Part shown: in pieces, positions 1-64,000 of the stretch
Layout of the letters: each line of letters starts with the position of its first letter
How positions within the stretch are numbered: the stretch's first letter is position 1
Assembly (NCBI GenBank): GCA_902536295.1
Contig: CACAWS010000001.1
Coordinates: forward strand, 142,658 to 206,657
Direction of reading: 5' to 3'
Origin: an uncultured SAR86 cluster bacterium
GTDB taxonomy: Bacteria; Pseudomonadota; Gammaproteobacteria; Magnimaribacterales; AG-339-G14
Length of the DNA: 64,000 bases
The notes under the pieces: generated by a model
Seen by the model: only the letters and a program-made list of their open reading frames with translations
What the model was told of the DNA's origin: nothing
The model's database searches: none
Translations under genes and position numbers: made by a program

Positions 1-777
1 AGATTCAACATAAAAAAAATAGTTGAAATCTACGGTGCCACAGAGGCAGTGGGTATGACAGTAAACTCTGCAGGTAGATCAGGGATGATAGGAAGAAAAC
101 GATCTGATTCAAGCATAATAAAATGTAACAAGGATGATGGGTCTCCAATATTAAATAATAAAGGTTTCTGCACAAAAGTATCTGAAGGAGAAACTGGGCT
201 TTATATTCAGAAAATTAGTTCATCAGCAAAGTTTCAAGGTTATTTAGATTCACAAGCTTCAAATAAAAAAATATTACAAAATGTATTTGCAGAAGGAGAT
301 CATTACTTTAATACTGGAGATTTAATTACACTCCATGATAATAACTGGCTTTCTTTCGCAGATAGAGTAGGTGATACATATAGATGGAAAAGTGAAAATG
401 TATCTACTATGGAAGTTGCAGCAATTTTAAATAATGCTATTGGAGTTATGGATTGTAACGTTTATGGGGTAAAAATAGATTCAGCTGAGGGAAAAGCTGG
501 AATGGCAGCCATGAATGTCTCAGATGAATTTAACTTCAATTCTTTCACCGATCATGTAAATAAAAATTTAAATACCTTTCAAAGGCCTTATTTTTTAAGG
601 CTAACTAAAGATATGAAAACAACAGGAACCTTTAAGCACCAAAAAGAAGATTTAAAAAAACAAGGGTTCGATCCTAATCTGATTACAGATAAACTTTATT
701 TTTATCAAAAAGATTCTTACATAGAAATTGATAATAATTTATTCACTCGTATTCATTCTGGAGAGGAAAGATTTTGA
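1..777 (+). CDS. Long-chain acyl-CoA synthetase, FATP/VLACS-like (5'-truncated by window edge)
   Basis: Frame is open from base 1 (RFNIKKIVEIYGATEA...). Contains YGATE, FNTGDL, DRVGDTYRWKSENVST, GKAGMAA and TGTFKHQK, typical of FATP-like adenylate-forming enzymes. Confidence 0.9.
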   Translation, partial: RFNIKKIVEIYGATEAVGMTVNSAGRSGMIGRKRSDSSIIKCNKDDGSPILNNKGFCTKVSEGETGLYIQKISSSAKFQGYLDSQASNKKILQNVFAEGDHYFNTGDLITLHDNNWLSFADRVGDTYRWKSENVSTMEVAAILNNAIGVMDCNVYGVKIDSAEGKAGMAAMNVSDEFNFNSFTDHVNKNLNTFQRPYFLRLTKDMKTTGTFKHQKEDLKKQGFDPNLITDKLYFYQKDSYIEIDNNLFTRIHSGEERF

Positions 778-2126
778 TTAGAAAAGCGATTAGAAATTTC
801 CTTTCACGAAGAACCTTTGCCTATAAGACAAGAAACTCTACTATGAATAAATTTTCAAGTTTTGAAAATTTTAAGAATATTAGAAATAAAGCTGAATTAG
901 AAAGAATAAAAGAAGAAAGAAATCATGAAGTTTTATATTTTCATAAAGTAGATGATCCCTATTCTCATTTAACAATTCAATTTATAGAAAAGTTTAAAAA
1001 TGAGTATTCTATAGATTTTATTCCCATTCTCGTTGGAGATGAAAATCCTGAGACACTTCACGAACCTGATTTATATAGAAAGTATTGTCTTGAAGATGTT
1101 ATTAGAATATCTCCATATTATGGTATTGATTTCAATGGAACATCTTATCCACAAAGAACCCTTGTGAATAAAGCAAATTCAATTCTTGCTTCAACCAATT
1201 CAGATCAATTTATAAATGTTGCAAAAAAAGTAAGTACCCATTTATGGAATCAAGATGAAATTGAACTTTCAAATATGCAAAAAGATTATCCTTGTTCGAT
1301 GGATGAAGTTTCTGCCATTTTGGCTAGAGGAAACCAAATCAGAAATGAAAGTGGATATTATTTTGGATCGGCTTTTTATTACGAAAAAGAACTTTATTGG
1401 GGGGTTGATCGTCTAGGTCATCTTGAAGAAAGATTAATTGAATTAGAGGCAAAGAAAACACCTAATAATGAATTAATAGCTCCTTTGCTTTTAAATGCTC
1501 CAGATAGGTTAGATTTTGGTAAAAATTTTAATTTAACTTATTACCCTTCTCTTAATAGTCCTTATACATTTATAAGCGCAAAAAGAGTAAGAGAACTTAG
1601 AGAAAATTATCCTATTAATTTGATTACTAGACCTGTCTTACCAATGTTGATGAGAATGATGACAATTCCAGCTTTTAAAGCAAAGTATATTATTTCTGAT
1701 GCTGCCAGAGAGGGAAGAAAATATGATTATGAGATGAAGGAAATCTTTTCGCCAATAGGGAAACCAGCAAGAAAGGCATATTCATTATTTCCAATAATAG
1801 ATAAATACTCTAAAGGTTTTGAATACATAGACGGATTACTTAAAGCTTCATTTCAAGATGGTATCAACATAGGTGAAGAATCTTTTTTAGAAAATTTGGT
1901 AGTAAATATAGGTCTCGATTGGAACAAAATAAAGAGTTCTTTAAATAGTACCGAGTGGAAAAAAATTCTAAATGAAAATGTAGAGGATATGTATAAAGGG
2001 AATTGTTGGGGAGTGCCAAGCTTTAAATTAACTGATCCTGATGGCGGCAATCCTTTTTATGTTTGGGGTCAAGACCGCATGTGGTTAGTTAAAGAAGAAA
2101 TTTTTAAAAGAATACAAAAAGTATAA
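774..2126 (+). CDS. Tandem-domain DsbA/GST-kappa (2-hydroxychromene-2-carboxylate isomerase-like) protein
   Basis: Two repeats: YFHKVDDPYS...YWGVDRL and YYPSLNSPYT...WGVPSF...WGQDRM. TTG start overlaps the upstream stop. Confidence 0.75.
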   Translation: MIRKAIRNFLSRRTFAYKTRNSTMNKFSSFENFKNIRNKAELERIKEERNHEVLYFHKVDDPYSHLTIQFIEKFKNEYSIDFIPILVGDENPETLHEPDLYRKYCLEDVIRISPYYGIDFNGTSYPQRTLVNKANSILASTNSDQFINVAKKVSTHLWNQDEIELSNMQKDYPCSMDEVSAILARGNQIRNESGYYFGSAFYYEKELYWGVDRLGHLEERLIELEAKKTPNNELIAPLLLNAPDRLDFGKNFNLTYYPSLNSPYTFISAKRVRELRENYPINLITRPVLPMLMRMMTIPAFKAKYIISDAAREGRKYDYEMKEIFSPIGKPARKAYSLFPIIDKYSKGFEYIDGLLKASFQDGINIGEESFLENLVVNIGLDWNKIKSSLNSTEWKKILNENVEDMYKGNCWGVPSFKLTDPDGGNPFYVWGQDRMWLVKEEIFKRIQKV

Positions 2127-2198
2127 GAACTTCACCATTTCCAAATGAATTAAAAAAAACTTTTTTACTCTAAGTTTTTAGAATCTTCAAAAACCTAA

Positions 2199-2324
2199 AT
2201 GAAAAAAATAAAAAAAAGACAAAATCTTGTTGCTAAAAATGCAAGAAAATTTAATAAGGCTAGTGTTTTTGCGGATAAGAAAAAATATAATAGAAAGAGT
2301 AAATATTCCCAAGAAAATGAATAA
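2199..2324 (+). CDS. Small basic protein (41 aa), ArfA-like candidate
   Basis: Hand translation: MKKIKKRQNLVAKNARKFNKASVFADKKKYNRKSKYSQENE. Overlaps the CBS start by 8 nt. Below the ORF-track cutoff. Confidence 0.6.
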   Translation: MKKIKKRQNLVAKNARKFNKASVFADKKKYNRKSKYSQENE

Positions 2325-3294
2325 TGTTTTTAACAGTATCCTCGATATGGTAGGAAACACTCCCCTTCTTAAAATAAATAACATTGATACTGGTTTATGT
2401 GACCTATACGTAAAACTCGAGAATCTTAATCCAGGAGGTTCAATAAAAGATAGAGTTGGCTTACAAATGATTGATGATGCAGAGAAAAAAGGAATTCTTA
2501 AGAAAGGAGGCACAATAGTTGAATGTACGGCGGGGAATACTGGATTAGGTTTAGCATTAGCAGCTAAATTAAAAGGATATAAATTAATTTTGGTTATTCC
2601 AGACAAAATGAGTCAAGAAAAAGTCATGCACTTAGAAGCAATGGGTGTGGATATTGTTTTTACTAGATCCGACGTAGAAAAAGGTCATCCTGACCATTAT
2701 CAAGATTTAGCTGCGAAAATTGTATCTGAAACTCCAGGAGCTTTTTTTACTGACCAATTTAATAATCCATCTAATCCTTACATTCACGAAACAACTACAG
2801 GACCAGAAATTTGGGAACAAATGAATGGTGATATAGATGCTTTTGTAGCGGGAGTAGGAACAGGAGGAACGATAAGCGGTGTTGGTAAATTTCTTAAATC
2901 CAAGAATCCAAATATTTCTTTAATTGTTGCTGATCCAGAAGGATCTGTAGTTGCAGACGCCGTAAATAAAGGATCTTTTAAATATGAAAATGGATCTTGG
3001 TTAGTAGAAGGAATTGGCGAAGATCATATTCCAGGTAATTTAAATTTAAATATTATAGATGAAGGTATTTATGTCTCAGATAAAAATGCTTTTGAAATGT
3101 TAAACAAACTTCTTCAAGAAGAAGGCATATTAGCTGGCACATCATGCGGTACATTATTAGAAGCAGCTGTAAAATGGTGTAAACTCCAAAAAGAACCTAA
3201 AAAAGTAGTCACTTTAATTTGCGATACAGGTAATAAATACTTGTCTAAAGCGTACAATAAAGAATGGCTAAAAAAAAATATCCTAAATGAGTAA
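2317..3294 (+). CDS. Cystathionine beta-synthase / cysteine synthase family (PLP), no C-terminal CBS domains
   Basis: GNTPL, NPGGSIKDR, TAGNTG, GVGTGGT, VEGIG, CDTGNKYLSK. Start moved to ATG 2317 (MNNVFNSILD). Confidence 0.88.
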   Translation: MNNVFNSILDMVGNTPLLKINNIDTGLCDLYVKLENLNPGGSIKDRVGLQMIDDAEKKGILKKGGTIVECTAGNTGLGLALAAKLKGYKLILVIPDKMSQEKVMHLEAMGVDIVFTRSDVEKGHPDHYQDLAAKIVSETPGAFFTDQFNNPSNPYIHETTTGPEIWEQMNGDIDAFVAGVGTGGTISGVGKFLKSKNPNISLIVADPEGSVVADAVNKGSFKYENGSWLVEGIGEDHIPGNLNLNIIDEGIYVSDKNAFEMLNKLLQEEGILAGTSCGTLLEAAVKWCKLQKEPKKVVTLICDTGNKYLSKAYNKEWLKKNILNE

Positions 3295-4450
3295 GAAAAA
3301 AAATCATCAGTTTGAGACAAAAGTTATTCATTCTGGTCAAAAACCTGATCCAACTACAGGTGCGGTTATGACACCAATTGTATTGGCTTCTACATACAAC
3401 CAATCAAGTCCTGGAGTTCATAAAGGATACGATTATTCCAGATCAACAAATCCTACAAGAGAGGCTTTTGAAAATTGTATCGCTGATTTAGAAAACGGAA
3501 TCAAAGGTTATGGTTTTTCTTCTGGAGTAGCAGCTATATCCGCTTGTGTAGAGTTGCTATCGCCAGGAGATCATATTATTGCTATGGATGATTTATATGG
3601 TGGCTCAGTAAGGTTATTTAACGAAATAAAAAGCATATCTCAGGGTATAGAAATTTCATATGTAGATATGACAGATATTATTAATATAAAAAATAATATA
3701 AAAAATAATACAAAAATGATATTTATAGAAACTCCTACAAATCCATTACTAAAAATTTCAGATCTTTCTAAGATTACTAAATTGGCAAAAAAAGAAAATA
3801 TAATTACTGTTTGTGATAATACTTTTGCTTCACCTTATAATCAAAGGCCTATTGATTTTGGAGTAGATATTGTTATTCACTCAGCTACAAAATATATTGG
3901 CGGCCATTCAGACTTAATTGCTGGAGCGTTAATTATTGGTAAAAATGATAAAAAGTTAATTGATAGGATGTCTAATATTCACAATTCTCTAGGCCCAATA
4001 ACTAGTGCATTTGATAGCTATCTTTTATTAAGAAGTTTAAAAACTTTGGTAGTTAGAATGGAAAGACATAATAAAAGTGCCTTTGAAATCGCTAATTATT
4101 TAAAAAAACGCAAAGATATCAAAAATGTAATTTATCCAGGATTAAAAAATCATCCTCAACATAAATTATCTTCAAAACAAATGAATGGTTTTGGGGGAAT
4201 TATTTCTTTTGAAATAAAAGGTAACTTATCCAAAGCTAAATCTTTTCTAAGAAAAACAAAAATTTTTACACTAGCTGAAAGTTTAGGAGGAGTAGAAAGT
4301 CTCATCGAGCATCCAGGATTGATGACTCATGCTTCATTATCTAAACAAAGAAGAGACGAGATAGGAATATCAGATACCTTGATAAGGTTATCAGTAGGTC
4401 TAGAGAATGTAGACGATCTTAAAAGAGATTTAGATCAAGCTCTAAATTAA
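3287..4450 (+). CDS. Cystathionine gamma-lyase/synthase
   Basis: DPTTGAVMTPI, YDYSRSTNPTR, ETPTNP, DNTFASP, HSATKYIGGHSD, LAESLGGVESL. Translationally coupled to CBS. Confidence 0.9.
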   Translation: MSKKKNHQFETKVIHSGQKPDPTTGAVMTPIVLASTYNQSSPGVHKGYDYSRSTNPTREAFENCIADLENGIKGYGFSSGVAAISACVELLSPGDHIIAMDDLYGGSVRLFNEIKSISQGIEISYVDMTDIINIKNNIKNNTKMIFIETPTNPLLKISDLSKITKLAKKENIITVCDNTFASPYNQRPIDFGVDIVIHSATKYIGGHSDLIAGALIIGKNDKKLIDRMSNIHNSLGPITSAFDSYLLLRSLKTLVVRMERHNKSAFEIANYLKKRKDIKNVIYPGLKNHPQHKLSSKQMNGFGGIISFEIKGNLSKAKSFLRKTKIFTLAESLGGVESLIEHPGLMTHASLSKQRRDEIGISDTLIRLSVGLENVDDLKRDLDQALN

Positions 4451-5217
4451 GGATGTATTTTATATCTGAAGAGATTTTTTAATTTTCTGAATAAGATTTT
4501 GAATTTATAAATTGAACTTTGTTTCAAGCGTTTTAATTCTCTCTTAATCTTGAAATTAATATTAAGCTTTTCTCTTCTATTTCCAAAATTATCAATGACA
4601 CTTTCAAATTCATCATTAGTTTCTACAGAATAAGGCTTTAAACCATATATTTTAATTCCTTCAAATATAAACCATTGTTTATCAACATCAACAGGCCTTC
4701 CAAAAGGATTTGATAGATCAAGAAGTCTTGCAGCTCCTTCTTTAGAGACTAAGTCTGCACAAGAAAGTGTTGGGGGTTTTAAATAACTTACTAATTTGAA
4801 TTTATTAAAATTCCCAATTTCCATTGCTTTTCTTGGAGATTCTTTAAGATCTGTTAATTTTAAAATATGCCATTGAATTTTTAAATCCTCGATATTATCA
4901 AGTATAAGTTTTAGATCATTTTTTAAAAAAATATCATCCTCTAATACTAAACCGTAATCGACTCCATCTTTTATGATCTCTTTCCAGGCGTTTCTTTGTG
5001 CAATATAACATCCAATTTCTCCATCAGTTAAAGGAATATGATATTTTTGAGAATTAAGTTTTTTTGAATAATATTTTTTCTTCAAATCCTCATTAACAGT
5101 AACATCAATACCCGGAATTCTTTTGAACGGCAATTTTAAATAGTTTAGTTGATTAGAAATAAACTCTAATCTTTCGACAGATGAAGACATATTTATGACA
5201 TAAACTTGAAATGCCAT
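4447..5217 (-). CDS. Glycosyltransferase family 25
   Basis: YVINM...RL, GEIGC, LVLEDD and PVD motifs. Confidence 0.85.
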   Translation of the reverse strand: MAFQVYVINMSSSVERLEFISNQLNYLKLPFKRIPGIDVTVNEDLKKKYYSKKLNSQKYHIPLTDGEIGCYIAQRNAWKEIIKDGVDYGLVLEDDIFLKNDLKLILDNIEDLKIQWHILKLTDLKESPRKAMEIGNFNKFKLVSYLKPPTLSCADLVSKEGAARLLDLSNPFGRPVDVDKQWFIFEGIKIYGLKPYSVETNDEFESVIDNFGNRREKLNINFKIKRELKRLKQSSIYKFKILFRKLKNLFRYKIHP

Positions 5218-5230
5218 TGAGATTTAAGGC

Positions 5231-5617
5231 TTAAGCGTCGAAATTAAAAAAAGTGAGTTTGTTTCCATCAAGATCATAAACATAGGCGCCATAAAAAGGA
5301 CCAGCTCTTTGGCCAGGTTCTCCATCATCCTTAGCACCTAAAGAAATAGCTTTTGCGTACATGGCGTCAACTTCCTCTTTTGAATCTAGCGCAATGCCCT
5401 TCATTGACCCATTGCCATTAGTGGCCGGCGCACCATTATAAGGAATAGCTATAGCTAAAATGACTGAATTATCTTCAGGCGACATCCACATAGTTATTCT
5501 GTCATTAGCAGGAAATTTAAATGCATTCACTAAACTCAAGAGATTGTCATAGAAATCTTCTGCTGCTTCTTTATTATTTGTTCCTAATGTTGAATAGTGC
5601 TTTAGTTTTGTTGCCAT
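5231..5617 (-). CDS. VOC (glyoxalase/bleomycin resistance) family protein
   Basis: GNGSM, EEVDAMYAKAISLGAKDDGEPG, FYGAYVYDLDGNKL. Confidence 0.88.
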   Translation of the reverse strand: MATKLKHYSTLGTNNKEAAEDFYDNLLSLVNAFKFPANDRITMWMSPEDNSVILAIAIPYNGAPATNGNGSMKGIALDSKEEVDAMYAKAISLGAKDDGEPGQRAGPFYGAYVYDLDGNKLTFFNFDA

Positions 5618-6474
5618 TATTTAAAAATTACAGTTTTGTTGTCATTTAAAAAAACTCTTTGTTCTGAGTGATATTGTACAGCTTTTGCTAAAGTAATGGA
5701 TTCTATATCTCTACCAATTACCTCCATATCTTCTGGAGATTTTGTATGATCAATCCTATCCACTGTTTGTTCTATGATGGGGCCTTCATCTAAATCACCA
5801 GTTACGTAATGAGCAGTAGCACCAAGAATTTTTACTCCTTTAGAATAAGCTTGATGATAAGGCTTGGCTCCCTTAAAACTAGGAAGGAAAGAATGATGAA
5901 TATTGATTATCCTTCCATAATATTCTTCACAAAATTCGTTCGAGAGTATTTGCATATATCTAGCTAATATAATCAAATCAACTTCATCTTTTAAAAGAAT
6001 GTCCTTTATTTTTTTTTCTGAAATTTTTTTATCACTTTTTGCAACTTCAACAAAATAAAAAGGAATGCCGTATCCCACGACAATTTTTTCTAAATCTGGA
6101 TGATTAGAAATTACAGACTTAATATTTAATTTCAAAGCATTAACACTATGACGATATAAAAGATCTTGCAAACAGTGACTATATTTAGAAACAAAAATTG
6201 AAGTGTTAGGATTTAAAACAGCATCTTCAAATGACCATTCCATTGATATTTCATTAGCTAAAACGTTGAAATTTTTATTAAAGTCTATCTTGTTAATTTC
6301 TTTATTTGGAGAAATAACTTTTATTCTCATGAAAAACTTTTCAGTTTCAGGGTCACCGTAATGAGCTGATTCTTTGATAAATAAATTATTTTCATTTAAA
6401 AAATTAGATACTTTTGCAACCAAACCTAATGCGTCTGGGCAAACCCCTCTTAAAATGTATTCTTTACTAGTCAA
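5617..6474 (-). CDS. purU: Formyltetrahydrofolate deformylase
   Basis: CPD.LGLVA ACT domain, LARYMQILS, INIHHSFLPSFKGAKPYHQA, GATAHYVT.DLDEGPII. Confidence 0.95.
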   Translation of the reverse strand: MTSKEYILRGVCPDALGLVAKVSNFLNENNLFIKESAHYGDPETEKFFMRIKVISPNKEINKIDFNKNFNVLANEISMEWSFEDAVLNPNTSIFVSKYSHCLQDLLYRHSVNALKLNIKSVISNHPDLEKIVVGYGIPFYFVEVAKSDKKISEKKIKDILLKDEVDLIILARYMQILSNEFCEEYYGRIINIHHSFLPSFKGAKPYHQAYSKGVKILGATAHYVTGDLDEGPIIEQTVDRIDHTKSPEDMEVIGRDIESITLAKAVQYHSEQRVFLNDNKTVIFK

Positions 6475-6943
6475 TTTCTCTATAAAAAAATTTTATTTTA
6501 CCGGTATTATTTTTAGGAATGTTTACCTCCCTAACTAATTCGCCGCCATCTTCATATATTTCTTGAGTAATGTCTACAGAATTTCCAAATAGATCAATAT
6601 TTTGAGAAAAAGAACCTGTAATTAAATTTTGCTCTTGCCCTTTCCAGTTTCTTAGATTGTTATAAATCATTGCATCCTTCTGATCAATACACTTTATATC
6701 TACAAGGATTTGACTATTTATTAAAACAATCGGCATAAAAAAGTTAATGATAAATTTATTCAATTTTTTAGACTCAAAAGAATCTAATCCATCAGTTAAA
6801 CCTGAAAAATTTTCTATTCTATTTAAATTCCATATTTTATTCACTTCACAACCTTCTGCTATTGGCATAGGTGAAAAAGTAATTAATCTAAAAATAAGAA
6901 TTAAAACTAAGGGAGTAAAAAAAACTAATGACAATCTTGTCAT
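6467..6943 (-). CDS. Membrane-anchored hypothetical protein, possible calycin/FABP-like beta-barrel
   Basis: N-terminal hydrophobic helix; WNLNRIENF motif; beta-rich C-terminus. Sits between mscS and purU with short or overlapping junctions. Confidence 0.6.
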   Translation of the reverse strand: MTRLSLVFFTPLVLILIFRLITFSPMPIAEGCEVNKIWNLNRIENFSGLTDGLDSFESKKLNKFIINFFMPIVLINSQILVDIKCIDQKDAMIYNNLRNWKGQEQNLITGSFSQNIDLFGNSVDITQEIYEDGGELVREVNIPKNNTGKIKFFYREID

Positions 6944-6946
6944 AAT

Positions 6947-8041
6947 TTATTGCTCTAAACTATTTTCAAAATATATTGATCTTGATGGAAAGGCAAAATC
7001 AGAATTGTTAGCTATTACTATTTCTTTTATTTTTAACAAAAGATTTTGCTTTACATCAGAATATTCAGTGTAAGAGTCTTTATTTGTATAACATAGAATT
7101 TCTAAATCGATAGAGCTTGCTCCAAATTCAATAGCTTTAGCAAATGAGTCTTGACTGGAATTAATACAAAAACCAAAAGCCTCGTCATTAATATATTTAT
7201 CTATTTCTTTACAAATATTAGAAATATCTTCCGCAGATGTTGAATAAATTAGATTTACTATCCATCTTATTCTTCGATATTTATTCAATCCATGATTAAT
7301 TACGCTTATATCAGATAAATCTTTATTTGGAATTATCATTGGCGAAGTATCAAATAAACGCACAGTAGTTGATCTAAATCCTATACTTTCTACAATCCCA
7401 TGAAATTGGCCAGGTACTTCTATCCTGTGGCCAGGTTGAAATCTATTTTCACCAATAATTAGCATTCCTGAAATAAGATTTTTGAATAAATCTTGCGCTC
7501 CTAATGCAATAGCTACTGAAAAAAGTCCTAGTCCTGCAATAAGAGGACCAATTTCTATACCAAATATGTCAAGGATTATTGCTAATCCTATAATCCAAAC
7601 CAATACCCTAGAAGACCTTTCTAGCCAAACTGACATAGCCTGAGTTAACCAAGTATTTTTAGATAAAACTGAAAATAAAGGGCTTACTAAATTAGAAAGA
7701 ACACTAAAAATTGTGTAAACAATTAAAGCTTTAACAATATTTGTTGCAACTAAATCAACGATTCCAGTAAGAGGTAAATAAATTGTTATTAAATAAATAC
7801 CTAAAGTGATTGGTATAAATCCAAGAGGTCTTTTAAGTGTATCTAATAATATATCGTCTAGGGCAGTATCCGTTTTAGAAGTTAATTTTTTTATGGAATT
7901 CACACCTAGATTGATAAAAATACCTCTAAGGATTAAAGAGAAAATCAAGATAAAGAAAGAAATCAATACCTCAGATATGCTGATTCCTAAGAATCCTGAA
8001 GTCCATACTTGATTTATTAAGTTAATAAAATCATCCATCAT
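6947..8041 (-). CDS. Small-conductance mechanosensitive channel, MscS family
   Basis: Multiple TM helices; LGAQDLFKNLISG, GIVESIGFRST, IPNK, FAFPSR. Confidence 0.92.
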   Translation of the reverse strand: MMDDFINLINQVWTSGFLGISISEVLISFFILIFSLILRGIFINLGVNSIKKLTSKTDTALDDILLDTLKRPLGFIPITLGIYLITIYLPLTGIVDLVATNIVKALIVYTIFSVLSNLVSPLFSVLSKNTWLTQAMSVWLERSSRVLVWIIGLAIILDIFGIEIGPLIAGLGLFSVAIALGAQDLFKNLISGMLIIGENRFQPGHRIEVPGQFHGIVESIGFRSTTVRLFDTSPMIIPNKDLSDISVINHGLNKYRRIRWIVNLIYSTSAEDISNICKEIDKYINDEAFGFCINSSQDSFAKAIEFGASSIDLEILCYTNKDSYTEYSDVKQNLLLKIKEIVIANNSDFAFPSRSIYFENSLEQ

Positions 8042-8061
8042 TGGAAGGATACTATTTATAG

Positions 8062-8979
8062 TTAGTTATTAAAATAACTCTTCTGAATTAAATGATCTAT
8101 CGTAGATATTTTTTTCTGTGTAGAGTCGATGAATACATGGATTCTTTTGTTATCATATCGTTCAACTCTTGCACTTCTTAAATTTTCTAAAAACTTTTCA
8201 ATAAATGACAATGTATCATCGTTTTTAGGTAGATTTTGGAAGCTTTTTTTTATGATTGTTAAGCATCTAAAAATTGATCTAGGAAAAGAATCATCTTTAA
8301 ATAAGAAACCTATAACATTATCCTTAATTATTTCTCCTCTAGATACTTTTCTGAAGGCTTGATGAGCAGATAAAGTTTTAAGCAAATTAACCCATTCTAA
8401 TGTTGAAAGGTCTATAGTTCCTTCTTTTTCATCTGAAGTACAAATTGAATCGATTATTCTTGTTATCATATCCGCTCTTTCAATAAACCTTCCTAGCCTT
8501 AAAAACTCAAATGCATAACCCCTTGAAAAATTGTCTGAAATTATTCCGAAAAATCTTTGTGATGATGATATAACTTCATAGATATTTTTTGCCCTTTTTC
8601 TTTTGCTCACCGAAGTAGTCATTTCCTTGAGAAAATTCATTTCATTATTATTAAGTTCTTCCACTGCAGATCTTGGCAGATCGTCTTTTATAAATTCAGA
8701 GTTATAAGAAGCAAAACTTAAGCAAGAGGCAATGGAATTTGGATTGTTTTTTTCTCTGCTTAGATAATGAATTACATCAGATTCATTAAAATTTTTGTGA
8801 TCTAACAAATAAGCATCTTTTGAATTCATTGCCTCTAAAATAGGCTCCCAGCCTAAAGATTTATCAGTAGGGAAATCTAACATCATTTCAACATTTACAT
8901 TTATTAGCCGCCCTGTGTTTTCCGCGCGCTCAATGTATCGAGCTAACCAATAAAGATGTTCAGCGTCTCTACTTAGCAT
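8062..8979 (-). CDS. Alpha-E domain protein (DUF403)
   Basis: MLSR.AE.LYWLARYIERAEN, a second ER motif LGRFIERAD, NPNSI, FPRSI. Confidence 0.92.
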   Translation of the reverse strand: MLSRDAEHLYWLARYIERAENTGRLINVNVEMMLDFPTDKSLGWEPILEAMNSKDAYLLDHKNFNESDVIHYLSREKNNPNSIASCLSFASYNSEFIKDDLPRSAVEELNNNEMNFLKEMTTSVSKRKRAKNIYEVISSSQRFFGIISDNFSRGYAFEFLRLGRFIERADMITRIIDSICTSDEKEGTIDLSTLEWVNLLKTLSAHQAFRKVSRGEIIKDNVIGFLFKDDSFPRSIFRCLTIIKKSFQNLPKNDDTLSFIEKFLENLRSARVERYDNKRIHVFIDSTQKKISTIDHLIQKSYFNN

Positions 8980-10431
8980 TTAATCAATTACCCAAGTGTC
9001 CTTGCTTCCCCCGCCTTGGGAAGAGTTTACAATCGAACTACCTTTTTTTAGTGCAACTCTAGTAAGACCTCCAACCGTAACATAATGTTTTAAGCCACTT
9101 AATATGAAAGGCCTTAAGTCTAAATGTCTAGGTTCAATTTTTTCATTAGAAAATGTTGGCGATGTTGAGAGCGAAATATATGGTTGAGCTACAAAATTTC
9201 TTGGATTATTTCTTATTTTTCTAAAAATAGGTGCTACTTCATTAGATTTTAAATCTTTACCGATGACAATCCCATAACCCCCACTCTCTGCAACAGGTTT
9301 TATGACCATATTATGAATATTTTTTTCAACAAATTCTCTATGCTCTTTATTATTCATGAAATAAGTATCAATATTTTTAAGAATTGGTTTCTCCTTGAGG
9401 TAGAAATGAATCATGTCAGGTACATATGAATAAACAGCTTTATCATCAGCTATACCGCATCCAGGAGCATTAATAATGGAAACTTTTTTTTCAGACCAAC
9501 TTTTAATCAGACCTCTGACGCCAATCGTAGATTCTGGATTACCAACTTCTGGATCTAAATAATCATCATCTATTCTTCTGTAAATAACATGAACTCTTTG
9601 CAAGCCTTCTATAGTTTTTTTATAAACGTAATTATCTTTACCCACTTCTAAATCACTTCCCTCAACTAAATCTATTCCCATTTGTTGAGCTAAGTATGAA
9701 TGTTCAAAATAAGCTGAATTATATATACCAGGTGTAAGTAACACTATTTCGGGCGATTTAATTTTTGCATAACTTACAGACGCTAATGTTTCATATAATT
9801 TACTGGGATAATCATCTACAGGGTTTACTCCATACTTATTAAATAAATCAGGCAAAACTCTTTTCATTACCATCCTATTTTCCAACATGTAGGATACCCC
9901 AGAAGGAACCCTTAAATTATCTTCTAAAACATAAAAATCTCCGTCTTCTCCTTTAATTAAATCCGATCCACATATATGAGACCAAATACCATGCTTTAAT
10001 TTCTTATTTAAACAGTATTTTTTATAGGCAGATGTTTTGAGAACCAAGCTGTCATCAATCTTGAATTCTTCTAAAAATTTTTTTTTGTTATAACAATCTT
10101 CAATGAACATATTTAAAGCTTTTACTCTTTGAATCAATCCCTTTTCTACCATTTTCCACTCTTCTTTTTTAATTAGTCGAGGAATAAAATCCAATGGCCA
10201 TGTTCTGTTATCGCTTGAATTTGAATCATCTTGATATACTCTAAAAGTTATTCCCATGGATTGAATTGCTGAAATAGTTGCAGAATTTATGTCCTTTAAT
10301 TCTTCAAGCTTAAGAGAAGATAAAAAATTTAAGGTTTTTTGGGCATGTTTTCTTATTTTTAACGATTTGCCAAAAAACTCATCGTAAGAATTTCCTTTAT
10401 CGGAATAATTGATCAAACCATCTTTTTTCAT
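8980..10431 (-). CDS. Circularly permuted type-2 ATP-grasp protein
   Basis: LEDNLRVPSGVSY, TPGIYNSAYFEHSYLA, YRRIDDDYLDP, DLRPF, VNSSQGGGSKDTWV. Confidence 0.93.
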   Translation of the reverse strand: MKKDGLINYSDKGNSYDEFFGKSLKIRKHAQKTLNFLSSLKLEELKDINSATISAIQSMGITFRVYQDDSNSSDNRTWPLDFIPRLIKKEEWKMVEKGLIQRVKALNMFIEDCYNKKKFLEEFKIDDSLVLKTSAYKKYCLNKKLKHGIWSHICGSDLIKGEDGDFYVLEDNLRVPSGVSYMLENRMVMKRVLPDLFNKYGVNPVDDYPSKLYETLASVSYAKIKSPEIVLLTPGIYNSAYFEHSYLAQQMGIDLVEGSDLEVGKDNYVYKKTIEGLQRVHVIYRRIDDDYLDPEVGNPESTIGVRGLIKSWSEKKVSIINAPGCGIADDKAVYSYVPDMIHFYLKEKPILKNIDTYFMNNKEHREFVEKNIHNMVIKPVAESGGYGIVIGKDLKSNEVAPIFRKIRNNPRNFVAQPYISLSTSPTFSNEKIEPRHLDLRPFILSGLKHYVTVGGLTRVALKKGSSIVNSSQGGGSKDTWVID

Positions 10432-10585
10432 GGCAATTTATTATCTTATAAGCTTTTAAGTCCAGATAAAGGCATTTTTGTTGAGTAAGTCTAACGAAAT
10501 GCACTAAATTAATACAAAATTATTATTAAGATTGATTTTCAGGTATGTAATGAATTATGTTATTTTTAATTAAAATAACAATTTT

Positions 10586-11320
10586 ATGACTTACTGTTTA
10601 GGAATAAAAGTTAATGAAGGCTTAGTTTTCGCTTCTGATTCAAGAACTAATGCCGGTTTAGACAATGTTGGTTCTTACTCAAAAATGTTCACCTATAACG
10701 TTGGTGATAGAGCTTTTGTTATAATGACAGCAGGCAACTTAGCCACTTCTCAAGCGGTATATCATAGAATTCAAAAAGACTTAGATAGTACCTCTCCAAA
10801 AATTAATTTAAATCTCTGTCAAGATTTAGAAGAAGTTGCTGAATATATTGGAGAAATAAGCCTTGAGTGCCAAAAAATAGGAAATGACATACCTTTGCAA
10901 GAGAGCGCTCAATTGGGATCAAGTTTTATCCTAGGCGGGCAAATAAAAAATCAATCTCCAAATATTATTCTAATTTATCCTGAAGGAAACCATATCCATG
11001 TTTCTGAAGACAGTCCTTTTGTCCAAATTGGAGAAACTAAATACGGTAAACCAATATTAGATAGAACTATAGCTTCGGATACTCCATTAGGTGATACTGC
11101 CAGGGCTGCGTTACTTTCACTAGATTCTACGATGAGAAGTGACCTAACCGTTGGCCCGCCAATCGATTTCGTTGTTTTTAAAAAAGATCAAATAAATCTC
11201 GATTTTCAAGATAGACTAAAACTGGACTCTCCTTTTTTTCAAAAATTCTCAAATATTTGGCATGATGAACTTTTGAAAGCTATTAATCACCTTCCAAGAT
11301 TTAATTGGGAAGACGTTTAA
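10586..11320 (+). CDS. Anbu proteasome-type protease (Ntn hydrolase)
   Basis: MTYC.G start exposes Thr1; SDSRTNAG.D, GNLATSQ, QIGETKYGKPILDR, STMRSDLTVGPP. Confidence 0.93.
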   Translation: MTYCLGIKVNEGLVFASDSRTNAGLDNVGSYSKMFTYNVGDRAFVIMTAGNLATSQAVYHRIQKDLDSTSPKINLNLCQDLEEVAEYIGEISLECQKIGNDIPLQESAQLGSSFILGGQIKNQSPNIILIYPEGNHIHVSEDSPFVQIGETKYGKPILDRTIASDTPLGDTARAALLSLDSTMRSDLTVGPPIDFVVFKKDQINLDFQDRLKLDSPFFQKFSNIWHDELLKAINHLPRFNWEDV

Positions 11321-12458
11321 TTTCATCCATTACATTGTATTTATGGATTGACTTCTGAATATATTTTGCAAACATTTTCAAAATCAAATTCCTAAAAAAA
11401 ACTAGAAAACCATTCGATAAGTGATTAAAAGATCCCTGTAATTTTGATCTAAATTGAATTGTCTTTCCTCTTTTCAATCTCAATTTTTCATATTTTTTTA
11501 AACAATAAATTAAATCGTCATTTTTACTCAACAATTCTGCTAAACAATAAGCATCTTCTATAGCTAAACATGCACCCTGAGCCAAAAAAGGTAACACGGG
11601 ATGTGCAGCATCTCCCATTAATATTAAATTATTTGATACTAACTTTTTAATAGATTCTCTTTCAAAAAGACCCCATTTATGAGTTTTGTATGATTTTGAA
11701 AATAATTCCATAACTGTATCATTCCAAGAATTGAAATCAGAAAGTAGTTCAATTTTATTGCCTTCTGAAATCCATGTCTCTTTTTCCCATTTCTTTTGTT
11801 TTTTTATTGCAACAAAGTTTATTTCCTCCCCTTTTGAAATTGGGTAATGAACTATATGTCCATCCGAACCTAAATGAATATTTATTTCATTCCATAAAGA
11901 ATGACTAGATAGATTTTTTTTCGAAACAATTCCCCTCCAAGCGATTAAATTACTAAATTTCGGTTCATCGTTTAAAAAGTATTTTTGCCTAAATTCCGAA
12001 CGGATTCCATCGCAAGCAACAAATAACTCTGACTTTCTTTCATCATCAGAAAAAGATTCCGTTGAATTATTTATCTCATTAAATTTTTTGCCAAAAATTA
12101 ATTCTCCACCCATGTTCAAATAAGTATTCTTAAGCAAGTCAATTAAATCTTTTCGGTTGACGCTCAAGAAAACATCATCTCTTTCTTTGTTTAGAAGGAC
12201 AGAATTAATTATCTTCCCATTGTTAAAAGATCTAAAATTAACTCTTTTGGGTTTGTATCCTAAAGGAATTAAATTTTCTAACAATCCTGTTTTTTCTAAA
12301 AGAATTGTTGCATTTTTAGAAAGATTTATACCTGCTCCATATTCGCTTACGTCCCTATCCTGTTCATAAATTGTTACTGAAAAGTTATTTTTTTTTAAGC
12401 AACAGCCAAGAAACAAACCAGATATTCCTGCTCCAATAATGTTTATTTTCTTAAGCAT
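11301..12458 (-). CDS. FAD-dependent monooxygenase (salicylate/3-hydroxybenzoate hydroxylase-like)
   Basis: [32 protein letters not shown]. Confidence 0.88.
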
Positions 12459-13572
12459 TGATTTCTATAGTTTTAACTTTCTTTTCTAACCTTTCTTTTC
12501 TTTTTGTCCTGTCTTGAACCTGACCTACCAATTGGCCACATGCAGCCATGATGTCGTCACCACGAGTTGATCTAATAGTTGTAATGAATCCTTTATTTAC
12601 TAAATGATCTTTGAAGGCTCTGATTCTGTTATTAGATGGTTTTGAGTAATCAGACAGATTGAATTCGTTAAAAGGAATCAGATTAATTTTACATGGATAG
12701 TCTTTTAACAAATCAGCTAATTCGCTAGCTGTATCTAAAGAATCATTTACGTCATTAATCAAAATGTATTCAAAAGTAGTGACTCTTCGATCATTAAAAG
12801 AATCTACATATCTTTTAACAGCATCTAGAAGTTCCTTTAAAGGATATTTCTTATTAATAGGCACTAAAACATTTCTCAAATCATTATTAGGGGCATGTAG
12901 AGATATGGTAAGAGAAACATCGGATACCTTAGACAACTTATCTATTTCCGGGACTAAGCCTGAAGTGCTTAAAGTAACTTTTCTCTTAGATAAGTTATAT
13001 GCGGAATGATGTCTCATAATTTTCATTGCATTAACGACGTTATCAAAATTTAATAAGGGCTCTCCCATACCCATCATTACGATATTTGTTATATTTTTAT
13101 TATCGGCTTTTCTAGGAACTCCAAAAGAATTTTCTGCAATCAATACTTGACCTATGATTTCGCTTAAAGATAAATTCCGTGAAAACCCTTGTTTCCCAGT
13201 AGCACAAAAACTACAATTTACAACGCATCCAACTTGAGAAGAAACACATAAAGTATTTCTTCCTTTATCTGGAATTAGCACCATCTCAATTGATTGATTA
13301 TCTCCAACACTTAAAAGCCATTTTTTAGTGCCATCCTCAGAATTTTCTGCGAGCAAAATTTTAGGATATTCAATAATACAATTATCAGATAAATAATTTC
13401 TCAGGAGTTTTGAAAAGTTAGACATTTTGTGAAAATCAGTGACGCCATTCTGATGTATCCATTTCAAAAGTTGATTAGCTCTAAAAGATTTTTCACCAAT
13501 AGATTCAAAAAATTGAATTGTTTCGTCATAAGACAAATCTAATAAATTTTTTTTATCTACAATTGAGTTCAT
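12451..13572 (-). CDS. rlmN: 23S rRNA/tRNA adenine C2-methyltransferase (radical SAM)
   Basis: [37 protein letters not shown]. Confidence 0.96.
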
Positions 13573-13599
13573 TGAAGAATAATGGATATAAAATGAAAA

Positions 13600-15057
13600 T
13601 TAATTTTTTGAAAAAACTAGATTTCCGTCTTCTAATTTAGAGAATTTTACATCTATCCAATCACGAATATAATCTTGATAGTTGACCCAAGGTTTTTTAT
13701 CCCCTTGCTTTGGATGAAGATGAAGCGATCTTTGTATGTAACCTGATGAATAACCAGTTAACCAGTCAAAAGTTTCGCCAACGTTCTCTGGTTTTTTGGG
13801 ACATGCAGCATTAAATCCATTTTTATCCATAAAATTAATTAATCGGCAAATAAAAGTGCTTGTTAGATCTGCTTTAAGAGTCCAAGAAGCATTTATATAT
13901 CCAAAAGAATTAACAAAGTTAGGAATATCGCTATACATTAAACTCTTATAAGTCATTGTATCGGAAACATTTACAAGTTTATTATTTACAGAAATATCTA
14001 TTCCACCAAAATTTTGGAGCACTAAGCCAGTGGCTGTGACAATTATATCCGCTTCAATTAATTCTCCTGATTTGACTCTTACTCCATTTTCTTCAAATTT
14101 TTCAATGTGATCTGTAACAACAGTGGCCGATTTGTTTTTTATAGACTCAAAAAGATCGCTATTTGGAACGAGGCATAATCTTTGCTCCCAAGGGTTGTAA
14201 TTAGGAACAAAGTGCTTATCGACATCAAAATCAGGTAATTCCTTTCTAACTTCATCTATAAGAAATTTTTTTGCTTTTTTTGGAAAAGCTCTAACTCTTT
14301 TAAATAAAAGTTGTTGAAGGTAAACGTTTCTAAACCTAATCAACTTATAAACAAATCTTTTAGGAAGAAACTTTTGAAGAAACAATGCTACTTTGTCTTC
14401 ATCAGGTCTTGATACGTAATAAGTCGGAGATCTTTGCAACATAGTTACTAATTTAGCCTTTTTTGCTATTTCTGGAACAATAGTCGCAGCAGTGGCTCCG
14501 CTACCAATTACTACAACTCTTTTATCTTCATAATTCAGTGATTCAGGCCACTTTTGGGGGTGTACGATTTGACCATTAAAATCGTTGCTTCCTTGAAAAT
14601 CCGGTTCATGACCTGATGAATATCTGTAATAGCCTGCACACATATATAAAAATTTTGATTTATAAATAAATTTTTCAGAGGTTTTTTTATTTAGTACTTT
14701 AACTTCCCATAAACATTCAGATTCATCCCAATTTGCCGATTCAACATGATGACTGTATTTAATTTTTTCATCTAAATTATATTCATCAATAGTTTCCTTT
14801 AAATAGTCCATGATTAGAGGACCAGTAGCTATTGATTTTCTGTGGTTCCACGGTTTGAAAGAATACCCAAGAGTGTGCATATCTGAATCTGATCTGATTC
14901 CTGGATATTTGAATAGATCCCAAGTACCACCAAAATTTTCTCTTCCCTCAAAAATTAAATAACTTTTGTTTGGGCAATTTGTATTGAAATGTGCTCCTGC
15001 TCCAATACCTGAAATTCCAGCTCCAACTACTATTACATCTAAAAAATTTTGATTCAT
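13600..15057 (-). CDS. Baeyer-Villiger flavin monooxygenase, EthA/AlmA-like
   Basis: GAGISG, GGTWDLFKYPGIRSDSD, F.G..VHPQKW, GSGATA, GYINASWTL. Confidence 0.9.
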   Translation of the reverse strand: MNQNFLDVIVVGAGISGIGAGAHFNTNCPNKSYLIFEGRENFGGTWDLFKYPGIRSDSDMHTLGYSFKPWNHRKSIATGPLIMDYLKETIDEYNLDEKIKYSHHVESANWDESECLWEVKVLNKKTSEKFIYKSKFLYMCAGYYRYSSGHEPDFQGSNDFNGQIVHPQKWPESLNYEDKRVVVIGSGATAATIVPEIAKKAKLVTMLQRSPTYYVSRPDEDKVALFLQKFLPKRFVYKLIRFRNVYLQQLLFKRVRAFPKKAKKFLIDEVRKELPDFDVDKHFVPNYNPWEQRLCLVPNSDLFESIKNKSATVVTDHIEKFEENGVRVKSGELIEADIIVTATGLVLQNFGGIDISVNNKLVNVSDTMTYKSLMYSDIPNFVNSFGYINASWTLKADLTSTFICRLINFMDKNGFNAACPKKPENVGETFDWLTGYSSGYIQRSLHLHPKQGDKKPWVNYQDYIRDWIDVKFSKLEDGNLVFSKN

Positions 15058-15092
15058 ACTAGAATTATAATGTCATTTGTATAGATTATAAA

Positions 15093-15455
15093 TTATTCAT
15101 TTAAATCAAATCCAGAATTGATCCAATCAGATATTCCACCTCGAAGAGAAAAAACTTTTTGATAGCCCATGTCTTGTAAAGTTTTAGCGCCAAGAATAGA
15201 ACGAACTCCTCCAGCGCAATACAATACTATTTCATCAGATCTATCAGAAATGTGACTCTCAATCTCCCTATCAAGTATTCCTCTTCCAATGTGAAGTGCA
15301 TTTTTTATTTTTCCAGAATTTAGTTCATTATCTTCTCGAATATCTATTAAATGAAAGTTATATTCACTGTCAATTAGGTGTTTAAGCTGGAAGATATCTA
15401 TCTCTTGAACATCAGTTGAAGCCTCAGAAACTAAATCGTAGAAACTTTTTTTCAT
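15093..15455 (-). CDS. Single-domain rhodanese (sulfurtransferase)
   Basis: LIDIRE..E, YCAGGVRS, L.GGI..W. Start set at MKKSF. Confidence 0.88.
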   Translation of the reverse strand: MKKSFYDLVSEASTDVQEIDIFQLKHLIDSEYNFHLIDIREDNELNSGKIKNALHIGRGILDREIESHISDRSDEIVLYCAGGVRSILGAKTLQDMGYQKVFSLRGGISDWINSGFDLNE

Positions 15456-15456
15456 T

Positions 15457-15666
15457 TTAATTTGAGAAGTATTTCTTTTTAACAATTCTTACTAAAAAAT
15501 AAAATGGAGATATTATCAATACACAAACAAATAACTCAGCCCAAAAACTTAAATCCATCCTTTCTCTAATAAATGCTGCAATGTAAATACTTCCAAAACC
15601 CATAAATCCATAAATAATAAATAGAGGGACGTCAATTTTCGAGATTATATTTTTTAGATTCTCCAT
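15457..15666 (-). CDS. Small two-TM hypothetical membrane protein
   Basis: 69-aa ORF with two hydrophobic segments and a basic tail; fills the gap and abuts the rhodanese start. Confidence 0.6.
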   Translation of the reverse strand: MENLKNIISKIDVPLFIIYGFMGFGSIYIAAFIRERMDLSFWAELFVCVLIISPFYFLVRIVKKKYFSN

Positions 15667-15712
15667 TATATAAACTATATTATTACAAATAATAAAACGT
15701 GAGATTGAAATA

Positions 15713-16483
15713 ATGAAAGACCAACAAGAATTAATATTAGATTATAAAAACCATACAACTTATATAAAAATAAATCGTCCTCCAAATAATTATTTTGATG
15801 CTGATTTAATTTGTCAGATTGCAGATATTCTTGAAAAAATGGATCAGGATGATAATTGTCGATCTATCATTCTTCATTCCGAAGGAAAACATTTTTGTGC
15901 TGGGGCGGATTTTACAAAATCCAATTTTAAAAATGAGTCTGAAGCATATTCAGCTCTTTATGATCAAGCGGTTAGGATGTTTAGAACAAAAAAACCGATA
16001 ATAGCTGTTGTACAAGGGGCGGCTGTTGGAGGAGGTTTAGGAGTAGCCTTAGCCGCAGATTTTAGAATTGCATGTATGGAATCAAGATTTAGTGCAAATT
16101 TTGCAAAATTAGGCTTTCATCAAGGCTTTGGTACAACTATTACCCTTCCCAGAGTAGTAGGCCCACAAATGGCAAAAAAAATGTTACTTACCGGGGTGAG
16201 ATTAAAAGGTGATGAAGCTTTCAAGATTGAATTAGCTGATTTTTTAGTAGATAGATCCGATCTCATGAATAAAGCTGAAGAACTCGCAGAGGATTTAAAT
16301 AGTTCTGGACCATTAGGTCTTCAAGCTATCAGACATACCATTAACGATGGAATTGCTGATCAGATTGAACAAATAGTTAAATGGGAACATTCTGAACAAG
16401 ACAGATTAAGAGAAACAGAAGACTTCAAGGAAGGTATCAAAGCATCAATTGAGAGAAGAGTACCAAAATTTAAAGGAAGCTAA
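15713..16483 (+). CDS. Enoyl-CoA hydratase/isomerase (crotonase)
   Basis: HFCAGAD, AVQGAAVGGG.G.ALAADFR, EDFKEG...SIERR.P.FKG. Confidence 0.9.
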   Translation: MKDQQELILDYKNHTTYIKINRPPNNYFDADLICQIADILEKMDQDDNCRSIILHSEGKHFCAGADFTKSNFKNESEAYSALYDQAVRMFRTKKPIIAVVQGAAVGGGLGVALAADFRIACMESRFSANFAKLGFHQGFGTTITLPRVVGPQMAKKMLLTGVRLKGDEAFKIELADFLVDRSDLMNKAEELAEDLNSSGPLGLQAIRHTINDGIADQIEQIVKWEHSEQDRLRETEDFKEGIKASIERRVPKFKGS

Positions 16484-16956
16484 GATTTTATTTTTAATCT
16501 TAAATCAAAATCTAATGGGCCTAAAGACTCGTGATTATCTTTTAAATCTTTTATTCTACTGAATGTCTCATCTGGCATTGGTGCAGATTTCCTTATTTTC
16601 ATATCAATATGAATAAGCAAACACTCGGAAATAGCAGATAATTCCTGTTTTTCATTTAAGAGAATTGAAGCGTGATGAATTATTTTTCGATTCACGTTAA
16701 CTATGCGGTAACAAGGATAAATTTTATCTCCTAAAAGATTTTCTTTTACATATCTTATATTTTCCTCAAGCGTAAAAGTAGAATAAGTGTCTCTTATAGT
16801 TTCATGATCCCATGAGAAACCAAGATCTTTATACAAAACGCCTGAGCCTTCATCGAATATTTTTGAATAAAAAGCTACATTCATGTGACCGTTCATATCA
16901 CACATATCCTTAGATACAGTTACAACATCGCCTTTATAGGGGAATTTATTTTCCAT
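16480..16956 (-). CDS. Hotdog-fold acyl-CoA thioesterase (4HBT-like)
   Basis: CDMNGHMNVAFY..IFD, FTLE..IRY..E. Confidence 0.85.
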   Translation of the reverse strand: MENKFPYKGDVVTVSKDMCDMNGHMNVAFYSKIFDEGSGVLYKDLGFSWDHETIRDTYSTFTLEENIRYVKENLLGDKIYPCYRIVNVNRKIIHHASILLNEKQELSAISECLLIHIDMKIRKSAPMPDETFSRIKDLKDNHESLGPLDFDLRLKIKS

Positions 16957-16968
16957 ACAATAAAATTT

Positions 16969-18459
16969 ATGGCAGATGATAGCTTACTTATAATTCTTGG
17001 CAACCAATTATTTCCAATAGAAGAAATAAAAAAATTAAAAATTAGAAAAGTTTTTATGAAAGAAGATCTGGGACTTTGCACAGATTTTAAACACCATAAA
17101 TTAAAGATCTTGTTTTTTTTAGGCGCTATGCGTGAATATAAGAAAGATCTAGAATCAAATGGAATTGAAGTTATTTATCATGACATAGATAAAAAATTAT
17201 TTGATATTCCCTACTTGGAATTACTTGAAAAAACCATCAAAGAAAATTCAATAACCAAAATTCATTATTTTGAAATCGAAGATAGTCAGTTTGCTAATCA
17301 ATTTAGTAAATTTTTGAAAAAAGTAAAAATTTCGTCAAACGAAATATCTTCACCCATGTTTCTTTGTGGTAGAAATGAATTCAAAGATTTTTTTGGCAAC
17401 AAACCTCTAAGGATGGTTTCTTTTTACCAAATGATGCGAAAGAAAATGAATGTCTTGATGTCAGACGGAAAACCTATTGGAGGAAAATGGTCCTATGACT
17501 CCGAAAATAGAAAAAAACTTCCCAAGAATATGGAAATTCCTTGTCTTCCAAAAATTAAATATTCTTCTGAATACTTGGATTTAAAGAAAACAATTGATTT
17601 TAAATTTTCTAATCATTATGGTGAACTGGATAACTCTTGGTTTCCTATAAATAGAAAAGACGCTCTAAAATGGCTTGATAACTTTTTAATTTATAGGTTT
17701 CGTAATTTTGGTTCTTATGAAGATGCAATTCATACAGACTATAATTTCATATTCCACAGTGCTTTGAGTCCGTTGTTAAACATAGGACTGTTAACCCCTC
17801 TCGAAGTAGTCAATAAATCTATAACTTATGCTAATAAAGAAAATATCCCTTTAAATTCTCTAGAAGGATTTATCAGACAAATCATTGGATGGCGAGAATT
17901 CATAAGGGGAACTTATCATTTAAAAGGCATTGAAGAATCGAAATCAAATTTCTTCAATCACACTAAGAAATTGACTAAAGAATGGTATACAGGCGATACA
18001 GGAATTCCTCCACTCGATGATGCTATCAAAAACTGCTTGAAATATGGCTTCACGCATCATATTCCAAGGCTGATGATCATAAGTAACCTTATGACTTTGG
18101 CAAGAATTGATCCTAAAGAAATTTACCATTGGTTTATGGAGATGTTCATTGATTCGTCTGAGTGGGTCATGACGCCAAATGTTTTCGGAATGGGTACTTT
18201 TGCTGATGGAGGAATATTCGCAACAAAACCATATTCATGTGGCTCTAATTATCTTTTAAAAATGAGTAATTATAAAAAGGGTGATTGGTGCGAAGTAGTA
18301 GACGGACTTTATTGGAAATTTATGAACGACAACCTTGCTTTTTTTAAATCAAATCCAAGACTCTCAATAATTCCAAGAGCTTTAGATAAAATGAATGCAG
18401 ACAGGAAAAATGACATTTTTTTAAAAGCTGAAGGTTTCATGAATTCGTTCACAAAATGA
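16969..18459 (+). CDS. Bacterial cryptochrome/(6-4) photolyase, PhrB/CryB family, lacking the Fe-S cysteine motif
   Basis: [69 protein letters not shown]...TKPY. Start moved to ATG 16969. Confidence 0.92.
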
Positions 18460-18590
18460 ATAAAAAAAATTTAGAAAAAATTTGCCCAGTTTGCAACAAA
18501 CCATTTACATGGAGGAAAAAATGGGAAAAGAATTGGAAGGAAGTCAAATACTGCAGTGAGAGATGCAGAAGAAATAAAATCAAGAAATAG
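18456..18590 (+). CDS. DUF2256-type small Cys4 protein (44 aa)
   Basis: Hand translation: [48 protein letters not shown] overlap with the photolyase stop. Confidence 0.9.
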
Positions 18591-19587
18591 CTACAACAAC
18601 TTTTCCAACCAATTTTCTATCTCTCAAAAACTCTAATGCTTTTAAAGAATCTTTAAATTCAAATATTTTACAAATATACGGCTTGAGTTTTCCTTCGTTA
18701 GCTAAGGAATTAATGATGTCTATATTTTCCCTTCCACGTTCTGGGTCTCGTCTACCATATTCACCAGCTCTGACACCAATCACTGAAAATCCTTTGATGA
18801 GCGGATAATTTACGGGAAGACTTGAAATTCTTCCTGCTGCAAAGCCGATCACTAATAATCTCCCTCCCCAATTTATACATCGGATAGACTCATCAAAAAC
18901 ATCTCCTCCAACTGGATCATATATTACGTCAGCACCTTTTCCATTTGTCAGCTCTTTAACTTCTTCTCTAAACGAAGTTTTTCCATTTTTTAAGGTATTA
19001 ACAATTGAATCCGCTCCCCAAGATTTTACAAGATCTAATTTTTCATTAGATGTTCCAGTTGCAATAACATTTGCACCATATAACTTTCCTAATTGAACGG
19101 CTGCCATACCAACTCCACCTGAAGCTCCGTGAACTAATAGTGTTTCACCATCGGCTAAACTGCCTCTTCTTATGAGCCCGACATAAGCTGTTAAATATGC
19201 AGTTTTATAAGCGGCTGCTTCAGCAAAAGAAAATTCTTTTGGTTTTAAAGAAACCATTTTTGATGGAAGCACTATCTCTCTAGCAATTGCTCCATGTCCC
19301 CAACTACCAAACATGACTTCGTCACCTTCTTTAAATGTGTCAACATCAGATCCAATTTCTGTAATAATCCCAGCGCCCTCCATACCTAATACAAAAGGAA
19401 GTTCAGGTTTGTTTTGATATTTTCCCTGAGTCATTAACAAATCTGGAAAATTTAAAGATGCAGCTTTTATAGATATTCTTAAACTATCTTCAGATAAAGA
19501 TTGAATAGGTATTTTTTTGATAGAAAGATTAGATAAATTATCTGAAAGATTTGTACAAACAAATCCTTCAGTTTGATCCTTGCTCAT
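18580..19587 (-). CDS. NADPH:quinone oxidoreductase (zinc-independent MDR family)
   Basis: [40 protein letters not shown]. Confidence 0.9.
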
Positions 19588-19607
19588 AATTAAGGATAAC
19601 TTAGAAG

Positions 19608-20870
19608 TTAGCCTTGAGCAGATTTAGATTTAATATCTTTTACGTTTGCCTGAGCAGCTTGATGTTTACTAAGTTCTATCCTAGCCACAGTCCTTCTATG
19701 AACTTCATCTGGACCATCTGCTAATCTTAGAGTCCTCATTCCTGCATACATTCTTGCTAAAGGAGTGTCTTGCGAAACTCCCCCGCCGCCATGAATTTGT
19801 ATAGCTTTATCAATTACAGATAAAGCCATTTTTGGAACAGCAACCTTAATTTGCGCAATATCCGATTTAGCAATCTTATTACCCAATTTATCCATTCTGT
19901 CAGCAGCTCTGTATGTTAGTAATCTACACATCTCTATTTCCATTCTACAATCAGCGATAACGTCATAGTTGCCACCTAACTCAGCTAGTTGCTTACCGAA
20001 AGCAACTCTTTCAAGAGATCTTTTGCAAAGTAAATCTAGAGCTCTTTCGGCAACTCCAATTGTTCTCATACAATGATGAATTCTTCCAGGGCCAAGCCTT
20101 CCTTGAGCAATTTCAAAACCTCTACCTTCTCCAAGGATCATATTAGATTTCGGAACGCGAACATTCGTAAATTTCATGTGAGCATGCCCGTGTGGCGCAT
20201 CATCATTTCCAAAGACTGTCATCATTCTTAAAATTTCTACTCCTGGAGTATCCATCGGCACTAAAATTTGTGATTGTCTTTGATGTTTAGGATTATCAGG
20301 ATTAGAAACTCCCATAAAAATAATAATTTTACATCTTGGATCACCAGCACCTGAAGTCCACCACTTTTCGCCATTTATTACGTATTCATCGCCATCTTCT
20401 ACTATAGAACTACAAATGTTAGTCGCATCTGAAGAAGCAACATTTGGTTCGGTCATTCCAAAAGCGGATCTAATTTCACCAGCAAGTAAAGGTTCTAACC
20501 ATTCTTTCTTTTGTTCATCAGATCCATATTTATCTAGAACCTCCATGTTTCCGGTATCGGGAGCAGAACAATTAAATACTTCTGAAGCAATCCCTACTGT
20601 TCCCATCAACTCAGATAATGGAGCATATTCCAAGTTTGTTAATCCATAACCATATTCCGACTCAGGAAGGAATAGATTCCAGAGTCCAGCAGCTTTAGCT
20701 TTATCTTTCAATTCATCTAATATGGCTGGCTGCTGCCAAGGGTTTCCTGCAGCACGAAGGGCTTCATGCTGTTCATGATAAATTTTTTCCCCTTCATAAA
20801 GATGGTCATCCATAAATTGTTGGATTTTTCCTAATAATTCTTTTGTTTTATCTGAATGATCAAAATTCAT
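19608..20870 (-). CDS. Acyl-CoA dehydrogenase (ACAD10/11, FadE2-like)
   Basis: [60 protein letters not shown] upstream of ATG 20870. Confidence 0.92.
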
Positions 20871-20955
20871 AATATATTTCTCCTTTAAAACAATAGAAAT
20901 TTTACACATTTCCTAAAAAATTAGTAATATTTATTCAGTTATATCACCATACTGA

Positions 20956-21759
20956 ATGATTAGTTCAATAGACAGAATTACTGTAGCGGCAAAAGATTTA
21001 TTAAGTGCTAAAAAAACTTTTGATTGTTTTTTCGATACATCTCCAAGTTATGAAGTTATCGAAGAGAACCTTGGATATAGAAGTTTAATTTATAATTTTG
21101 AAAATATTCAATTTGAATTGCTTTCAACTCTGAATACAAAAAGTAACAATGAATTAGAAAATTTCTTTATTAAAAATACTATTGGTGGGTTGTATGGTTT
21201 TTCTCTTGTAGCGGAAAATAAAGAGTTTTTAGATAAAACATTAATATCTCCTCCTATTAATGTAAAAGAAAGTATAAGAAATGAATCTCTGAATTTTATT
21301 TCAGGAAATTTAAATCAATCGGAAAACTTTAAATTATCTTTAAATTATTATGATGCTCCTTTAAGTAGGTCAGAAAATATTTCTGATTTATTTGCTTTAG
21401 ACCACTTAGTAGTCACAACTAATGATGGAGATAAAATAGTAAATCTTTATAAAGAAAAACTTGGAGTAAGATTAGCATTAGACCAGTTGGTAGAGGAATG
21501 GGGAGGAAGAATGCTTTTCTTTAGAACAGGACACTCAACAATAGAAGTTATTGATAATAAAGTTCCTGGTGAAGATGTGTTTTGGGGTCTAGCTTGGAAA
21601 ACAAAAGATATTGAAAGTACATGTGAGAGACTTTCTCAAAATAACATAAACGTAAGTGAGGTAAGAAAAGGGAGAAAAAAAGATACCCTAGTTGCAACAG
21701 TTAAATTTGATGAAATAAAAATCCCTACTCTTCTGGTAGAACATTTGAATAGAGCTTAA
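20956..21759 (+). CDS. Two-domain VOC/glyoxalase-like protein
   Basis: IDRITVA.KDL and LDHLVV.T.D; RMLFFR.G...IEV; VRKGRK..T.VATV. Confidence 0.75.
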   Translation: MISSIDRITVAAKDLLSAKKTFDCFFDTSPSYEVIEENLGYRSLIYNFENIQFELLSTLNTKSNNELENFFIKNTIGGLYGFSLVAENKEFLDKTLISPPINVKESIRNESLNFISGNLNQSENFKLSLNYYDAPLSRSENISDLFALDHLVVTTNDGDKIVNLYKEKLGVRLALDQLVEEWGGRMLFFRTGHSTIEVIDNKVPGEDVFWGLAWKTKDIESTCERLSQNNINVSEVRKGRKKDTLVATVKFDEIKIPTLLVEHLNRA

Positions 21760-21763
21760 ATTA

Positions 21764-21848
21764 TGGTGCGGATAGAGGGAGTCGAACCCCCACACCTTTC
21801 GGCACTGGTACCTAAAACCAGCGTGTCTACCAATTCCACCATATCCGC
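21764..21848 (-). tRNA. tRNA-Leu(TAG)
   Basis: Reverse complement GCGGATATGGTGGAATTGGTAGACACG-CTGGT-TTTAGGT-ACCAG, long variable arm, GGTTCGACTCC, ends ACCA. Confidence 0.96.
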
Positions 21849-21877
21849 TTAAGCAGGCTTAAATTAATCTAATTTGG

Positions 21878-22504
21878 TTATGGATTCAAGTTAGATTCAT
21901 TTAGCCGTTCATCGATAGCTAATAGCCTTTGATTGATCTGAAGCCTATAGGCATCAATCGCATCGATAGCCTCAGCTAAATCATCAAATTTTTTTTCATA
22001 CGAACTAGAATTAAGTTCTAGTGCAGACAACTTTGCTATGCGGCCTTCTAGGTCAAACATAGACTTATTTAAACTTTCTAGGCTAGCATTAATTTGCAAA
22101 TAATCTTCCGCAGCTGAATTTGTCGCTTCAGTTATTTCATTTACTTTATTTTCAAGTAAAGAAATATTTTTTTTATTTTTTTTATTGCTTAAGTCCCATA
22201 ATTTTCTTACTTCAGAATTTAAAAGTTTAATGTCTTGCAAAATAGAGCCCACCTTTTCATCGGCATTGTTAGATTGAGTTTGAAAAGATTCCTCAACAGA
22301 AATCAATCTCGAATTCATTGAATTTAAATTATCTTGTTGCTGATTAAGCCCACTGTAAAACCAGTAAAAAAAGAATAAAAAAAGACCCAGTAATATAATT
22401 GGAATGACCAGAGATCTAGGCGGAACTTGTGAAGAAACGAGAAATTTTCTCGTTGTTAATCCTCTATCTGACAACTTATTTGCTTTTAATTTGTCCTGAT
22501 TCAT
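21878..22504 (-). CDS. Hypothetical single-TM coiled-coil protein
   Basis: One TM segment followed by heptad-rich helices (SEVRKLWDLSNKKN). Confidence 0.7.
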   Translation of the reverse strand: MNQDKLKANKLSDRGLTTRKFLVSSQVPPRSLVIPIILLGLFLFFFYWFYSGLNQQQDNLNSMNSRLISVEESFQTQSNNADEKVGSILQDIKLLNSEVRKLWDLSNKKNKKNISLLENKVNEITEATNSAAEDYLQINASLESLNKSMFDLEGRIAKLSALELNSSSYEKKFDDLAEAIDAIDAYRLQINQRLLAIDERLNESNLNP

Positions 22505-22549
22505 TGTAGATTTATATTTTATAGAAATAACATTTTAAAGGGAGAAAAA

Positions 22550-23659
22550 ATGAATTTTGAGTTTTCAGACGAACAAATGGCTATGAAGGATGAGGTTCGT
22601 AAACTTCTTGATAAAGAAAATTCTTTAAAAAGGAATAGAACAATCCTTGAAGGAGAAGATAAATTTGATAAAGAGTTATGGGATTCTTTGGTAGCTATGG
22701 GACTTACCGCTGTCACTATTCCAGAAGAATTTGGAGGTATTGGCATGGGTTATCTAGAACTATGTGTTGTTGCCGAAGAACTTGGAAGAGCTATTGCCCC
22801 GGTTCCCTATTCTTCAAGTGTCTATTTAGCCACAACAGCTATATTAAATTGTGCAAACGAAGATCTAAAAAAAGAATATTTACCCAAGTTAGCTTCTGGT
22901 GAAATCATAGGAACTTTCGCTCATGCTGAATCTTCAGGTTTTCCTATAGAAAAAAGTATTAATTGTAGTTTTGGGTCTGGAAAGATTAATGGAACCAAAG
23001 CAGCTGTTCCAGATGCAGATGTTGCAGATTTTGCTATTGTTTCAGCAAAAAACGATTCAGGTATAGGTCTTTATTTAGTTAATTTAAAAGATGAATCTAT
23101 AAACATATCTTCGCTAGATACTTTTGATCCATCCAGATCTCATGCAAATATAGAAATTAATAACGCCGAAGCCAAAGAATTGATTGCAGATGGGTGGTTG
23201 GAAATTGAAAAAATTCTTGACCAATCTGCAGTCTTATTTTCTTTCGAGCAAATTGGAGGAGCTGAAGCTGCAATGAACATGGCTAAAGATTATGCTCAAG
23301 GAAGATATGCCTTTGGAAGATCAATTGCATCGTTTCAGGCAATCAAGCATAAAATTGCTGACATGTATATTTCGTTGCAACTTGCAAGGTCCAATTGTTA
23401 TTTTGGAGCATGGGCTCTTTCAAATGAAGCGGCAGAGTTGCCCACCGCTGCTGCCACCGCAAGAGTTAGTGCAACTAAAGCGTTTTACGAATGTTCTAAA
23501 GAGAATATTCAAACTCACGGGGGAATGGGTGCAACTTGGGAATTTGATTGTCATTTGTTTTATAGAAGATCTAGGTTACTAGCAAGTAACATTGGTAGCC
23601 AGGGTGTGTGGAAAGAAAAGCTTATTTCTTCGATAGAAAAAAGTAATTTACAGATATAA
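22550..23659 (+). CDS. Acyl-CoA dehydrogenase family (short partner subunit)
   Basis: IPEEFGG.G, EELGRA, R.AFGR.I.SFQAIKHK, IQTHGGMG.TWE. SD GGGAG. Confidence 0.9.
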   Translation: MNFEFSDEQMAMKDEVRKLLDKENSLKRNRTILEGEDKFDKELWDSLVAMGLTAVTIPEEFGGIGMGYLELCVVAEELGRAIAPVPYSSSVYLATTAILNCANEDLKKEYLPKLASGEIIGTFAHAESSGFPIEKSINCSFGSGKINGTKAAVPDADVADFAIVSAKNDSGIGLYLVNLKDESINISSLDTFDPSRSHANIEINNAEAKELIADGWLEIEKILDQSAVLFSFEQIGGAEAAMNMAKDYAQGRYAFGRSIASFQAIKHKIADMYISLQLARSNCYFGAWALSNEAAELPTAAATARVSATKAFYECSKENIQTHGGMGATWEFDCHLFYRRSRLLASNIGSQGVWKEKLISSIEKSNLQI

Positions 23660-23724
23660 TGTTCAGTTATAGTGCTAGTAATTGTTATTAAAAATTGGTT
23701 TACTTATAAAAAAAAGAGGTAATT

Positions 23725-24981
23725 ATGGACTTTAACGATACTCCAGAAGAAGCAAAATTCAGAAAAGAGGCATCTGAATGGCTCAAAGCAAATTTTGAAA
23801 AATTCGAAAACGAAAAATCGTCGAATGATAAAAGTGCTAAATCTTCGGCAGAGCCTTCTAAGAACTCTCAAGATGAGAATAAAGCTTTAGAACTTGCAAA
23901 AAAATGGCAAACCATAAAGTATGATGCTGGCTGGGCTTGTTTGCATTGGCCTAAGGACTACGGTGGTAGAGATGCTACTCCAATAGAGAGAGTTATTTGG
24001 GCGCAAGAGGAATCAAAATATGCTATCCCTGGAGGTTTTTTTGAAATTGGTCAAGGAATGGCTGGTCCAGTGATGATGATGTATGCAACAGAAGAACAAA
24101 AAAAAGAACATCTTCCACCTATGGCTAAAGGAGAAAAAATATGGTGTCAGTTATTTAGTGAACCTGGAGCAGGATCGGATTTAGCTGGAATAAAAACTAA
24201 AGCTGAATTAGATGGAGATACCTGGACAATAAACGGACAAAAAGTTTGGACCTCAGGTGCTCATTATTCTGATTGGGGAATTTTAGTCACTCGAAGTGAT
24301 TTCAATGCACCAAAGCATAAAGGTTTAACTTATTTTTTCTTGGATATGAAATCGCCAGGAATAGAAATTCGTCCGATAAAACAAATCAATGGTGGTGCAA
24401 ATTTCAATGAAGTCTATTTCACTGACGTTAAAATTCCTGACTCACAAAGGTTGGGTGATGTAGGTGATGGTTGGAGAGTTGCACTTACTACTTTAATGAA
24501 CGAACGTTTAGCTGTTGGTGACGCTTCTGGTGTCGACTTCAAGGAGATATTTGAGCTTGCAAAAGAAAATGACTTTTATGGTGAACCTGCGGTTAAAAAT
24601 TCAGCGGTTAGAGAAAAGCTTGCTGATTGGTATTGTGAGTATTCGGGTTTGAAAAATACAAAAATGAGAAGAATTTCTGCTCTATCCAAAGGTGATACGC
24701 CTGGACCAGAAGCTTCTATTACAAAAATTGTCAGTGCCAATAAACTTCAAGACATTGCTAATTTTGGTATGGATATTCTTGATCAAGCTGGAATAAATAG
24801 TGAGGGGAACCTTAAATATCATGGAAGCTTGTTAGGAGCTCCTTTAATTAGAATTGCTGGAGGAACAGACGAAATTCTAAGAAACATTATTGCTGAACAA
24901 GTTTTGGGTATGCCTCAAGATGTCAGACTTGATAAAGATGTTCCTTTTAATGAAATTCCTACTGGTGATAAGTCTAATTAA
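23725..24981 (+). CDS. Acyl-CoA dehydrogenase family
   Basis: WCQLFSEPGAGSDLA, NGQKVWTS, FNEVYF, IAGGTDEILRN. Confidence 0.92.
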   Translation: MDFNDTPEEAKFRKEASEWLKANFEKFENEKSSNDKSAKSSAEPSKNSQDENKALELAKKWQTIKYDAGWACLHWPKDYGGRDATPIERVIWAQEESKYAIPGGFFEIGQGMAGPVMMMYATEEQKKEHLPPMAKGEKIWCQLFSEPGAGSDLAGIKTKAELDGDTWTINGQKVWTSGAHYSDWGILVTRSDFNAPKHKGLTYFFLDMKSPGIEIRPIKQINGGANFNEVYFTDVKIPDSQRLGDVGDGWRVALTTLMNERLAVGDASGVDFKEIFELAKENDFYGEPAVKNSAVREKLADWYCEYSGLKNTKMRRISALSKGDTPGPEASITKIVSANKLQDIANFGMDILDQAGINSEGNLKYHGSLLGAPLIRIAGGTDEILRNIIAEQVLGMPQDVRLDKDVPFNEIPTGDKSN

Positions 24982-25579
24982 ATAGGAAGTAAAAAGGATT
25001 TTTAAGATCATCTTTACATTCTTTAAATTGCCTACGGTAATTATTAGCGGATCTTTGAACCTTGTCAGCTACACCTAAGAGCCATGGCTTTGATCTGTAG
25101 CTACCCTTTCTAAATCCTTCAGGGCCTTCATGGTAGGCTAAGTAAAGAGATCTTGCATTTTTATTTGAAATTCCTAAATTCTTACTATTTCTGTTGTTAT
25201 ACCAACCTATAAAATCAACGGAATCTGAAAAATTAGTTCTTGAGGCAAACGTTCTTCCGGCTTCTTTTTTGTATAATTCCCAAGTTCCATCAATAACTTG
25301 CGCATAGCCATAAGCACTACTTTGTCTTTTCCAAGGTATAAGGCCAAAAAAAATTCTTTCCCTATCAGGTTTTGCACCTTGTTGAAAACTTGATTCTTGT
25401 TTAATGAAAGCCAAAGTTATTGAAGGCTCTATATCCCATCTTTGATAAGTTCTTATTGACGCTTTATACCAACTTCTTTTTTCATCAAAGATTTCGCAAA
25501 TATCATTAGGACTTTTTGGGGGAGAATTTGCACAAGAACTCAATAGTAAGATTAATACAGTCAAATTTACTAACTTCAT
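24974..25579 (-). CDS. Lytic transglycosylase-like lipoprotein (SLT domain)
   Basis: Lipobox LSSC, QESSF, SSAYGYAQ..DGTW..Y, LYLAYHEG. Confidence 0.85.
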   Translation of the reverse strand: MKLVNLTVLILLLSSCANSPPKSPNDICEIFDEKRSWYKASIRTYQRWDIEPSITLAFIKQESSFQQGAKPDRERIFFGLIPWKRQSSAYGYAQVIDGTWELYKKEAGRTFASRTNFSDSVDFIGWYNNRNSKNLGISNKNARSLYLAYHEGPEGFRKGSYRSKPWLLGVADKVQRSANNYRRQFKECKDDLKNPFYFLFN

Positions 25580-27609
25580 GAATTTGAGATAAATTTTTCT
25601 AAATTAGAATCAGTAACAATTTTAACATCATACTCTTTTGCCTTTTGAAGTTTTGATCCTGAATCTTCTCCAGCAATTAAGAAATCTGTTTTCTTAGAAA
25701 CACTATTTGAAATTTTTGCCCCTAAACCTTCTAATTTAAATTTTAATGTTTCTCTTGAATAACCCGATAATCTGCCAGTTATAACAATCGTTTTATCAGT
25801 TAAATGACTTGTCTTTACAGAAACTGGAGGCTTAAGATCAAGGCCTAACTTTACTAATTCTTGAATAAGACTCAAATTTTTTTCGTTGGAAAAAAACTTT
25901 TCTAAATTACTAGCAGCTACTTCACCAACATCGTTGACTGAAATAAAATCATCGTAAGATGCTTTGGATAATTTATCTAAAGAGGTAAAAAAATTAGATA
26001 AATTTTTAGAAGTTTCTAAACCTATTTCTTTAATGCCAAGGGCGTAGATAAATCTGTAGAGATCGGTTTTCAAACTTGACTTAATAGATTCCAAAAGCTT
26101 CTTAGTTGATTTATCAGCAAAACCTTCTAAAGATAAAATATTTTCTGATGTAATTTTGAAAAGATCTGGTAAAGATTTAATAAATTCTTTTTCAATAAAT
26201 AAGTCAATTGTCCTTTGTCCTAGACCATCAATATCCATCGCATTTCTTGAAACAAAATGTTTTAAGGTTTCTTTAAATTGAGAGAACCCAAAACAATTTT
26301 TATTGGTAGTTGATAATAAACTTGTATCCAATAATGGAGTGTTAAGCTCAAAAAAAGAAACTGGATTACTGCAAGTTGGACAAGAGCTAGGCATCATTAT
26401 TTTTTTTCTATTTGGCTTCCTTTTTTTTAAAATAACTTCAGTTACCTTTGGAATTACATCTCCAGCCCTTATTATTTTTACATAATCTCCTACTCGTACA
26501 TCTAGTCTTTTTACCTCATCCATATTATGAAGCGTAGCATTAGAGATTGTTACTCCCCCCAGTTTTACAGGTTTTAAGTTTGCTACAGGAGTCAAAACTC
26601 CCGTTCTACCCATCTGGAAGGAAATTGAAAGAATCTCAGTCTCCCCTTGTTCTGCTAAAAATTTCTTAGCAATAGCCCATCTTGGTGATCTAGAAGAATT
26701 ACCCAATCTTTCTTGAAGTGATTTATCATTAATTTTTACAACTATTCCATCTATTTCATAATTTAATTTTTCTCTTTTAGCTGTCATTTTAAGTATTTGT
26801 CTATTTACTTTGTCGAGATTTTCGCAAAAGTAAATTTCATCAGAAACTGGAAGCCCCCAATCTTTGAACTTGCTAATCATTTCTTTTTGAGTGTTAAAGA
26901 AATTCCCCTTGGAAATAAAACCTACACTATGACAGAAAACTTTTAATGGTCTTTCTAATGCAATTTTCGAATCCAACTGTCTTATACTTCCTGCTACAAA
27001 ATTTCTAGGATTAGCAAAAACCTTTTGACCTCTTTTTTCAAAGTTTTGATTTATTTTTTTAAAATCATTTAATTCAACAAATATTTCTCCCCTAATTTCT
27101 ATTTCGTCAGGAAAATTATTTTTTAAAGATTTAGGAATTTCCGAAATCGTTTTAATGTTATGCGTGACTTCTTCACCAACTACCCCGTCACCTCTTGTAC
27201 CCGCTTTTGTCAAAATACCTTTTTTATAAAATAGACTTATTGCTACTCCATCAATTTTCGGCTCCACTAAATATGAAAAATTTACTTTTTCTTTGATCTT
27301 ATTTTGATTTCTCTTTTCAAAATCACTTAAGTCTTCCTCACTAAATGCGTTGTCTAGGGATAGCATTGGTATTAAGTGCTCAAAAGATGATAATTCGGAT
27401 AGTTTTATTGCTCCAACAAAGTTCGAAGGCGAATCAGAAATATCTAAAAAGTTATATTTTTTTTCAAGCTCCTTTAATTGTTTAAAAAGTTGATCAAATT
27501 CTTGATCTGATATTTCAGGATTATCTTCAGAGTGATATTTATTATTATGAAATCTTATTGTCTCTTTAAGATAAATGTGTTCTTTCTGGATATCTTCTTT
27601 CGATACCAT
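25576..27609 (-). CDS. ligA: NAD-dependent DNA ligase
   Basis: PMLSLDN, EPKIDG, TRGDG, ANPRN, IIRAGDVIP, HhH repeats, BRCT (SVSKKTD.L.AG...GSKL.KA). Confidence 0.96.
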   Translation of the reverse strand: MVSKEDIQKEHIYLKETIRFHNNKYHSEDNPEISDQEFDQLFKQLKELEKKYNFLDISDSPSNFVGAIKLSELSSFEHLIPMLSLDNAFSEEDLSDFEKRNQNKIKEKVNFSYLVEPKIDGVAISLFYKKGILTKAGTRGDGVVGEEVTHNIKTISEIPKSLKNNFPDEIEIRGEIFVELNDFKKINQNFEKRGQKVFANPRNFVAGSIRQLDSKIALERPLKVFCHSVGFISKGNFFNTQKEMISKFKDWGLPVSDEIYFCENLDKVNRQILKMTAKREKLNYEIDGIVVKINDKSLQERLGNSSRSPRWAIAKKFLAEQGETEILSISFQMGRTGVLTPVANLKPVKLGGVTISNATLHNMDEVKRLDVRVGDYVKIIRAGDVIPKVTEVILKKRKPNRKKIMMPSSCPTCSNPVSFFELNTPLLDTSLLSTTNKNCFGFSQFKETLKHFVSRNAMDIDGLGQRTIDLFIEKEFIKSLPDLFKITSENILSLEGFADKSTKKLLESIKSSLKTDLYRFIYALGIKEIGLETSKNLSNFFTSLDKLSKASYDDFISVNDVGEVAASNLEKFFSNEKNLSLIQELVKLGLDLKPPVSVKTSHLTDKTIVITGRLSGYSRETLKFKLEGLGAKISNSVSKKTDFLIAGEDSGSKLQKAKEYDVKIVTDSNLEKFISNS

Positions 27610-27612
27610 ATA

Positions 27613-28269
27613 CTAAGCAATATTATTTAAATCAAACTCTTCGGCAATCTGAGAGTAATGTTCAACCATTTGCTGAGTGAGAATATTTCTATCGGCGTCT
27701 AATATTTGAGTGGAATAGTTTTTAGCTGTTATTTCAGAAAATCTAATTAATTCTGTCAATGCATTGACGGAATTACTCTTAGGTTTCATTGAATAAATTA
27801 AAGTCATTACAGAAGTAGATAAAATATTTTCATCCTCCGAAAATTTACCGGGGTTTAATCCATTAACAAACATAAAATTATTTCCATCTTCTAAAATTAT
27901 CCTGAACCAACCACCTTCATCAATGAAGCTGAATTCAGAACTTTCAAGAAAATTAATTAAATTTTGGTATTCAAAGACTTGTTCTTCAGCTTCTAAATGA
28001 ATGGTAATAAGGTCTGAATTTTCTTCTGCACGGAAAACAGAATCATACTCAGCCTCTCCCTCAAACGTTTCTAAATCATCAATTTCAGATGGTTCGCTAA
28101 TAACTTCTTCGTCGGTTTTTAGTGTTGGTTCAAATAATTCTCTCGAATTTACTTTCTTATTTATTTCTATTGCTGATTTTTTCCCAAAAAAAATTCTTTT
28201 AAATATCAAAATTAATGTTACTGATATTGCTAAACCTAAAAGAATTATTATTATTTCATTAATGCTCAT
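27613..28269 (-). CDS. zipA: Cell division protein ZipA-like (short)
   Basis: N-terminal TM anchor, acidic linker, N...PG.F and LD.DR..LT.Q..EHY of the ZipA C-terminal domain; smc-zipA-ligA synteny. Confidence 0.7.
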   Translation of the reverse strand: MSINEIIIILLGLAISVTLILIFKRIFFGKKSAIEINKKVNSRELFEPTLKTDEEVISEPSEIDDLETFEGEAEYDSVFRAEENSDLITIHLEAEEQVFEYQNLINFLESSEFSFIDEGGWFRIILEDGNNFMFVNGLNPGKFSEDENILSTSVMTLIYSMKPKSNSVNALTELIRFSEITAKNYSTQILDADRNILTQQMVEHYSQIAEEFDLNNIA

Positions 28270-30701
28270 TATACCGCTGCTAATTTAATCGCCTCATCTA
28301 TGTCAACTGTCACTAATCTTGAAACACCCGGTTCTTGCATTGTAACTCCTATCAAATGTTTACTTTTTTCCATAGAAATTTTGTTGTGAGTGACAAATAT
28401 AAATTGAACTTGATTAGACATTTCTTCAACCATATTAATAAATCTTGAGGTATTAAAGTCATCTAAGGGAGCATCAATTTCATCCAAAATACAGAAAGGA
28501 GCTGGATTCAAAGAAAAGAAAGAAAAAACTAAAGCTATAGAAGACAATGCTTTCTCCCCTCCCGATAACTGAGATACATTAACGTTTTTCTTACCAGGCG
28601 GCATTGCTTTAAAAACGATACCTGTGTCTAGGATATCATCTGAAGTTGTTTCTAATTTTGCATGACCACCACCAAATAATTTGGGAAACAGTTCAGCAAT
28701 CTTTATATTCAAACTATCATAAGTATCTTTAAACAACGTCTTTGATTCTTGATCAATTTTTTTGATAGCATTTTCTAGAGTTTTCAATGCGCTTTCTAAC
28801 TCTTCAATTTGATCGACGATTTCTTTTTTTCTTTCTTCTTCAATTTTAAATTCTTCTGTTGCTGCTAGATTAATTGGACCAATTCTTTCTATAGACTGTT
28901 CTACTTTCGTTATTTCATCGATGAAATTTTCTTCAGTGTCATTTGCTGACAATTCATCTAAAAGGATATTAATGTCATACCCATCTTTTTCAAGCTGTTT
29001 CAAGTAAATTTCAGCTTCAGAAAGATAGCCTTGTCTATTTATTTTTGAATCCTGCGAATCTTTACGGATTCTTTCTATTTCTATATCAGACTCATGCAAA
29101 GATCGTTCAAGAGTTCTTATTTCTTCAGAAAGATTAGAAAATTCATTTCTTATTTCAGTCAAAGAGTCTTCTACGGAACTTCTAGAATCTAGTAAAGGCT
29201 TTATATCTATTTCCAGTTTCTTAATTGGCTCGTCTAATGCGCTAATATCTGAGGAAACTTGTACAAGCTGATTTTTCTTATTTTCTTCATCATTTATGTA
29301 AGATTCTTTTTCACTAGAAATTTGAGCTATCTTTACTTTCAAATTTGTAATTTCAGAACTCAAGCTTAATAACTTGTCTTTTTGAACTGTAAATTTCTCT
29401 TCCTGTTTCGAAGTCTGGTTTTCTATAGCTTCTATGAGTTTTTTTATTTTGCTGTCAAATTTTAAAACTGTATCAAGAGTTTCTTCTAAATTTTTTGCTT
29501 TGAAATTATTAAAATCTCTTCTATAGGTCTCAAGGTTCGATTTTAATTCTTCAACCTCCAGCAACAATTGTTTGGATAAAAAAATCGGAGACAGAGCACC
29601 ATCAAGCTGAGAGATTGAAGCATCCATTTTTTGAAGCAACGGTTCTTTTTCTTTTAGCTCATCTTGAAGCTCAATTAATTTATTATTGTTTCTCTCGTGT
29701 AATCCTTCAAAATTTCTAATTTCATTTTTTAAATTAGCTTCTTGTTGAATCAAGTCATTTCTTTGCCCTTTCAAGAATACAAGTTCTTGCTCAGACTTTG
29801 AGAGCTTAGCTCCACTTGAATAAAACTCTTCTTGAGTTTTATTTATTTCTAGTTGGATTTCATCCTGTCTAACTTTTGATTTATCGATTGTAGATTGAAT
29901 TCCTTGTTTATTAGAATTTACTTTTTCTATTTCTAATTCAATTTCTTTAATCGATAAATTTAACTTTGCTGCGGCTTCAGTTTTTTGCTGCCAATTGAAA
30001 GTTTTAAGAAGAGAATTTAATTTTTTTTCTTTATCTTTAAGCTCATTGTATCTCTCCGCGGACTTAACTTGTTGTTTTAACTTTAGTAGCTGTCGATCAA
30101 TTTCATCTTGCAAGTCAGATACCCTATTTAAATTTTCTTTAGTTCTTTTAATCCTTGATTCTGTCTCTTTTCTTCTTTCTTTGTAAACCGAGATACCAGC
30201 GACCTCTTCAATGTATGCTCTTAACTCCTCTGGTTTTGAGCTAATAAGCTTAGTTGCCATTTCCTGTTCTATAACCGCATAACTTCTTGGACCCAATCCC
30301 GTGCCTAAAAAGATATCGGTTATATCTTTTCTTCTGCATTCTGAGTTATTCAAGTAATAAGTTGATTTACCATCTATATCTACAGTTCTTTTCACGCTGA
30401 TTTCTGAATAAGAAGAATATTCTCCACCAATTCTGCCATCGTCGTTATCGAATAAAAGCTCAACTGATGCTCTAGCTGATGGCGCTCTTGAGGAGGAACC
30501 ATTAAAAATGATGTCTGCCATTGATTCTCCTCTAAGGTTTTTAGCTGAAATTTCACCCATAACCCATCTTACAGCATCAATGATATTAGATTTACCGCAA
30601 CCATTAGGGCCTACAACTCCTGACATTTCGCTGGGGAAGGCTATCTTCGTTGGATCAACGAAAGATTTAAAACCTGATAGGCTAATGTTTTTTAACCTCA
30701 T
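28269..30701 (-). CDS. smc: Chromosome segregation ATPase Smc, short form (810 aa) with no visible hinge
   Basis: GFKSF, Walker A GPNGCGKSN, GP.NLAA.EE, signature LSGGEK, Walker B FCILDEIDAPLD, GVTMQEPGVS. Confidence 0.92.
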   Translation of the reverse strand: MRLKNISLSGFKSFVDPTKIAFPSEMSGVVGPNGCGKSNIIDAVRWVMGEISAKNLRGESMADIIFNGSSSRAPSARASVELLFDNDDGRIGGEYSSYSEISVKRTVDIDGKSTYYLNNSECRRKDITDIFLGTGLGPRSYAVIEQEMATKLISSKPEELRAYIEEVAGISVYKERRKETESRIKRTKENLNRVSDLQDEIDRQLLKLKQQVKSAERYNELKDKEKKLNSLLKTFNWQQKTEAAAKLNLSIKEIELEIEKVNSNKQGIQSTIDKSKVRQDEIQLEINKTQEEFYSSGAKLSKSEQELVFLKGQRNDLIQQEANLKNEIRNFEGLHERNNNKLIELQDELKEKEPLLQKMDASISQLDGALSPIFLSKQLLLEVEELKSNLETYRRDFNNFKAKNLEETLDTVLKFDSKIKKLIEAIENQTSKQEEKFTVQKDKLLSLSSEITNLKVKIAQISSEKESYINDEENKKNQLVQVSSDISALDEPIKKLEIDIKPLLDSRSSVEDSLTEIRNEFSNLSEEIRTLERSLHESDIEIERIRKDSQDSKINRQGYLSEAEIYLKQLEKDGYDINILLDELSANDTEENFIDEITKVEQSIERIGPINLAATEEFKIEEERKKEIVDQIEELESALKTLENAIKKIDQESKTLFKDTYDSLNIKIAELFPKLFGGGHAKLETTSDDILDTGIVFKAMPPGKKNVNVSQLSGGEKALSSIALVFSFFSLNPAPFCILDEIDAPLDDFNTSRFINMVEEMSNQVQFIFVTHNKISMEKSKHLIGVTMQEPGVSRLVTVDIDEAIKLAAV

Positions 30702-30757
30702 ACCAATATAGAAAACACTATTTTATATGATTTCTAGCAATCAATCATGTAAAAAAA

Positions 30758-31321
30758 TTATTCTTCTAAAGCTTTTATTGCAGCATTCATAACAATAATG
30801 AGTGATTTTTTTTCTTCATCCGATTCCACATTGTCTAGTGCTATTGCCCAATGTTTAAGAGATTCCTGATAATTTTCATCGTTATAGAAAAAAAGTCCCT
30901 TTAAAGTTAGAGCTTTATAATTTGATGGATCTAAAAAGAGAGAGTTTTCTATATTTTTTAAAATAATTTCATCAAATTCCTTTGTATTTTTTAAGTACAT
31001 AGACTCTGCATATCTTGCATAAATATCTGAATCAATCAGATTGGGATACCTATCCATAAATTCTTTATAAACCTTTGATGACTGATCATAAAACCTTTTT
31101 GAAGAGAGATCCGTTGCGAGTAAATAAAGTTGTTCAGAGGAAAGTTTACTCTCCAATAGAGAATTAACATTATTATTCAGATTTTCTGCTAAAACCTGGG
31201 TTTCAGAGTTTTGATAAAAATTAGAGAACTGTAAGCTCTTAAGGTTATCAGTACCGAAGAAATAAAAATATACAAATACTGTTATTAACAAAGAAATGAC
31301 AACGCTGTAAGTTTGATTCAT
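30758..31321 (-). CDS. ccmI: TPR protein CcmI/CycH-like
   Basis: TM anchor; TPR-like YAESMY and LDPSNYKAL.L.G...Y...W; last gene of the ccm operon. Confidence 0.65.
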   Translation of the reverse strand: MNQTYSVVISLLITVFVYFYFFGTDNLKSLQFSNFYQNSETQVLAENLNNNVNSLLESKLSSEQLYLLATDLSSKRFYDQSSKVYKEFMDRYPNLIDSDIYARYAESMYLKNTKEFDEIILKNIENSLFLDPSNYKALTLKGLFFYNDENYQESLKHWAIALDNVESDEEKKSLIIVMNAAIKALEE

Positions 31322-31692
31322 TTATGTTTAATTTTAAATAAAGCTAACAATGCCAAAAATACTAAAATCAATGGGAAAATGTATAGTAACAAAGTCGATA
31401 AATTTCGAGGTGGAGAGAATAAAACATCATCTCCAAATTTGCTTGCTACTTGATCTTTTATTTCAGATTTGGTTTTTCCTTTTGAAATTTCCTTGTAAAT
31501 AAAATCTTTAATATCCAAGGCAATTGGTGCAGATGAGCCGCTTACATTTGAACCAGCGCATAGCGGACAACCTATTTCATAAATTAATTCATCAAATAAG
31601 TTTTTTTGAGCCTCAGATTCAAACGAGAAAAGATTTGTTTCAGCAAAACTGAATGCAGAAATAAATAACAAAGAAATTAATAGTTTAATCAT
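31318..31692 (-). CDS. ccmH: Cytochrome c biogenesis protein CcmH
   Basis: CPLC...V..S.APIA.D, FGD.VLF.PP, C-terminal TM. Confidence 0.85.
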   Translation of the reverse strand: MIKLLISLLFISAFSFAETNLFSFESEAQKNLFDELIYEIGCPLCAGSNVSGSSAPIALDIKDFIYKEISKGKTKSEIKDQVASKFGDDVLFSPPRNLSTLLLYIFPLILVFLALLALFKIKHK

Positions 31693-32194
31693 TTATTAAA
31701 GGGAGAAAATTTTTATTCCAGATTTTCTCATCCATTATGCCAATATGTTTATATAAAATTTTATTTTGTTTATTAACCAAATAAGTTTCAGGCGCTCCAG
31801 CAACTCCTAATTCAAAGCCTAACTCGCCCTTTTGATCTAATATATTGTTACTGAAAGGATTCCCGAACTGAGTAAGCCATTTGTTTGCTTTTTCTAAATT
31901 ATCTTTGTAATTAAGACCAATGATTTTAAAATTTTGATTTTTTAAGGACATTAAAAATCCATGTTCTAATTTGCAATTAATACACCAAGTCGCCCAGACA
32001 TTTATTAATTTATACTCATCTTCTTTAAATATTGATTGATCAATCTTTTTTCCATTTAAGTCAGTCATATTAAAATAAGGAATATCAGAAACTATTAAAG
32101 GTTCTTTTTTTTCAGAATTTAAGTTCCACACAAAAAGTAATGAAATTATTCCCACAAATACCAAAGGCAATAGTATTAGATAATTTTTATTCAT
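31685..32194 (-). CDS. ccmG: Thiol:disulfide interchange protein CcmG/DsbE
   Basis: NVWATWCINC..EH, G.NYKD, GV.GAPETY. Confidence 0.92.
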   Translation of the reverse strand: MNKNYLILLPLVFVGIISLLFVWNLNSEKKEPLIVSDIPYFNMTDLNGKKIDQSIFKEDEYKLINVWATWCINCKLEHGFLMSLKNQNFKIIGLNYKDNLEKANKWLTQFGNPFSNNILDQKGELGFELGVAGAPETYLVNKQNKILYKHIGIMDEKIWNKNFLPLIND

Positions 32195-34083
32195 TTAACA
32201 AACATTCTTCTAGAAAAAGAAAAGATTCCTCCTAAGCACATCAAAATTGAACCCAACCATATAAACCTAACAAAAGGCTTGGTTTGTAACTTGGCAATCC
32301 ATTCTCCTGAGTCAAGTCTTTCACTCAAACTTATGTAAACATCTTCCTTTGGAGTAATTGCAATAGCTGATTCTGTCATAATGCTTCTAGATGCAGGATA
32401 GAAAGACTTTTCTGGTTTTAAGTCAAAGTTCTTTCCGTTACTAAGGTTTTCTACATTAAAAATAGCTATCTGTGAATAAAAGTTAGGTTCTTCTTTGAAA
32501 TCTTCTGCAATCAAAGTAAATTCATAATTACTTAACGTCGCACTTTCTCCAATTTCTAAAATAACCTCTTTTGAATTGGAATGACTTGAAACCACGCCGA
32601 TTCCAAAAATAGTTACTGCAATGCCAATGTGAGCAAGGTTCATTCCTAATTTATTAAGGAAGATTTTCTTGTCATTATAAGTTTTTAATGCAGAAATTAT
32701 GACTCCTGAAAGAATAAATGAAATCATGATGATGCCTAATACATTAAACAAACTGAGAAAATTGAATATTAAATAAGAAAAAATAAATGAAATAAAAATC
32801 ATCAAACTTACAGTAATTAGAAAAGATTTGATTGAATTTGCTGAAGAGCCCCAGTTCGTAAGAACACCATAGCCTTGAAAAAAAGCTAGAAAAAAAGCTA
32901 TGGGAACCGTAACTAGATTGAAATATGGCGCTCCGACACTTATGGTCTTACCATCACTGAAAATTTCATAAAAAATAGGATAGACCGTTCCAAATAGAAT
33001 TATTACGGCAAGTATCACTAAGAATAAATTATTAATTAATAGAAAGTACTCTTTCGAAATAATCGAATAATTTAATGAATTATTATCTGAAATATCTGAT
33101 CTAAAAAAAATAAAAAAAGAATACAAAGTGATTGCTAATGTAATCAAAAGAAGTATCAAGCCCCTTTCAGGATCTAAAGCAAAAGAATGTACAGAAGTTA
33201 GAATTCCAGATCTTACTAGGAACATTCCTATAAAGCATCCAATGACGCTTAGAATTGATAATACAATAGTCCAATTATTAAAAATTTTTCTTGAATTACT
33301 TACAATAGCTGAATGAAATAATGCCGTTGCTAATAACCAAGGGACTAAAGAAGAATTTTCAACAGGATCCCAAAACCACCAACCACCCCAACCTAACTCG
33401 TAGTAGGCCCACCAACTGCCTAAAGCAATACCTAAAGTTAAAAAAGACCATGAAATTACAGTCCAATTTCTTATATACATCGTCCAACCTTCTGAAACAT
33501 TAAAACATCTAGCTAAAGCAAGTGAGAAAGGAATTATTAGCCCTGCATAACCAAGATAGAGAATCGGAGGATGGATGGTGAAAGCAAAATCTTGAAGCAA
33601 TGGATTTAGGTCAGTGCCAGACATTGAGGCAATTGGAATTAGTCTTTCAAAAGGATTTGAAGAGAAAATAATAAAACCTAATAGCGAAAATAGAATTAAA
33701 TGAGCAAATGAAAGAACAAGATTTTTTTCTTCAATCTTTGAATATGAACTTAGCAAATTAAAAACCACCATCCAAATACTTATTATTAATACAAAAAGCA
33801 AAAGCGATCCTTCATGACCGCCCCAGAGAGCCGAAAATTTGTAATACATCGGAAGATTCGGATTAGAATTATTAGCTACATAAAGGACACTAAAGTCATC
33901 AGTTAAAAAAGAAAATTCAAGAATGAAAAAACTAGCTAATAATAAAGTAAATATTAAATAAATATTTTTACTGAGATCAAAGATTTTGATATCGGCATAA
34001 TATGAATAAGTTGCACTAATAAAACTCAATAATGAAACTGAGAATGCAAGAATTAACAAAATATTACCAATTTCAGGAATCAT
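32191..34083 (-). CDS. ccmF: Heme lyase CcmF
   Basis: WGGHEGSLL, LNPLLQ, HPP.LYLGY, WAYYELGWGGWWFWDPVEN, SVHSFA. Confidence 0.96.
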   Translation of the reverse strand: MIPEIGNILLILAFSVSLLSFISATYSYYADIKIFDLSKNIYLIFTLLLASFFILEFSFLTDDFSVLYVANNSNPNLPMYYKFSALWGGHEGSLLLFVLIISIWMVVFNLLSSYSKIEEKNLVLSFAHLILFSLLGFIIFSSNPFERLIPIASMSGTDLNPLLQDFAFTIHPPILYLGYAGLIIPFSLALARCFNVSEGWTMYIRNWTVISWSFLTLGIALGSWWAYYELGWGGWWFWDPVENSSLVPWLLATALFHSAIVSNSRKIFNNWTIVLSILSVIGCFIGMFLVRSGILTSVHSFALDPERGLILLLITLAITLYSFFIFFRSDISDNNSLNYSIISKEYFLLINNLFLVILAVIILFGTVYPIFYEIFSDGKTISVGAPYFNLVTVPIAFFLAFFQGYGVLTNWGSSANSIKSFLITVSLMIFISFIFSYLIFNFLSLFNVLGIIMISFILSGVIISALKTYNDKKIFLNKLGMNLAHIGIAVTIFGIGVVSSHSNSKEVILEIGESATLSNYEFTLIAEDFKEEPNFYSQIAIFNVENLSNGKNFDLKPEKSFYPASRSIMTESAIAITPKEDVYISLSERLDSGEWIAKLQTKPFVRFIWLGSILMCLGGIFSFSRRMFVK

Positions 34084-34084
34084 A

Positions 34085-34504
34085 TTACTCAAGAGCTTTT
34101 TTTACCTCTTTTGGTACATAGTTTTCATCGTGTTTAGCCAATATTTCATAAGCTATAAATTCGTTTGAAGTTGAATAAAAATACCCTGTTGCCACAACTC
34201 CTTTATTTTCTTTGAACAAATCTGGTAACAGTCCTTCATAAGATACAGAAATAGTGTTTTTTAAGTCTGTAATTTCAAATTTAATTTTTAATGAATCTTT
34301 ATCCCTTTTTAAAGAGTTTTCTTTAACTAATCCTCCTGCTCTTATAGATTTATCTGACACTGGAGGATTATTCTTAAGATCTGTTGGGGAATAAAATAGA
34401 TTAATATTTTCTTGCAAAGCAGAAAATACTAAAAAAATAGAAATAAGAATTGAAATTCCTACAAATAAAATAACGTATATTCTATTTTTCCTATGTTGTT
34501 TCAA
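34085..34504 (-). CDS. ccmE: Heme chaperone CcmE
   Basis: NLFYSP, IRAGGLV, PDLF.E..GVVA.G, LAKHDENY.P. Confidence 0.95.
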   Translation of the reverse strand: MKQHRKNRIYVILFVGISILISIFLVFSALQENINLFYSPTDLKNNPPVSDKSIRAGGLVKENSLKRDKDSLKIKFEITDLKNTISVSYEGLLPDLFKENKGVVATGYFYSTSNEFIAYEILAKHDENYVPKEVKKALE

Positions 34505-34631
34505 TTTTCTTTAAGTTTTTTTTTATTTTATTAAGTTTAATTAAGGGCCAAATATAATTAAACAAAAGAATAATTATCGTTAAAAAGCAAACTGACAATA
34601 AGTGAAAATTTTCGCTAAATAATTCAATCAT
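34491..34631 (-). CDS. ccmD: Probable CcmD (46 aa)
   Basis: Hand translation: MIELFSENFHLLSVCFLTIILLFNYIWPLIKLNKIKKNLKKIETT. Single TM plus basic tail; overlaps ccmC and ccmE at the expected position. Confidence 0.7.
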   Translation of the reverse strand: MIELFSENFHLLSVCFLTIIILLFNYIWPLIKLNKIKKNLKKIETT

Positions 34632-35385
34632 TTTTTTTTACCATTTTTTTAAACCAATCTTTAGTCATTTCCCTTTTTGCAATTTCAGTTCTCATGGCCA
34701 TTAACCCAAAAACAAAAACCATTAAATAAAAAGACAAAATACAAATCAGGAGAGGATATAACATCTCAGAAGAGATGGTAGATTCTTCAAAAATTCTAAT
34801 ACTAGAGGGCTGATGTAATGTATTCCACCAATCGACCGATTTTTTAATTATCGGTAAATTTACAGCGCCTACCATTGCTAAAATTGATACTGCCTGGTCA
34901 GCTGTTTTTTTATTATCAAAAGAAGAATACAAACCAATTATTGCCAAATAAAATAATAGTAGAACCAAAGTAGAAGTTAACCTTGCGTCCCATACCCACC
35001 ATGTTCCCCAAGTTGGTTGACCCCATATAGCTCCTGAAACAAGAGCCAATATTGTGAAAGAAGCTCCTATAGGAGCCATCGCTTTAATGAATAAACCTGC
35101 CATTTTCATTTTCCAGACTAAATAAACAAAGCCTGCTATTGCTAGAGAAAAATAGATTGATTGCGCTACAGACGCAGCGGGTACGTGCATGTAAATTATT
35201 CTATAAATTTCTCCCTGCGTGACATCGCTGGGAGAATAAAAAATTCCCCACACTATTCCTAATAAAAAAATCATAAATGCCAGAAAAGTTGAAATGGGCA
35301 ATAATTTTGAAGAAATACTATAAAACCAAGGATAAGAGCCAAGCTTATGATAAAAAAGTGTTATTGACCCTAATATCTTATTCAT
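34624..35385 (-). CDS. ccmC: Heme exporter CcmC
   Basis: YRIIYMHVP, WGQPTWGTWWVWDARLTS, WWNTLHQ. Confidence 0.96.
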   Translation of the reverse strand: MNKILGSITLFYHKLGSYPWFYSISSKLLPISTFLAFMIFLLGIVWGIFYSPSDVTQGEIYRIIYMHVPAASVAQSIYFSLAIAGFVYLVWKMKMAGLFIKAMAPIGASFTILALVSGAIWGQPTWGTWWVWDARLTSTLVLLLFYLAIIGLYSSFDNKKTADQAVSILAMVGAVNLPIIKKSVDWWNTLHQPSSIRIFEESTISSEMLYPLLICILSFYLMVFVFGLMAMRTEIAKREMTKDWFKKMVKKND

Positions 35386-36031
35386 AATGAAGTCTTATTG
35401 CTCCTATACATGCAATTGAGATAATCGGCACAGAAAAAAATAATAACGCCAACAGTAATAAAATAAAAAACGTTATGTTTTCGCTAGAGTAAGTTGAAGC
35501 ACTCGAACCTAAAATTAGGACAGGCAAACTGAGAGGTAACATTATAGCTGATGCCAAAATAGAGTTTCTTCCTAGTGAAAGAGCGCCGGCTAAAGCTCCG
35601 AAAAAAGAAATAATTAGCGTTCCGATAAATAAAGAACCTATTAAATTTAAGAGCTTTTCTAATGGAAAATAAAGTAAAAACACCATTGAACAAGATAATA
35701 AAATAAGTGGTAACGCCGTGAATATCCAATTAACGAAAATCTTTATCAACACCACTTGCAGCATTGAGAACCTTCTCACATAAAATAAATCTAACGAACC
35801 GTCATCGTAATCTTCTTTAAAAATAGTTTGAATCGACAGCATGCCAGCCAAAAGTATACATATCCAAATTAATCCAGGAGCTAATCTAGATAATTCTTTA
35901 GGATCGTTCGATATCGCTAAAGGAAAAAAAGCAATGCATATTAAAAAAAATATAACTGGACTAATGACGTTCGAAGATTTTTTTGAATAAATCAATACTT
36001 CCCTAGAAAAAAAACTTTTTAAAAAAATCAT
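35378..36031 (-). CDS. ccmB: Heme exporter CcmB
   Basis: FPLAI, APG..W, F.EDYDDGSLD, LPL.LP.LI.G. Confidence 0.9.
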   Translation of the reverse strand: MIFLKSFFSREVLIYSKKSSNVISPVIFFLICIAFFPLAISNDPKELSRLAPGLIWICILLAGMLSIQTIFKEDYDDGSLDLFYVRRFSMLQVVLIKIFVNWIFTALPLILLSCSMVFLLYFPLEKLLNLIGSLFIGTLIISFFGALAGALSLGRNSILASAIMLPLSLPVLILGSSASTYSSENITFFILLLLALLFFSVPIISIACIGAIRLHYE

Positions 36032-36627
36032 GCTTGGTATTCGTCTAGATTGATATCTTTTATCGCTAAGATGTTTTCTTCATGAGATGTAAAAACAATC
36101 GATGCTCCTTTTTTTATTTTGTTATTAATTTCTTTGGAAACTATTTTTTTTGATTCCTCATCTAAATTAATCAAAGGTTCGTCTAAAAGATAAATAGATT
36201 TATTAGATGCAATAAAAGAAGACAGAATAATTTTTCTTTTTTGTCCCTCAGATAAATCAGACACTTTAGTAAATAAATACGCTTCTAACCCAAGGGTTCT
36301 TAAAGCATCTTTTAATTTAGCTAATTCAATTTCATCGCTTCGAAAATCGTATTTTAGATTTTCTATGATAGTTAAATCGTGTTTGAGAGCATTTTTATGT
36401 CCTAAATAAAAGATTTCATTTTGCACATCTGACCGACTACTAGTAAAAAAAGATATTTTGCCCTCATAATTTTTTAAAATTCCGCATAAAACTTTGATCA
36501 GAGTAGTTTTTCCGGAACCGTTACGTCCTTTGAGTTGAATTATTTCTCCAGGATTAAGGTCAAAAGATAGATTTTTGAACAAAAATCTATCTGAATAAGC
36601 GTAAGATAGTCCTTGTATCGTTAACAT
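36028..36627 (-). CDS. ccmA: Heme exporter ATPase CcmA
   Basis: GRNGSGKTT, YLGH.NALK..LT..ENL, LSEGQKRK, LLDEP. Confidence 0.92.
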   Translation of the reverse strand: MLTIQGLSYAYSDRFLFKNLSFDLNPGEIIQLKGRNGSGKTTLIKVLCGILKNYEGKISFFTSSRSDVQNEIFYLGHKNALKHDLTIIENLKYDFRSDEIELAKLKDALRTLGLEAYLFTKVSDLSEGQKRKIILSSFIASNKSIYLLDEPLINLDEESKKIVSKEINNKIKKGASIVFTSHEENILAIKDINLDEYQA

Positions 36628-36677
36628 AGCTAAGAATTTCGATTATTATAGCGAAATTATATAAGCAGGAATTCCTA

Positions 36678-37136
36678 ATGACAGAGCAATTTGGAAAGAG
36701 AATAAGTATAGAAGAGGTAGAAGAAGGTAAAACTTTTATGCCTAAATTCGATGAAAACGGCTTAATTCCAGTAATCACGCTAGAAGATTCAACTGGAGAA
36801 GTCCTTATGCATGGCTATATGAATTCTGAAGCCTTAACTAAATCTATAGAAACACGAGAAGCCCACTACTGGAGTAGAAGCAGAAAAAAACTTTGGAAAA
36901 AAGGTGACATCAGTGGATTAAAACAGGAAATTATCAAAATTTTAGTCGACGATGATCAAGACTGCATGATTATTAGAGTAAATGTTGCAGGTTCTGGAGC
37001 AAGTTGTCACGTAGGTTACAAATCTTGTTTTTATAGAGTTCTTGAAGATAAAACCAATCTTAAATTCATTGAAACAGAAAAATTGTTTGATCCTGAAGAA
37101 GTTTACGAGGGAGAAGATAATCCTACTATTCTCTGA
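36678..37136 (+). CDS. hisI: Phosphoribosyl-AMP cyclohydrolase
   Basis: KFD..GLIP, YWSRSR..LW.KG, DDDQD, SCHVGYKSCFYR. Confidence 0.93.
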   Translation: MTEQFGKRISIEEVEEGKTFMPKFDENGLIPVITLEDSTGEVLMHGYMNSEALTKSIETREAHYWSRSRKKLWKKGDISGLKQEIIKILVDDDQDCMIIRVNVAGSGASCHVGYKSCFYRVLEDKTNLKFIETEKLFDPEEVYEGEDNPTIL

Positions 37137-37137
37137 A

Positions 37138-37213
37138 GCCCTTGTAGTTTAATTGGATAAAACGGCCGCCTCCTAAGTGGCAGCTCTAGGTTCGATTCCT
37201 AGCAGGGGCACCA
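37138..37213 (+). tRNA. tRNA-Arg(CCT)
   Basis: GCCCTTG acceptor, anticodon arm GCCGC-CTCCTAA-GTGGC, GGTTCGATTCC, ends ACCA. Confidence 0.95.
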
Positions 37214-37239
37214 AAAAGCCCTGACATACAGGGCTCTTT
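37213..37239. terminator. Intrinsic terminator between tRNA-Arg and the convergent gene
   Basis: AGCCCTG-acata-CAGGGCT stem flanked by an A run and CTTT. Confidence 0.7.
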
Positions 37240-37248
37240 GATTGAATA

Positions 37249-37885
37249 CTAAATAACTGTCGAAGATCTTAAGACGACTTGATTAACCAATTGAGCGGTA
37301 ATAGGCTGTTTTGCATTAAAAGCGGCAAATTCTTCTGCTGCGGCGTCTTGTGCCTTACCCATTGCTTCGAAACTTTCAAAACCCATTTGGTACAAAAACT
37401 GACCAGCATACCTTCCGCCAAAAGATTGAAGCAGTCTAACTTTAGCTCCATATTTTTCGTGAATTTCCATAGCTTGCTTGCAAGATTTAAGAAATTTACC
37501 TGTCTTACCTTTTTTTTTGAATCGGTTGCCAAGCAGTTGAAATACTTACAGCCCCTTGAGTTTCAGCACCCTTCTCAAAACCAGGAACTTCAACAAGTTC
37601 TGAATTATCTAATGAAATTCCAGACCAACTAGTGATTACCTTGAAATAATATGCCTGCATGTCTGAATCTGTCATTATTAAATTCATAGCTTCTCCATAT
37701 TGTGTCCAATTTTCAAAAAAATTAATTGAATAGACTTCAATATTTTCTGTGCCAGAATGACTCACTCTTACCACGGTATTAATTCCTTTAGAATTCATTA
37801 ATTCAGCTCCTTCTCGAACCATAGAATTAAATTCTTCAGTTTTTCCTTCTCTTGCAGTGGTGGTTTGAACTCTTAATATTGCCAT
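37249..37885 (-). pseudogene. Tandem alpha/beta-barrel (NIPSNAP-like) gene split by a frameshift in an A9 tract
   Basis: Removing one T from 37510-37518 fuses the 126-aa and 73-aa ORFs into 211 aa with an internal repeat (AREGKTEEF vs QKKGKTGKF). Strong SD AAGGAG. Confidence 0.75.
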
Positions 37886-37973
37886 GATTATCTCCTTATA
37901 AATTAGTTAAAAACAGTTCATTAAATATCTCAAAGAATTTGGAAAAATTCAAATTGAAAATTAAAATAAATCA

Positions 37974-38585
37974 ATGTTGAAAAATATTCATTGGTTAATA
38001 TTGATAGGAATCTACTTATCTTTTTTTATTTGGTATACAAACTTATCTGGGCCAGTGACTACTGATGAAATTAATGAATATTTATTAAAAGGGTCAGAAG
38101 ATTTTAAAACTGAAGATCTCTTCAGAGAATTTCTTGAAAATGACGACGGAAAAGATTTTTACATGGTCAATTACCTGGACCTAAATGAAAATCCTCCAAT
38201 TCTTCCAGCAACTGGTCAAGGAGCTTCTGCATGGGATCTTTTAGGTCATTACAACGAGTTCATGTTTCCGAATCTATTTTCTAGAGCATGTCATCCAGTT
38301 TTCGGAGGTCCTGTGGTTTCTGATGCTTTAGACTTACTAAATATAGAAGAAGGAAAAACTTGGGATTATGTTGTCATTATGCGCTACCGAAGCAGAAGAG
38401 ACTTAGCCGATATAGCGACTAATCCAAATTTTTTTGGCAGACATGATTATAAAATTGGATCATTAGACAAAACTATTGCTGTCCCAGTAAACCCTAGATT
38501 TACTACCGATTTTCGATACCTTTTGTTTTTCATTTTCTTCACGATTGGTTTAATCATCCAAGTTTTTAAAAAAAAGACTAACTAA
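37974..38585 (+). CDS. Membrane-anchored hypothetical protein, DUF1330-like dimeric alpha/beta barrel
   Basis: N- and C-terminal TM segments; DDGK.FYMVNYL and WDYVVIMRYRSRR. Confidence 0.65.
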   Translation: MLKNIHWLILIGIYLSFFIWYTNLSGPVTTDEINEYLLKGSEDFKTEDLFREFLENDDGKDFYMVNYLDLNENPPILPATGQGASAWDLLGHYNEFMFPNLFSRACHPVFGGPVVSDALDLLNIEEGKTWDYVVIMRYRSRRDLADIATNPNFFGRHDYKIGSLDKTIAVPVNPRFTTDFRYLLFFIFFTIGLIIQVFKKKTN

Positions 38586-38647
38586 CTATTCACATCTACT
38601 GATGTTTTTAGCTAATATAGTTTTTTTAAATTAACTATGGAGAGACT

Positions 38648-39325
38648 ATGAAAAAAATACTTTTACTTCTATCGCTCTTCTTTTCCCCTCTTTTCTTTGC
38701 TGAAGATGGTCCGTTTACAGTTTTCTATGGATTTCAAACTGAAAATCCTTTAGATATTGTTGCTGCCACAGATCAGTTATGGAAAGACTGTGATAAAGGA
38801 GATGTGGTTGTTAGCTTAAATGCAGACGCAATTAATGGAGAATCAAGCAACACCCATACATATGTTGTTAATTTTCCTGACAATGCAGCATTTGTTAAAT
38901 GGAATAATTTGTTTGCAACCTGCCCTGGTGTTCAAAAATATTTTGAAACTGTAAACCCAATAATTGAATTTACGCAAGAAATTATGGGACTTCCTTTAAG
39001 AGGTTTCGGTGATACAGCTCAAAGCGAGTATTTTCAAGTATTTTCAATTGCTGTTCAAAATCCTATGAAATTCGTAAAAGCGTATGATGAATTGATGGAA
39101 TCAAACACTGAATGTGATTCTTGGGGGTTATTAGCATTTGGAGCTGGATATACTCGTCAAAGCGGAACACACTTAGCTTACTGTGGTTTCAATGACTTAA
39201 CTTCCTACCTAGAGCAAGCCCAAGTTAGAGAGCCCACGGAAGAATTTCAGAAATTTATTCGAAAAACTTTCAAAATTTCACAACTAAATGCTGTAAGCAT
39301 GGTTGAAGTAGTTAAAAGATATTAA
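38648..39325 (+). CDS. Secreted hypothetical protein with an internal tandem repeat
   Basis: Signal peptide MKKILLLLSLFFSPLFFA; repeats ENPLDIVAA...THTYVVNF.D and QNPMKFVKA...THLAYCGF.D; 4 Cys. SD GGAG. Confidence 0.7.
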   Translation: MKKILLLLSLFFSPLFFAEDGPFTVFYGFQTENPLDIVAATDQLWKDCDKGDVVVSLNADAINGESSNTHTYVVNFPDNAAFVKWNNLFATCPGVQKYFETVNPIIEFTQEIMGLPLRGFGDTAQSEYFQVFSIAVQNPMKFVKAYDELMESNTECDSWGLLAFGAGYTRQSGTHLAYCGFNDLTSYLEQAQVREPTEEFQKFIRKTFKISQLNAVSMVEVVKRY

Positions 39326-39337
39326 TTAACTGAATCC

Positions 39338-39371
39338 AAAAAAAAAGGGCTGTAAAACAGCCCTTTTTTTA
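39338..39371. terminator. Bidirectional intrinsic terminator
   Basis: A9-GGGCTGT-aaa-ACAGCCC-T8 between convergent genes. Confidence 0.9.
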
Positions 39372-40391
39372 TTGAAGATTTTCAATCCAATCATTTATTA
39401 GCTCCACTCCTTCGCTATGAAGAAGAGCTCGACCAGATTCTGGCATCATCACTCCAGGATCTAATGAATTCATTCTATGTAATAAGATAGATTCTTGAGG
39501 CTTGCCTGGGACAATAGAATATTTTAAATCGGCACTAGCTCTTCCTGCTGCTACTGGTTTTTTAAAGATACCAATATTCATATCATTAGTTTCTGTGTAG
39601 TTTAAGTAAAGCCCCGTGTTACTTGCCGACCCCGAGGATAGGTGACAATGTCCGCAATTTATATCTAAATATGCTCTAGCCCTATGATTTAAAGTTGCTG
39701 ATTGATCAGTCCAATTGACTATAAGATCCAAGGGCATATGATTTTCAACTAAACCATTTTCTATCCAAAAAGAAATTTGATTCTCCTCCTCATCCTTGTA
39801 CTGAATACTAAAATTTAAATTTCTTGATTTTGGTCCTATGGGCATAATGGCATTGTTTTTTAAATGACATTCTTTGCATTGATTTTGATTTGGAACTCTA
39901 TAACTGACCTGCATTAATTCACCGTTCTTAAGAAATTCAATATTTTCGTAGGTATATCCGGCAACTTTTAAGAACGCATCAGTTTGTTCTTCATTCCAGA
40001 CATATGTGTGAGCCTTCCACCCATTTTCTTGATTTAATAATAATCTAGTTTCTAATAACTTTTTTCCCATTGAAGTTGTCTCAGAGTAAGAAAAGGTTTT
40101 AACCAAAACAGCGCCAACAGGAAATTCATAAACCTCATTAGGTTTAAATTTAGCTTTGACTCCTTCCGGGACATAAACAAATCTCTCTTTGTCGGCGTAA
40201 TCAGAAAATAAAGCTGAATGCAGTATGTAAGGATGAACACCGTCTGAGGGTAATTGGTTAGTTAAATCCTCAAATAATTGATAATCTGATAATTTTTTTT
40301 CAGGCTTCGAAGATAAAATTGCCTCGAGGTTCACTGACCACAAATTAACTGAGTTCAGCAAAATAAAAAATACTATTATTTGTTTTACCAT
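39369..40391 (-). CDS. SO2930-family diheme c-type cytochrome (TIGR03806-like)
   Basis: Signal peptide, LFSDYADK.RFV, FPVG.VL.KTF, ETRLL, two CxxCH motifs (CKECH, CGHCH), MMPE.GR. Confidence 0.88.
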   Translation of the reverse strand: MVKQIIVFFILLNSVNLWSVNLEAILSSKPEKKLSDYQLFEDLTNQLPSDGVHPYILHSALFSDYADKERFVYVPEGVKAKFKPNEVYEFPVGAVLVKTFSYSETTSMGKKLLETRLLLNQENGWKAHTYVWNEEQTDAFLKVAGYTYENIEFLKNGELMQVSYRVPNQNQCKECHLKNNAIMPIGPKSRNLNFSIQYKDEEENQISFWIENGLVENHMPLDLIVNWTDQSATLNHRARAYLDINCGHCHLSSGSASNTGLYLNYTETNDMNIGIFKKPVAAGRASADLKYSIVPGKPQESILLHRMNSLDPGVMMPESGRALLHSEGVELINDWIENLQ

Positions 40392-41599
40392 TCTTCGACA
40401 GCAGGCAAAGCTTTTATATCTCCAGAAAAGTCTGTTTTGTCTCTATTAGGTGAATGAAAATATGAAAATAAAAAATACCAAAGCGCGTCAAGATTTAAGA
40501 ACTTAATTGATTCATTTTCTTTTAAAATTAATTTTTCATCCTGAGGTTGTCCTAATATCGCTTGAGATAAAGGTAAAACACCGTCCCAGATAACATCAGG
40601 CATTTCACCTTCTGCAATTTCCACTAACAATTTGCTTAAATTCCCTCTATCAACATCTGGTGAATAACCTACATTAGAGTAAGAATTATTGTGGATTTGA
40701 ATACTTTTAGGATGGGGATAATAATTTTCATCACCTGATTCTAAATCTCCAGAAACTACTGCAATATGAATAGTGGAATTATTTGAAAAAGAATTCTCAA
40801 AAACTTCCACGTTAGAATTTGCCATTACGACAAGACCGGTTCCGCTTGGAACTTCGCCTACAATATTTCCTTCGGGAGCAAAATTTGGAGTATTGTTATC
40901 AAAAGATCTATTATTAAACACTCTCACAAATTTTCCACCTTGCTTTGGAAGGTTTGGAAGATCAAAAACAAGAATTCCACCTGTATTCTGCGTTGCAATA
41001 TTATCGTAAACATCTGCATAGTAAGAATTTTCTATTTCAATACCCGCGACGTTAAATTTAGCTAGAGTATTTCTAACAATTATTTGCTCTGATTGACCGA
41101 CATAAATTCCTGCATCGGAAGCGCCGATGGCAATACAACCATCGATTAAGACTCTTTTTGATTCAACTGGATAAATGCCATAAGCACCATTGGTTGAATC
41201 TGGCCCATTAGTCCATTCAGTTCTGAGATTAATGAATGAGATTTCATCTGAGCCTTTAGATTTTACTGCATCGCCCTTTGCATCTTCTATAGCAAAATCT
41301 TTTAAAACTACTCGGTTTGAAGTGACCAGTAATCCTTGAGCACTGGAAATTTGATCTTTGAAATTTAAAATAGTTTTTTCGTGCCCTGCGCCTACAATTG
41401 ATACATCATCAACATCCAGAGATAAACCATGTTTTAATTTATAAAATCCTTCAGCAAGTTGGATGATATCTCCAGGTTCGGCTAAGATTAGAGCTTCTTG
41501 AATTTCTTCTTGTGAATTCGAAGACGGCTTTATAAACCAAGTTTCTGCAATAGAAAAGGCCGAAAATATTAAAGAAAAAACTAACAAAAAGAATTTCAC
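40385..41599 (-). CDS. Secreted parallel beta-helix protein (TIGR03805-like)
   Basis: NGAYGIYPV, GASDAGIYVGQS, NVAGIEIENS, NTGGILVFDLP, NFAPEGNIV. GTG start with a signal peptide. Confidence 0.88.
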   Translation of the reverse strand: MKFFLLVFSLIFSAFSIAETWFIKPSSNSQEEIQEALILAEPGDIIQLAEGFYKLKHGLSLDVDDVSIVGAGHEKTILNFKDQISSAQGLLVTSNRVVLKDFAIEDAKGDAVKSKGSDEISFINLRTEWTNGPDSTNGAYGIYPVESKRVLIDGCIAIGASDAGIYVGQSEQIIVRNTLAKFNVAGIEIENSYYADVYDNIATQNTGGILVFDLPNLPKQGGKFVRVFNNRSFDNNTPNFAPEGNIVGEVPSGTGLVVMANSNVEVFENSFSNNSTIHIAVVSGDLESGDENYYPHPKSIQIHNNSYSNVGYSPDVDRGNLSKLLVEIAEGEMPDVIWDGVLPLSQAILGQPQDEKLILKENESIKFLNLDALWYFLFSYFHSPNRDKTDFSGDIKALPAVEEW

Positions 41600-41634
41600 A
41601 TGATTATTATCTCATTTTTTAAAGTCGGATAAAC

Positions 41635-41666
41635 AAAAAAACCCAGCTAAAAAGCTGGGCTTTTTT
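41635..41666 (-). terminator. Intrinsic terminator downstream of metY
   Basis: A7-CCCAGCT-aaa-AGCTGGG-C-T7. Confidence 0.88.
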
Positions 41667-41677
41667 GATTTATTGGT

Positions 41678-42976
41678 TTATCCAGCTTTGTCTAAAGCTT
41701 GAGAAATATCAGCGATAATATCGTCAACATGCTCAATTCCAATAGATAATCTTACATATCCTGGAGTAACACCTGCAGACAGCTGCTCTTCCGGCGACAA
41801 CTGACTATGAGTAGTAGTTGCTGGATGAATAGCTAATGATCTTGCATCACCAATATTAGCAACGTGATACAAAAGCTCCAAAGAGTCGATAAATTTACTA
41901 CCGGCCTCTTTCCCGCCTGGCAATTCAAATCCGATTAAGGCTCCATAACCACCGGTCATATATTTGTCAGCTTTTTCTCTCAGCGCCCCGTCTGTAATTC
42001 CTGGATACGTTACTGCTTGAACTCGATTGTCCTTATCAAGGAATTCCGCAACTGCTTGAGCATTTTTTGCATGTTCTCTCATTCTTAGAGGCAAAGTCTC
42101 AAGACCTTGTATAAAAGTGAAAGCACTTTGAGGGCTCATAGCTCCTCCTAGGTCTCTGAGAAGAGTTGTTCTAAGTTTCATAATGTATGCAATAGGACCC
42201 ATTGGTTTAATAGCTTCATCCCAGACAATACCATTATAACAAGGGTCAGGAGTGTTCATAGCCGGTTGTCTATCTGCTCCAGCTTCTCCCCAATCAAAGT
42301 TACCTCCATCAATTATTGCGCCACCAATAGTTGTTCCATGGCCACCAATGTACTTGGTAGTGGAATATGTAATCACTGCCGCGCCATGATCAAACGGACG
42401 ACATAAAATTGGTGCCGCTGTGTTATCCACTATTAAAGGAATACCGTGTTTCCTTCCAATTTCAGCTATTTCTCCAATTGGAAAAACTTCAAGCTTTGGA
42501 TTTGGAAGAGTTTCTCCAAAATAAGCTCTAGTTTTTTCATCTGTAGCTTTTTCAAAATTAGCAGGATCAGTAGGATCAACAAATCTAACTTCTATTCCCA
42601 TTTCTCTCATATTGTTTTTGAACTGATTGTAAGTTCCACCGTACAAGTGAGAAGAAGAGACAATATTATCGCCTACCCTAGCAAGGTTTTGAATTGAATA
42701 AGCTGATGCAGTCTGACCAGAAGCAACAGCCAAGCCAGCCGCGCCGCCGTCAAGTGCAGCTAATCTTTCTTCAAGAACTGCTGTCGTTGGATTCATTATA
42801 CGAGTGTAAATATTTCCAAGTTCAGCTAAAGCAAATAAATTTGCTGCGTGTTCTGTATTATTGAATTGATAACTAGTGGTTTGATGAATCGGAACAGCAA
42901 CAGATCCAGTTGTCTCATCAGACCTCCACCCAGTGTGTAAAGCTATAGTCTCTACATTTTTTCCTTCGTATGCCAT
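41678..42976 (-). CDS. metY: O-acetylhomoserine sulfhydrylase / aminocarboxypropyltransferase
   Basis: AVPIHQTTSY.F, GNIYTRIMNPT, STTKYIGGHG, HVANIGDARSL.IHPA.TTHSQL. SD GGAG before ATG 42976. Confidence 0.92.
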   Translation of the reverse strand: MAYEGKNVETIALHTGWRSDETTGSVAVPIHQTTSYQFNNTEHAANLFALAELGNIYTRIMNPTTAVLEERLAALDGGAAGLAVASGQTASAYSIQNLARVGDNIVSSSHLYGGTYNQFKNNMREMGIEVRFVDPTDPANFEKATDEKTRAYFGETLPNPKLEVFPIGEIAEIGRKHGIPLIVDNTAAPILCRPFDHGAAVITYSTTKYIGGHGTTIGGAIIDGGNFDWGEAGADRQPAMNTPDPCYNGIVWDEAIKPMGPIAYIMKLRTTLLRDLGGAMSPQSAFTFIQGLETLPLRMREHAKNAQAVAEFLDKDNRVQAVTYPGITDGALREKADKYMTGGYGALIGFELPGGKEAGSKFIDSLELLYHVANIGDARSLAIHPATTTHSQLSPEEQLSAGVTPGYVRLSIGIEHVDDIIADISQALDKAG

Positions 42977-42990
42977 TTTTATTTCTCCAT

Positions 42991-43022
42991 AAAAAAAACC
43001 TGCTTGCATTTGCTAAACAGGT
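42991..43022 (-). terminator. Riboswitch-controlled intrinsic terminator in the metY leader
   Basis: Minus strand ACCTGTTTAGC-AAAT-GCAAGCAGG followed by T8. Confidence 0.8.
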
Positions 43023-43034
43023 CTCAACGAAGTT

Positions 43035-43086
43035 CTTGTTTAGCAAATTTTTTATAGCGTTTGCAAGTAGGAATAAATCAACGCTT
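43035..43086 (-). promoter_or_regulatory. SAM-II (SAM-alpha) riboswitch aptamer
   Basis: Minus strand AGCGTT-GATTT-attcctac-TTGCA-AACGCT-ataaaaaattt-GCTAAA. P1 AGCGTT/AACGCT plus the conserved GAUUU, UUGC and GCUAAA elements, upstream of a methionine-synthesis gene. Confidence 0.88.
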
Positions 43087-43131
43087 AGACGCATATATAA
43101 GCAAAATAATTTATAATTATCAACCCTGATT

Positions 43132-43992
43132 ATGAAAAATTACGAACACATAAAAACTGAAATCAAATCGAGTAATTTAATTATTTACCTTTCAAGACCT
43201 GAAAAGATGAATGCTTTCACTGAATTAATGATGAGAGAACTAATAGATGTTATGAATTTCGCAGAAGAAGAAAACGACATCAGAGCAATAATTTTTACCG
43301 GTGAAGGAAAAAAATATTGTGCAGGTGCTGATTTATCAACTGGAGAAGATTCATTTAATTGGACAGAAAAAAAGAAAAAATCTTCAGATGTTATAAGAGA
43401 TGCTGGAGGAGTTTTGACATTAAGATTATTCAAATCAACCAAACCTATTGTAGGTGCTATCAATGGAGACGCTGTTGGCATAGGTGCGACTATGTTGCTA
43501 CCTATGGATGTCAGAATTGCAAGTGATAACGCAAGATTTGGATTTGTGTTTGCAAAAAGAGGCATAGTGCCAGAAGCTGCTTCTAGTTGGTTTTTGCCAA
43601 GATTAGTGGGTATAGATAATGCACTTAAGCTATGTTATTCAGCAAATGTAATCGATGCAAAACAAGCAAAAGATATAAATCTAATTTCTGAAGTCACGAC
43701 TCAAGAGGATTTGTTAAATCGAGCTATCGAGATATGTAACGAATTTACAAAAGAAACTTCTTCAATATCCATTGCGCTCACTAGGCAAATGCTGTGGAGA
43801 ATGATGGGAGCTGATCACCCCATGGAAGCACATAAGATTGATTCGCGTGCTGTATACGCGCTTGGCAAATCTGGCGAAGCAGCTGAGGGGATAAAGTCTT
43901 TTTTTGAAAAACGCCCGCCAAATTTTCCCGGAAGATTGACAGATGACATGCCTGATTTTTATCCTTGGTGGGATGAAAAAAAATTTGAATAA
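43132..43992 (+). CDS. Enoyl-CoA hydratase/isomerase
   Basis: YCAGADLS, AINGDAVGIG, GIVPEAASSWFLPRLVG. Confidence 0.9.
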   Translation: MKNYEHIKTEIKSSNLIIYLSRPEKMNAFTELMMRELIDVMNFAEEENDIRAIIFTGEGKKYCAGADLSTGEDSFNWTEKKKKSSDVIRDAGGVLTLRLFKSTKPIVGAINGDAVGIGATMLLPMDVRIASDNARFGFVFAKRGIVPEAASSWFLPRLVGIDNALKLCYSANVIDAKQAKDINLISEVTTQEDLLNRAIEICNEFTKETSSISIALTRQMLWRMMGADHPMEAHKIDSRAVYALGKSGEAAEGIKSFFEKRPPNFPGRLTDDMPDFYPWWDEKKFE

Positions 43993-43994
43993 GA

Positions 43995-45533
43995 ATGTCT
44001 TGGAAAAAGGAAGTTAAAGAAATTTCATTAAGAAAAAAACTAGCTCTCCAGCAAGGAGGAAAAGAAGCTATTGAAATTCAGCATGCTAAGGGCAGACTAA
44101 CTCTTCGAGAAAGAATAGATTTGCTTTTAGACAAAAATAGTTTTGAAGAGGTTGGTAAAATTTCGGGGGGAATTGAACATAATGACGATGGTTCAATCGA
44201 GTCTTTCACCCCTGCTAATTTTATTTTAGGTTTTGGAGAAATTAATAAAAGAAAGGTTGTGATTGGAGGTGAAGATTTTACTGTCAAAGGTGGCTCTCCA
44301 AATGCTGCTGGAAATAGAAAAAGTGTTTATACCGAAGAACTAGCCGTTCAGTATAAGTTTCCTTTGGTCAGACTTCACGAAGGCGGAGGTGGCTCAGTAG
44401 CCGGTCCATCTAAAGAAAAGAAAGGATATGGTGGAGATCCTGTTTTTTCTAAATCAAGATTTAAAGCAGTTGCGACCAGTCTTAAAACCATTCCGGTTAT
44501 TAGCGCTGCTTTAGGGCCTGTCGCTGGTCTTCCTGCGTCTAGATTTGTTGCCTCGCATTTCAGAATTATGACCAAAAAAACTGCTCAAATACTTGTCGCA
44601 GGACCTGCTGTAGTTTCAAGAGCATTTGGTAAAGAATTTACTAAAGAAGAATTAGGTGGATCTGATATTCATAAAATTAATGGTGTTGTTGACAACGTTG
44701 CGGATGATGAGCAAGACGCTTTTTTACAAATAAAAAAATTTCTTTCTTTCATGCCTCAAAACATTTATGAAGCTCCTGAAAGAATTTCAAGTTCAGACCC
44801 AATTGATAGAATTGACGAAATATTAGAGTCCATAGTTCCCAAAGATAGGAAAAAAACTTATGAGATGAGGGAGATTATTAAATCAATTGCAGATGATAAA
44901 GATTTCTTTGAAATGACTAATTATTATGGTCGAGGAATTATCACTGGTTTCGCAAGATTAAATGGATTTTCCGTTGGAATTTTTGCAAATGATAGTAATT
45001 TTTATGCAGGATCTATGACAGCAGATAACGCAAAAAAAACATCAAGATTTATTAAACTATGCGATCAATTTAACATCCCAATAATATCCTTGGTTGATGA
45101 ACCCGGCTTTTTAATTGGACCAGAAGCTGAAAAAGACGCAACAATATTGCATGGAACTGAAGCGGTTCTTGCTGCTGTAGATTCATCAGTGCCGTGGTGT
45201 TCTGTATTAATAAGAAAGTCCTTCGGGGTGGGTTCAGCTGCGCATTTTGGCCCTGAAAGTTATGTTTTAGCCTGGCCATCATCTGAAGCAGGTCCCCTTC
45301 CATTAGAAGGCGGAATAGCCATAGCCTTTGGTAAAGAAATAGCACAAGCTGAGGACCCCGAGTCTAAAAGAAAAGAAATTGAAGAAAAATTATCAAAATC
45401 TCAAAGTCCTTTTCCGAGAGCTGAAGCATTTTCAGTTCATGAAATTATTGACCCGAAAGAGACAAGAAAGTATCTTTGTTCTTGGATAGATAAAGTCCAA
45501 ACCAGTTTATTAACAAAAATTCATAATCCTTAG
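43995..45533 (+). CDS. Acyl-CoA carboxylase carboxyltransferase subunit
   Basis: QHAKGRLT.RERI, DFTVKGGS, EELGG, ITGFARL.G, VDEPGF.IG, IIDP.ETR. Confidence 0.9.
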   Translation: MSWKKEVKEISLRKKLALQQGGKEAIEIQHAKGRLTLRERIDLLLDKNSFEEVGKISGGIEHNDDGSIESFTPANFILGFGEINKRKVVIGGEDFTVKGGSPNAAGNRKSVYTEELAVQYKFPLVRLHEGGGGSVAGPSKEKKGYGGDPVFSKSRFKAVATSLKTIPVISAALGPVAGLPASRFVASHFRIMTKKTAQILVAGPAVVSRAFGKEFTKEELGGSDIHKINGVVDNVADDEQDAFLQIKKFLSFMPQNIYEAPERISSSDPIDRIDEILESIVPKDRKKTYEMREIIKSIADDKDFFEMTNYYGRGIITGFARLNGFSVGIFANDSNFYAGSMTADNAKKTSRFIKLCDQFNIPIISLVDEPGFLIGPEAEKDATILHGTEAVLAAVDSSVPWCSVLIRKSFGVGSAAHFGPESYVLAWPSSEAGPLPLEGGIAIAFGKEIAQAEDPESKRKEIEEKLSKSQSPFPRAEAFSVHEIIDPKETRKYLCSWIDKVQTSLLTKIHNP

Positions 45534-45541
45534 AGGTAAAA

Positions 45542-46981
45542 ATGAAAAACTACGAAAAATTTTACATAAATGGTGAATGGGTTGACCCTATTGATGGGTT
45601 AAATCTTCTTGATGTAATAAATCCAACAACAGAAGAATCTATTGGCAAAATTGCAATGGGTTCTGCAAAGGATGTTGATGCTGCAGTAAAAGCTGCTCAA
45701 GAGGCGTTTATCACGTTCAGTCAAACTTCTACTGAAGAAAGATTAAAACTATTAGAAAAGATTTGTTCCATTTATATGGAAAGATCAGATGAAATAGCTG
45801 ATGCAATCTCAAAAGAGATGGGAGCACCAATCAATCTTTCGAAAAACGCGCAAGCTGCTTCGGGTTTAGGTCACCTTGCTACCGCAACAGCTACGTTAAA
45901 AAATTATAATTTTGAAGAAATGTCAGGTTCTACTCTAATTCGAAAAGAGCCTATTGGGGTAGTAGGTATGATTACGCCTTGGAATTGGCCTATGAACCAA
46001 ATCACTTGTAAAGTTGGTCCTGCTCTAGCAGCGGGTTGCACAATGGTTTTAAAGCCCACCGAAATAGCTCCAATGAATGCAATGCTTTTGGCTGAAATTC
46101 TGCACGATGCTGGTGTGCCTAAAGGAGTTTTCAACTTAGTTAATGGCGATGGTCCTACCGTAGGCGAGGCTATGTCTGCTCATCCAGGAATAGATATGAT
46201 GTCTTTCACTGGCTCTACTAGAGCTGGAATTGCAGTAGCGAAAGGCTCTGCAGATACGGTAAAAAGAGTTCACCAAGAATTGGGAGGAAAATCAGCAAAT
46301 ATTATTTTAGACGACGCTGATTTTTATGAAGCAGTTAAACGAGGAACAAAACATATGTTTAACAATACTGGTCAATCTTGTAACGCACCTTCAAGAATGT
46401 TAGTTCCAGAGTCAAGACAAGATGAAGCGAAACAAGCCGCTAAAGAAGTTGCTGAAAAAACAGTAGTTGGAGATCCTTCTTCAGAATCCACTACTATGGG
46501 CCCTGTTGTAAGCGATCTTCAATATAACAAAATTCAGGGTTTAATCGAAAAAGGCATAGAAGAAGGTGCTGAATTGGTTGTTGGAGGTCCAGGAAAACCT
46601 GATGATCTTAACCAAGGTTACTTTGTTAAACCTACTGTCTTTGCCAATGTATCTAATGACATGACTATTGCAAGAGAAGAAATATTTGGGCCCGTTCTCT
46701 GTATTCTTCCCTATAAAGACGAGGATGACGCTGTAAGGATTGCTAATGATACTCTTTATGGACTCTCAGGTTATGTTTCTTCTGCTGATCCTGAGCATGC
46801 TTTAAATGTCGCTAGAAGAATAAGAAGTGGTAATGTTCATATTAACAATGCACCAACAGGTATCAATGATCCGTTTGGCGGATTTAAACAATCAGGAAAT
46901 GGAAGAGAATGGGGAATTTTTGGTTTTGAAGAATTTTTAGAAATCAAAGCCGTCATGGGATACGCTCAAGCAAAAAAATAA
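45542..46981 (+). CDS. Aldehyde dehydrogenase
   Basis: ITPWNWP, FTGST, ELGGKS, GQSCNA, EEIFGPV, PFGGFKQSGNGRE. Confidence 0.95.
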   Translation: MKNYEKFYINGEWVDPIDGLNLLDVINPTTEESIGKIAMGSAKDVDAAVKAAQEAFITFSQTSTEERLKLLEKICSIYMERSDEIADAISKEMGAPINLSKNAQAASGLGHLATATATLKNYNFEEMSGSTLIRKEPIGVVGMITPWNWPMNQITCKVGPALAAGCTMVLKPTEIAPMNAMLLAEILHDAGVPKGVFNLVNGDGPTVGEAMSAHPGIDMMSFTGSTRAGIAVAKGSADTVKRVHQELGGKSANIILDDADFYEAVKRGTKHMFNNTGQSCNAPSRMLVPESRQDEAKQAAKEVAEKTVVGDPSSESTTMGPVVSDLQYNKIQGLIEKGIEEGAELVVGGPGKPDDLNQGYFVKPTVFANVSNDMTIAREEIFGPVLCILPYKDEDDAVRIANDTLYGLSGYVSSADPEHALNVARRIRSGNVHINNAPTGINDPFGGFKQSGNGREWGIFGFEEFLEIKAVMGYAQAKK

Positions 46982-46987
46982 GAATCT

Positions 46988-47806
46988 ATGGGCCAAAGTA
47001 ACAAAGTTTCAACGCTTTGGCTCAGAGGAAGATTAAGAAATATTGATCATGTGTGCTTAGCTTCAATGGTAGCTAACAACCTTGATGTAACCTTATACCA
47101 CTATGACGAAATTACTAATGTTCCCGACGGAATAAAGCTTGCCGATGCAAGTGAAATTCTCGATCTATCATTGCTTGATAGATTGCAATGTATAAAAAAG
47201 AAAGAAAATAATCCTCATATTCCAATTGCTCAATTCAGTGATTTTTTTAGGATTTATCTTCAAAAATACGAAAAGGGATTATGGCTAGACACAGATGTTT
47301 TTATATTTCGCCCTTTTACTTATGAAACAAATAAATCTTTCTTTTGTTATGAAGGCAAAGGAAGAATAGGATATCCAGTTATATATTTACCAAGTGATCA
47401 CAATATTATTTATGAATACGAAAACCTTTTAAACACTGATAATTTGATGCCAAATTGGTTGGGTTTTATAAGAGGTAAATTAAGACCGTTTGTATGGAAT
47501 TTATTAAGACAAAAATTTTCTCCCTCTGATTTAGGTATAACAATTTATGGGAATGATGGCTTTTCTAGGTTAGCTAAGAGACATAATTGTTATAAGGAAG
47601 CTTTAGATAAAGATAAATTTTTTCGTTGGACTGGAAAAGAAACAGATAAATTATTCCAAAGTGTAAATTATCAAGATTTTCTTCATAATCCTAAGTACTT
47701 GGGTATTCATATACACAGAAAACATTGGGAAAATCATCCTGTAATTTCTGATAGTTTTTGGCAATGGGCCCTCAATGAATATGGGAAAAATATTAAAACT
47801 TTATAA
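46988..47806 (+). CDS. DxD-motif glycosyltransferase-like protein
   Basis: FSDFFR..L......GLWLDTDV resembles GT32-like enzymes; VP.G..L.DA.EIL. Confidence 0.7.
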   Translation: MGQSNKVSTLWLRGRLRNIDHVCLASMVANNLDVTLYHYDEITNVPDGIKLADASEILDLSLLDRLQCIKKKENNPHIPIAQFSDFFRIYLQKYEKGLWLDTDVFIFRPFTYETNKSFFCYEGKGRIGYPVIYLPSDHNIIYEYENLLNTDNLMPNWLGFIRGKLRPFVWNLLRQKFSPSDLGITIYGNDGFSRLAKRHNCYKEALDKDKFFRWTGKETDKLFQSVNYQDFLHNPKYLGIHIHRKHWENHPVISDSFWQWALNEYGKNIKTL

Positions 47807-47864
47807 AGTTAAAAAATCTATTAAGTGTTAAGCTATTTTAAATTTTTAATTTATTAAACTTTAT

Positions 47865-48476
47865 ATGGGTTACCACAGGGAAAATCTTAAGCAAAAACTC
47901 ATTGATGAAGCTTATAAAGCTGTAAAAAAGGATGGTGTTGAAACTATTAGTTTGAGAAAGTTAGCAAAGAAAGCAAAAGTTTCTCAAACAGCGCCTTATA
48001 GACATTTTCAATCGAAAGATCATCTAATAATTGAAGTTTGCCTAAAAGGTTTGAGTAATTTGAGAGAAAAAATTGATGCTGTAAACGCAAAAGATCCTAA
48101 AACTAAAGCAATAAATGGTGGTTTAGCATTTATTGATTTTGGTTTAAAAAACGAAAAAATATACGAACTAATTTTAGCTACTATTTCTGGAGAGATTACT
48201 AAAGATCCTTTGAGAATAGCTTTATTTGAATCAGCTGATTACACATTTAGCAATTTAAGAAATAGAATTATAGCTTTAAAGAAAAAGAAGAATCTCCAAT
48301 CTCAACTGGATGGAATAAAGGTTCATGCGTTTTTAACTGGTTTATTACAAGTTATAAGAACTACCAATAAAGTTAATACATCAGGTGGCGCAGAAAATTA
48401 TGAAGCTGTAAAAACCGCAAGCCTTCTGAATAAAAATTTGAAAAAAGTTATTTCAGACTTTATTGAAAGGCTTTAA
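47865..48476 (+). CDS. TetR family transcriptional regulator
   Basis: YH...LK..LI, ISLRKLAKKAKVSQTAPYRHF.SKD.L. Confidence 0.92.
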   Translation: MGYHRENLKQKLIDEAYKAVKKDGVETISLRKLAKKAKVSQTAPYRHFQSKDHLIIEVCLKGLSNLREKIDAVNAKDPKTKAINGGLAFIDFGLKNEKIYELILATISGEITKDPLRIALFESADYTFSNLRNRIIALKKKKNLQSQLDGIKVHAFLTGLLQVIRTTNKVNTSGGAENYEAVKTASLLNKNLKKVISDFIERL

Positions 48477-48482
48477 TAACTT

Positions 48483-49700
48483 TTATTCTTGGGTTACTTG
48501 TTCAAATGCTTTAGAAGCAAGATTTACTATTAGATCTATCTCCTTTTCTAAATGGACAGCTGATAAGAAATGATTATGGTAACTAGTCATATAGATACCG
48601 TTTGCTAAGCAAGCGTCAACCCATCGTGAATGCAATTGTTGATCATTACTCTCGATTTTAAAATATGGCATTGAAGGAACACCTGTTACCTTTAAGTTAA
48701 AACCATAGCTTTTAGCCATCGAAATCATTTTTTCTCTTAAAACCTCTCCATGATTATTCATTATGGAGATCGCATCAATTTTTTTTAATTCATTAATAGT
48801 TGCTAATGCTGCTGCCATTGGAGCAGAATTAAAGAATTGTGTACCACTGAAATACACTTTATTGGCCGCTTCTTTAAGATAATTCTTTCCTACAAGTGCT
48901 GAAATAGGATATCCATTGGCAATGGCTTTCCCTAAACAAACTAAATCAGGAGAAAAATTATATGCATTATTCGACCCAGCTAAATCTATTCTAAAACCAG
49001 TCCTAACATCATCAACTATTAAAATAATATTTTTAGAATTACAAACTTTCTGTATGTGTTCCCAATACCCCTTTTCTGGCAAAACGTTATCTTGAGAAGT
49101 TGGATGATGAAAAGGACTTGAAATAAAACAAGCAATTTCGTTTTCATTTTCAGATATTATTGAATCAAATTCTTCAATACTGTTCCAAGAGATAGAAAGA
49201 ACTTCGGAGTTGTCAGAATAAATTGTGCCGGGACTTCCTTTTTTTTGCATCCATCCATTAGCTCCATGATAACCATCATTTATTTTTAAAACTTTTTTTC
49301 TTCCAGTCTCCTGCCTCGATATCATTACTGCCAACTGAGTACTGTCACCACCATTTTTACCAAAAAGCGCCCACTCTGCTATATCAATCGTATCTACTAA
49401 AGTTTCTGCTAATTCAATCATTACTGGAGAAGCAATACTGACCGTGTTTCCTAAAGAATACTGATCTTGAGCAGCCTTATCTATAATAGGATTATTGTAT
49501 CCAAGGATCATTGGACCCCATCCACAAATTAAATCTATATATTTATTTCCATCAATATCCCAGAAATAAGCATCTTTTGCTTTAGAAAAGAATTTGGGAC
49601 CTTCTCTTCTCACTGCATATTTGTAATGACCAAAAATACCACCAGGAATTAGCTGTTTTGCCCTAATTAAAAATTCATCTGATTTTTTTTGTTTATGCAT
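48483..49700 (-). CDS. Class III aminotransferase (GSA-aminomutase-like)
   Basis: WDIDGNKYID, G.GPMILG, DDVRTGFR, PDL...GKAIANGYP. Confidence 0.88.
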   Translation of the reverse strand: MHKQKKSDEFLIRAKQLIPGGIFGHYKYAVRREGPKFFSKAKDAYFWDIDGNKYIDLICGWGPMILGYNNPIIDKAAQDQYSLGNTVSIASPVMIELAETLVDTIDIAEWALFGKNGGDSTQLAVMISRQETGRKKVLKINDGYHGANGWMQKKGSPGTIYSDNSEVLSISWNSIEEFDSIISENENEIACFISSPFHHPTSQDNVLPEKGYWEHIQKVCNSKNIILIVDDVRTGFRIDLAGSNNAYNFSPDLVCLGKAIANGYPISALVGKNYLKEAANKVYFSGTQFFNSAPMAAALATINELKKIDAISIMNNHGEVLREKMISMAKSYGFNLKVTGVPSMPYFKIESNDQQLHSRWVDACLANGIYMTSYHNHFLSAVHLEKEIDLIVNLASKAFEQVTQE

Positions 49701-49729
49701 TTAATGTTTTCATGGTTTTAAATATTCAT

Positions 49730-49820
49730 TGGCGGAGAGGGAGGGATTCGAACCCTCGATGCGGTATTACCACATACTCCCTTAGCAGGGGAGCGCTTTC
49801 AACCACTCAGCCACCTCTCC
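49730..49820 (-). tRNA. tRNA-Ser(GCT)
   Basis: Reverse complement GGAGAGGTGGCTGAGTGG...CTCCC-CTGCTAA-GGGAG, long variable arm, GGTTCGAATCC, ends GCCA. Confidence 0.96.
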
Positions 49821-49840
49821 TTTAGAAGATTTTAAGTTTA

Positions 49841-51466
49841 TTAAGCAGATTGTCTAATAATATCAGAAGCTTTTTCAGCAATCATAATTGAAGGTGCATT
49901 AGTATTTCCTCCAATTAAAGTAGGCATTATTGAAGCATCTACAACTCTAAGATTATCAATCCCTCTCACTTTAAGATTATCATCAACTACAGCTAGGTCA
50001 TCAGCTCCCATCTTGCAGGTGCCAACTGGATGGTAGAGAGTTTCTCCAGTATCACGTATCCAATTATCTAATTCGTCATCATTATCAACATTAATTTCTA
50101 AACCAGGCTTCGAGCGATCTCCCCTGTATTCATCAAACGCTGATTGCATGAAAACTCTTATAGTCTCTCGAGTAGCATTCCTAGTATCAATAAGATCTTG
50201 CTCTTCAGATAGATAATTTGGGAACATTAGTGGAGCATCGTTGGGATTAGAGCTTTTTAACTCAAGGTGTCCCCTACTTTGCGGTCTTAAAATACATATC
50301 ACACCACTGAATCCATGGTTTGTATCAATCCCATCTCTTCCATGTAAATCCGATGAATGAAAAGATGCATAATGTATTTGAGTGTCTGGAATATCTTTAT
50401 CTGGGCTGGATTTAAAAAATGCTCCGGCACTGGTTGGAGGAAAAGCAGCGTCTCCAGTCCCCAAAAGAAGATATTGCAAACCTGCGAGTTGAGTTCTTAA
50501 AAAGCTCGCGGATCTATGCAGAGTAACCGGTTTAGTGCAATTAAAAGAATTAACCACTGCATAGTGGTCTTGTAAGTTTTTTCCAACTCCTTTCAGTTCG
50601 TGCATAACATCAATGCCATGCTTACTTAACTCTGCAGAATCTCCAATTCCACTATTCATAAGTATTTGGGGAGAATTCAAAGCGCCAGCAGAAAGAATAA
50701 CTTCTTTGTTAGCTTTTACAGAAAAAGTTTTGCCTTTTTTTGAGTATTCAACGCCTACTGCTTTTTTTCCTTCAAATAAAACTTTATTTACCTGAACATT
50801 TGTTTCTGTAGAAAGATTCTTTCTTTTCAAAGCAGGATGTAAGTAGGCTCTTGCAGAACTCCATCTTCTAGGACCTCTTTTAGTATCAGCCATAGTATGT
50901 TCATATCTTGAAAACCCCTCTTGGTTCTTACCATTGAAATCATTTGTTATTGAAAATCCTGCTTGTTCTCCAGCCTTTACAAAAACATCTAATAATTCAT
51001 CATCCGTTCTCTCTGATTTCTTTACACTTAAAGGACCATCAAATCCGTGATATTCGCTATCGCCTTCACCATTGAACGATTCAGCTTTCTTAAAATAAGG
51101 AAGTACATCTTCGTAAGACCATCCAGTATTTCCCAATTGACGCCATAAATCATAATCGTAGGCATGTCCTCTTATATAAACCATTGCATTTATCGAAGAT
51201 GAACCTCCCCATCCTCTTCCACGTGGCCACCAAAGTTTTCTATTATTGGTTGTTTCTTCAGGCTCTGTCTCAAAGCCATAATTGACATCACTTTTTGTTG
51301 GTACGATTTGAGAATATCCTGATGGCATATGAATGAAGAAATTTGTATCCTTTCCTCCGGCCTCTAAAATTAACACATCATTATTTCCATCTTCAGATAA
51401 CCTGTTAGCCATAACACAACCAGAACTTCCAGCTCCTACCACTAAATAATCTACAGTTCTCTCCAT
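49841..51466 (-). CDS. GMC oxidoreductase (choline/alcohol dehydrogenase-like)
   Basis: GAGSSG, PRG...[36 protein letters not shown]. Confidence 0.92.
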
Positions 51467-51481
51467 AATTTATCTCCTAAG

Positions 51482-52699
51482 TTAATTTTCTAATTCAAAT
51501 TCATCATGCAGTGCAATCACAGCTTCCTCAGCTTTTTCCTTAGAAACTACTACTGAAATTTTTATCTCAGAAGTAGATATCATGTCAATATTTATTTTCT
51601 TATCAGCAAGAGCTTTAAACATCCTTGCTGCAACTCCTGCATGAGATTTCATTCCAACACCAACCACAGAAACTTTACTTATTTCTTTCACTAACTCTAT
51701 TTCTCCGCCGCCAAGGGATTCTATTAAAGTTTTTAAAATATCAACCGCCATCTCAGATTGATCACTTTTTACGGTGAAAGTAAAATCAGTCAGCTTATCA
51801 TTTCCTACATTTTGAACTATTACATCAATTTCTATTCCCGCTTCACTAACAGGTGATAAGATTTTTGCAGCAATACCAGGAGTATCCGGTACATCTCTTA
51901 AAACTATTTTTGAATCATCACTTGTACAAGTTATTCCAGAAATTATGGCGCTCTCAAGGCTATTTTCTTCTTTGGTAATCAAAGTTCCTCCTGAACTGTC
52001 AAAACTAGACAGCACTCTAATCGGCATCTCGTACTTACTAGCGAATTCAACCGATCTAATTTGTAAAACTTTAGCACCTAAACTAGAAAGTTCTAACATT
52101 TCTTCGAAACAAATTTTTTCTATTTTCTTCGCTTTTTTATATACATTAGGATCGGTTGTATAAACACCATCAACATCGGTATAAATCTGACATTCGTCGG
52201 CCTTTAATGCAACTGCTAAAGCCACTGCCGTAGTATCCGAACCGCCTCTGCCAAGCGTAGTAATATCCCCGCTTGAATTAACGCCCTGAAAACCTGTGAT
52301 TACTGGCACAACTCCTAATTCAATATCTTTTTCTAGAGCACTTGTATCAATAGAATTTATCCTTGCTCTTCCATGAGAATTATCGGTCACAAGACCAAGC
52401 TGATGAGCTGTATAAGATTTAGATAAAAAATTTCTTTCTTTAAGAGCAATTGCTAATAGCGCCGCTGAAACTTGTTCCCCTGAAGAAACGAGAGCATCGT
52501 ATTCTCTTGGATCGGGAGATTCTTGAAGTTCTTTTGCCAGATTTATAAGTCTTTGGGTTTCACCAGCCATTGCAGAAACCACAACAGCAACATTAGTCCC
52601 TGAATTGATTGAATCTACAACTAAATCAGCAACTGCTTGAAATCTATCTGTGTTGGCGATAGACGTGCCTCCAAACTTTTGGACGATTAAATTATTCAT
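51482..52699 (-). CDS. lysC: Aspartate kinase
   Basis: VQKFGGTS, TLGRGGSDTTAVA, YTDVDGVYT.DP, STSEIKISV. Confidence 0.96.
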   Translation of the reverse strand: MNNLIVQKFGGTSIANTDRFQAVADLVVDSINSGTNVAVVVSAMAGETQRLINLAKELQESPDPREYDALVSSGEQVSAALLAIALKERNFLSKSYTAHQLGLVTDNSHGRARINSIDTSALEKDIELGVVPVITGFQGVNSSGDITTLGRGGSDTTAVALAVALKADECQIYTDVDGVYTTDPNVYKKAKKIEKICFEEMLELSSLGAKVLQIRSVEFASKYEMPIRVLSSFDSSGGTLITKEENSLESAIISGITCTSDDSKIVLRDVPDTPGIAAKILSPVSEAGIEIDVIVQNVGNDKLTDFTFTVKSDQSEMAVDILKTLIESLGGGEIELVKEISKVSVVGVGMKSHAGVAARMFKALADKKINIDMISTSEIKISVVVSKEKAEEAVIALHDEFELEN

Positions 52700-55291
52700 T
52701 TATGAATTTTCTAAATATGTTGTTACTAAATCGTAGATAGATTCAAGATTATCTATGGCATCTCCGCCGGCTTGAGCAAAATCATTTTTGCCCCCACCTT
52801 TTAAATTTGTTTTTGAAGAGATTAAATCCATAATTGCTTTGGCAGAAAATGTTTGTTCTATATCTCTTGAAACAGAAACTATCACTTGAGATTTTTGATT
52901 ATTTTCACCAATAATAATTATCAAACAACGCTTGATTTTATTTTTTAATTCATCAAGATTTGACCTTAAAGAAGATAAGTTTAAGTTATCAATTCTATGC
53001 ATTAAGACATTTACTCCTTTAACATCTGTAAAATTTGACTCAAAATATTTGATTAAATTCGAATTATTTTTTCTTTCAAGAGCTTTAAGTTTGGACTGAA
53101 TTTCCTTCAGAGAGTTTTTAAATTCATTTATTTTTTCTTGTAAATCTGAAACCTTCACTCCGAAGGAGTTTGCAATGTTATTCAATTCATTTTTTTCTTC
53201 ATCTAATAATATTTTTGCTGCTGCTCCTGTAACCGCTTCAATTCTTCTCACTCCTGAGGAAATACTCGACTCTGAAATAATTTTAAAATTTTCAATCTGT
53301 CTCGTAGATTGCACATGTGTTCCTCCGCATAATTCGATCGAATAATCTCCACCAATTTTTAACACCCTCACTTTCTCGCCATATTTATCTCCAAAAAAGG
53401 CTAATGCACCCAAATCTATTGCTTCATTAAATGAGGTTTCGAATATTTCAGTCTCTATGTTCTTAGCAATTACGTTGTTGACTTGTAGTTCAATTTCTTT
53501 AATTTCATTTGAATTTAATGCCTTATGGTGTGAAAAATCGAACCTTAATTTTTCTTCATTGACCAAAGAACCTTTTTGCTCAACATGTTCTCCTAAAACA
53601 TTTCTTAACGCGGAATGCATCAAGTGGGTGGCAGAATGATTGGATACTATGTTTAATCTTCTGTCTGTTTCGATAGTTAAGTCTACTATATCGCCTTCCG
53701 ACAGAGATCCACTAACATTTTTACAAAGATGGACGTGTTGGTTACCAACTTTTTTTGTATCAAAAACCTCACAAGAACCGTTTTTTGATTGTATGCTGCC
53801 TGTGTCGCCAACCTGGCCTCCAGATTCAGCATAAAATGGTGTTGTATCAAATAAAATAGCAGATTCCCCTCCATCAATTTTAGATACTCTTTTCCCGTCT
53901 TTAAATATCATTTTGATAGTAGATTTAGATTCAGATTCATCATATCCAACAAAGTTTGTGTCGCCATCTACCTCTATTGAACTGGGCAATAATGATGAAA
54001 ATGTATTACGTTCTTTAGCCCTTGTTTTTTGTAAATCCATTAATTTTTCATATTCTTCGATATCTACATTCAGGTTGTTTTCTCTTGCAAAATCTATGGT
54101 CATATCTAAAGGAAATCCGAAGGTATCATATAATCTAAAAGCTAGATCTCCAGATATAACTTTTCCTTTTAGTTTTTTTACTTCTTCATCAAGCAAGCTC
54201 ATTCCTTGATTTAAAGTAGCTCCAAACTTTTCCTCTTCTTCATGAAGGGCTTTTTCAATAAAAGAATTATTTTTTTCTATTTCAGGGTAAAGCTCTTTGT
54301 ATGTATCAGAAAAATAGGTGGCCAGCTTAGACATCACATAGAAGTTCTCGCTATTTAATTTATAGGCATGTCGCAGTGCCCTTCTTATGATTCGTCTCAA
54401 CACATAATTTCTTCCCTCATTACCTATAACTATTCCATCTGAAATCATGAAACAACTCGCTCTCAAATGATCTGCAATCACTCGGAGGGATGGATTTAAC
54501 AAATCTTTCTCTCCCGTCAGCTCAGAAATCTTTTTTATTAAAGGAATAAATAAATCTGTTTGATAATTGTCTGGAGTGCCTTGCATAACTGCACTAATTC
54601 TTTCAAGGCCCATTCCAGTATCAACCGATGGCTTCGGAAGAGGATTTAAGTTTCCTTCAATGTCTCTATTAAATTGCATGAAAACAATGTTATAGATTTC
54701 TACAAATCTATCGCCTGTATCTTTTCCTTCTTCTGGAGGGCTGCCTTCCAATGAATCTCCATGATCATAAAAAATTTCACTACAAGGACCGCACGGCCCT
54801 GTGTCACCCATTGACCAAAAATTATCCTCATTTAATTTCGAAATACGTTTTTTATCTACGCCTATTTTTTCTAACCAAATTTTTTCTGATTCCTGATCTT
54901 CAATATGAACTGTCACCCATAACTTATCCTTCGATAATTTATAATGATTAATAAGCAAGTCCCAGGCGTATTCAATTGCATCTTCTTTGAAATAATCTCC
55001 AAAGCTAAAATTACCAAGCATTTCAAAAAAAGTGTGGTGCCTTAAAGTGTATCCAACGTTTTCCAAATCATTATGTTTTCCCCCTGCTCTAATACACTTT
55101 TGAGCACTAGTTGCTCTAGAAAAGTCCAATTTTTCTGCTCCTAGAAAAACGTCCTTAAATTGAGTCATGCCGGCATTGGTGAACAACAAAGTTGGGTCGT
55201 TATTAGGAACAACACTAGCACTTGGAACTAATTTATGTTTTTTTTCGGAAAAATAATTTAAGAAGATTTTCCGAACTTCCAACGAGTTCAT
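52700..55291 (-). CDS. alaS: Alanine--tRNA ligase
   Basis: DPTLLFTNAGM, RHHTFFEMLGNFSFGDYFK, DTGMGLER, HSATHL, ELCGGTH. Confidence 0.97.
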   Translation of the reverse strand: MNSLEVRKIFLNYFSEKKHKLVPSASVVPNNDPTLLFTNAGMTQFKDVFLGAEKLDFSRATSAQKCIRAGGKHNDLENVGYTLRHHTFFEMLGNFSFGDYFKEDAIEYAWDLLINHYKLSKDKLWVTVHIEDQESEKIWLEKIGVDKKRISKLNEDNFWSMGDTGPCGPCSEIFYDHGDSLEGSPPEEGKDTGDRFVEIYNIVFMQFNRDIEGNLNPLPKPSVDTGMGLERISAVMQGTPDNYQTDLFIPLIKKISELTGEKDLLNPSLRVIADHLRASCFMISDGIVIGNEGRNYVLRRIIRRALRHAYKLNSENFYVMSKLATYFSDTYKELYPEIEKNNSFIEKALHEEEEKFGATLNQGMSLLDEEVKKLKGKVISGDLAFRLYDTFGFPLDMTIDFARENNLNVDIEEYEKLMDLQKTRAKERNTFSSLLPSSIEVDGDTNFVGYDESESKSTIKMIFKDGKRVSKIDGGESAILFDTTPFYAESGGQVGDTGSIQSKNGSCEVFDTKKVGNQHVHLCKNVSGSLSEGDIVDLTIETDRRLNIVSNHSATHLMHSALRNVLGEHVEQKGSLVNEEKLRFDFSHHKALNSNEIKEIELQVNNVIAKNIETEIFETSFNEAIDLGALAFFGDKYGEKVRVLKIGGDYSIELCGGTHVQSTRQIENFKIISESSISSGVRRIEAVTGAAAKILLDEEKNELNNIANSFGVKVSDLQEKINEFKNSLKEIQSKLKALERKNNSNLIKYFESNFTDVKGVNVLMHRIDNLNLSSLRSNLDELKNKIKRCLIIIIGENNQKSQVIVSVSRDIEQTFSAKAIMDLISSKTNLKGGGKNDFAQAGGDAIDNLESIYDLVTTYLENS

Positions 55292-55295
55292 CTAA

Positions 55296-55997
55296 TCAGA
55301 AAATCTCTTTAAGAAGATCAGTGAACATCTTCCATGACCTATTGTCTGCATCCTTGTCATAAAGTGTTCCAAAATCAGGATCGTTTGCTTCAGGATTAGT
55401 AAAAGCATGCATTGCATTTCCAAAAACATGTAATTGCCAATCTGCATTCTTTTCAGTCATTTCTTGCGAAAAAGAATCTATTTGATCTTGACCAACCATA
55501 GGGTCTTTCAACCCATGCAGGGCAAGTATTTTTGCATTTATCTTATTTCCTTTACTTTGTTCAGGGCCGCTTAAAAAGCCATGAAAACTTACTGCCCCCT
55601 TCAGGTCACTACAATTTCTAGCTAAATCTAGAGAGACCAATCCACCAAAACAATATCCCATAATAGCTATGGAGTCAGATTGCACCTGCTGTAAATTTTT
55701 AACATACTCGAAAGCCCCCAAAACTCGCTTGGCTAATTCATCTCTGTCATCTAAAAGAGGTTGCATCATAGATGAGTTTTCCTCAACAGAAGTTCCAATT
55801 TTTCCTTCTCCATACATGTCTAAAGCAAAAGAATGGTAGCCGAGCTTAGTTAACTCCTCAGCTTTTTCATCTACAAAATTATCCCTGCCAGCCCATGTAT
55901 GAGCTATCAATACGCACGGAGCTTGCTCTGAATCTGTTTCAGCAAAGTATCCCTTGTAATTAACACCATCGATTTCATAAGAATGTTCTTTAGACAT
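55296..55997 (-). CDS. Dienelactone hydrolase family protein
   Basis: GYCFGG, SFHG, HG..DP.V, HAFTNP. Start set at MSKEH. Confidence 0.9.
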   Translation of the reverse strand: MSKEHSYEIDGVNYKGYFAETDSEQAPCVLIAHTWAGRDNFVDEKAEELTKLGYHSFALDMYGEGKIGTSVEENSSMMQPLLDDRDELAKRVLGAFEYVKNLQQVQSDSIAIMGYCFGGLVSLDLARNCSDLKGAVSFHGFLSGPEQSKGNKINAKILALHGLKDPMVGQDQIDSFSQEMTEKNADWQLHVFGNAMHAFTNPEANDPDFGTLYDKDADNRSWKMFTDLLKEIF

Positions 55998-55998
55998 A

Positions 55999-56520
55999 TT
56001 ATTTCTCCACAAGATTTTTTTTAAAATTAATATAATTTTCAACGTAATGATCCGCTGAGCCTTTAAGAATATTTTCCATACCTGGATCTAATTCCTTTTT
56101 TACTTTAGCTGGTGATCCCATGACTAACGAATTGTCAGGAATAATTGTATTTTCTGTAATTAAACTATTCGCTCCAATCAAACAATTTTTACCGATTTTA
56201 GCCCCATTCAATACAACGCTATTAATACCAATAAGGCTATTATCTCCTATAGAACAACCATGCAACATTACCTTATGGCCAACTGTGACATTTTTACCAA
56301 TTATTAATGGCTGCCCTGGATCTGCGTGAAGAACAGATAAATCCTGCACATTAGAATTTTCTCCAATGCGAATGTCTTCAACATCTCCCCTAATAACAGC
56401 ACCAAACCAAACGCTCACATGTTTGTCTAAAAAAACTCTTCCCATCACGTCAGCTGATGGAGCTACGAAGTAATCTTCGCCAACTGTTTGAACTTCATGC
56501 TCACCAAATTTGTAAATCAT
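55999..56520 (-). CDS. Gamma-carbonic anhydrase family (hexapeptide repeat)
   Basis: [30 protein letters not shown]. Confidence 0.92.
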
Positions 56521-57079
56521 CTTTAAATTTTATGTTAAATAACTTTAGAAAATCTAGAGTGAAAGCTAATGTTAGACCCCAAATTTCATGATTCTTATAA
56601 ATTATAACAGGTGTATCAAAAGTCTCTCCTTTGAAATTTGTAACTCCTCTTTTTATTGATGGCTCATTTTTAAAAAAAGATAAAGGTAAATGAAATATTT
56701 CAGCTACTTCGTCTGGATTTGCTTGTAACTCGAAATTTTCACCCAGAACGCCAATGTAAGGTGTGACACTTAAACCGAACCTAGATTCAAGTGGATCTAA
56801 ATTTCCAAGAATTTTAACTTTATCGGGATTAATAGAAATTTCTTCAGCAGCTTCGCGCAATGCGGTGTACATTAAATTTTGATCTTGTTCCTCTTTTTTT
56901 CCTCCTGGAAAAGCGACCTCGCCTGGATGGCTTGGTAAAGAATCTGACCTTTCTGTCATTATAAAAAAAAGATCATCCTCTTTTTCGTAACATAAAATTA
57001 AGACTGCGGCTTGAGGTAACTTCTCATCTGAACTTTTTGGTTGATAATCCTCTAATCTTTTGGCTAATTTTCTTATCAT
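56501..57079 (-). CDS. CoA pyrophosphatase (Nudix, NudL-like)
   Basis: [28 protein letters not shown]. Confidence 0.9.
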
Positions 57080-57138
57080 TTTAAATATACCTTACATCAA
57101 TTATACTTTGCTTCCTGTTATAAATTTCGAGTTCTAAA

Positions 57139-57675
57139 TTGAATTACTGTTCAGCATGTGGCTCCTCTGAAATTTCTTTGAAGATTCCTGAAGGAGATAA
57201 TAGAGAAAGATATGTCTGCAAGAATTGCGGAACTATTCATTATTCTAATCCGAACGTTGTTGTTGGAACTATTCCTTACTACGAAAATAAAATTCTTTTA
57301 TGCCAAAGAGGAATAGAACCAAGATATGGTCTCTGGACGCTTCCAGCCGGGTTTTTAGAAAATGGAGAAAGTCTTAATGATGGTGCAAAAAGAGAAACAA
57401 AAGAAGAAACTCGTGCTGATGTGGAAATGGGAATGATTTATTCAATCTTCAACATACCTCAAATTAATCAAATTTATGTAATCCATCTCGCAAAATTAAA
57501 AGATCTTTCTTTTGGATCTACCTCAGAAAGCTTAGATGTAAAGTTGTTTTCTAAAAATGAAATTCCTTACCAAGAACTTGCGTTTCCTTTTGTTTCAAAA
57601 ACTATAGATTATTTTTTTGATGATTTTGAGTCAAAAGAATTCAGATTGAGAGTTGAAGATATCATCAGAAAGTAA
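57139..57675 (+). CDS. Zinc-ribbon Nudix hydrolase
   Basis: YCSACG...C..CG.IHY.NP, WTLPAGFLENGE....GA.RET.EE. Confidence 0.9.
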   Translation: MNYCSACGSSEISLKIPEGDNRERYVCKNCGTIHYSNPNVVVGTIPYYENKILLCQRGIEPRYGLWTLPAGFLENGESLNDGAKRETKEETRADVEMGMIYSIFNIPQINQIYVIHLAKLKDLSFGSTSESLDVKLFSKNEIPYQELAFPFVSKTIDYFFDDFESKEFRLRVEDIIRK

Positions 57676-57676
57676 C

Positions 57677-60600
57677 TTAGAAATATTTTCTTGCATTTAT
57701 AAACATCTTAATCCATGGAGAAAATCCTTCTCCTTTTAAATTTGTCCATGATAATTGAGAATTAAGAAATGCTCTTTCTGGATGAGGCATCATTATCGTT
57801 GCTCTTCCATCTTCAGAACATACTGCTGTTATACCTTTTTTTGTTCCGTTTGGATTACTTGGATAACTTTCCGTAGATTCTCCTTTCGCATTTACAAAGG
57901 ACATAACAACTTGATCTTCTAACAGTTTATTTTCTGAGTTCACAAAATCCATTCTGCCTTCTCCATGAGCCACAGGTATAAGTAGTTGAGACTTTTGCAT
58001 ACCGTCAAAAAGAAGTGATCTAGACTCATGAATTAAAACTTGAGATAGCCTTGCTTCAAATTGTCCCGAACTATTGTTTGTTAGTATCGGCCATGAACTA
58101 GTCCCAGGTATTATTTCTTTTAAATTAGACATGACTTGACAGCCATTACAAACGCCTAAAGAGAAAGTATCTTCTCGATTAAAAAACTCTTCAAATTGAT
58201 CTTTTAAAAATGGATTCATTAAAACTGTATTAGCCCATCCTTTGCCTGCTCCTAAAACATCACCAAATGAAAATCCACCTGGAAAGACTATTCCCTGAAA
58301 ACTTTTCAATTCAAATCTCTTTTTTATAAGATCGTTCATATGTACATCAGTAACCACAAAACCAGCTTTTTCAAATGCGGCAGCCATTTCTGTTTGTCCA
58401 TTGACGCCTTGTTCTCTTACTACAGCTATAGTAGGTTTGGTCTTTTCATGGTTTGGAAATGGAATTTCAAAGTTAAAAGATTGAGACAATATAGTATTGC
58501 TTCTATCCAAATATGACTTTTCTTCTTCTTCAGCACAAATTGGATTATCTCTAAGTTTTTTTATTTCAGAAGACACTTTTGACCAGTGTTTCATTAAATC
58601 GTCATATTTTATTTTTTCTTCCAAATTCGTTGATTTAATTTTTAGTTCATCGTTATTATTAATTTTTCCGATTGGATTAATTTTATGAAAATTAATTTTT
58701 TTCAAGTCATTTTTTAATTCATTGAAATATTGTTCAGGAATTTGCAAGAGTAATCCCGGTTCTTCAGAAAATAAAATTCTGTTTAATTCATCTAGATTCG
58801 CGTCTAGGTGAAGATCAATACCAAGGTTACTTGCAAACATCATTTCTGAAACTGCGGCCACTAGACCCCCATCCGATATGTCGTGAATAGCAAATATTTT
58901 TTCTTTATTTATAAATTCACAAATTTTGTTAAAAATCTTTGGAAACGCTTCATAATTTTCTATGTCAGGACATTCTTTAAAATCTTTATTTATGACATGG
59001 CTTAAAATTGATCCGCCTAATCTATTTTTCTCAGAACCGAAATTTATTCTTACTAACAAGGAATCCTTATCTTCCTTTAGCATGGGAGTCAAAGATTTAT
59101 GTACATCAGTTATTGGAGCAAACGCAGAGACAATTAATGATTCCGGGCTAGTATTTTTATGATTCTCCCATTTTGTTTCCATGGATAAGGAATCTTTGCC
59201 TACTGGAATAGTAAGATTCCAATTTTTACAAATATCTTGAGTAACTGTTTTTACTGTTTCAAAGAGATCGGAATTACTTTGAGGAGTATTTGGGCAAGCC
59301 ATCCAATTTGCTGAAAGCTTTATAGAGGCTAAATCACTTAATCCACTTGAAATAAGATTCAGCACCGCTTCTGTTATGGCTAGTCTACCAGCCGCTTGCG
59401 GATTTATTAGAGCTACCGGAGACTTTTCTCCCATAGACATTGCTTCGCCAGTGATTTCTCCAAAATTAGTTAAAGTTATTGCATTGTCAGCCACCGGTAT
59501 TTGTAATGGACCAATCATTTGATCTCTAAAGGTGAGCCCTCCAACATTTCTATCTCCAATAGTAATTAAGAAATTTTTTCTTGAGACAGTAGGATGTCTC
59601 AAGACAGAAAATATGTTTTTTTTAATATTTACATCAATTTTTTGTAAATCGTTCTTATTATTAATTCTTTCTGGATTAAGCTCTCTATAAAGCTCTTTAT
59701 TAGCTCCGAATACAAATTCCATCTTCAAGTCAATTATTGGTTCTTCTCTGTAAGGGTCATGGACTAATAATTTTTTTTCTTTTGTAAAATGTCCAACGAT
59801 GGCATAAGGACAATTTTCTCTCTGACAAATTTCTTCAAATACCGTTAAATTTTCTTCTTCAATTGCCATGACATATCTTTCTTGAGATTCGTTACACCAA
59901 ATTTCCATATCGCTCATAGAATTATCTGCACAAGGAATTTTTGTAAAATCTATTTCTGCTCCATATCCGCAATCATTTATTAGCTCAGGTAAAGCGTTGG
60001 ACAAACCTCCAGCTCCAACGTCATGAATAAAACTTATAGGATTTTTATTTCCCAATTGCCAACTTTGATCTATTACTTCTTGACACCTTCGTTGCATTTC
60101 TGGGTTAGATCTCTGAACCGATGCAAAATCTAAGGATTCATCGGAAGTTCCAGATTCAGTAGATGATGCTGATCCTCCTCCTAAACCAATTAGGTATCCG
60201 GGGCCGCCAATTACAACGATTTTTGCATTGAGAGAAACTTGTTGTTTTTTTGTATGCATTGGACGGATATTCCCAAGTCCACCTGCAATCATAATCGGTT
60301 TATGAAACCCAAAATGTAAATTAGTCTTAGTATCATATTTTTCAAAAGCTCGAAAATAACCAAGGACATTAGGCCTGCCAAACTCATTATTAAACGAAGC
60401 TGCTCCGATTGGACCTTCAATCATGATTTCAAGGGGCGAGGCAATTCTGCTTGGTTTTATCTCTTTTCCTTCCCAAGATTCAATTAAAGTTGGAATCCTT
60501 AAATTTGATACTGAAAATCCACTTAATCCAGCTTTAGGCTTTGCTCCAATTCCTGTTGCCCCTTCGTCTCGAATCTCACCGCCTGAGCCTGTTGCCGCTC

Positions 60601-61525
60601 CAGGAAAAGGTGCGATCGCTGTTGGATGATTATGAGTTTCGACTTTAATACAAAAATTATTTTGTTCATTTTGATATTTATAATTTTTAGAAATGGGATC
60701 TGGAAAAAACCTTGAACTTCCTTTGCCTTTAATTACAGCAGCGTTATCGCTGTAGGCAGAGAGAACATTTTCAGAATAATTTTCATAAGTATTCTTTATC
60801 ATGGAAAATAATGATGGATACTCTTTTTCTCGAGAGTGATTTGTCCAACGAGAATTAAAGATTTTATGTCGACAATGCTCTGAGTTTATTTGAGAAAACA
60901 TCATTAACTCAGAATCTTTTATTCTTCTTTTAGTAGTTTTTAAGCCCTCAAAAAGATAATTTATTTCAAAATCATTTAGCCCCAGACTTAGAGTTTGATT
61001 TATATTCGAGAAGTTTTCTCTTGCAGCCCCATTAATTTCTATTGAGTCCTTTTTGACGTTAGAGGTAAACAAGTATTTTATTTGTTCGATGTCATTAATT
61101 ACTCTCTCCACCAAAGGATCATGTAGGAGCATTAAATCCAAAGAATTTAGATTCTTATCTTCAGAAAAAGTGAAACAGTTAACTTTTTCAATATTTTTTA
61201 TATCAATCCCACATTTTTTAAAAATATCGTTTACCTTTGAAGACCAAGGTGACTGGATCCCTTTTTTTGGAGCAACCACAATATCATTATCAAAATTGAT
61301 CCTTTTATTTTTCCCATTTAGTAATTTAAAAGCTTTATTTTTTTCTAATGTTGATAAATCATTCCAAGGTATAGAGGTTTCTAGGATAAATACGTCATTA
61401 ACCCCAATTAATGAATAGTTCGATTCTGAGAGATCTTTAATTTTCTTTTGAAGCTTAAAATTAGTAAAAGAAGCAGACCCTAAAATTCCAATCAAATTAG
61501 GCGTGAATTCAAAAATATTATGCAT
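57677..61525 (-). CDS. purL: Phosphoribosylformylglycinamidine synthase (large fused form)
   Basis: NSEHCRHKIFN, KVETHNHPT, HDVGAGG, GKDSLSM, GVCNGCQ, MMPHPER. Confidence 0.97.
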   Translation of the reverse strand: MHNIFEFTPNLIGILGSASFTNFKLQKKIKDLSESNYSLIGVNDVFILETSIPWNDLSTLEKNKAFKLLNGKNKRINFDNDIVVAPKKGIQSPWSSKVNDIFKKCGIDIKNIEKVNCFTFSEDKNLNSLDLMLLHDPLVERVINDIEQIKYLFTSNVKKDSIEINGAARENFSNINQTLSLGLNDFEINYLFEGLKTTKRRIKDSELMMFSQINSEHCRHKIFNSRWTNHSREKEYPSLFSMIKNTYENYSENVLSAYSDNAAVIKGKGSSRFFPDPISKNYKYQNEQNNFCIKVETHNHPTAIAPFPGAATGSGGEIRDEGATGIGAKPKAGLSGFSVSNLRIPTLIESWEGKEIKPSRIASPLEIMIEGPIGAASFNNEFGRPNVLGYFRAFEKYDTKTNLHFGFHKPIMIAGGLGNIRPMHTKKQQVSLNAKIVVIGGPGYLIGLGGGSASSTESGTSDESLDFASVQRSNPEMQRRCQEVIDQSWQLGNKNPISFIHDVGAGGLSNALPELINDCGYGAEIDFTKIPCADNSMSDMEIWCNESQERYVMAIEEENLTVFEEICQRENCPYAIVGHFTKEKKLLVHDPYREEPIIDLKMEFVFGANKELYRELNPERINNKNDLQKIDVNIKKNIFSVLRHPTVSRKNFLITIGDRNVGGLTFRDQMIGPLQIPVADNAITLTNFGEITGEAMSMGEKSPVALINPQAAGRLAITEAVLNLISSGLSDLASIKLSANWMACPNTPQSNSDLFETVKTVTQDICKNWNLTIPVGKDSLSMETKWENHKNTSPESLIVSAFAPITDVHKSLTPMLKEDKDSLLVRINFGSEKNRLGGSILSHVINKDFKECPDIENYEAFPKIFNKICEFINKEKIFAIHDISDGGLVAAVSEMMFASNLGIDLHLDANLDELNRILFSEEPGLLLQIPEQYFNELKNDLKKINFHKINPIGKINNNDELKIKSTNLEEKIKYDDLMKHWSKVSSEIKKLRDNPICAEEEEKSYLDRSNTILSQSFNFEIPFPNHEKTKPTIAVVREQGVNGQTEMAAAFEKAGFVVTDVHMNDLIKKRFELKSFQGIVFPGGFSFGDVLGAGKGWANTVLMNPFLKDQFEEFFNREDTFSLGVCNGCQVMSNLKEIIPGTSSWPILTNNSSGQFEARLSQVLIHESRSLLFDGMQKSQLLIPVAHGEGRMDFVNSENKLLEDQVVMSFVNAKGESTESYPSNPNGTKKGITAVCSEDGRATIMMPHPERAFLNSQLSWTNLKGEGFSPWIKMFINARKYF

Positions 61526-61574
61526 ACTTCTTAATGAAGGAATTATTATAAATCAAGAATCAATTTTTTTTAGA

Positions 61575-63572
61575 TTAAGCAGCGAACAATTTATTTTTTA
61601 AGGAAGTTATTTTGTCTCTAATATTTGCTGCTTCTTCAAATTCAAGTTTATTTGCATGCTCCAACATTAATTCCTCAAGTGAATCAATTTTTTCGGCTAA
61701 GTCTTTTGGAGATAGATAGTCTTCTTCAAACTTTTTATCAACCTCTTGAATGAATTCTTTCTTTGTTAAATTCTTCGATCCCTCCATCACGTCCATAATG
61801 GGCCTAACAATTCCCTTGGGTTTAATTTTGTGCTTTTTATTAAAGGCTATTTGTTTTTTTCTTCTAGCCTCTGTAGTTTCAATTGTTCTTTTCATTGATC
61901 CAGTTTCATTATCCCCATATAAGATTGCGTGACCATTTATGTGTCTTGCTGCCCTGCCAATAGTTTGAATTAAGGAAGTATCAGATCTTAAAAATCCTTC
62001 TTTGTCTGCATCTAAAATTGCAACTAATGAAACTTCTGGCAAATCTAAACCCTCTCTCAGAAGATTTATTCCAACTAACACATCAAAGTTACCTAATCTT
62101 AAGTCTCTTAATATTTCTGATCTTTCAACTGTATCAATATCTGAATGAAGATATTTAACATTTATATCTTTTTCAAAGAGATATTGAGATAAATCTTCAG
62201 CCATTCTTTTGGTTAAAACTGTGACTAAAACTCTTTCCTTTTTTTTGGTGCGATCATAAATTTCAGAAATTAAGTCATCGACTTGGTTAACTGCAGGCCT
62301 TATTTCAATTGTTGGATCCAACAACCCTGTAGGCCTCACTATAAGATCTACCATTTGATCTAAATTATCATTTTCATATTCACCGGGAGTAGCTGAAACA
62401 AATATTTTCTGTCCCGATAATATTTCCCATTCATCAAATCTGAGAGGCCTATTATCTAAAGCGCTCGGCAATCTGAAACCGTATTCAGTTAGAGTTTCTT
62501 TTCTTGATCGATCTCCCCTGTACATTCCTCTTATTTGAGGTAAAGAAACATGAGATTCATCAACAAAAACTAAAGCGTCCTCTGGCAAATATTCATACAA
62601 AGTTGGTGGCGCCTCGCCCTTTTTTCTTCCGGATAAGTACCTAGAGTAATTTTCGATACCTGAACAAAATCCTAACTCTTTTATCATTTCGATATCATAT
62701 TTTGTTCGTTCTTCAATTCTTTGAGCTTCAATTAATTTTTCATTTTTCTTAAAGTATTTAACTCTTTCCTTCATTTCACTTCTAATTTTTTCAACAGCCG
62801 TTAGCATCACGTCTCTGGAAGTTACATAATGAGTTTTTGGAAAAATTGTAACTCTAGGAACGTCTCTAATTATTTCTCCTGTCAGTGGATCGAAAAACTT
62901 GAGTGATTCAATTTCAGTATCAAATAATTCTATTCTTAAAGCCTCAAAATCTGATTCTGCTGGAAAGACATCAATTACATCTCCCTTTACCCTATATGTC
63001 GCTCTTTTAAATTCTGTGTCATTTCTAGTGTATTGAAGCTCAGCTAATCTCATCAATAAAACCTTCAAATCAATTTCATCACCTCTATCAAGGTGTAAAA
63101 CCATCTTTAAATATGATTTTGGATCTCCCAATCCATATATTGCCGATACTGATGCAACTATAATTACATCCCTCCTTTCCATGATTGCTTTTGTTGCAGA
63201 TAAACGCATCTGTTCGATATGCTCATTAATAGAAGCGTCCTTTTCAATGAACGTATCTGAGGTAGGTACATAAGCTTCTGGTTGATAATAGTCATAATAA
63301 GAAACGAAATATTCAACTGCATTTTCTGGAAAAAATTCTTTAAATTCTCCGTATAACTGAGCAGCCAACGTTTTGTTATGTGCCATAACGATTGCAGGTC
63401 TTTGAACTTCCTGAATAATATTTGCCATGGCAAAAGTTTTTCCGGAACCTGTAACGCCTCTCAATGTTTGGTTCAAAAGACCAGAATTCAAACCTTCTAC
63501 GATTGTTTTTATCGCGTTAGGTTGATCGCCCGCAGGTTTAAAGTCTGATTTAATATTAAATGATTTAGTCAT
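61575..63572 (-). CDS. uvrB: Excinuclease ABC subunit B
   Basis: [41 protein letters not shown]-terminal UVR motif. Confidence 0.97.
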
Positions 63573-63594
63573 TATTCGTTTTTTTGCCTATAAT
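63566..63594 (+). promoter_or_regulatory. Sigma70-like promoter for tRNA-Asn
   Basis: TAGTCA-N17-TATAAT, 11 nt upstream of the tRNA; the -35 box overlaps the divergent uvrB start codon. Confidence 0.6.
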
Positions 63595-63605
63595 ACACCT
63601 CATTT

Positions 63606-63681
<76 letters not shown>

Positions 63682-63689
63682 AAATTATA

Positions 63690-64000
63690 ATGCCTATATA
63701 TAATAAAGATAATCCCGATCCATATAAACTTAGTAGAACTAGAATTGAAAATTTTTGTAATTGTCCAAAATGTTTTTATTTAGAGGAAAAATTGGGCATA
63801 AGCAGACCCAGTTCTTTTCCCTTCAATCTTAACAATGCCGTTGATGAATTATTAAAAGAAGAATTTGATTCTTTTAGAAACTCAAGTGCTAGCCATCCAT
63901 ACATCGAGGGTGCAGGAATTGATGCAAAACCATTTAGTCATCCTGAAATAGAAAACTGGAGGACTAGAAATAAGGGAATTGGATATTTTGACGAAGAAAC
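63690..64000 (+). CDS. Probable PD-(D/E)XK nuclease family protein (3'-truncated)
   Basis: Hand translation MPIYNKDNPDPYKLSRTRIENFCNCPKCFYLEEKLGISRPSSFPFNLNNAVDELLK... The LS.....F..CP..FY motif resembles the PDDEXK_1 N-terminus. Catalytic residues lie outside the window. Confidence 0.65.
   Translation, partial: MPIYNKDNPDPYKLSRTRIENFCNCPKCFYLEEKLGISRPSSFPFNLNNAVDELLKEEFDSFRNSSASHPYIEGAGIDAKPFSHPEIENWRTRNKGIGYFDEE

What the first reader, a model, noticed from the sequence alone, without database searches (positions are those of the whole stretch)
28269..30701. Apparently hinge-less Smc at the canonical smc-zipA-ligA locus
Seen: one uninterrupted 810-aa ORF with all head motifs (Walker A, LSGGEK, Walker B/D-loop, joint GP.NLAA). 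Between about aa 170 and 650 it is almost pure coiled coil, with no Gly-rich alpha/beta segment. The only breaks are DGALSPIF (aa 367-374, near nt 29580-29603) and a short FNNFKAKN turn near aa 400, about the midpoint between the two head lobes. The Q-loop reads IEQE instead of the usual IEQG. Known: bacterial Smc is about 1150-1200 aa and dimerises through a globular hinge with a GX6GX3GG-type motif; RecN instead dimerises through its coiled-coil tips. Inference: about 350 aa, including the hinge and distal arms, were lost in frame, and a roughly 60-aa amphipathic hairpin (aa 372-430) may be a new dimer interface. This would be a minimal condensin and a natural test of whether loop extrusion needs a hinge or a set arm length.
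Basis: partly seen in the sequence, partly recalled or inferred. Interest (0 to 1): 0.85.

Follow-up and report, generated by a model that had tools for sequence, protein, structure and literature searches.

The report
Hinge-less short Smc of SAR86 bacteria
The chromosome-organising Smc protein of this small marine (SAR86-type) bacterium has truly lost its central hinge and the outer third of its arms and ends instead in a small helical cap, a natural test of what the hinge is for, although hinge-less ocean SMCs of another lineage were reported in 2025.

Summary
Window 28269-30701 (-) is one open 810-aa frame with intact Smc head motifs, upstream of zipA and ligA. It passes the bacterial Smc model TIGR02168 (792 bits, cut-off 567) but matches only profile positions 1-363 and 753-1181. 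It has no SMC_hinge match, while 3 of 3 full-length gammaproteobacterial controls do.

It is neither a lesion nor a misassembly. In all four families of the order, named SAR86 from record titles, Smc comes in tight length classes of 727-734, 809-810, 821-827 and 995-996 aa. No hinge was found in 121 genomes. ScpA and ScpB are kept, in 55 of 55 near-complete genomes. dN/dS is about 0.04 for the gene and 0.05 for the tip.

An alignment-based AlphaFold model puts two extra helices (aa 372-395, 402-427) at the arm tip. A dimer model scores 0.56 against 0.00 for controls, with a parallel four-helix-bundle interface. That interface is modelled only.

Prior art: Sussfeld et al. 2025 reported hinge-less ocean SMCs assigned to Actinomycetes. 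This scan has already noted the SAR86 type on six other genomes.

The parts
28269..30701 (-). smc gene, 810 aa plus stop: hinge-less, short-armed Smc
   Evidence: ORF. TIGR02168 792 bits against cut-off 567. Pfam SMC_N, no SMC_hinge.
30207..30701 (-). N-terminal head lobe (aa 1-165), with Walker A (nt 30588-30611) and Q-loop IEQE (nt 30261-30272)
   Evidence: Motif positions. Best PDB sequence match is the B. subtilis Smc head, 5xg3, E 3e-101. Strands and helices in the model.
29613..30194 (-). N-terminal arm helix (aa 170-363)
   Evidence: One continuous helix H170-363 in the AlphaFold model. Aligns to TIGR02168 positions up to 363.
29412..29612 (-). Tip cap (aa 364-430) that stands where the hinge should be. 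It has break 364-371 (within DGALSPIF, nt 29580-29603), helix 372-395 (nt 29517-29588), turn 396-401 (nt 29499-29516), helix 402-427 (nt 29421-29498) and break 428-430.
   Evidence: Secondary structure. Dimer-model interface residues 372-427. dN/dS 0.05. No family or PDB sequence match for aa 341-450 (best E 0.03 and 0.33).
28902..29411 (-). C-terminal arm helix (aa 431-600)
   Evidence: H431-572 and following helices. Aligns to TIGR02168 positions 753 onward.
28767..28901 (-). Joint region (aa 601-645), with GPINLAA at nt 28860-28880
   Evidence: Motif. Conserved in all forms in the alignment.
28272..28766 (-). C-terminal head lobe (aa 646-810), with signature LSGGEK (nt 28551-28568) and Walker B/D-loop (nt 28461-28493)
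27613..28269 (-). zipA, immediately downstream (context)
   Evidence: Pfam ZipA_C, E 5.6e-10.
25576..27609 (-). ligA, NAD-dependent DNA ligase (context)
   Evidence: Pfam DNA_ligase_aden, OB, HHH_2 and BRCT.

Best explanation
This is the orthologous, working Smc subunit of the Smc-ScpAB condensin of a SAR86-order gammaproteobacterium. An ancestor of the order lost the globular hinge and the distal part of both arm strands in frame. The two arm helices (about 195-210 residues each, against about 335 in full-length relatives) are now joined by a 67-residue cap made of two short helices (aa 372-395 and 402-427). I infer that two such caps pack side by side, in register, into a four-helix bundle. 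This bundle would hold the Smc dimer together at the end far from the ATPase heads, doing the constitutive dimerisation job of the hinge. ScpA and ScpB would close the ring at the heads, and ParB would load it as in other bacteria. Shown: hinge loss, order-wide conservation, purifying selection, retention of ScpA, ScpB and ParB, and a helical cap in the model. Inferred: dimerisation through the cap, ring formation, and DNA loading and translocation.
For: Orthology:
- TIGR02168 scores 792 bits against a cut-off of 567, in two stretches: aa 2-366 to profile 1-363 and aa 378-801 to profile 753-1181.
- The gene sits in smc-zipA-ligA synteny.
- The nearest 50%-identity cluster representatives after the short forms are 1130-1190-aa Smc at 36-50% identity.

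Hinge loss:
- PF06470 is absent from the protein at E<=1, from the six frames of the own genome and from 121 of 121 genomes of the order.
- It is present at 34-39 bits in 3 of 3 full-length gammaproteobacterial Smc controls, and absent from the 4 other SAR86 forms scanned (995, 732, 827 and 733 aa).
- In a class-wide sample, 65 of 79 genomes outside the order carry one uninterrupted match to profile 1-1181. Of the two genomes of the order in that sample, both show the internal gap.

Not a lesion or artefact:
- 111 of 121 genomes of the order have the gene, with no stops inside the listed matches.
- The 99 proteins extracted from these and other fetched loci (86 short forms and 13 full-length outgroups) gave 809-810 aa (33), 821-827 (21), 727-734 (14), 995-996 (18) and 1168-1172 for the outgroups.
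- The best 120 of the protein clusters found were listed, and most are 810-aa forms at 69-100% identity seen on many contigs.
- DNA contigs of two studies and an RNA-library contig cross nt 29385-29754 with no indel.

Selection (Nei-Gojobori, 51 of 325 pairs with dS 0.1-1.0): whole gene 0.039, tip 0.050, N-arm 0.051, C-arm 0.085.

Partners:
- ScpA and ScpB are adjacent on contig C13 of the own genome.
- Each is found in 112 of 121 genomes of the order and in 55 of 55 of those at least 90% complete.
- ParB is present. MukB was not found.

Cap: the AlphaFold model built on 46 short forms (pLDDT 75.4) gives H170-363, H372-395, H402-427 and H431-572.

Dimer (aa 310-490, two copies):
- ipSAE was 0.54, 0.56 and 0.59 in three runs. 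The best of 3 controls scored 0.00.
- The runs agree in at least 50% of contacts, and the partner's pLDDT is at least 71.
- The mark was reached by 20 of 30 proteins solved as pairs and by 1 of 23 solved as single chains. These counts hold only roughly, because my own alignment was used.
- The interface covers residues 372-427 and 433-474.
- Pairs 409:390, 412:386, 419:380 and 423:376, plus the self-pair 408:408, fit a parallel in-register bundle.
Against: - The dimer interface is only a model. Coiled-coil fragments are easily laid side by side, and the three runs differ widely in contact number (79, 239, 156).
- I could not inspect coordinates, so the four-helix-bundle geometry is read from the contact list.
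- The two cap helices are no better conserved in sequence than the most variable arm segments within the family. Column identity is 0.31-0.41 at aa 381-420, against 0.58-0.60 at aa 351-375 and 431-450.
Probability is at most 2%, the same as tip-versus-arm controls, while arms give 85-97%.
- So one shared dimer module for the whole order is not shown.
- No biochemical or genetic data exist for any SAR86 protein.
- The own genome is only 82% complete.
Confidence: 0.6

Rival explanations
1. The protein is a working Smc, but the tip does not dimerise. Two Smc molecules would be held together only at the heads, by ATP-dependent engagement and by ScpA bridging the neck of one and the cap of the other. 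The cap would then be just a way to turn the helix, and the complex an open two-armed clamp rather than a ring closed at both ends.
For: Cap helices are weakly conserved in sequence. Caps are not recognisably homologous between families. ScpA and ScpB are retained, which is all this reading needs.
Against: The homodimer model passes its mark against three controls, with an interface centred on the cap. The tip is under purifying selection as strong as the arms (dN/dS 0.05). Lengths are held within 1-8 residues inside each class, which fits a precise register rather than a mere turn. In engineered B. subtilis Smc the hinge could be replaced only by another dimerisation module, the Rad50 zinc hook (PMC5344682, passages and strain table seen).
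Confidence: 0.22
2. The cap is a docking site for another factor (a protein or DNA) that bridges two Smc molecules or replaces the DNA-binding role of the hinge.
For: The best conserved arm segments flank the cap (aa 351-375, including KEPLLQKMDASISQLDGALSPIF, and aa 431-450). They could form a binding surface.
Against: No candidate partner gene is linked to smc. The neighbours are zipA, ligA and ccm genes. No family match exists for the cap. Nothing here tests the idea.
Confidence: 0.1
3. The shortened protein has changed job, for example to a RecN-like DNA-repair cohesion factor, and no longer acts as condensin.
For: RecN also lacks a hinge (recalled knowledge, not tested here). recN (TIGR00634) was over its cut-off in 0 of 58 genomes of the order, 57 of them at least 90% complete.
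Against: The protein scores as the Smc equivalog. RecN is not among the 25 best NCBIfam matches shown, out of 29 found. The gene keeps the smc locus and keeps ScpA, ScpB and ParB. No other Smc, MukB or hinge gene was found to take over the condensin role.
Confidence: 0.05
4. The gene is an assembly artefact or a decaying gene.
For: The genome is a 22-contig assembly, 82% complete.
Against: The same architecture appears in 111 of 121 genomes of the order, including single-contig genomes. It is seen on many independent contigs and in contigs of other studies. dN/dS is 0.04. The frames are intact with tightly conserved lengths.
Confidence: 0.01

Closest known systems
Canonical bacterial Smc of Smc-ScpAB (NCBIfam TIGR02168; B. 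subtilis Smc, PDB 5xg3, 3zgx; full-length gammaproteobacterial Smc of 1166-1172 aa)
   Same: ATPase head motifs, joint, and head-proximal arm sequence. Identity to full-length relatives is 36-50%. The heads match B. subtilis Smc structures at E 1e-100. The locus is smc-zipA-ligA, and ScpA, ScpB and ParB are in the genome.
   Different: No hinge domain. Profile positions 364-752 are missing. Arms are about 195-210 residues instead of about 335. A 67-residue two-helix cap sits at the tip. The Q-loop reads IEQE instead of IEQG.
Hinge-less oceanic SMC cluster of Sussfeld et al. 2025 (Environ Microbiome 20:65, PMC12153180; outline, section 15 and passages read; supplements not seen)
   Same: [quoted passage not shown] Abundant in ocean metagenomes. 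Not found together with a regular SMC.
   Different: Their cluster branches near actinobacterial seeds and is annotated as Actinomycetes. This protein is gammaproteobacterial (SAR86). The paper gives no tip structure, dimer model, partner genes or length classes, and its main text does not mention SAR86, Gammaproteobacteria or ScpA.
Engineered Mini-Smc and Smc(Zh) of B. subtilis (Burmann et al. 2017, Mol Cell 65:861, PMC5344682; sections 8 and 9 and passages read)
   Same: Shortened arms can work: constructs with arms of 253-267 aa were functional. The hinge can be replaced by a different dimerisation module, the Pyrococcus Rad50 zinc hook.
   Different: Those are laboratory constructs that keep a hinge or a zinc hook. 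Here nature uses a metal-free helical cap. My rough arm estimates (about 175, 206 and 307 aa) do not fall clearly on that paper's modes (163, 238, 341), and I could not apply its estimator.
Rad50/SbcC and RecN (SMC-like proteins without a hinge)
   Same: ABC head plus antiparallel coiled coil, with dimerisation at or near the coiled-coil tip.
   Different: No CxxC zinc hook. Rad50 models score far below their cut-offs. RecN is not among the 25 best NCBIfam matches shown, out of 29 found. Foldseek ranks Smc head structures first. The partners are ScpA and ScpB, not Mre11/SbcD.
This scan's earlier notes on the same protein type in other SAR86 genomes and on other hinge-less SMCs (e1-2269140, e1-2329741, e1-2388298, e1-3577281, e1-5050642, e1-2265990; Patescibacteria, soil actinobacterium, DPANN zinc-hook cases)
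   Same: Same architecture, same locus, and the same 727-aa and 995-aa relatives.
   Different: Those notes are unchecked AI notes on other DNA.

Membership tests
Bacterial Smc (Smc-ScpAB; TIGR02168 equivalog) | Whole-protein score above the curated cut-off of the equivalog model | tested here: met
   792 bits against cut-off 567.
Bacterial Smc (Smc-ScpAB; TIGR02168 equivalog) | ABC head with Walker A, Q-loop, signature motif, Walker B/D-loop and H-loop | tested here: met
   All found at aa 31-38, 144-147, 712-717, 737-747 and 770-774. The residue after the Q-loop Gln is E, not G.
Bacterial Smc (Smc-ScpAB; TIGR02168 equivalog) | Central globular hinge dimerisation domain (Pfam PF06470) | tested here: not met
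   No match at E<=1. Controls were 3 of 3 positive. The model is all-helical between the heads.
Bacterial Smc (Smc-ScpAB; TIGR02168 equivalog) | Arms of about 340 residues per strand | tested here: not met
   N-arm helix is aa 170-363. The anchor-to-anchor distance is 315 aa against 674 aa in full-length relatives.
Bacterial Smc (Smc-ScpAB; TIGR02168 equivalog) | Kleisin ScpA and kite ScpB encoded in the genome | tested here: met
   PF02616 108 bits and PF04079 166 bits, adjacent on contig C13. Each is in 112 of 121 genomes of the order.
Bacterial Smc (Smc-ScpAB; TIGR02168 equivalog) | Constitutive homodimer joined at the end far from the heads | tested here: inconclusive
   Only a model: score 0.56 against best control 0.00.
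Bacterial Smc (Smc-ScpAB; TIGR02168 equivalog) | Gammaproteobacterial smc-zipA-ligA gene order | tested here: met
Hinge-less oceanic SMC cluster (Sussfeld et al. 2025) | SMC heads and coiled coil with neither hinge nor CxxC hook | tested here: met
Hinge-less oceanic SMC cluster (Sussfeld et al. 2025) | Member of their monophyletic clade near actinobacterial SMC | not testable with these tools
   Their sequences are in supplements, which are closed. The nearest full-length relatives found here come from a sample of the window's own class and from records titled Gammaproteobacteria. This argues for a separate lineage.
Rad50/SbcC | CxxC zinc hook at the coiled-coil apex | tested here: not met
   Cys only at aa 35, 122 and 737.
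RecN | Match to TIGR00634 | tested here: not met
   Not among the 25 best NCBIfam matches shown, out of 29 found at E<=0.1. No match at E<=0.001 in the six frames of the own genome.
MukB | Match to the MukB N-terminal domain (PF04310) | tested here: not met
   No match in the own genome at E<=0.01. The genome is 82% complete.

The most novel reading that the evidence does not exclude
A whole order of abundant free-living marine bacteria runs its only condensin without a hinge. Dimerisation has moved to a metal-free four-helix-bundle cap. Arm length is then set in discrete classes by matched deletions and duplications on both strands of the coiled coil (about 175, 206 and 307 residues). If so, the hinge is dispensable for chromosome organisation by Smc-ScpAB in nature, and arm length is a tuned, evolvable parameter.
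Probability: 0.45. Interest if true: 0.8.

Novelty: new variant of a known kind. Interest (0 to 1): 0.6.

Why it matters
The hinge is treated as a hallmark of SMC proteins. It is the constitutive dimer interface, a DNA-binding site and a proposed DNA gate. A conserved, selected, partner-retaining Smc without it, in one of the commonest groups of ocean bacteria, gives a natural counterpart to the engineered hinge swaps and arm truncations of B. subtilis Smc.

It offers small proteins (727-810 aa) for structural work and single-molecule loop-extrusion assays. It also offers a series of natural arm lengths, including a re-lengthened form, to test arm-length rules.

The value is tempered in two ways. 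Hinge-less ocean SMCs of another lineage were reported in 2025. This scan has also already met the SAR86 type on other genomes.

Tried and rejected
- **AlphaFold without an alignment** gave a useless model (pLDDT 46.9) and was replaced by the alignment-based run.
- **Foldseek of the full model against the PDB** returned only SMC and Rad50 head-plus-coil structures with poor global superposition (TM 0.2-0.35). It says nothing about the tip.
- **The tip alone (aa 341-450)** found no family (best E 0.03, below cut-offs) and no solved relative (best E 0.33).
- **Profile comparison of the tips of the four families** showed no homology beyond coiled-coil background. I therefore dropped the claim that one ancestral cap is shared by the order.
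- **Fit of arm lengths to the published modes** (163, 238, 341 aa; PMC5344682). My anchor-based estimates (about 175, 206, 307) do not fit clearly. I could not reproduce that paper's estimator, so I make no claim.
- **A stand-alone hinge gene, a second Smc, MukB and RecN** were sought in the own genome and not found. The genome is 82% complete, so absence is not proven.
- **BLAST self-comparison of the 995-aa form** gave no off-diagonal hit. The duplications were seen only in the family alignment.
- **Literature searches that found no description of a SAR86 or gammaproteobacterial hinge-less Smc:**
  - 'SMC' + 'hinge' + 'SAR86' (1 unrelated paper).
  - 'hingeless' + 'Smc' + 'coiled'.
  - 'lacks the hinge' + 'SMC' + 'bacteria' + 'coiled-coil'.
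  - 'hinge-less' + 'SMC' (4 papers hold the terms and 3 were listed; only PMC12153180 is relevant).
- **RNA-library contigs** cover most of the gene, but such libraries can hold DNA. Transcription is therefore not shown.
Full report
**Observation.** The window holds one uninterrupted 810-aa frame at 28269-30701 on the minus strand. zipA (Pfam ZipA_C) and NAD-dependent ligA follow directly downstream, and ccmH lies upstream.
- Walker A at aa 31-38
- Q-loop IEQE at aa 144-147
- signature LSGGEK at aa 712-717
- Walker B/D-loop at aa 737-747
- joint GPINLAA at aa 608-614
- DGALSPIF at aa 367-374 (nt 29580-29603)
- FNNFKAKN at aa 397-404

The only cysteines are at aa 35, 122 and 737, so there is no CxxC hook.

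**Is it Smc, and is the hinge really gone?**
- Pfam finds SMC_N in two stretches and no SMC_hinge, even at E<=1.
- NCBIfam places the protein above the cut-off of the bacterial Smc equivalog TIGR02168 (792 bits against 567).
- The six-frame search of the genome gives the two matched pieces: profile 1-363 (aa 2-366) and profile 753-1181 (aa 378-801). Profile positions 364-752 have no counterpart.
- The Pfam hinge model did not ring for Caulobacter in the tool's control set, so I ran my own controls. Three of 3 full-length gammaproteobacterial Smc proteins match PF06470 at 34-39 bits (aa 524-623). None of the other SAR86 forms I scanned (995, 732, 827 and 733 aa) matches it.
- A MAFFT alignment with full-length relatives shows the short proteins lacking the whole hinge block and the flanking distal arm.
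- The distance between a conserved N-arm anchor (FYxxGA) and the joint motif is 315 aa here and 674 aa in full-length relatives, a loss of 359 aa.
- No hinge match exists anywhere in the six frames of the own genome (0.99 Mb, 22 contigs, 82% complete).

**Not a lesion, not an artefact.**
- Record titles of related loci name SAR86 single-cell genomes (SCGC AAA168-P09, AAA076-P13) and Mediterranean MAGs, so the order is SAR86.
- Across 121 genomes drawn evenly from its four families, 111 carry the gene, with no stops inside the listed matches, and none carries a hinge.
- The 99 proteins I extracted (86 short forms and 13 full-length outgroups) fall into tight length classes (family assignment):

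| Length (aa) | Count | Where |
|---|---|---|
| 809-810 | 33 | the window's family |
| 821-827 | 21 | second family |
| 727-734 | 14 | third and fourth families |
| 995-996 | 18 | three genera of the third family |
| 1168-1172 | 13 | outgroups only |

- In a class-wide sample, 65 of 79 genomes outside the order have one uninterrupted full-length match to TIGR02168. Both genomes of the order in that sample show the internal gap. One of the 65 rows is an unpublished genome, G160, and the claim does not depend on it.
- The protein database holds many clusters of the 810-aa form. The best 120 were listed, most of them 810 aa at 69-100% identity, on many contigs.
- Among the best 150 representatives at 50% identity, only five are short forms of 732-995 aa (810, 827, 732, 990, 995). 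Three more are 1071-1132 aa, and the rest are 1133-1188 aa.
- Contigs of two independent DNA studies (28993-30675 and 28993-30760) and one contig from an RNA library (29385-29754) cross the tip-coding region without any indel. The RNA contig does not prove transcription.

**Selection and partners.** Nei-Gojobori dN/dS was computed on 51 of 325 pairs of 26 unique 810-aa genes, those with dS 0.1-1.0:

| Region | dN/dS |
|---|---|
| Whole gene | 0.039 |
| Tip (aa 364-430) | 0.050 |
| N-arm | 0.051 |
| C-arm | 0.085 |
| Heads | about 0.01 |

- ScpA and ScpB lie side by side on another contig of the own genome.
- Each is found in 112 of 121 genomes of the order, and in 55 of 55 that are at least 90% complete.
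- ParB is present.
- MukB and RecN were not found.

So this is the lineage's only recognisable condensin ATPase, and it keeps its kleisin and kite partners.

**What stands in place of the hinge.**
- A single-sequence AlphaFold run was useless (pLDDT 47).
- With an alignment of 46 short forms the model reaches pLDDT 75.4. It gives one long N-arm helix (170-363), a break (364-371, in the conserved DGALSPIF), helix 372-395, a turn (396-401), helix 402-427, a break (428-430) and the C-arm helix from 431.
- Three reversals return the chain towards the head.
- There is no strand and no Gly-rich segment.
- The cap has no family or solved relative by sequence.

**Does the cap dimerise?**
- A homodimer prediction of aa 310-490 scored 0.54, 0.56 and 0.59 in three runs, against 0.00 for the best of three controls.
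- The runs agree in at least 50% of their contacts, and the partner's pLDDT is at least 71.
- In the tool's calibration the mark was reached by 20 of 30 proteins solved as pairs and by 1 of 23 solved as single chains. These counts hold only roughly, because my own alignment was used.
- The interface lists the same residues in both copies, with a heptad-like spacing through 372-427 and on along the C-arm (433-474).
- The tightest pairs (409:390, 412:386, 419:380, 423:376) join helix 402-427 of one copy to helix 372-395 of the other, in the register expected within a hairpin. Residue 408 touches its own twin.
- I read this as two caps side by side and in register: a four-helix bundle with the two arms running parallel, like the rod state of canonical Smc.
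- This reading comes from the contact list. I could not see coordinates, and such models tend to lay helical chains side by side.

**Points against a strong claim.**
- Within the family the cap helices are as variable in sequence as the most variable arm segments. The conserved islands flank the cap, at aa 351-375 and 431-450.

The cap may therefore be a structural solution re-made several times, or the hinge may have been lost with later remodelling.

**The 995-aa relatives.** Compared with the 727-734-aa form of the same family, they carry two inserts:
- About 120 aa just before the tip. This repeats the distal N-arm segment, including its 'SP' helix-start motif.
- About 143 aa on the C-arm. 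This repeats the segment down to a second joint-like motif.

Both strands of the antiparallel arm were thus lengthened by similar amounts. Whether this is a secondary re-lengthening, as its distribution suggests, needs a rooted tree.

**Comparison with what is known.**
- Burmann et al. 2017 (PMC5344682; sections 8 and 9 and passages read). Engineered B. subtilis Smc tolerates arms shortened to 253-267 aa, and its hinge can be replaced by a Rad50 zinc hook. Natural arm lengths cluster at 163, 238, 341 and more residues. Their survey located arms by finding the hinge, so hinge-less proteins could not appear in it.
- Sussfeld et al. 2025 (PMC12153180; outline, section 15 and passages read). They reported an abundant 'hinge-less' SMC cluster in ocean metagenomes without a CxxC motif. 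They annotated it as Actinomycetes and offered no dimer mechanism. Their main text mentions neither SAR86, Gammaproteobacteria nor ScpA.
- My four literature searches found no description of the SAR86 case.
- This scan's own notes show the same protein type was already picked up on six other genomes. Hinge-less SMCs were also noted in Patescibacteria, a soil actinobacterium and DPANN archaea. The paper lead came from one of those notes, and I checked it by reading the paper.

**Verdict.** What is shown:
- a real, order-wide, selected, hinge-less and short-armed Smc
- an intact motor and retained ScpA, ScpB and ParB partners
- a two-helix cap at the tip, in a model of moderate confidence

What is inferred: the cap is the new dimer interface, and the complex still entraps and moves along DNA.

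Novelty is moderate. It is a new variant, from an independent gammaproteobacterial lineage, with a cap and discrete arm-length classes. The hinge-less kind itself was first reported in 2025 for another lineage.

Noticed in passing
L039:2001-4985 (+) and 17 other loci (e.g. L055, L058, L134-L138): Three genera of a sister family carry a 995-996-aa hinge-less Smc. Compared with the 727-734-aa form it has two matched inserts: about 120 aa repeating the distal N-arm with its 'SP' motif, and about 143 aa repeating the C-arm down to a second joint-like motif (GSFNLASPEE besides GAINLAAPEE). Both strands of the arm were lengthened together.
   Followed up: partly
window 30261-30272 (-), aa 144-147: The residue after the Q-loop glutamine is Glu (IEQE) in 33 of 33 proteins of the 809-810-aa class. 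It is Asp in 8 of 21 of the 821-827-aa class, and Gly in all other forms and in the 13 full-length outgroups. The consequence for ATP hydrolysis is unknown.
   Followed up: partly
whole genomes of the order (no window coordinates): recN (TIGR00634) was over its cut-off in 0 of 58 genomes of the order, 57 of them at least 90% complete. The only weak matches fall on smc itself or on open frames of about 360 aa that I did not identify. The lineage seems to lack RecN.
   Followed up: partly
window 29634-29654 and 29580-29603 (-), aa 350-376: The best conserved stretch of the whole coiled coil within the family is KEPLLQKMDASISQLDGALSPIF, at the base of the cap. A Ser-Pro helix-start motif also stands at the tip of the 727-734-aa forms (LSPKEKA). 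The Pro near aa 354 is also present in full-length gammaproteobacterial Smc.
   Followed up: no
window 31318-36031 (-): A run of cytochrome c maturation genes lies upstream of smc. ccmH was confirmed by Pfam. The others, large membrane ORFs resembling ccmF, ccmE, ccmC and ccmB, are named from the look of their translations only.
   Followed up: no
G185 and G181 in the class sample: Two other gammaproteobacterial genomes show fragmented or partial TIGR02168 matches. G185 has pieces 1-424, 399-760 and 862-1181 in open frames of 703 and 514 aa. G181 has only 807-1181. These may be broken or otherwise unusual smc genes.
   Followed up: no
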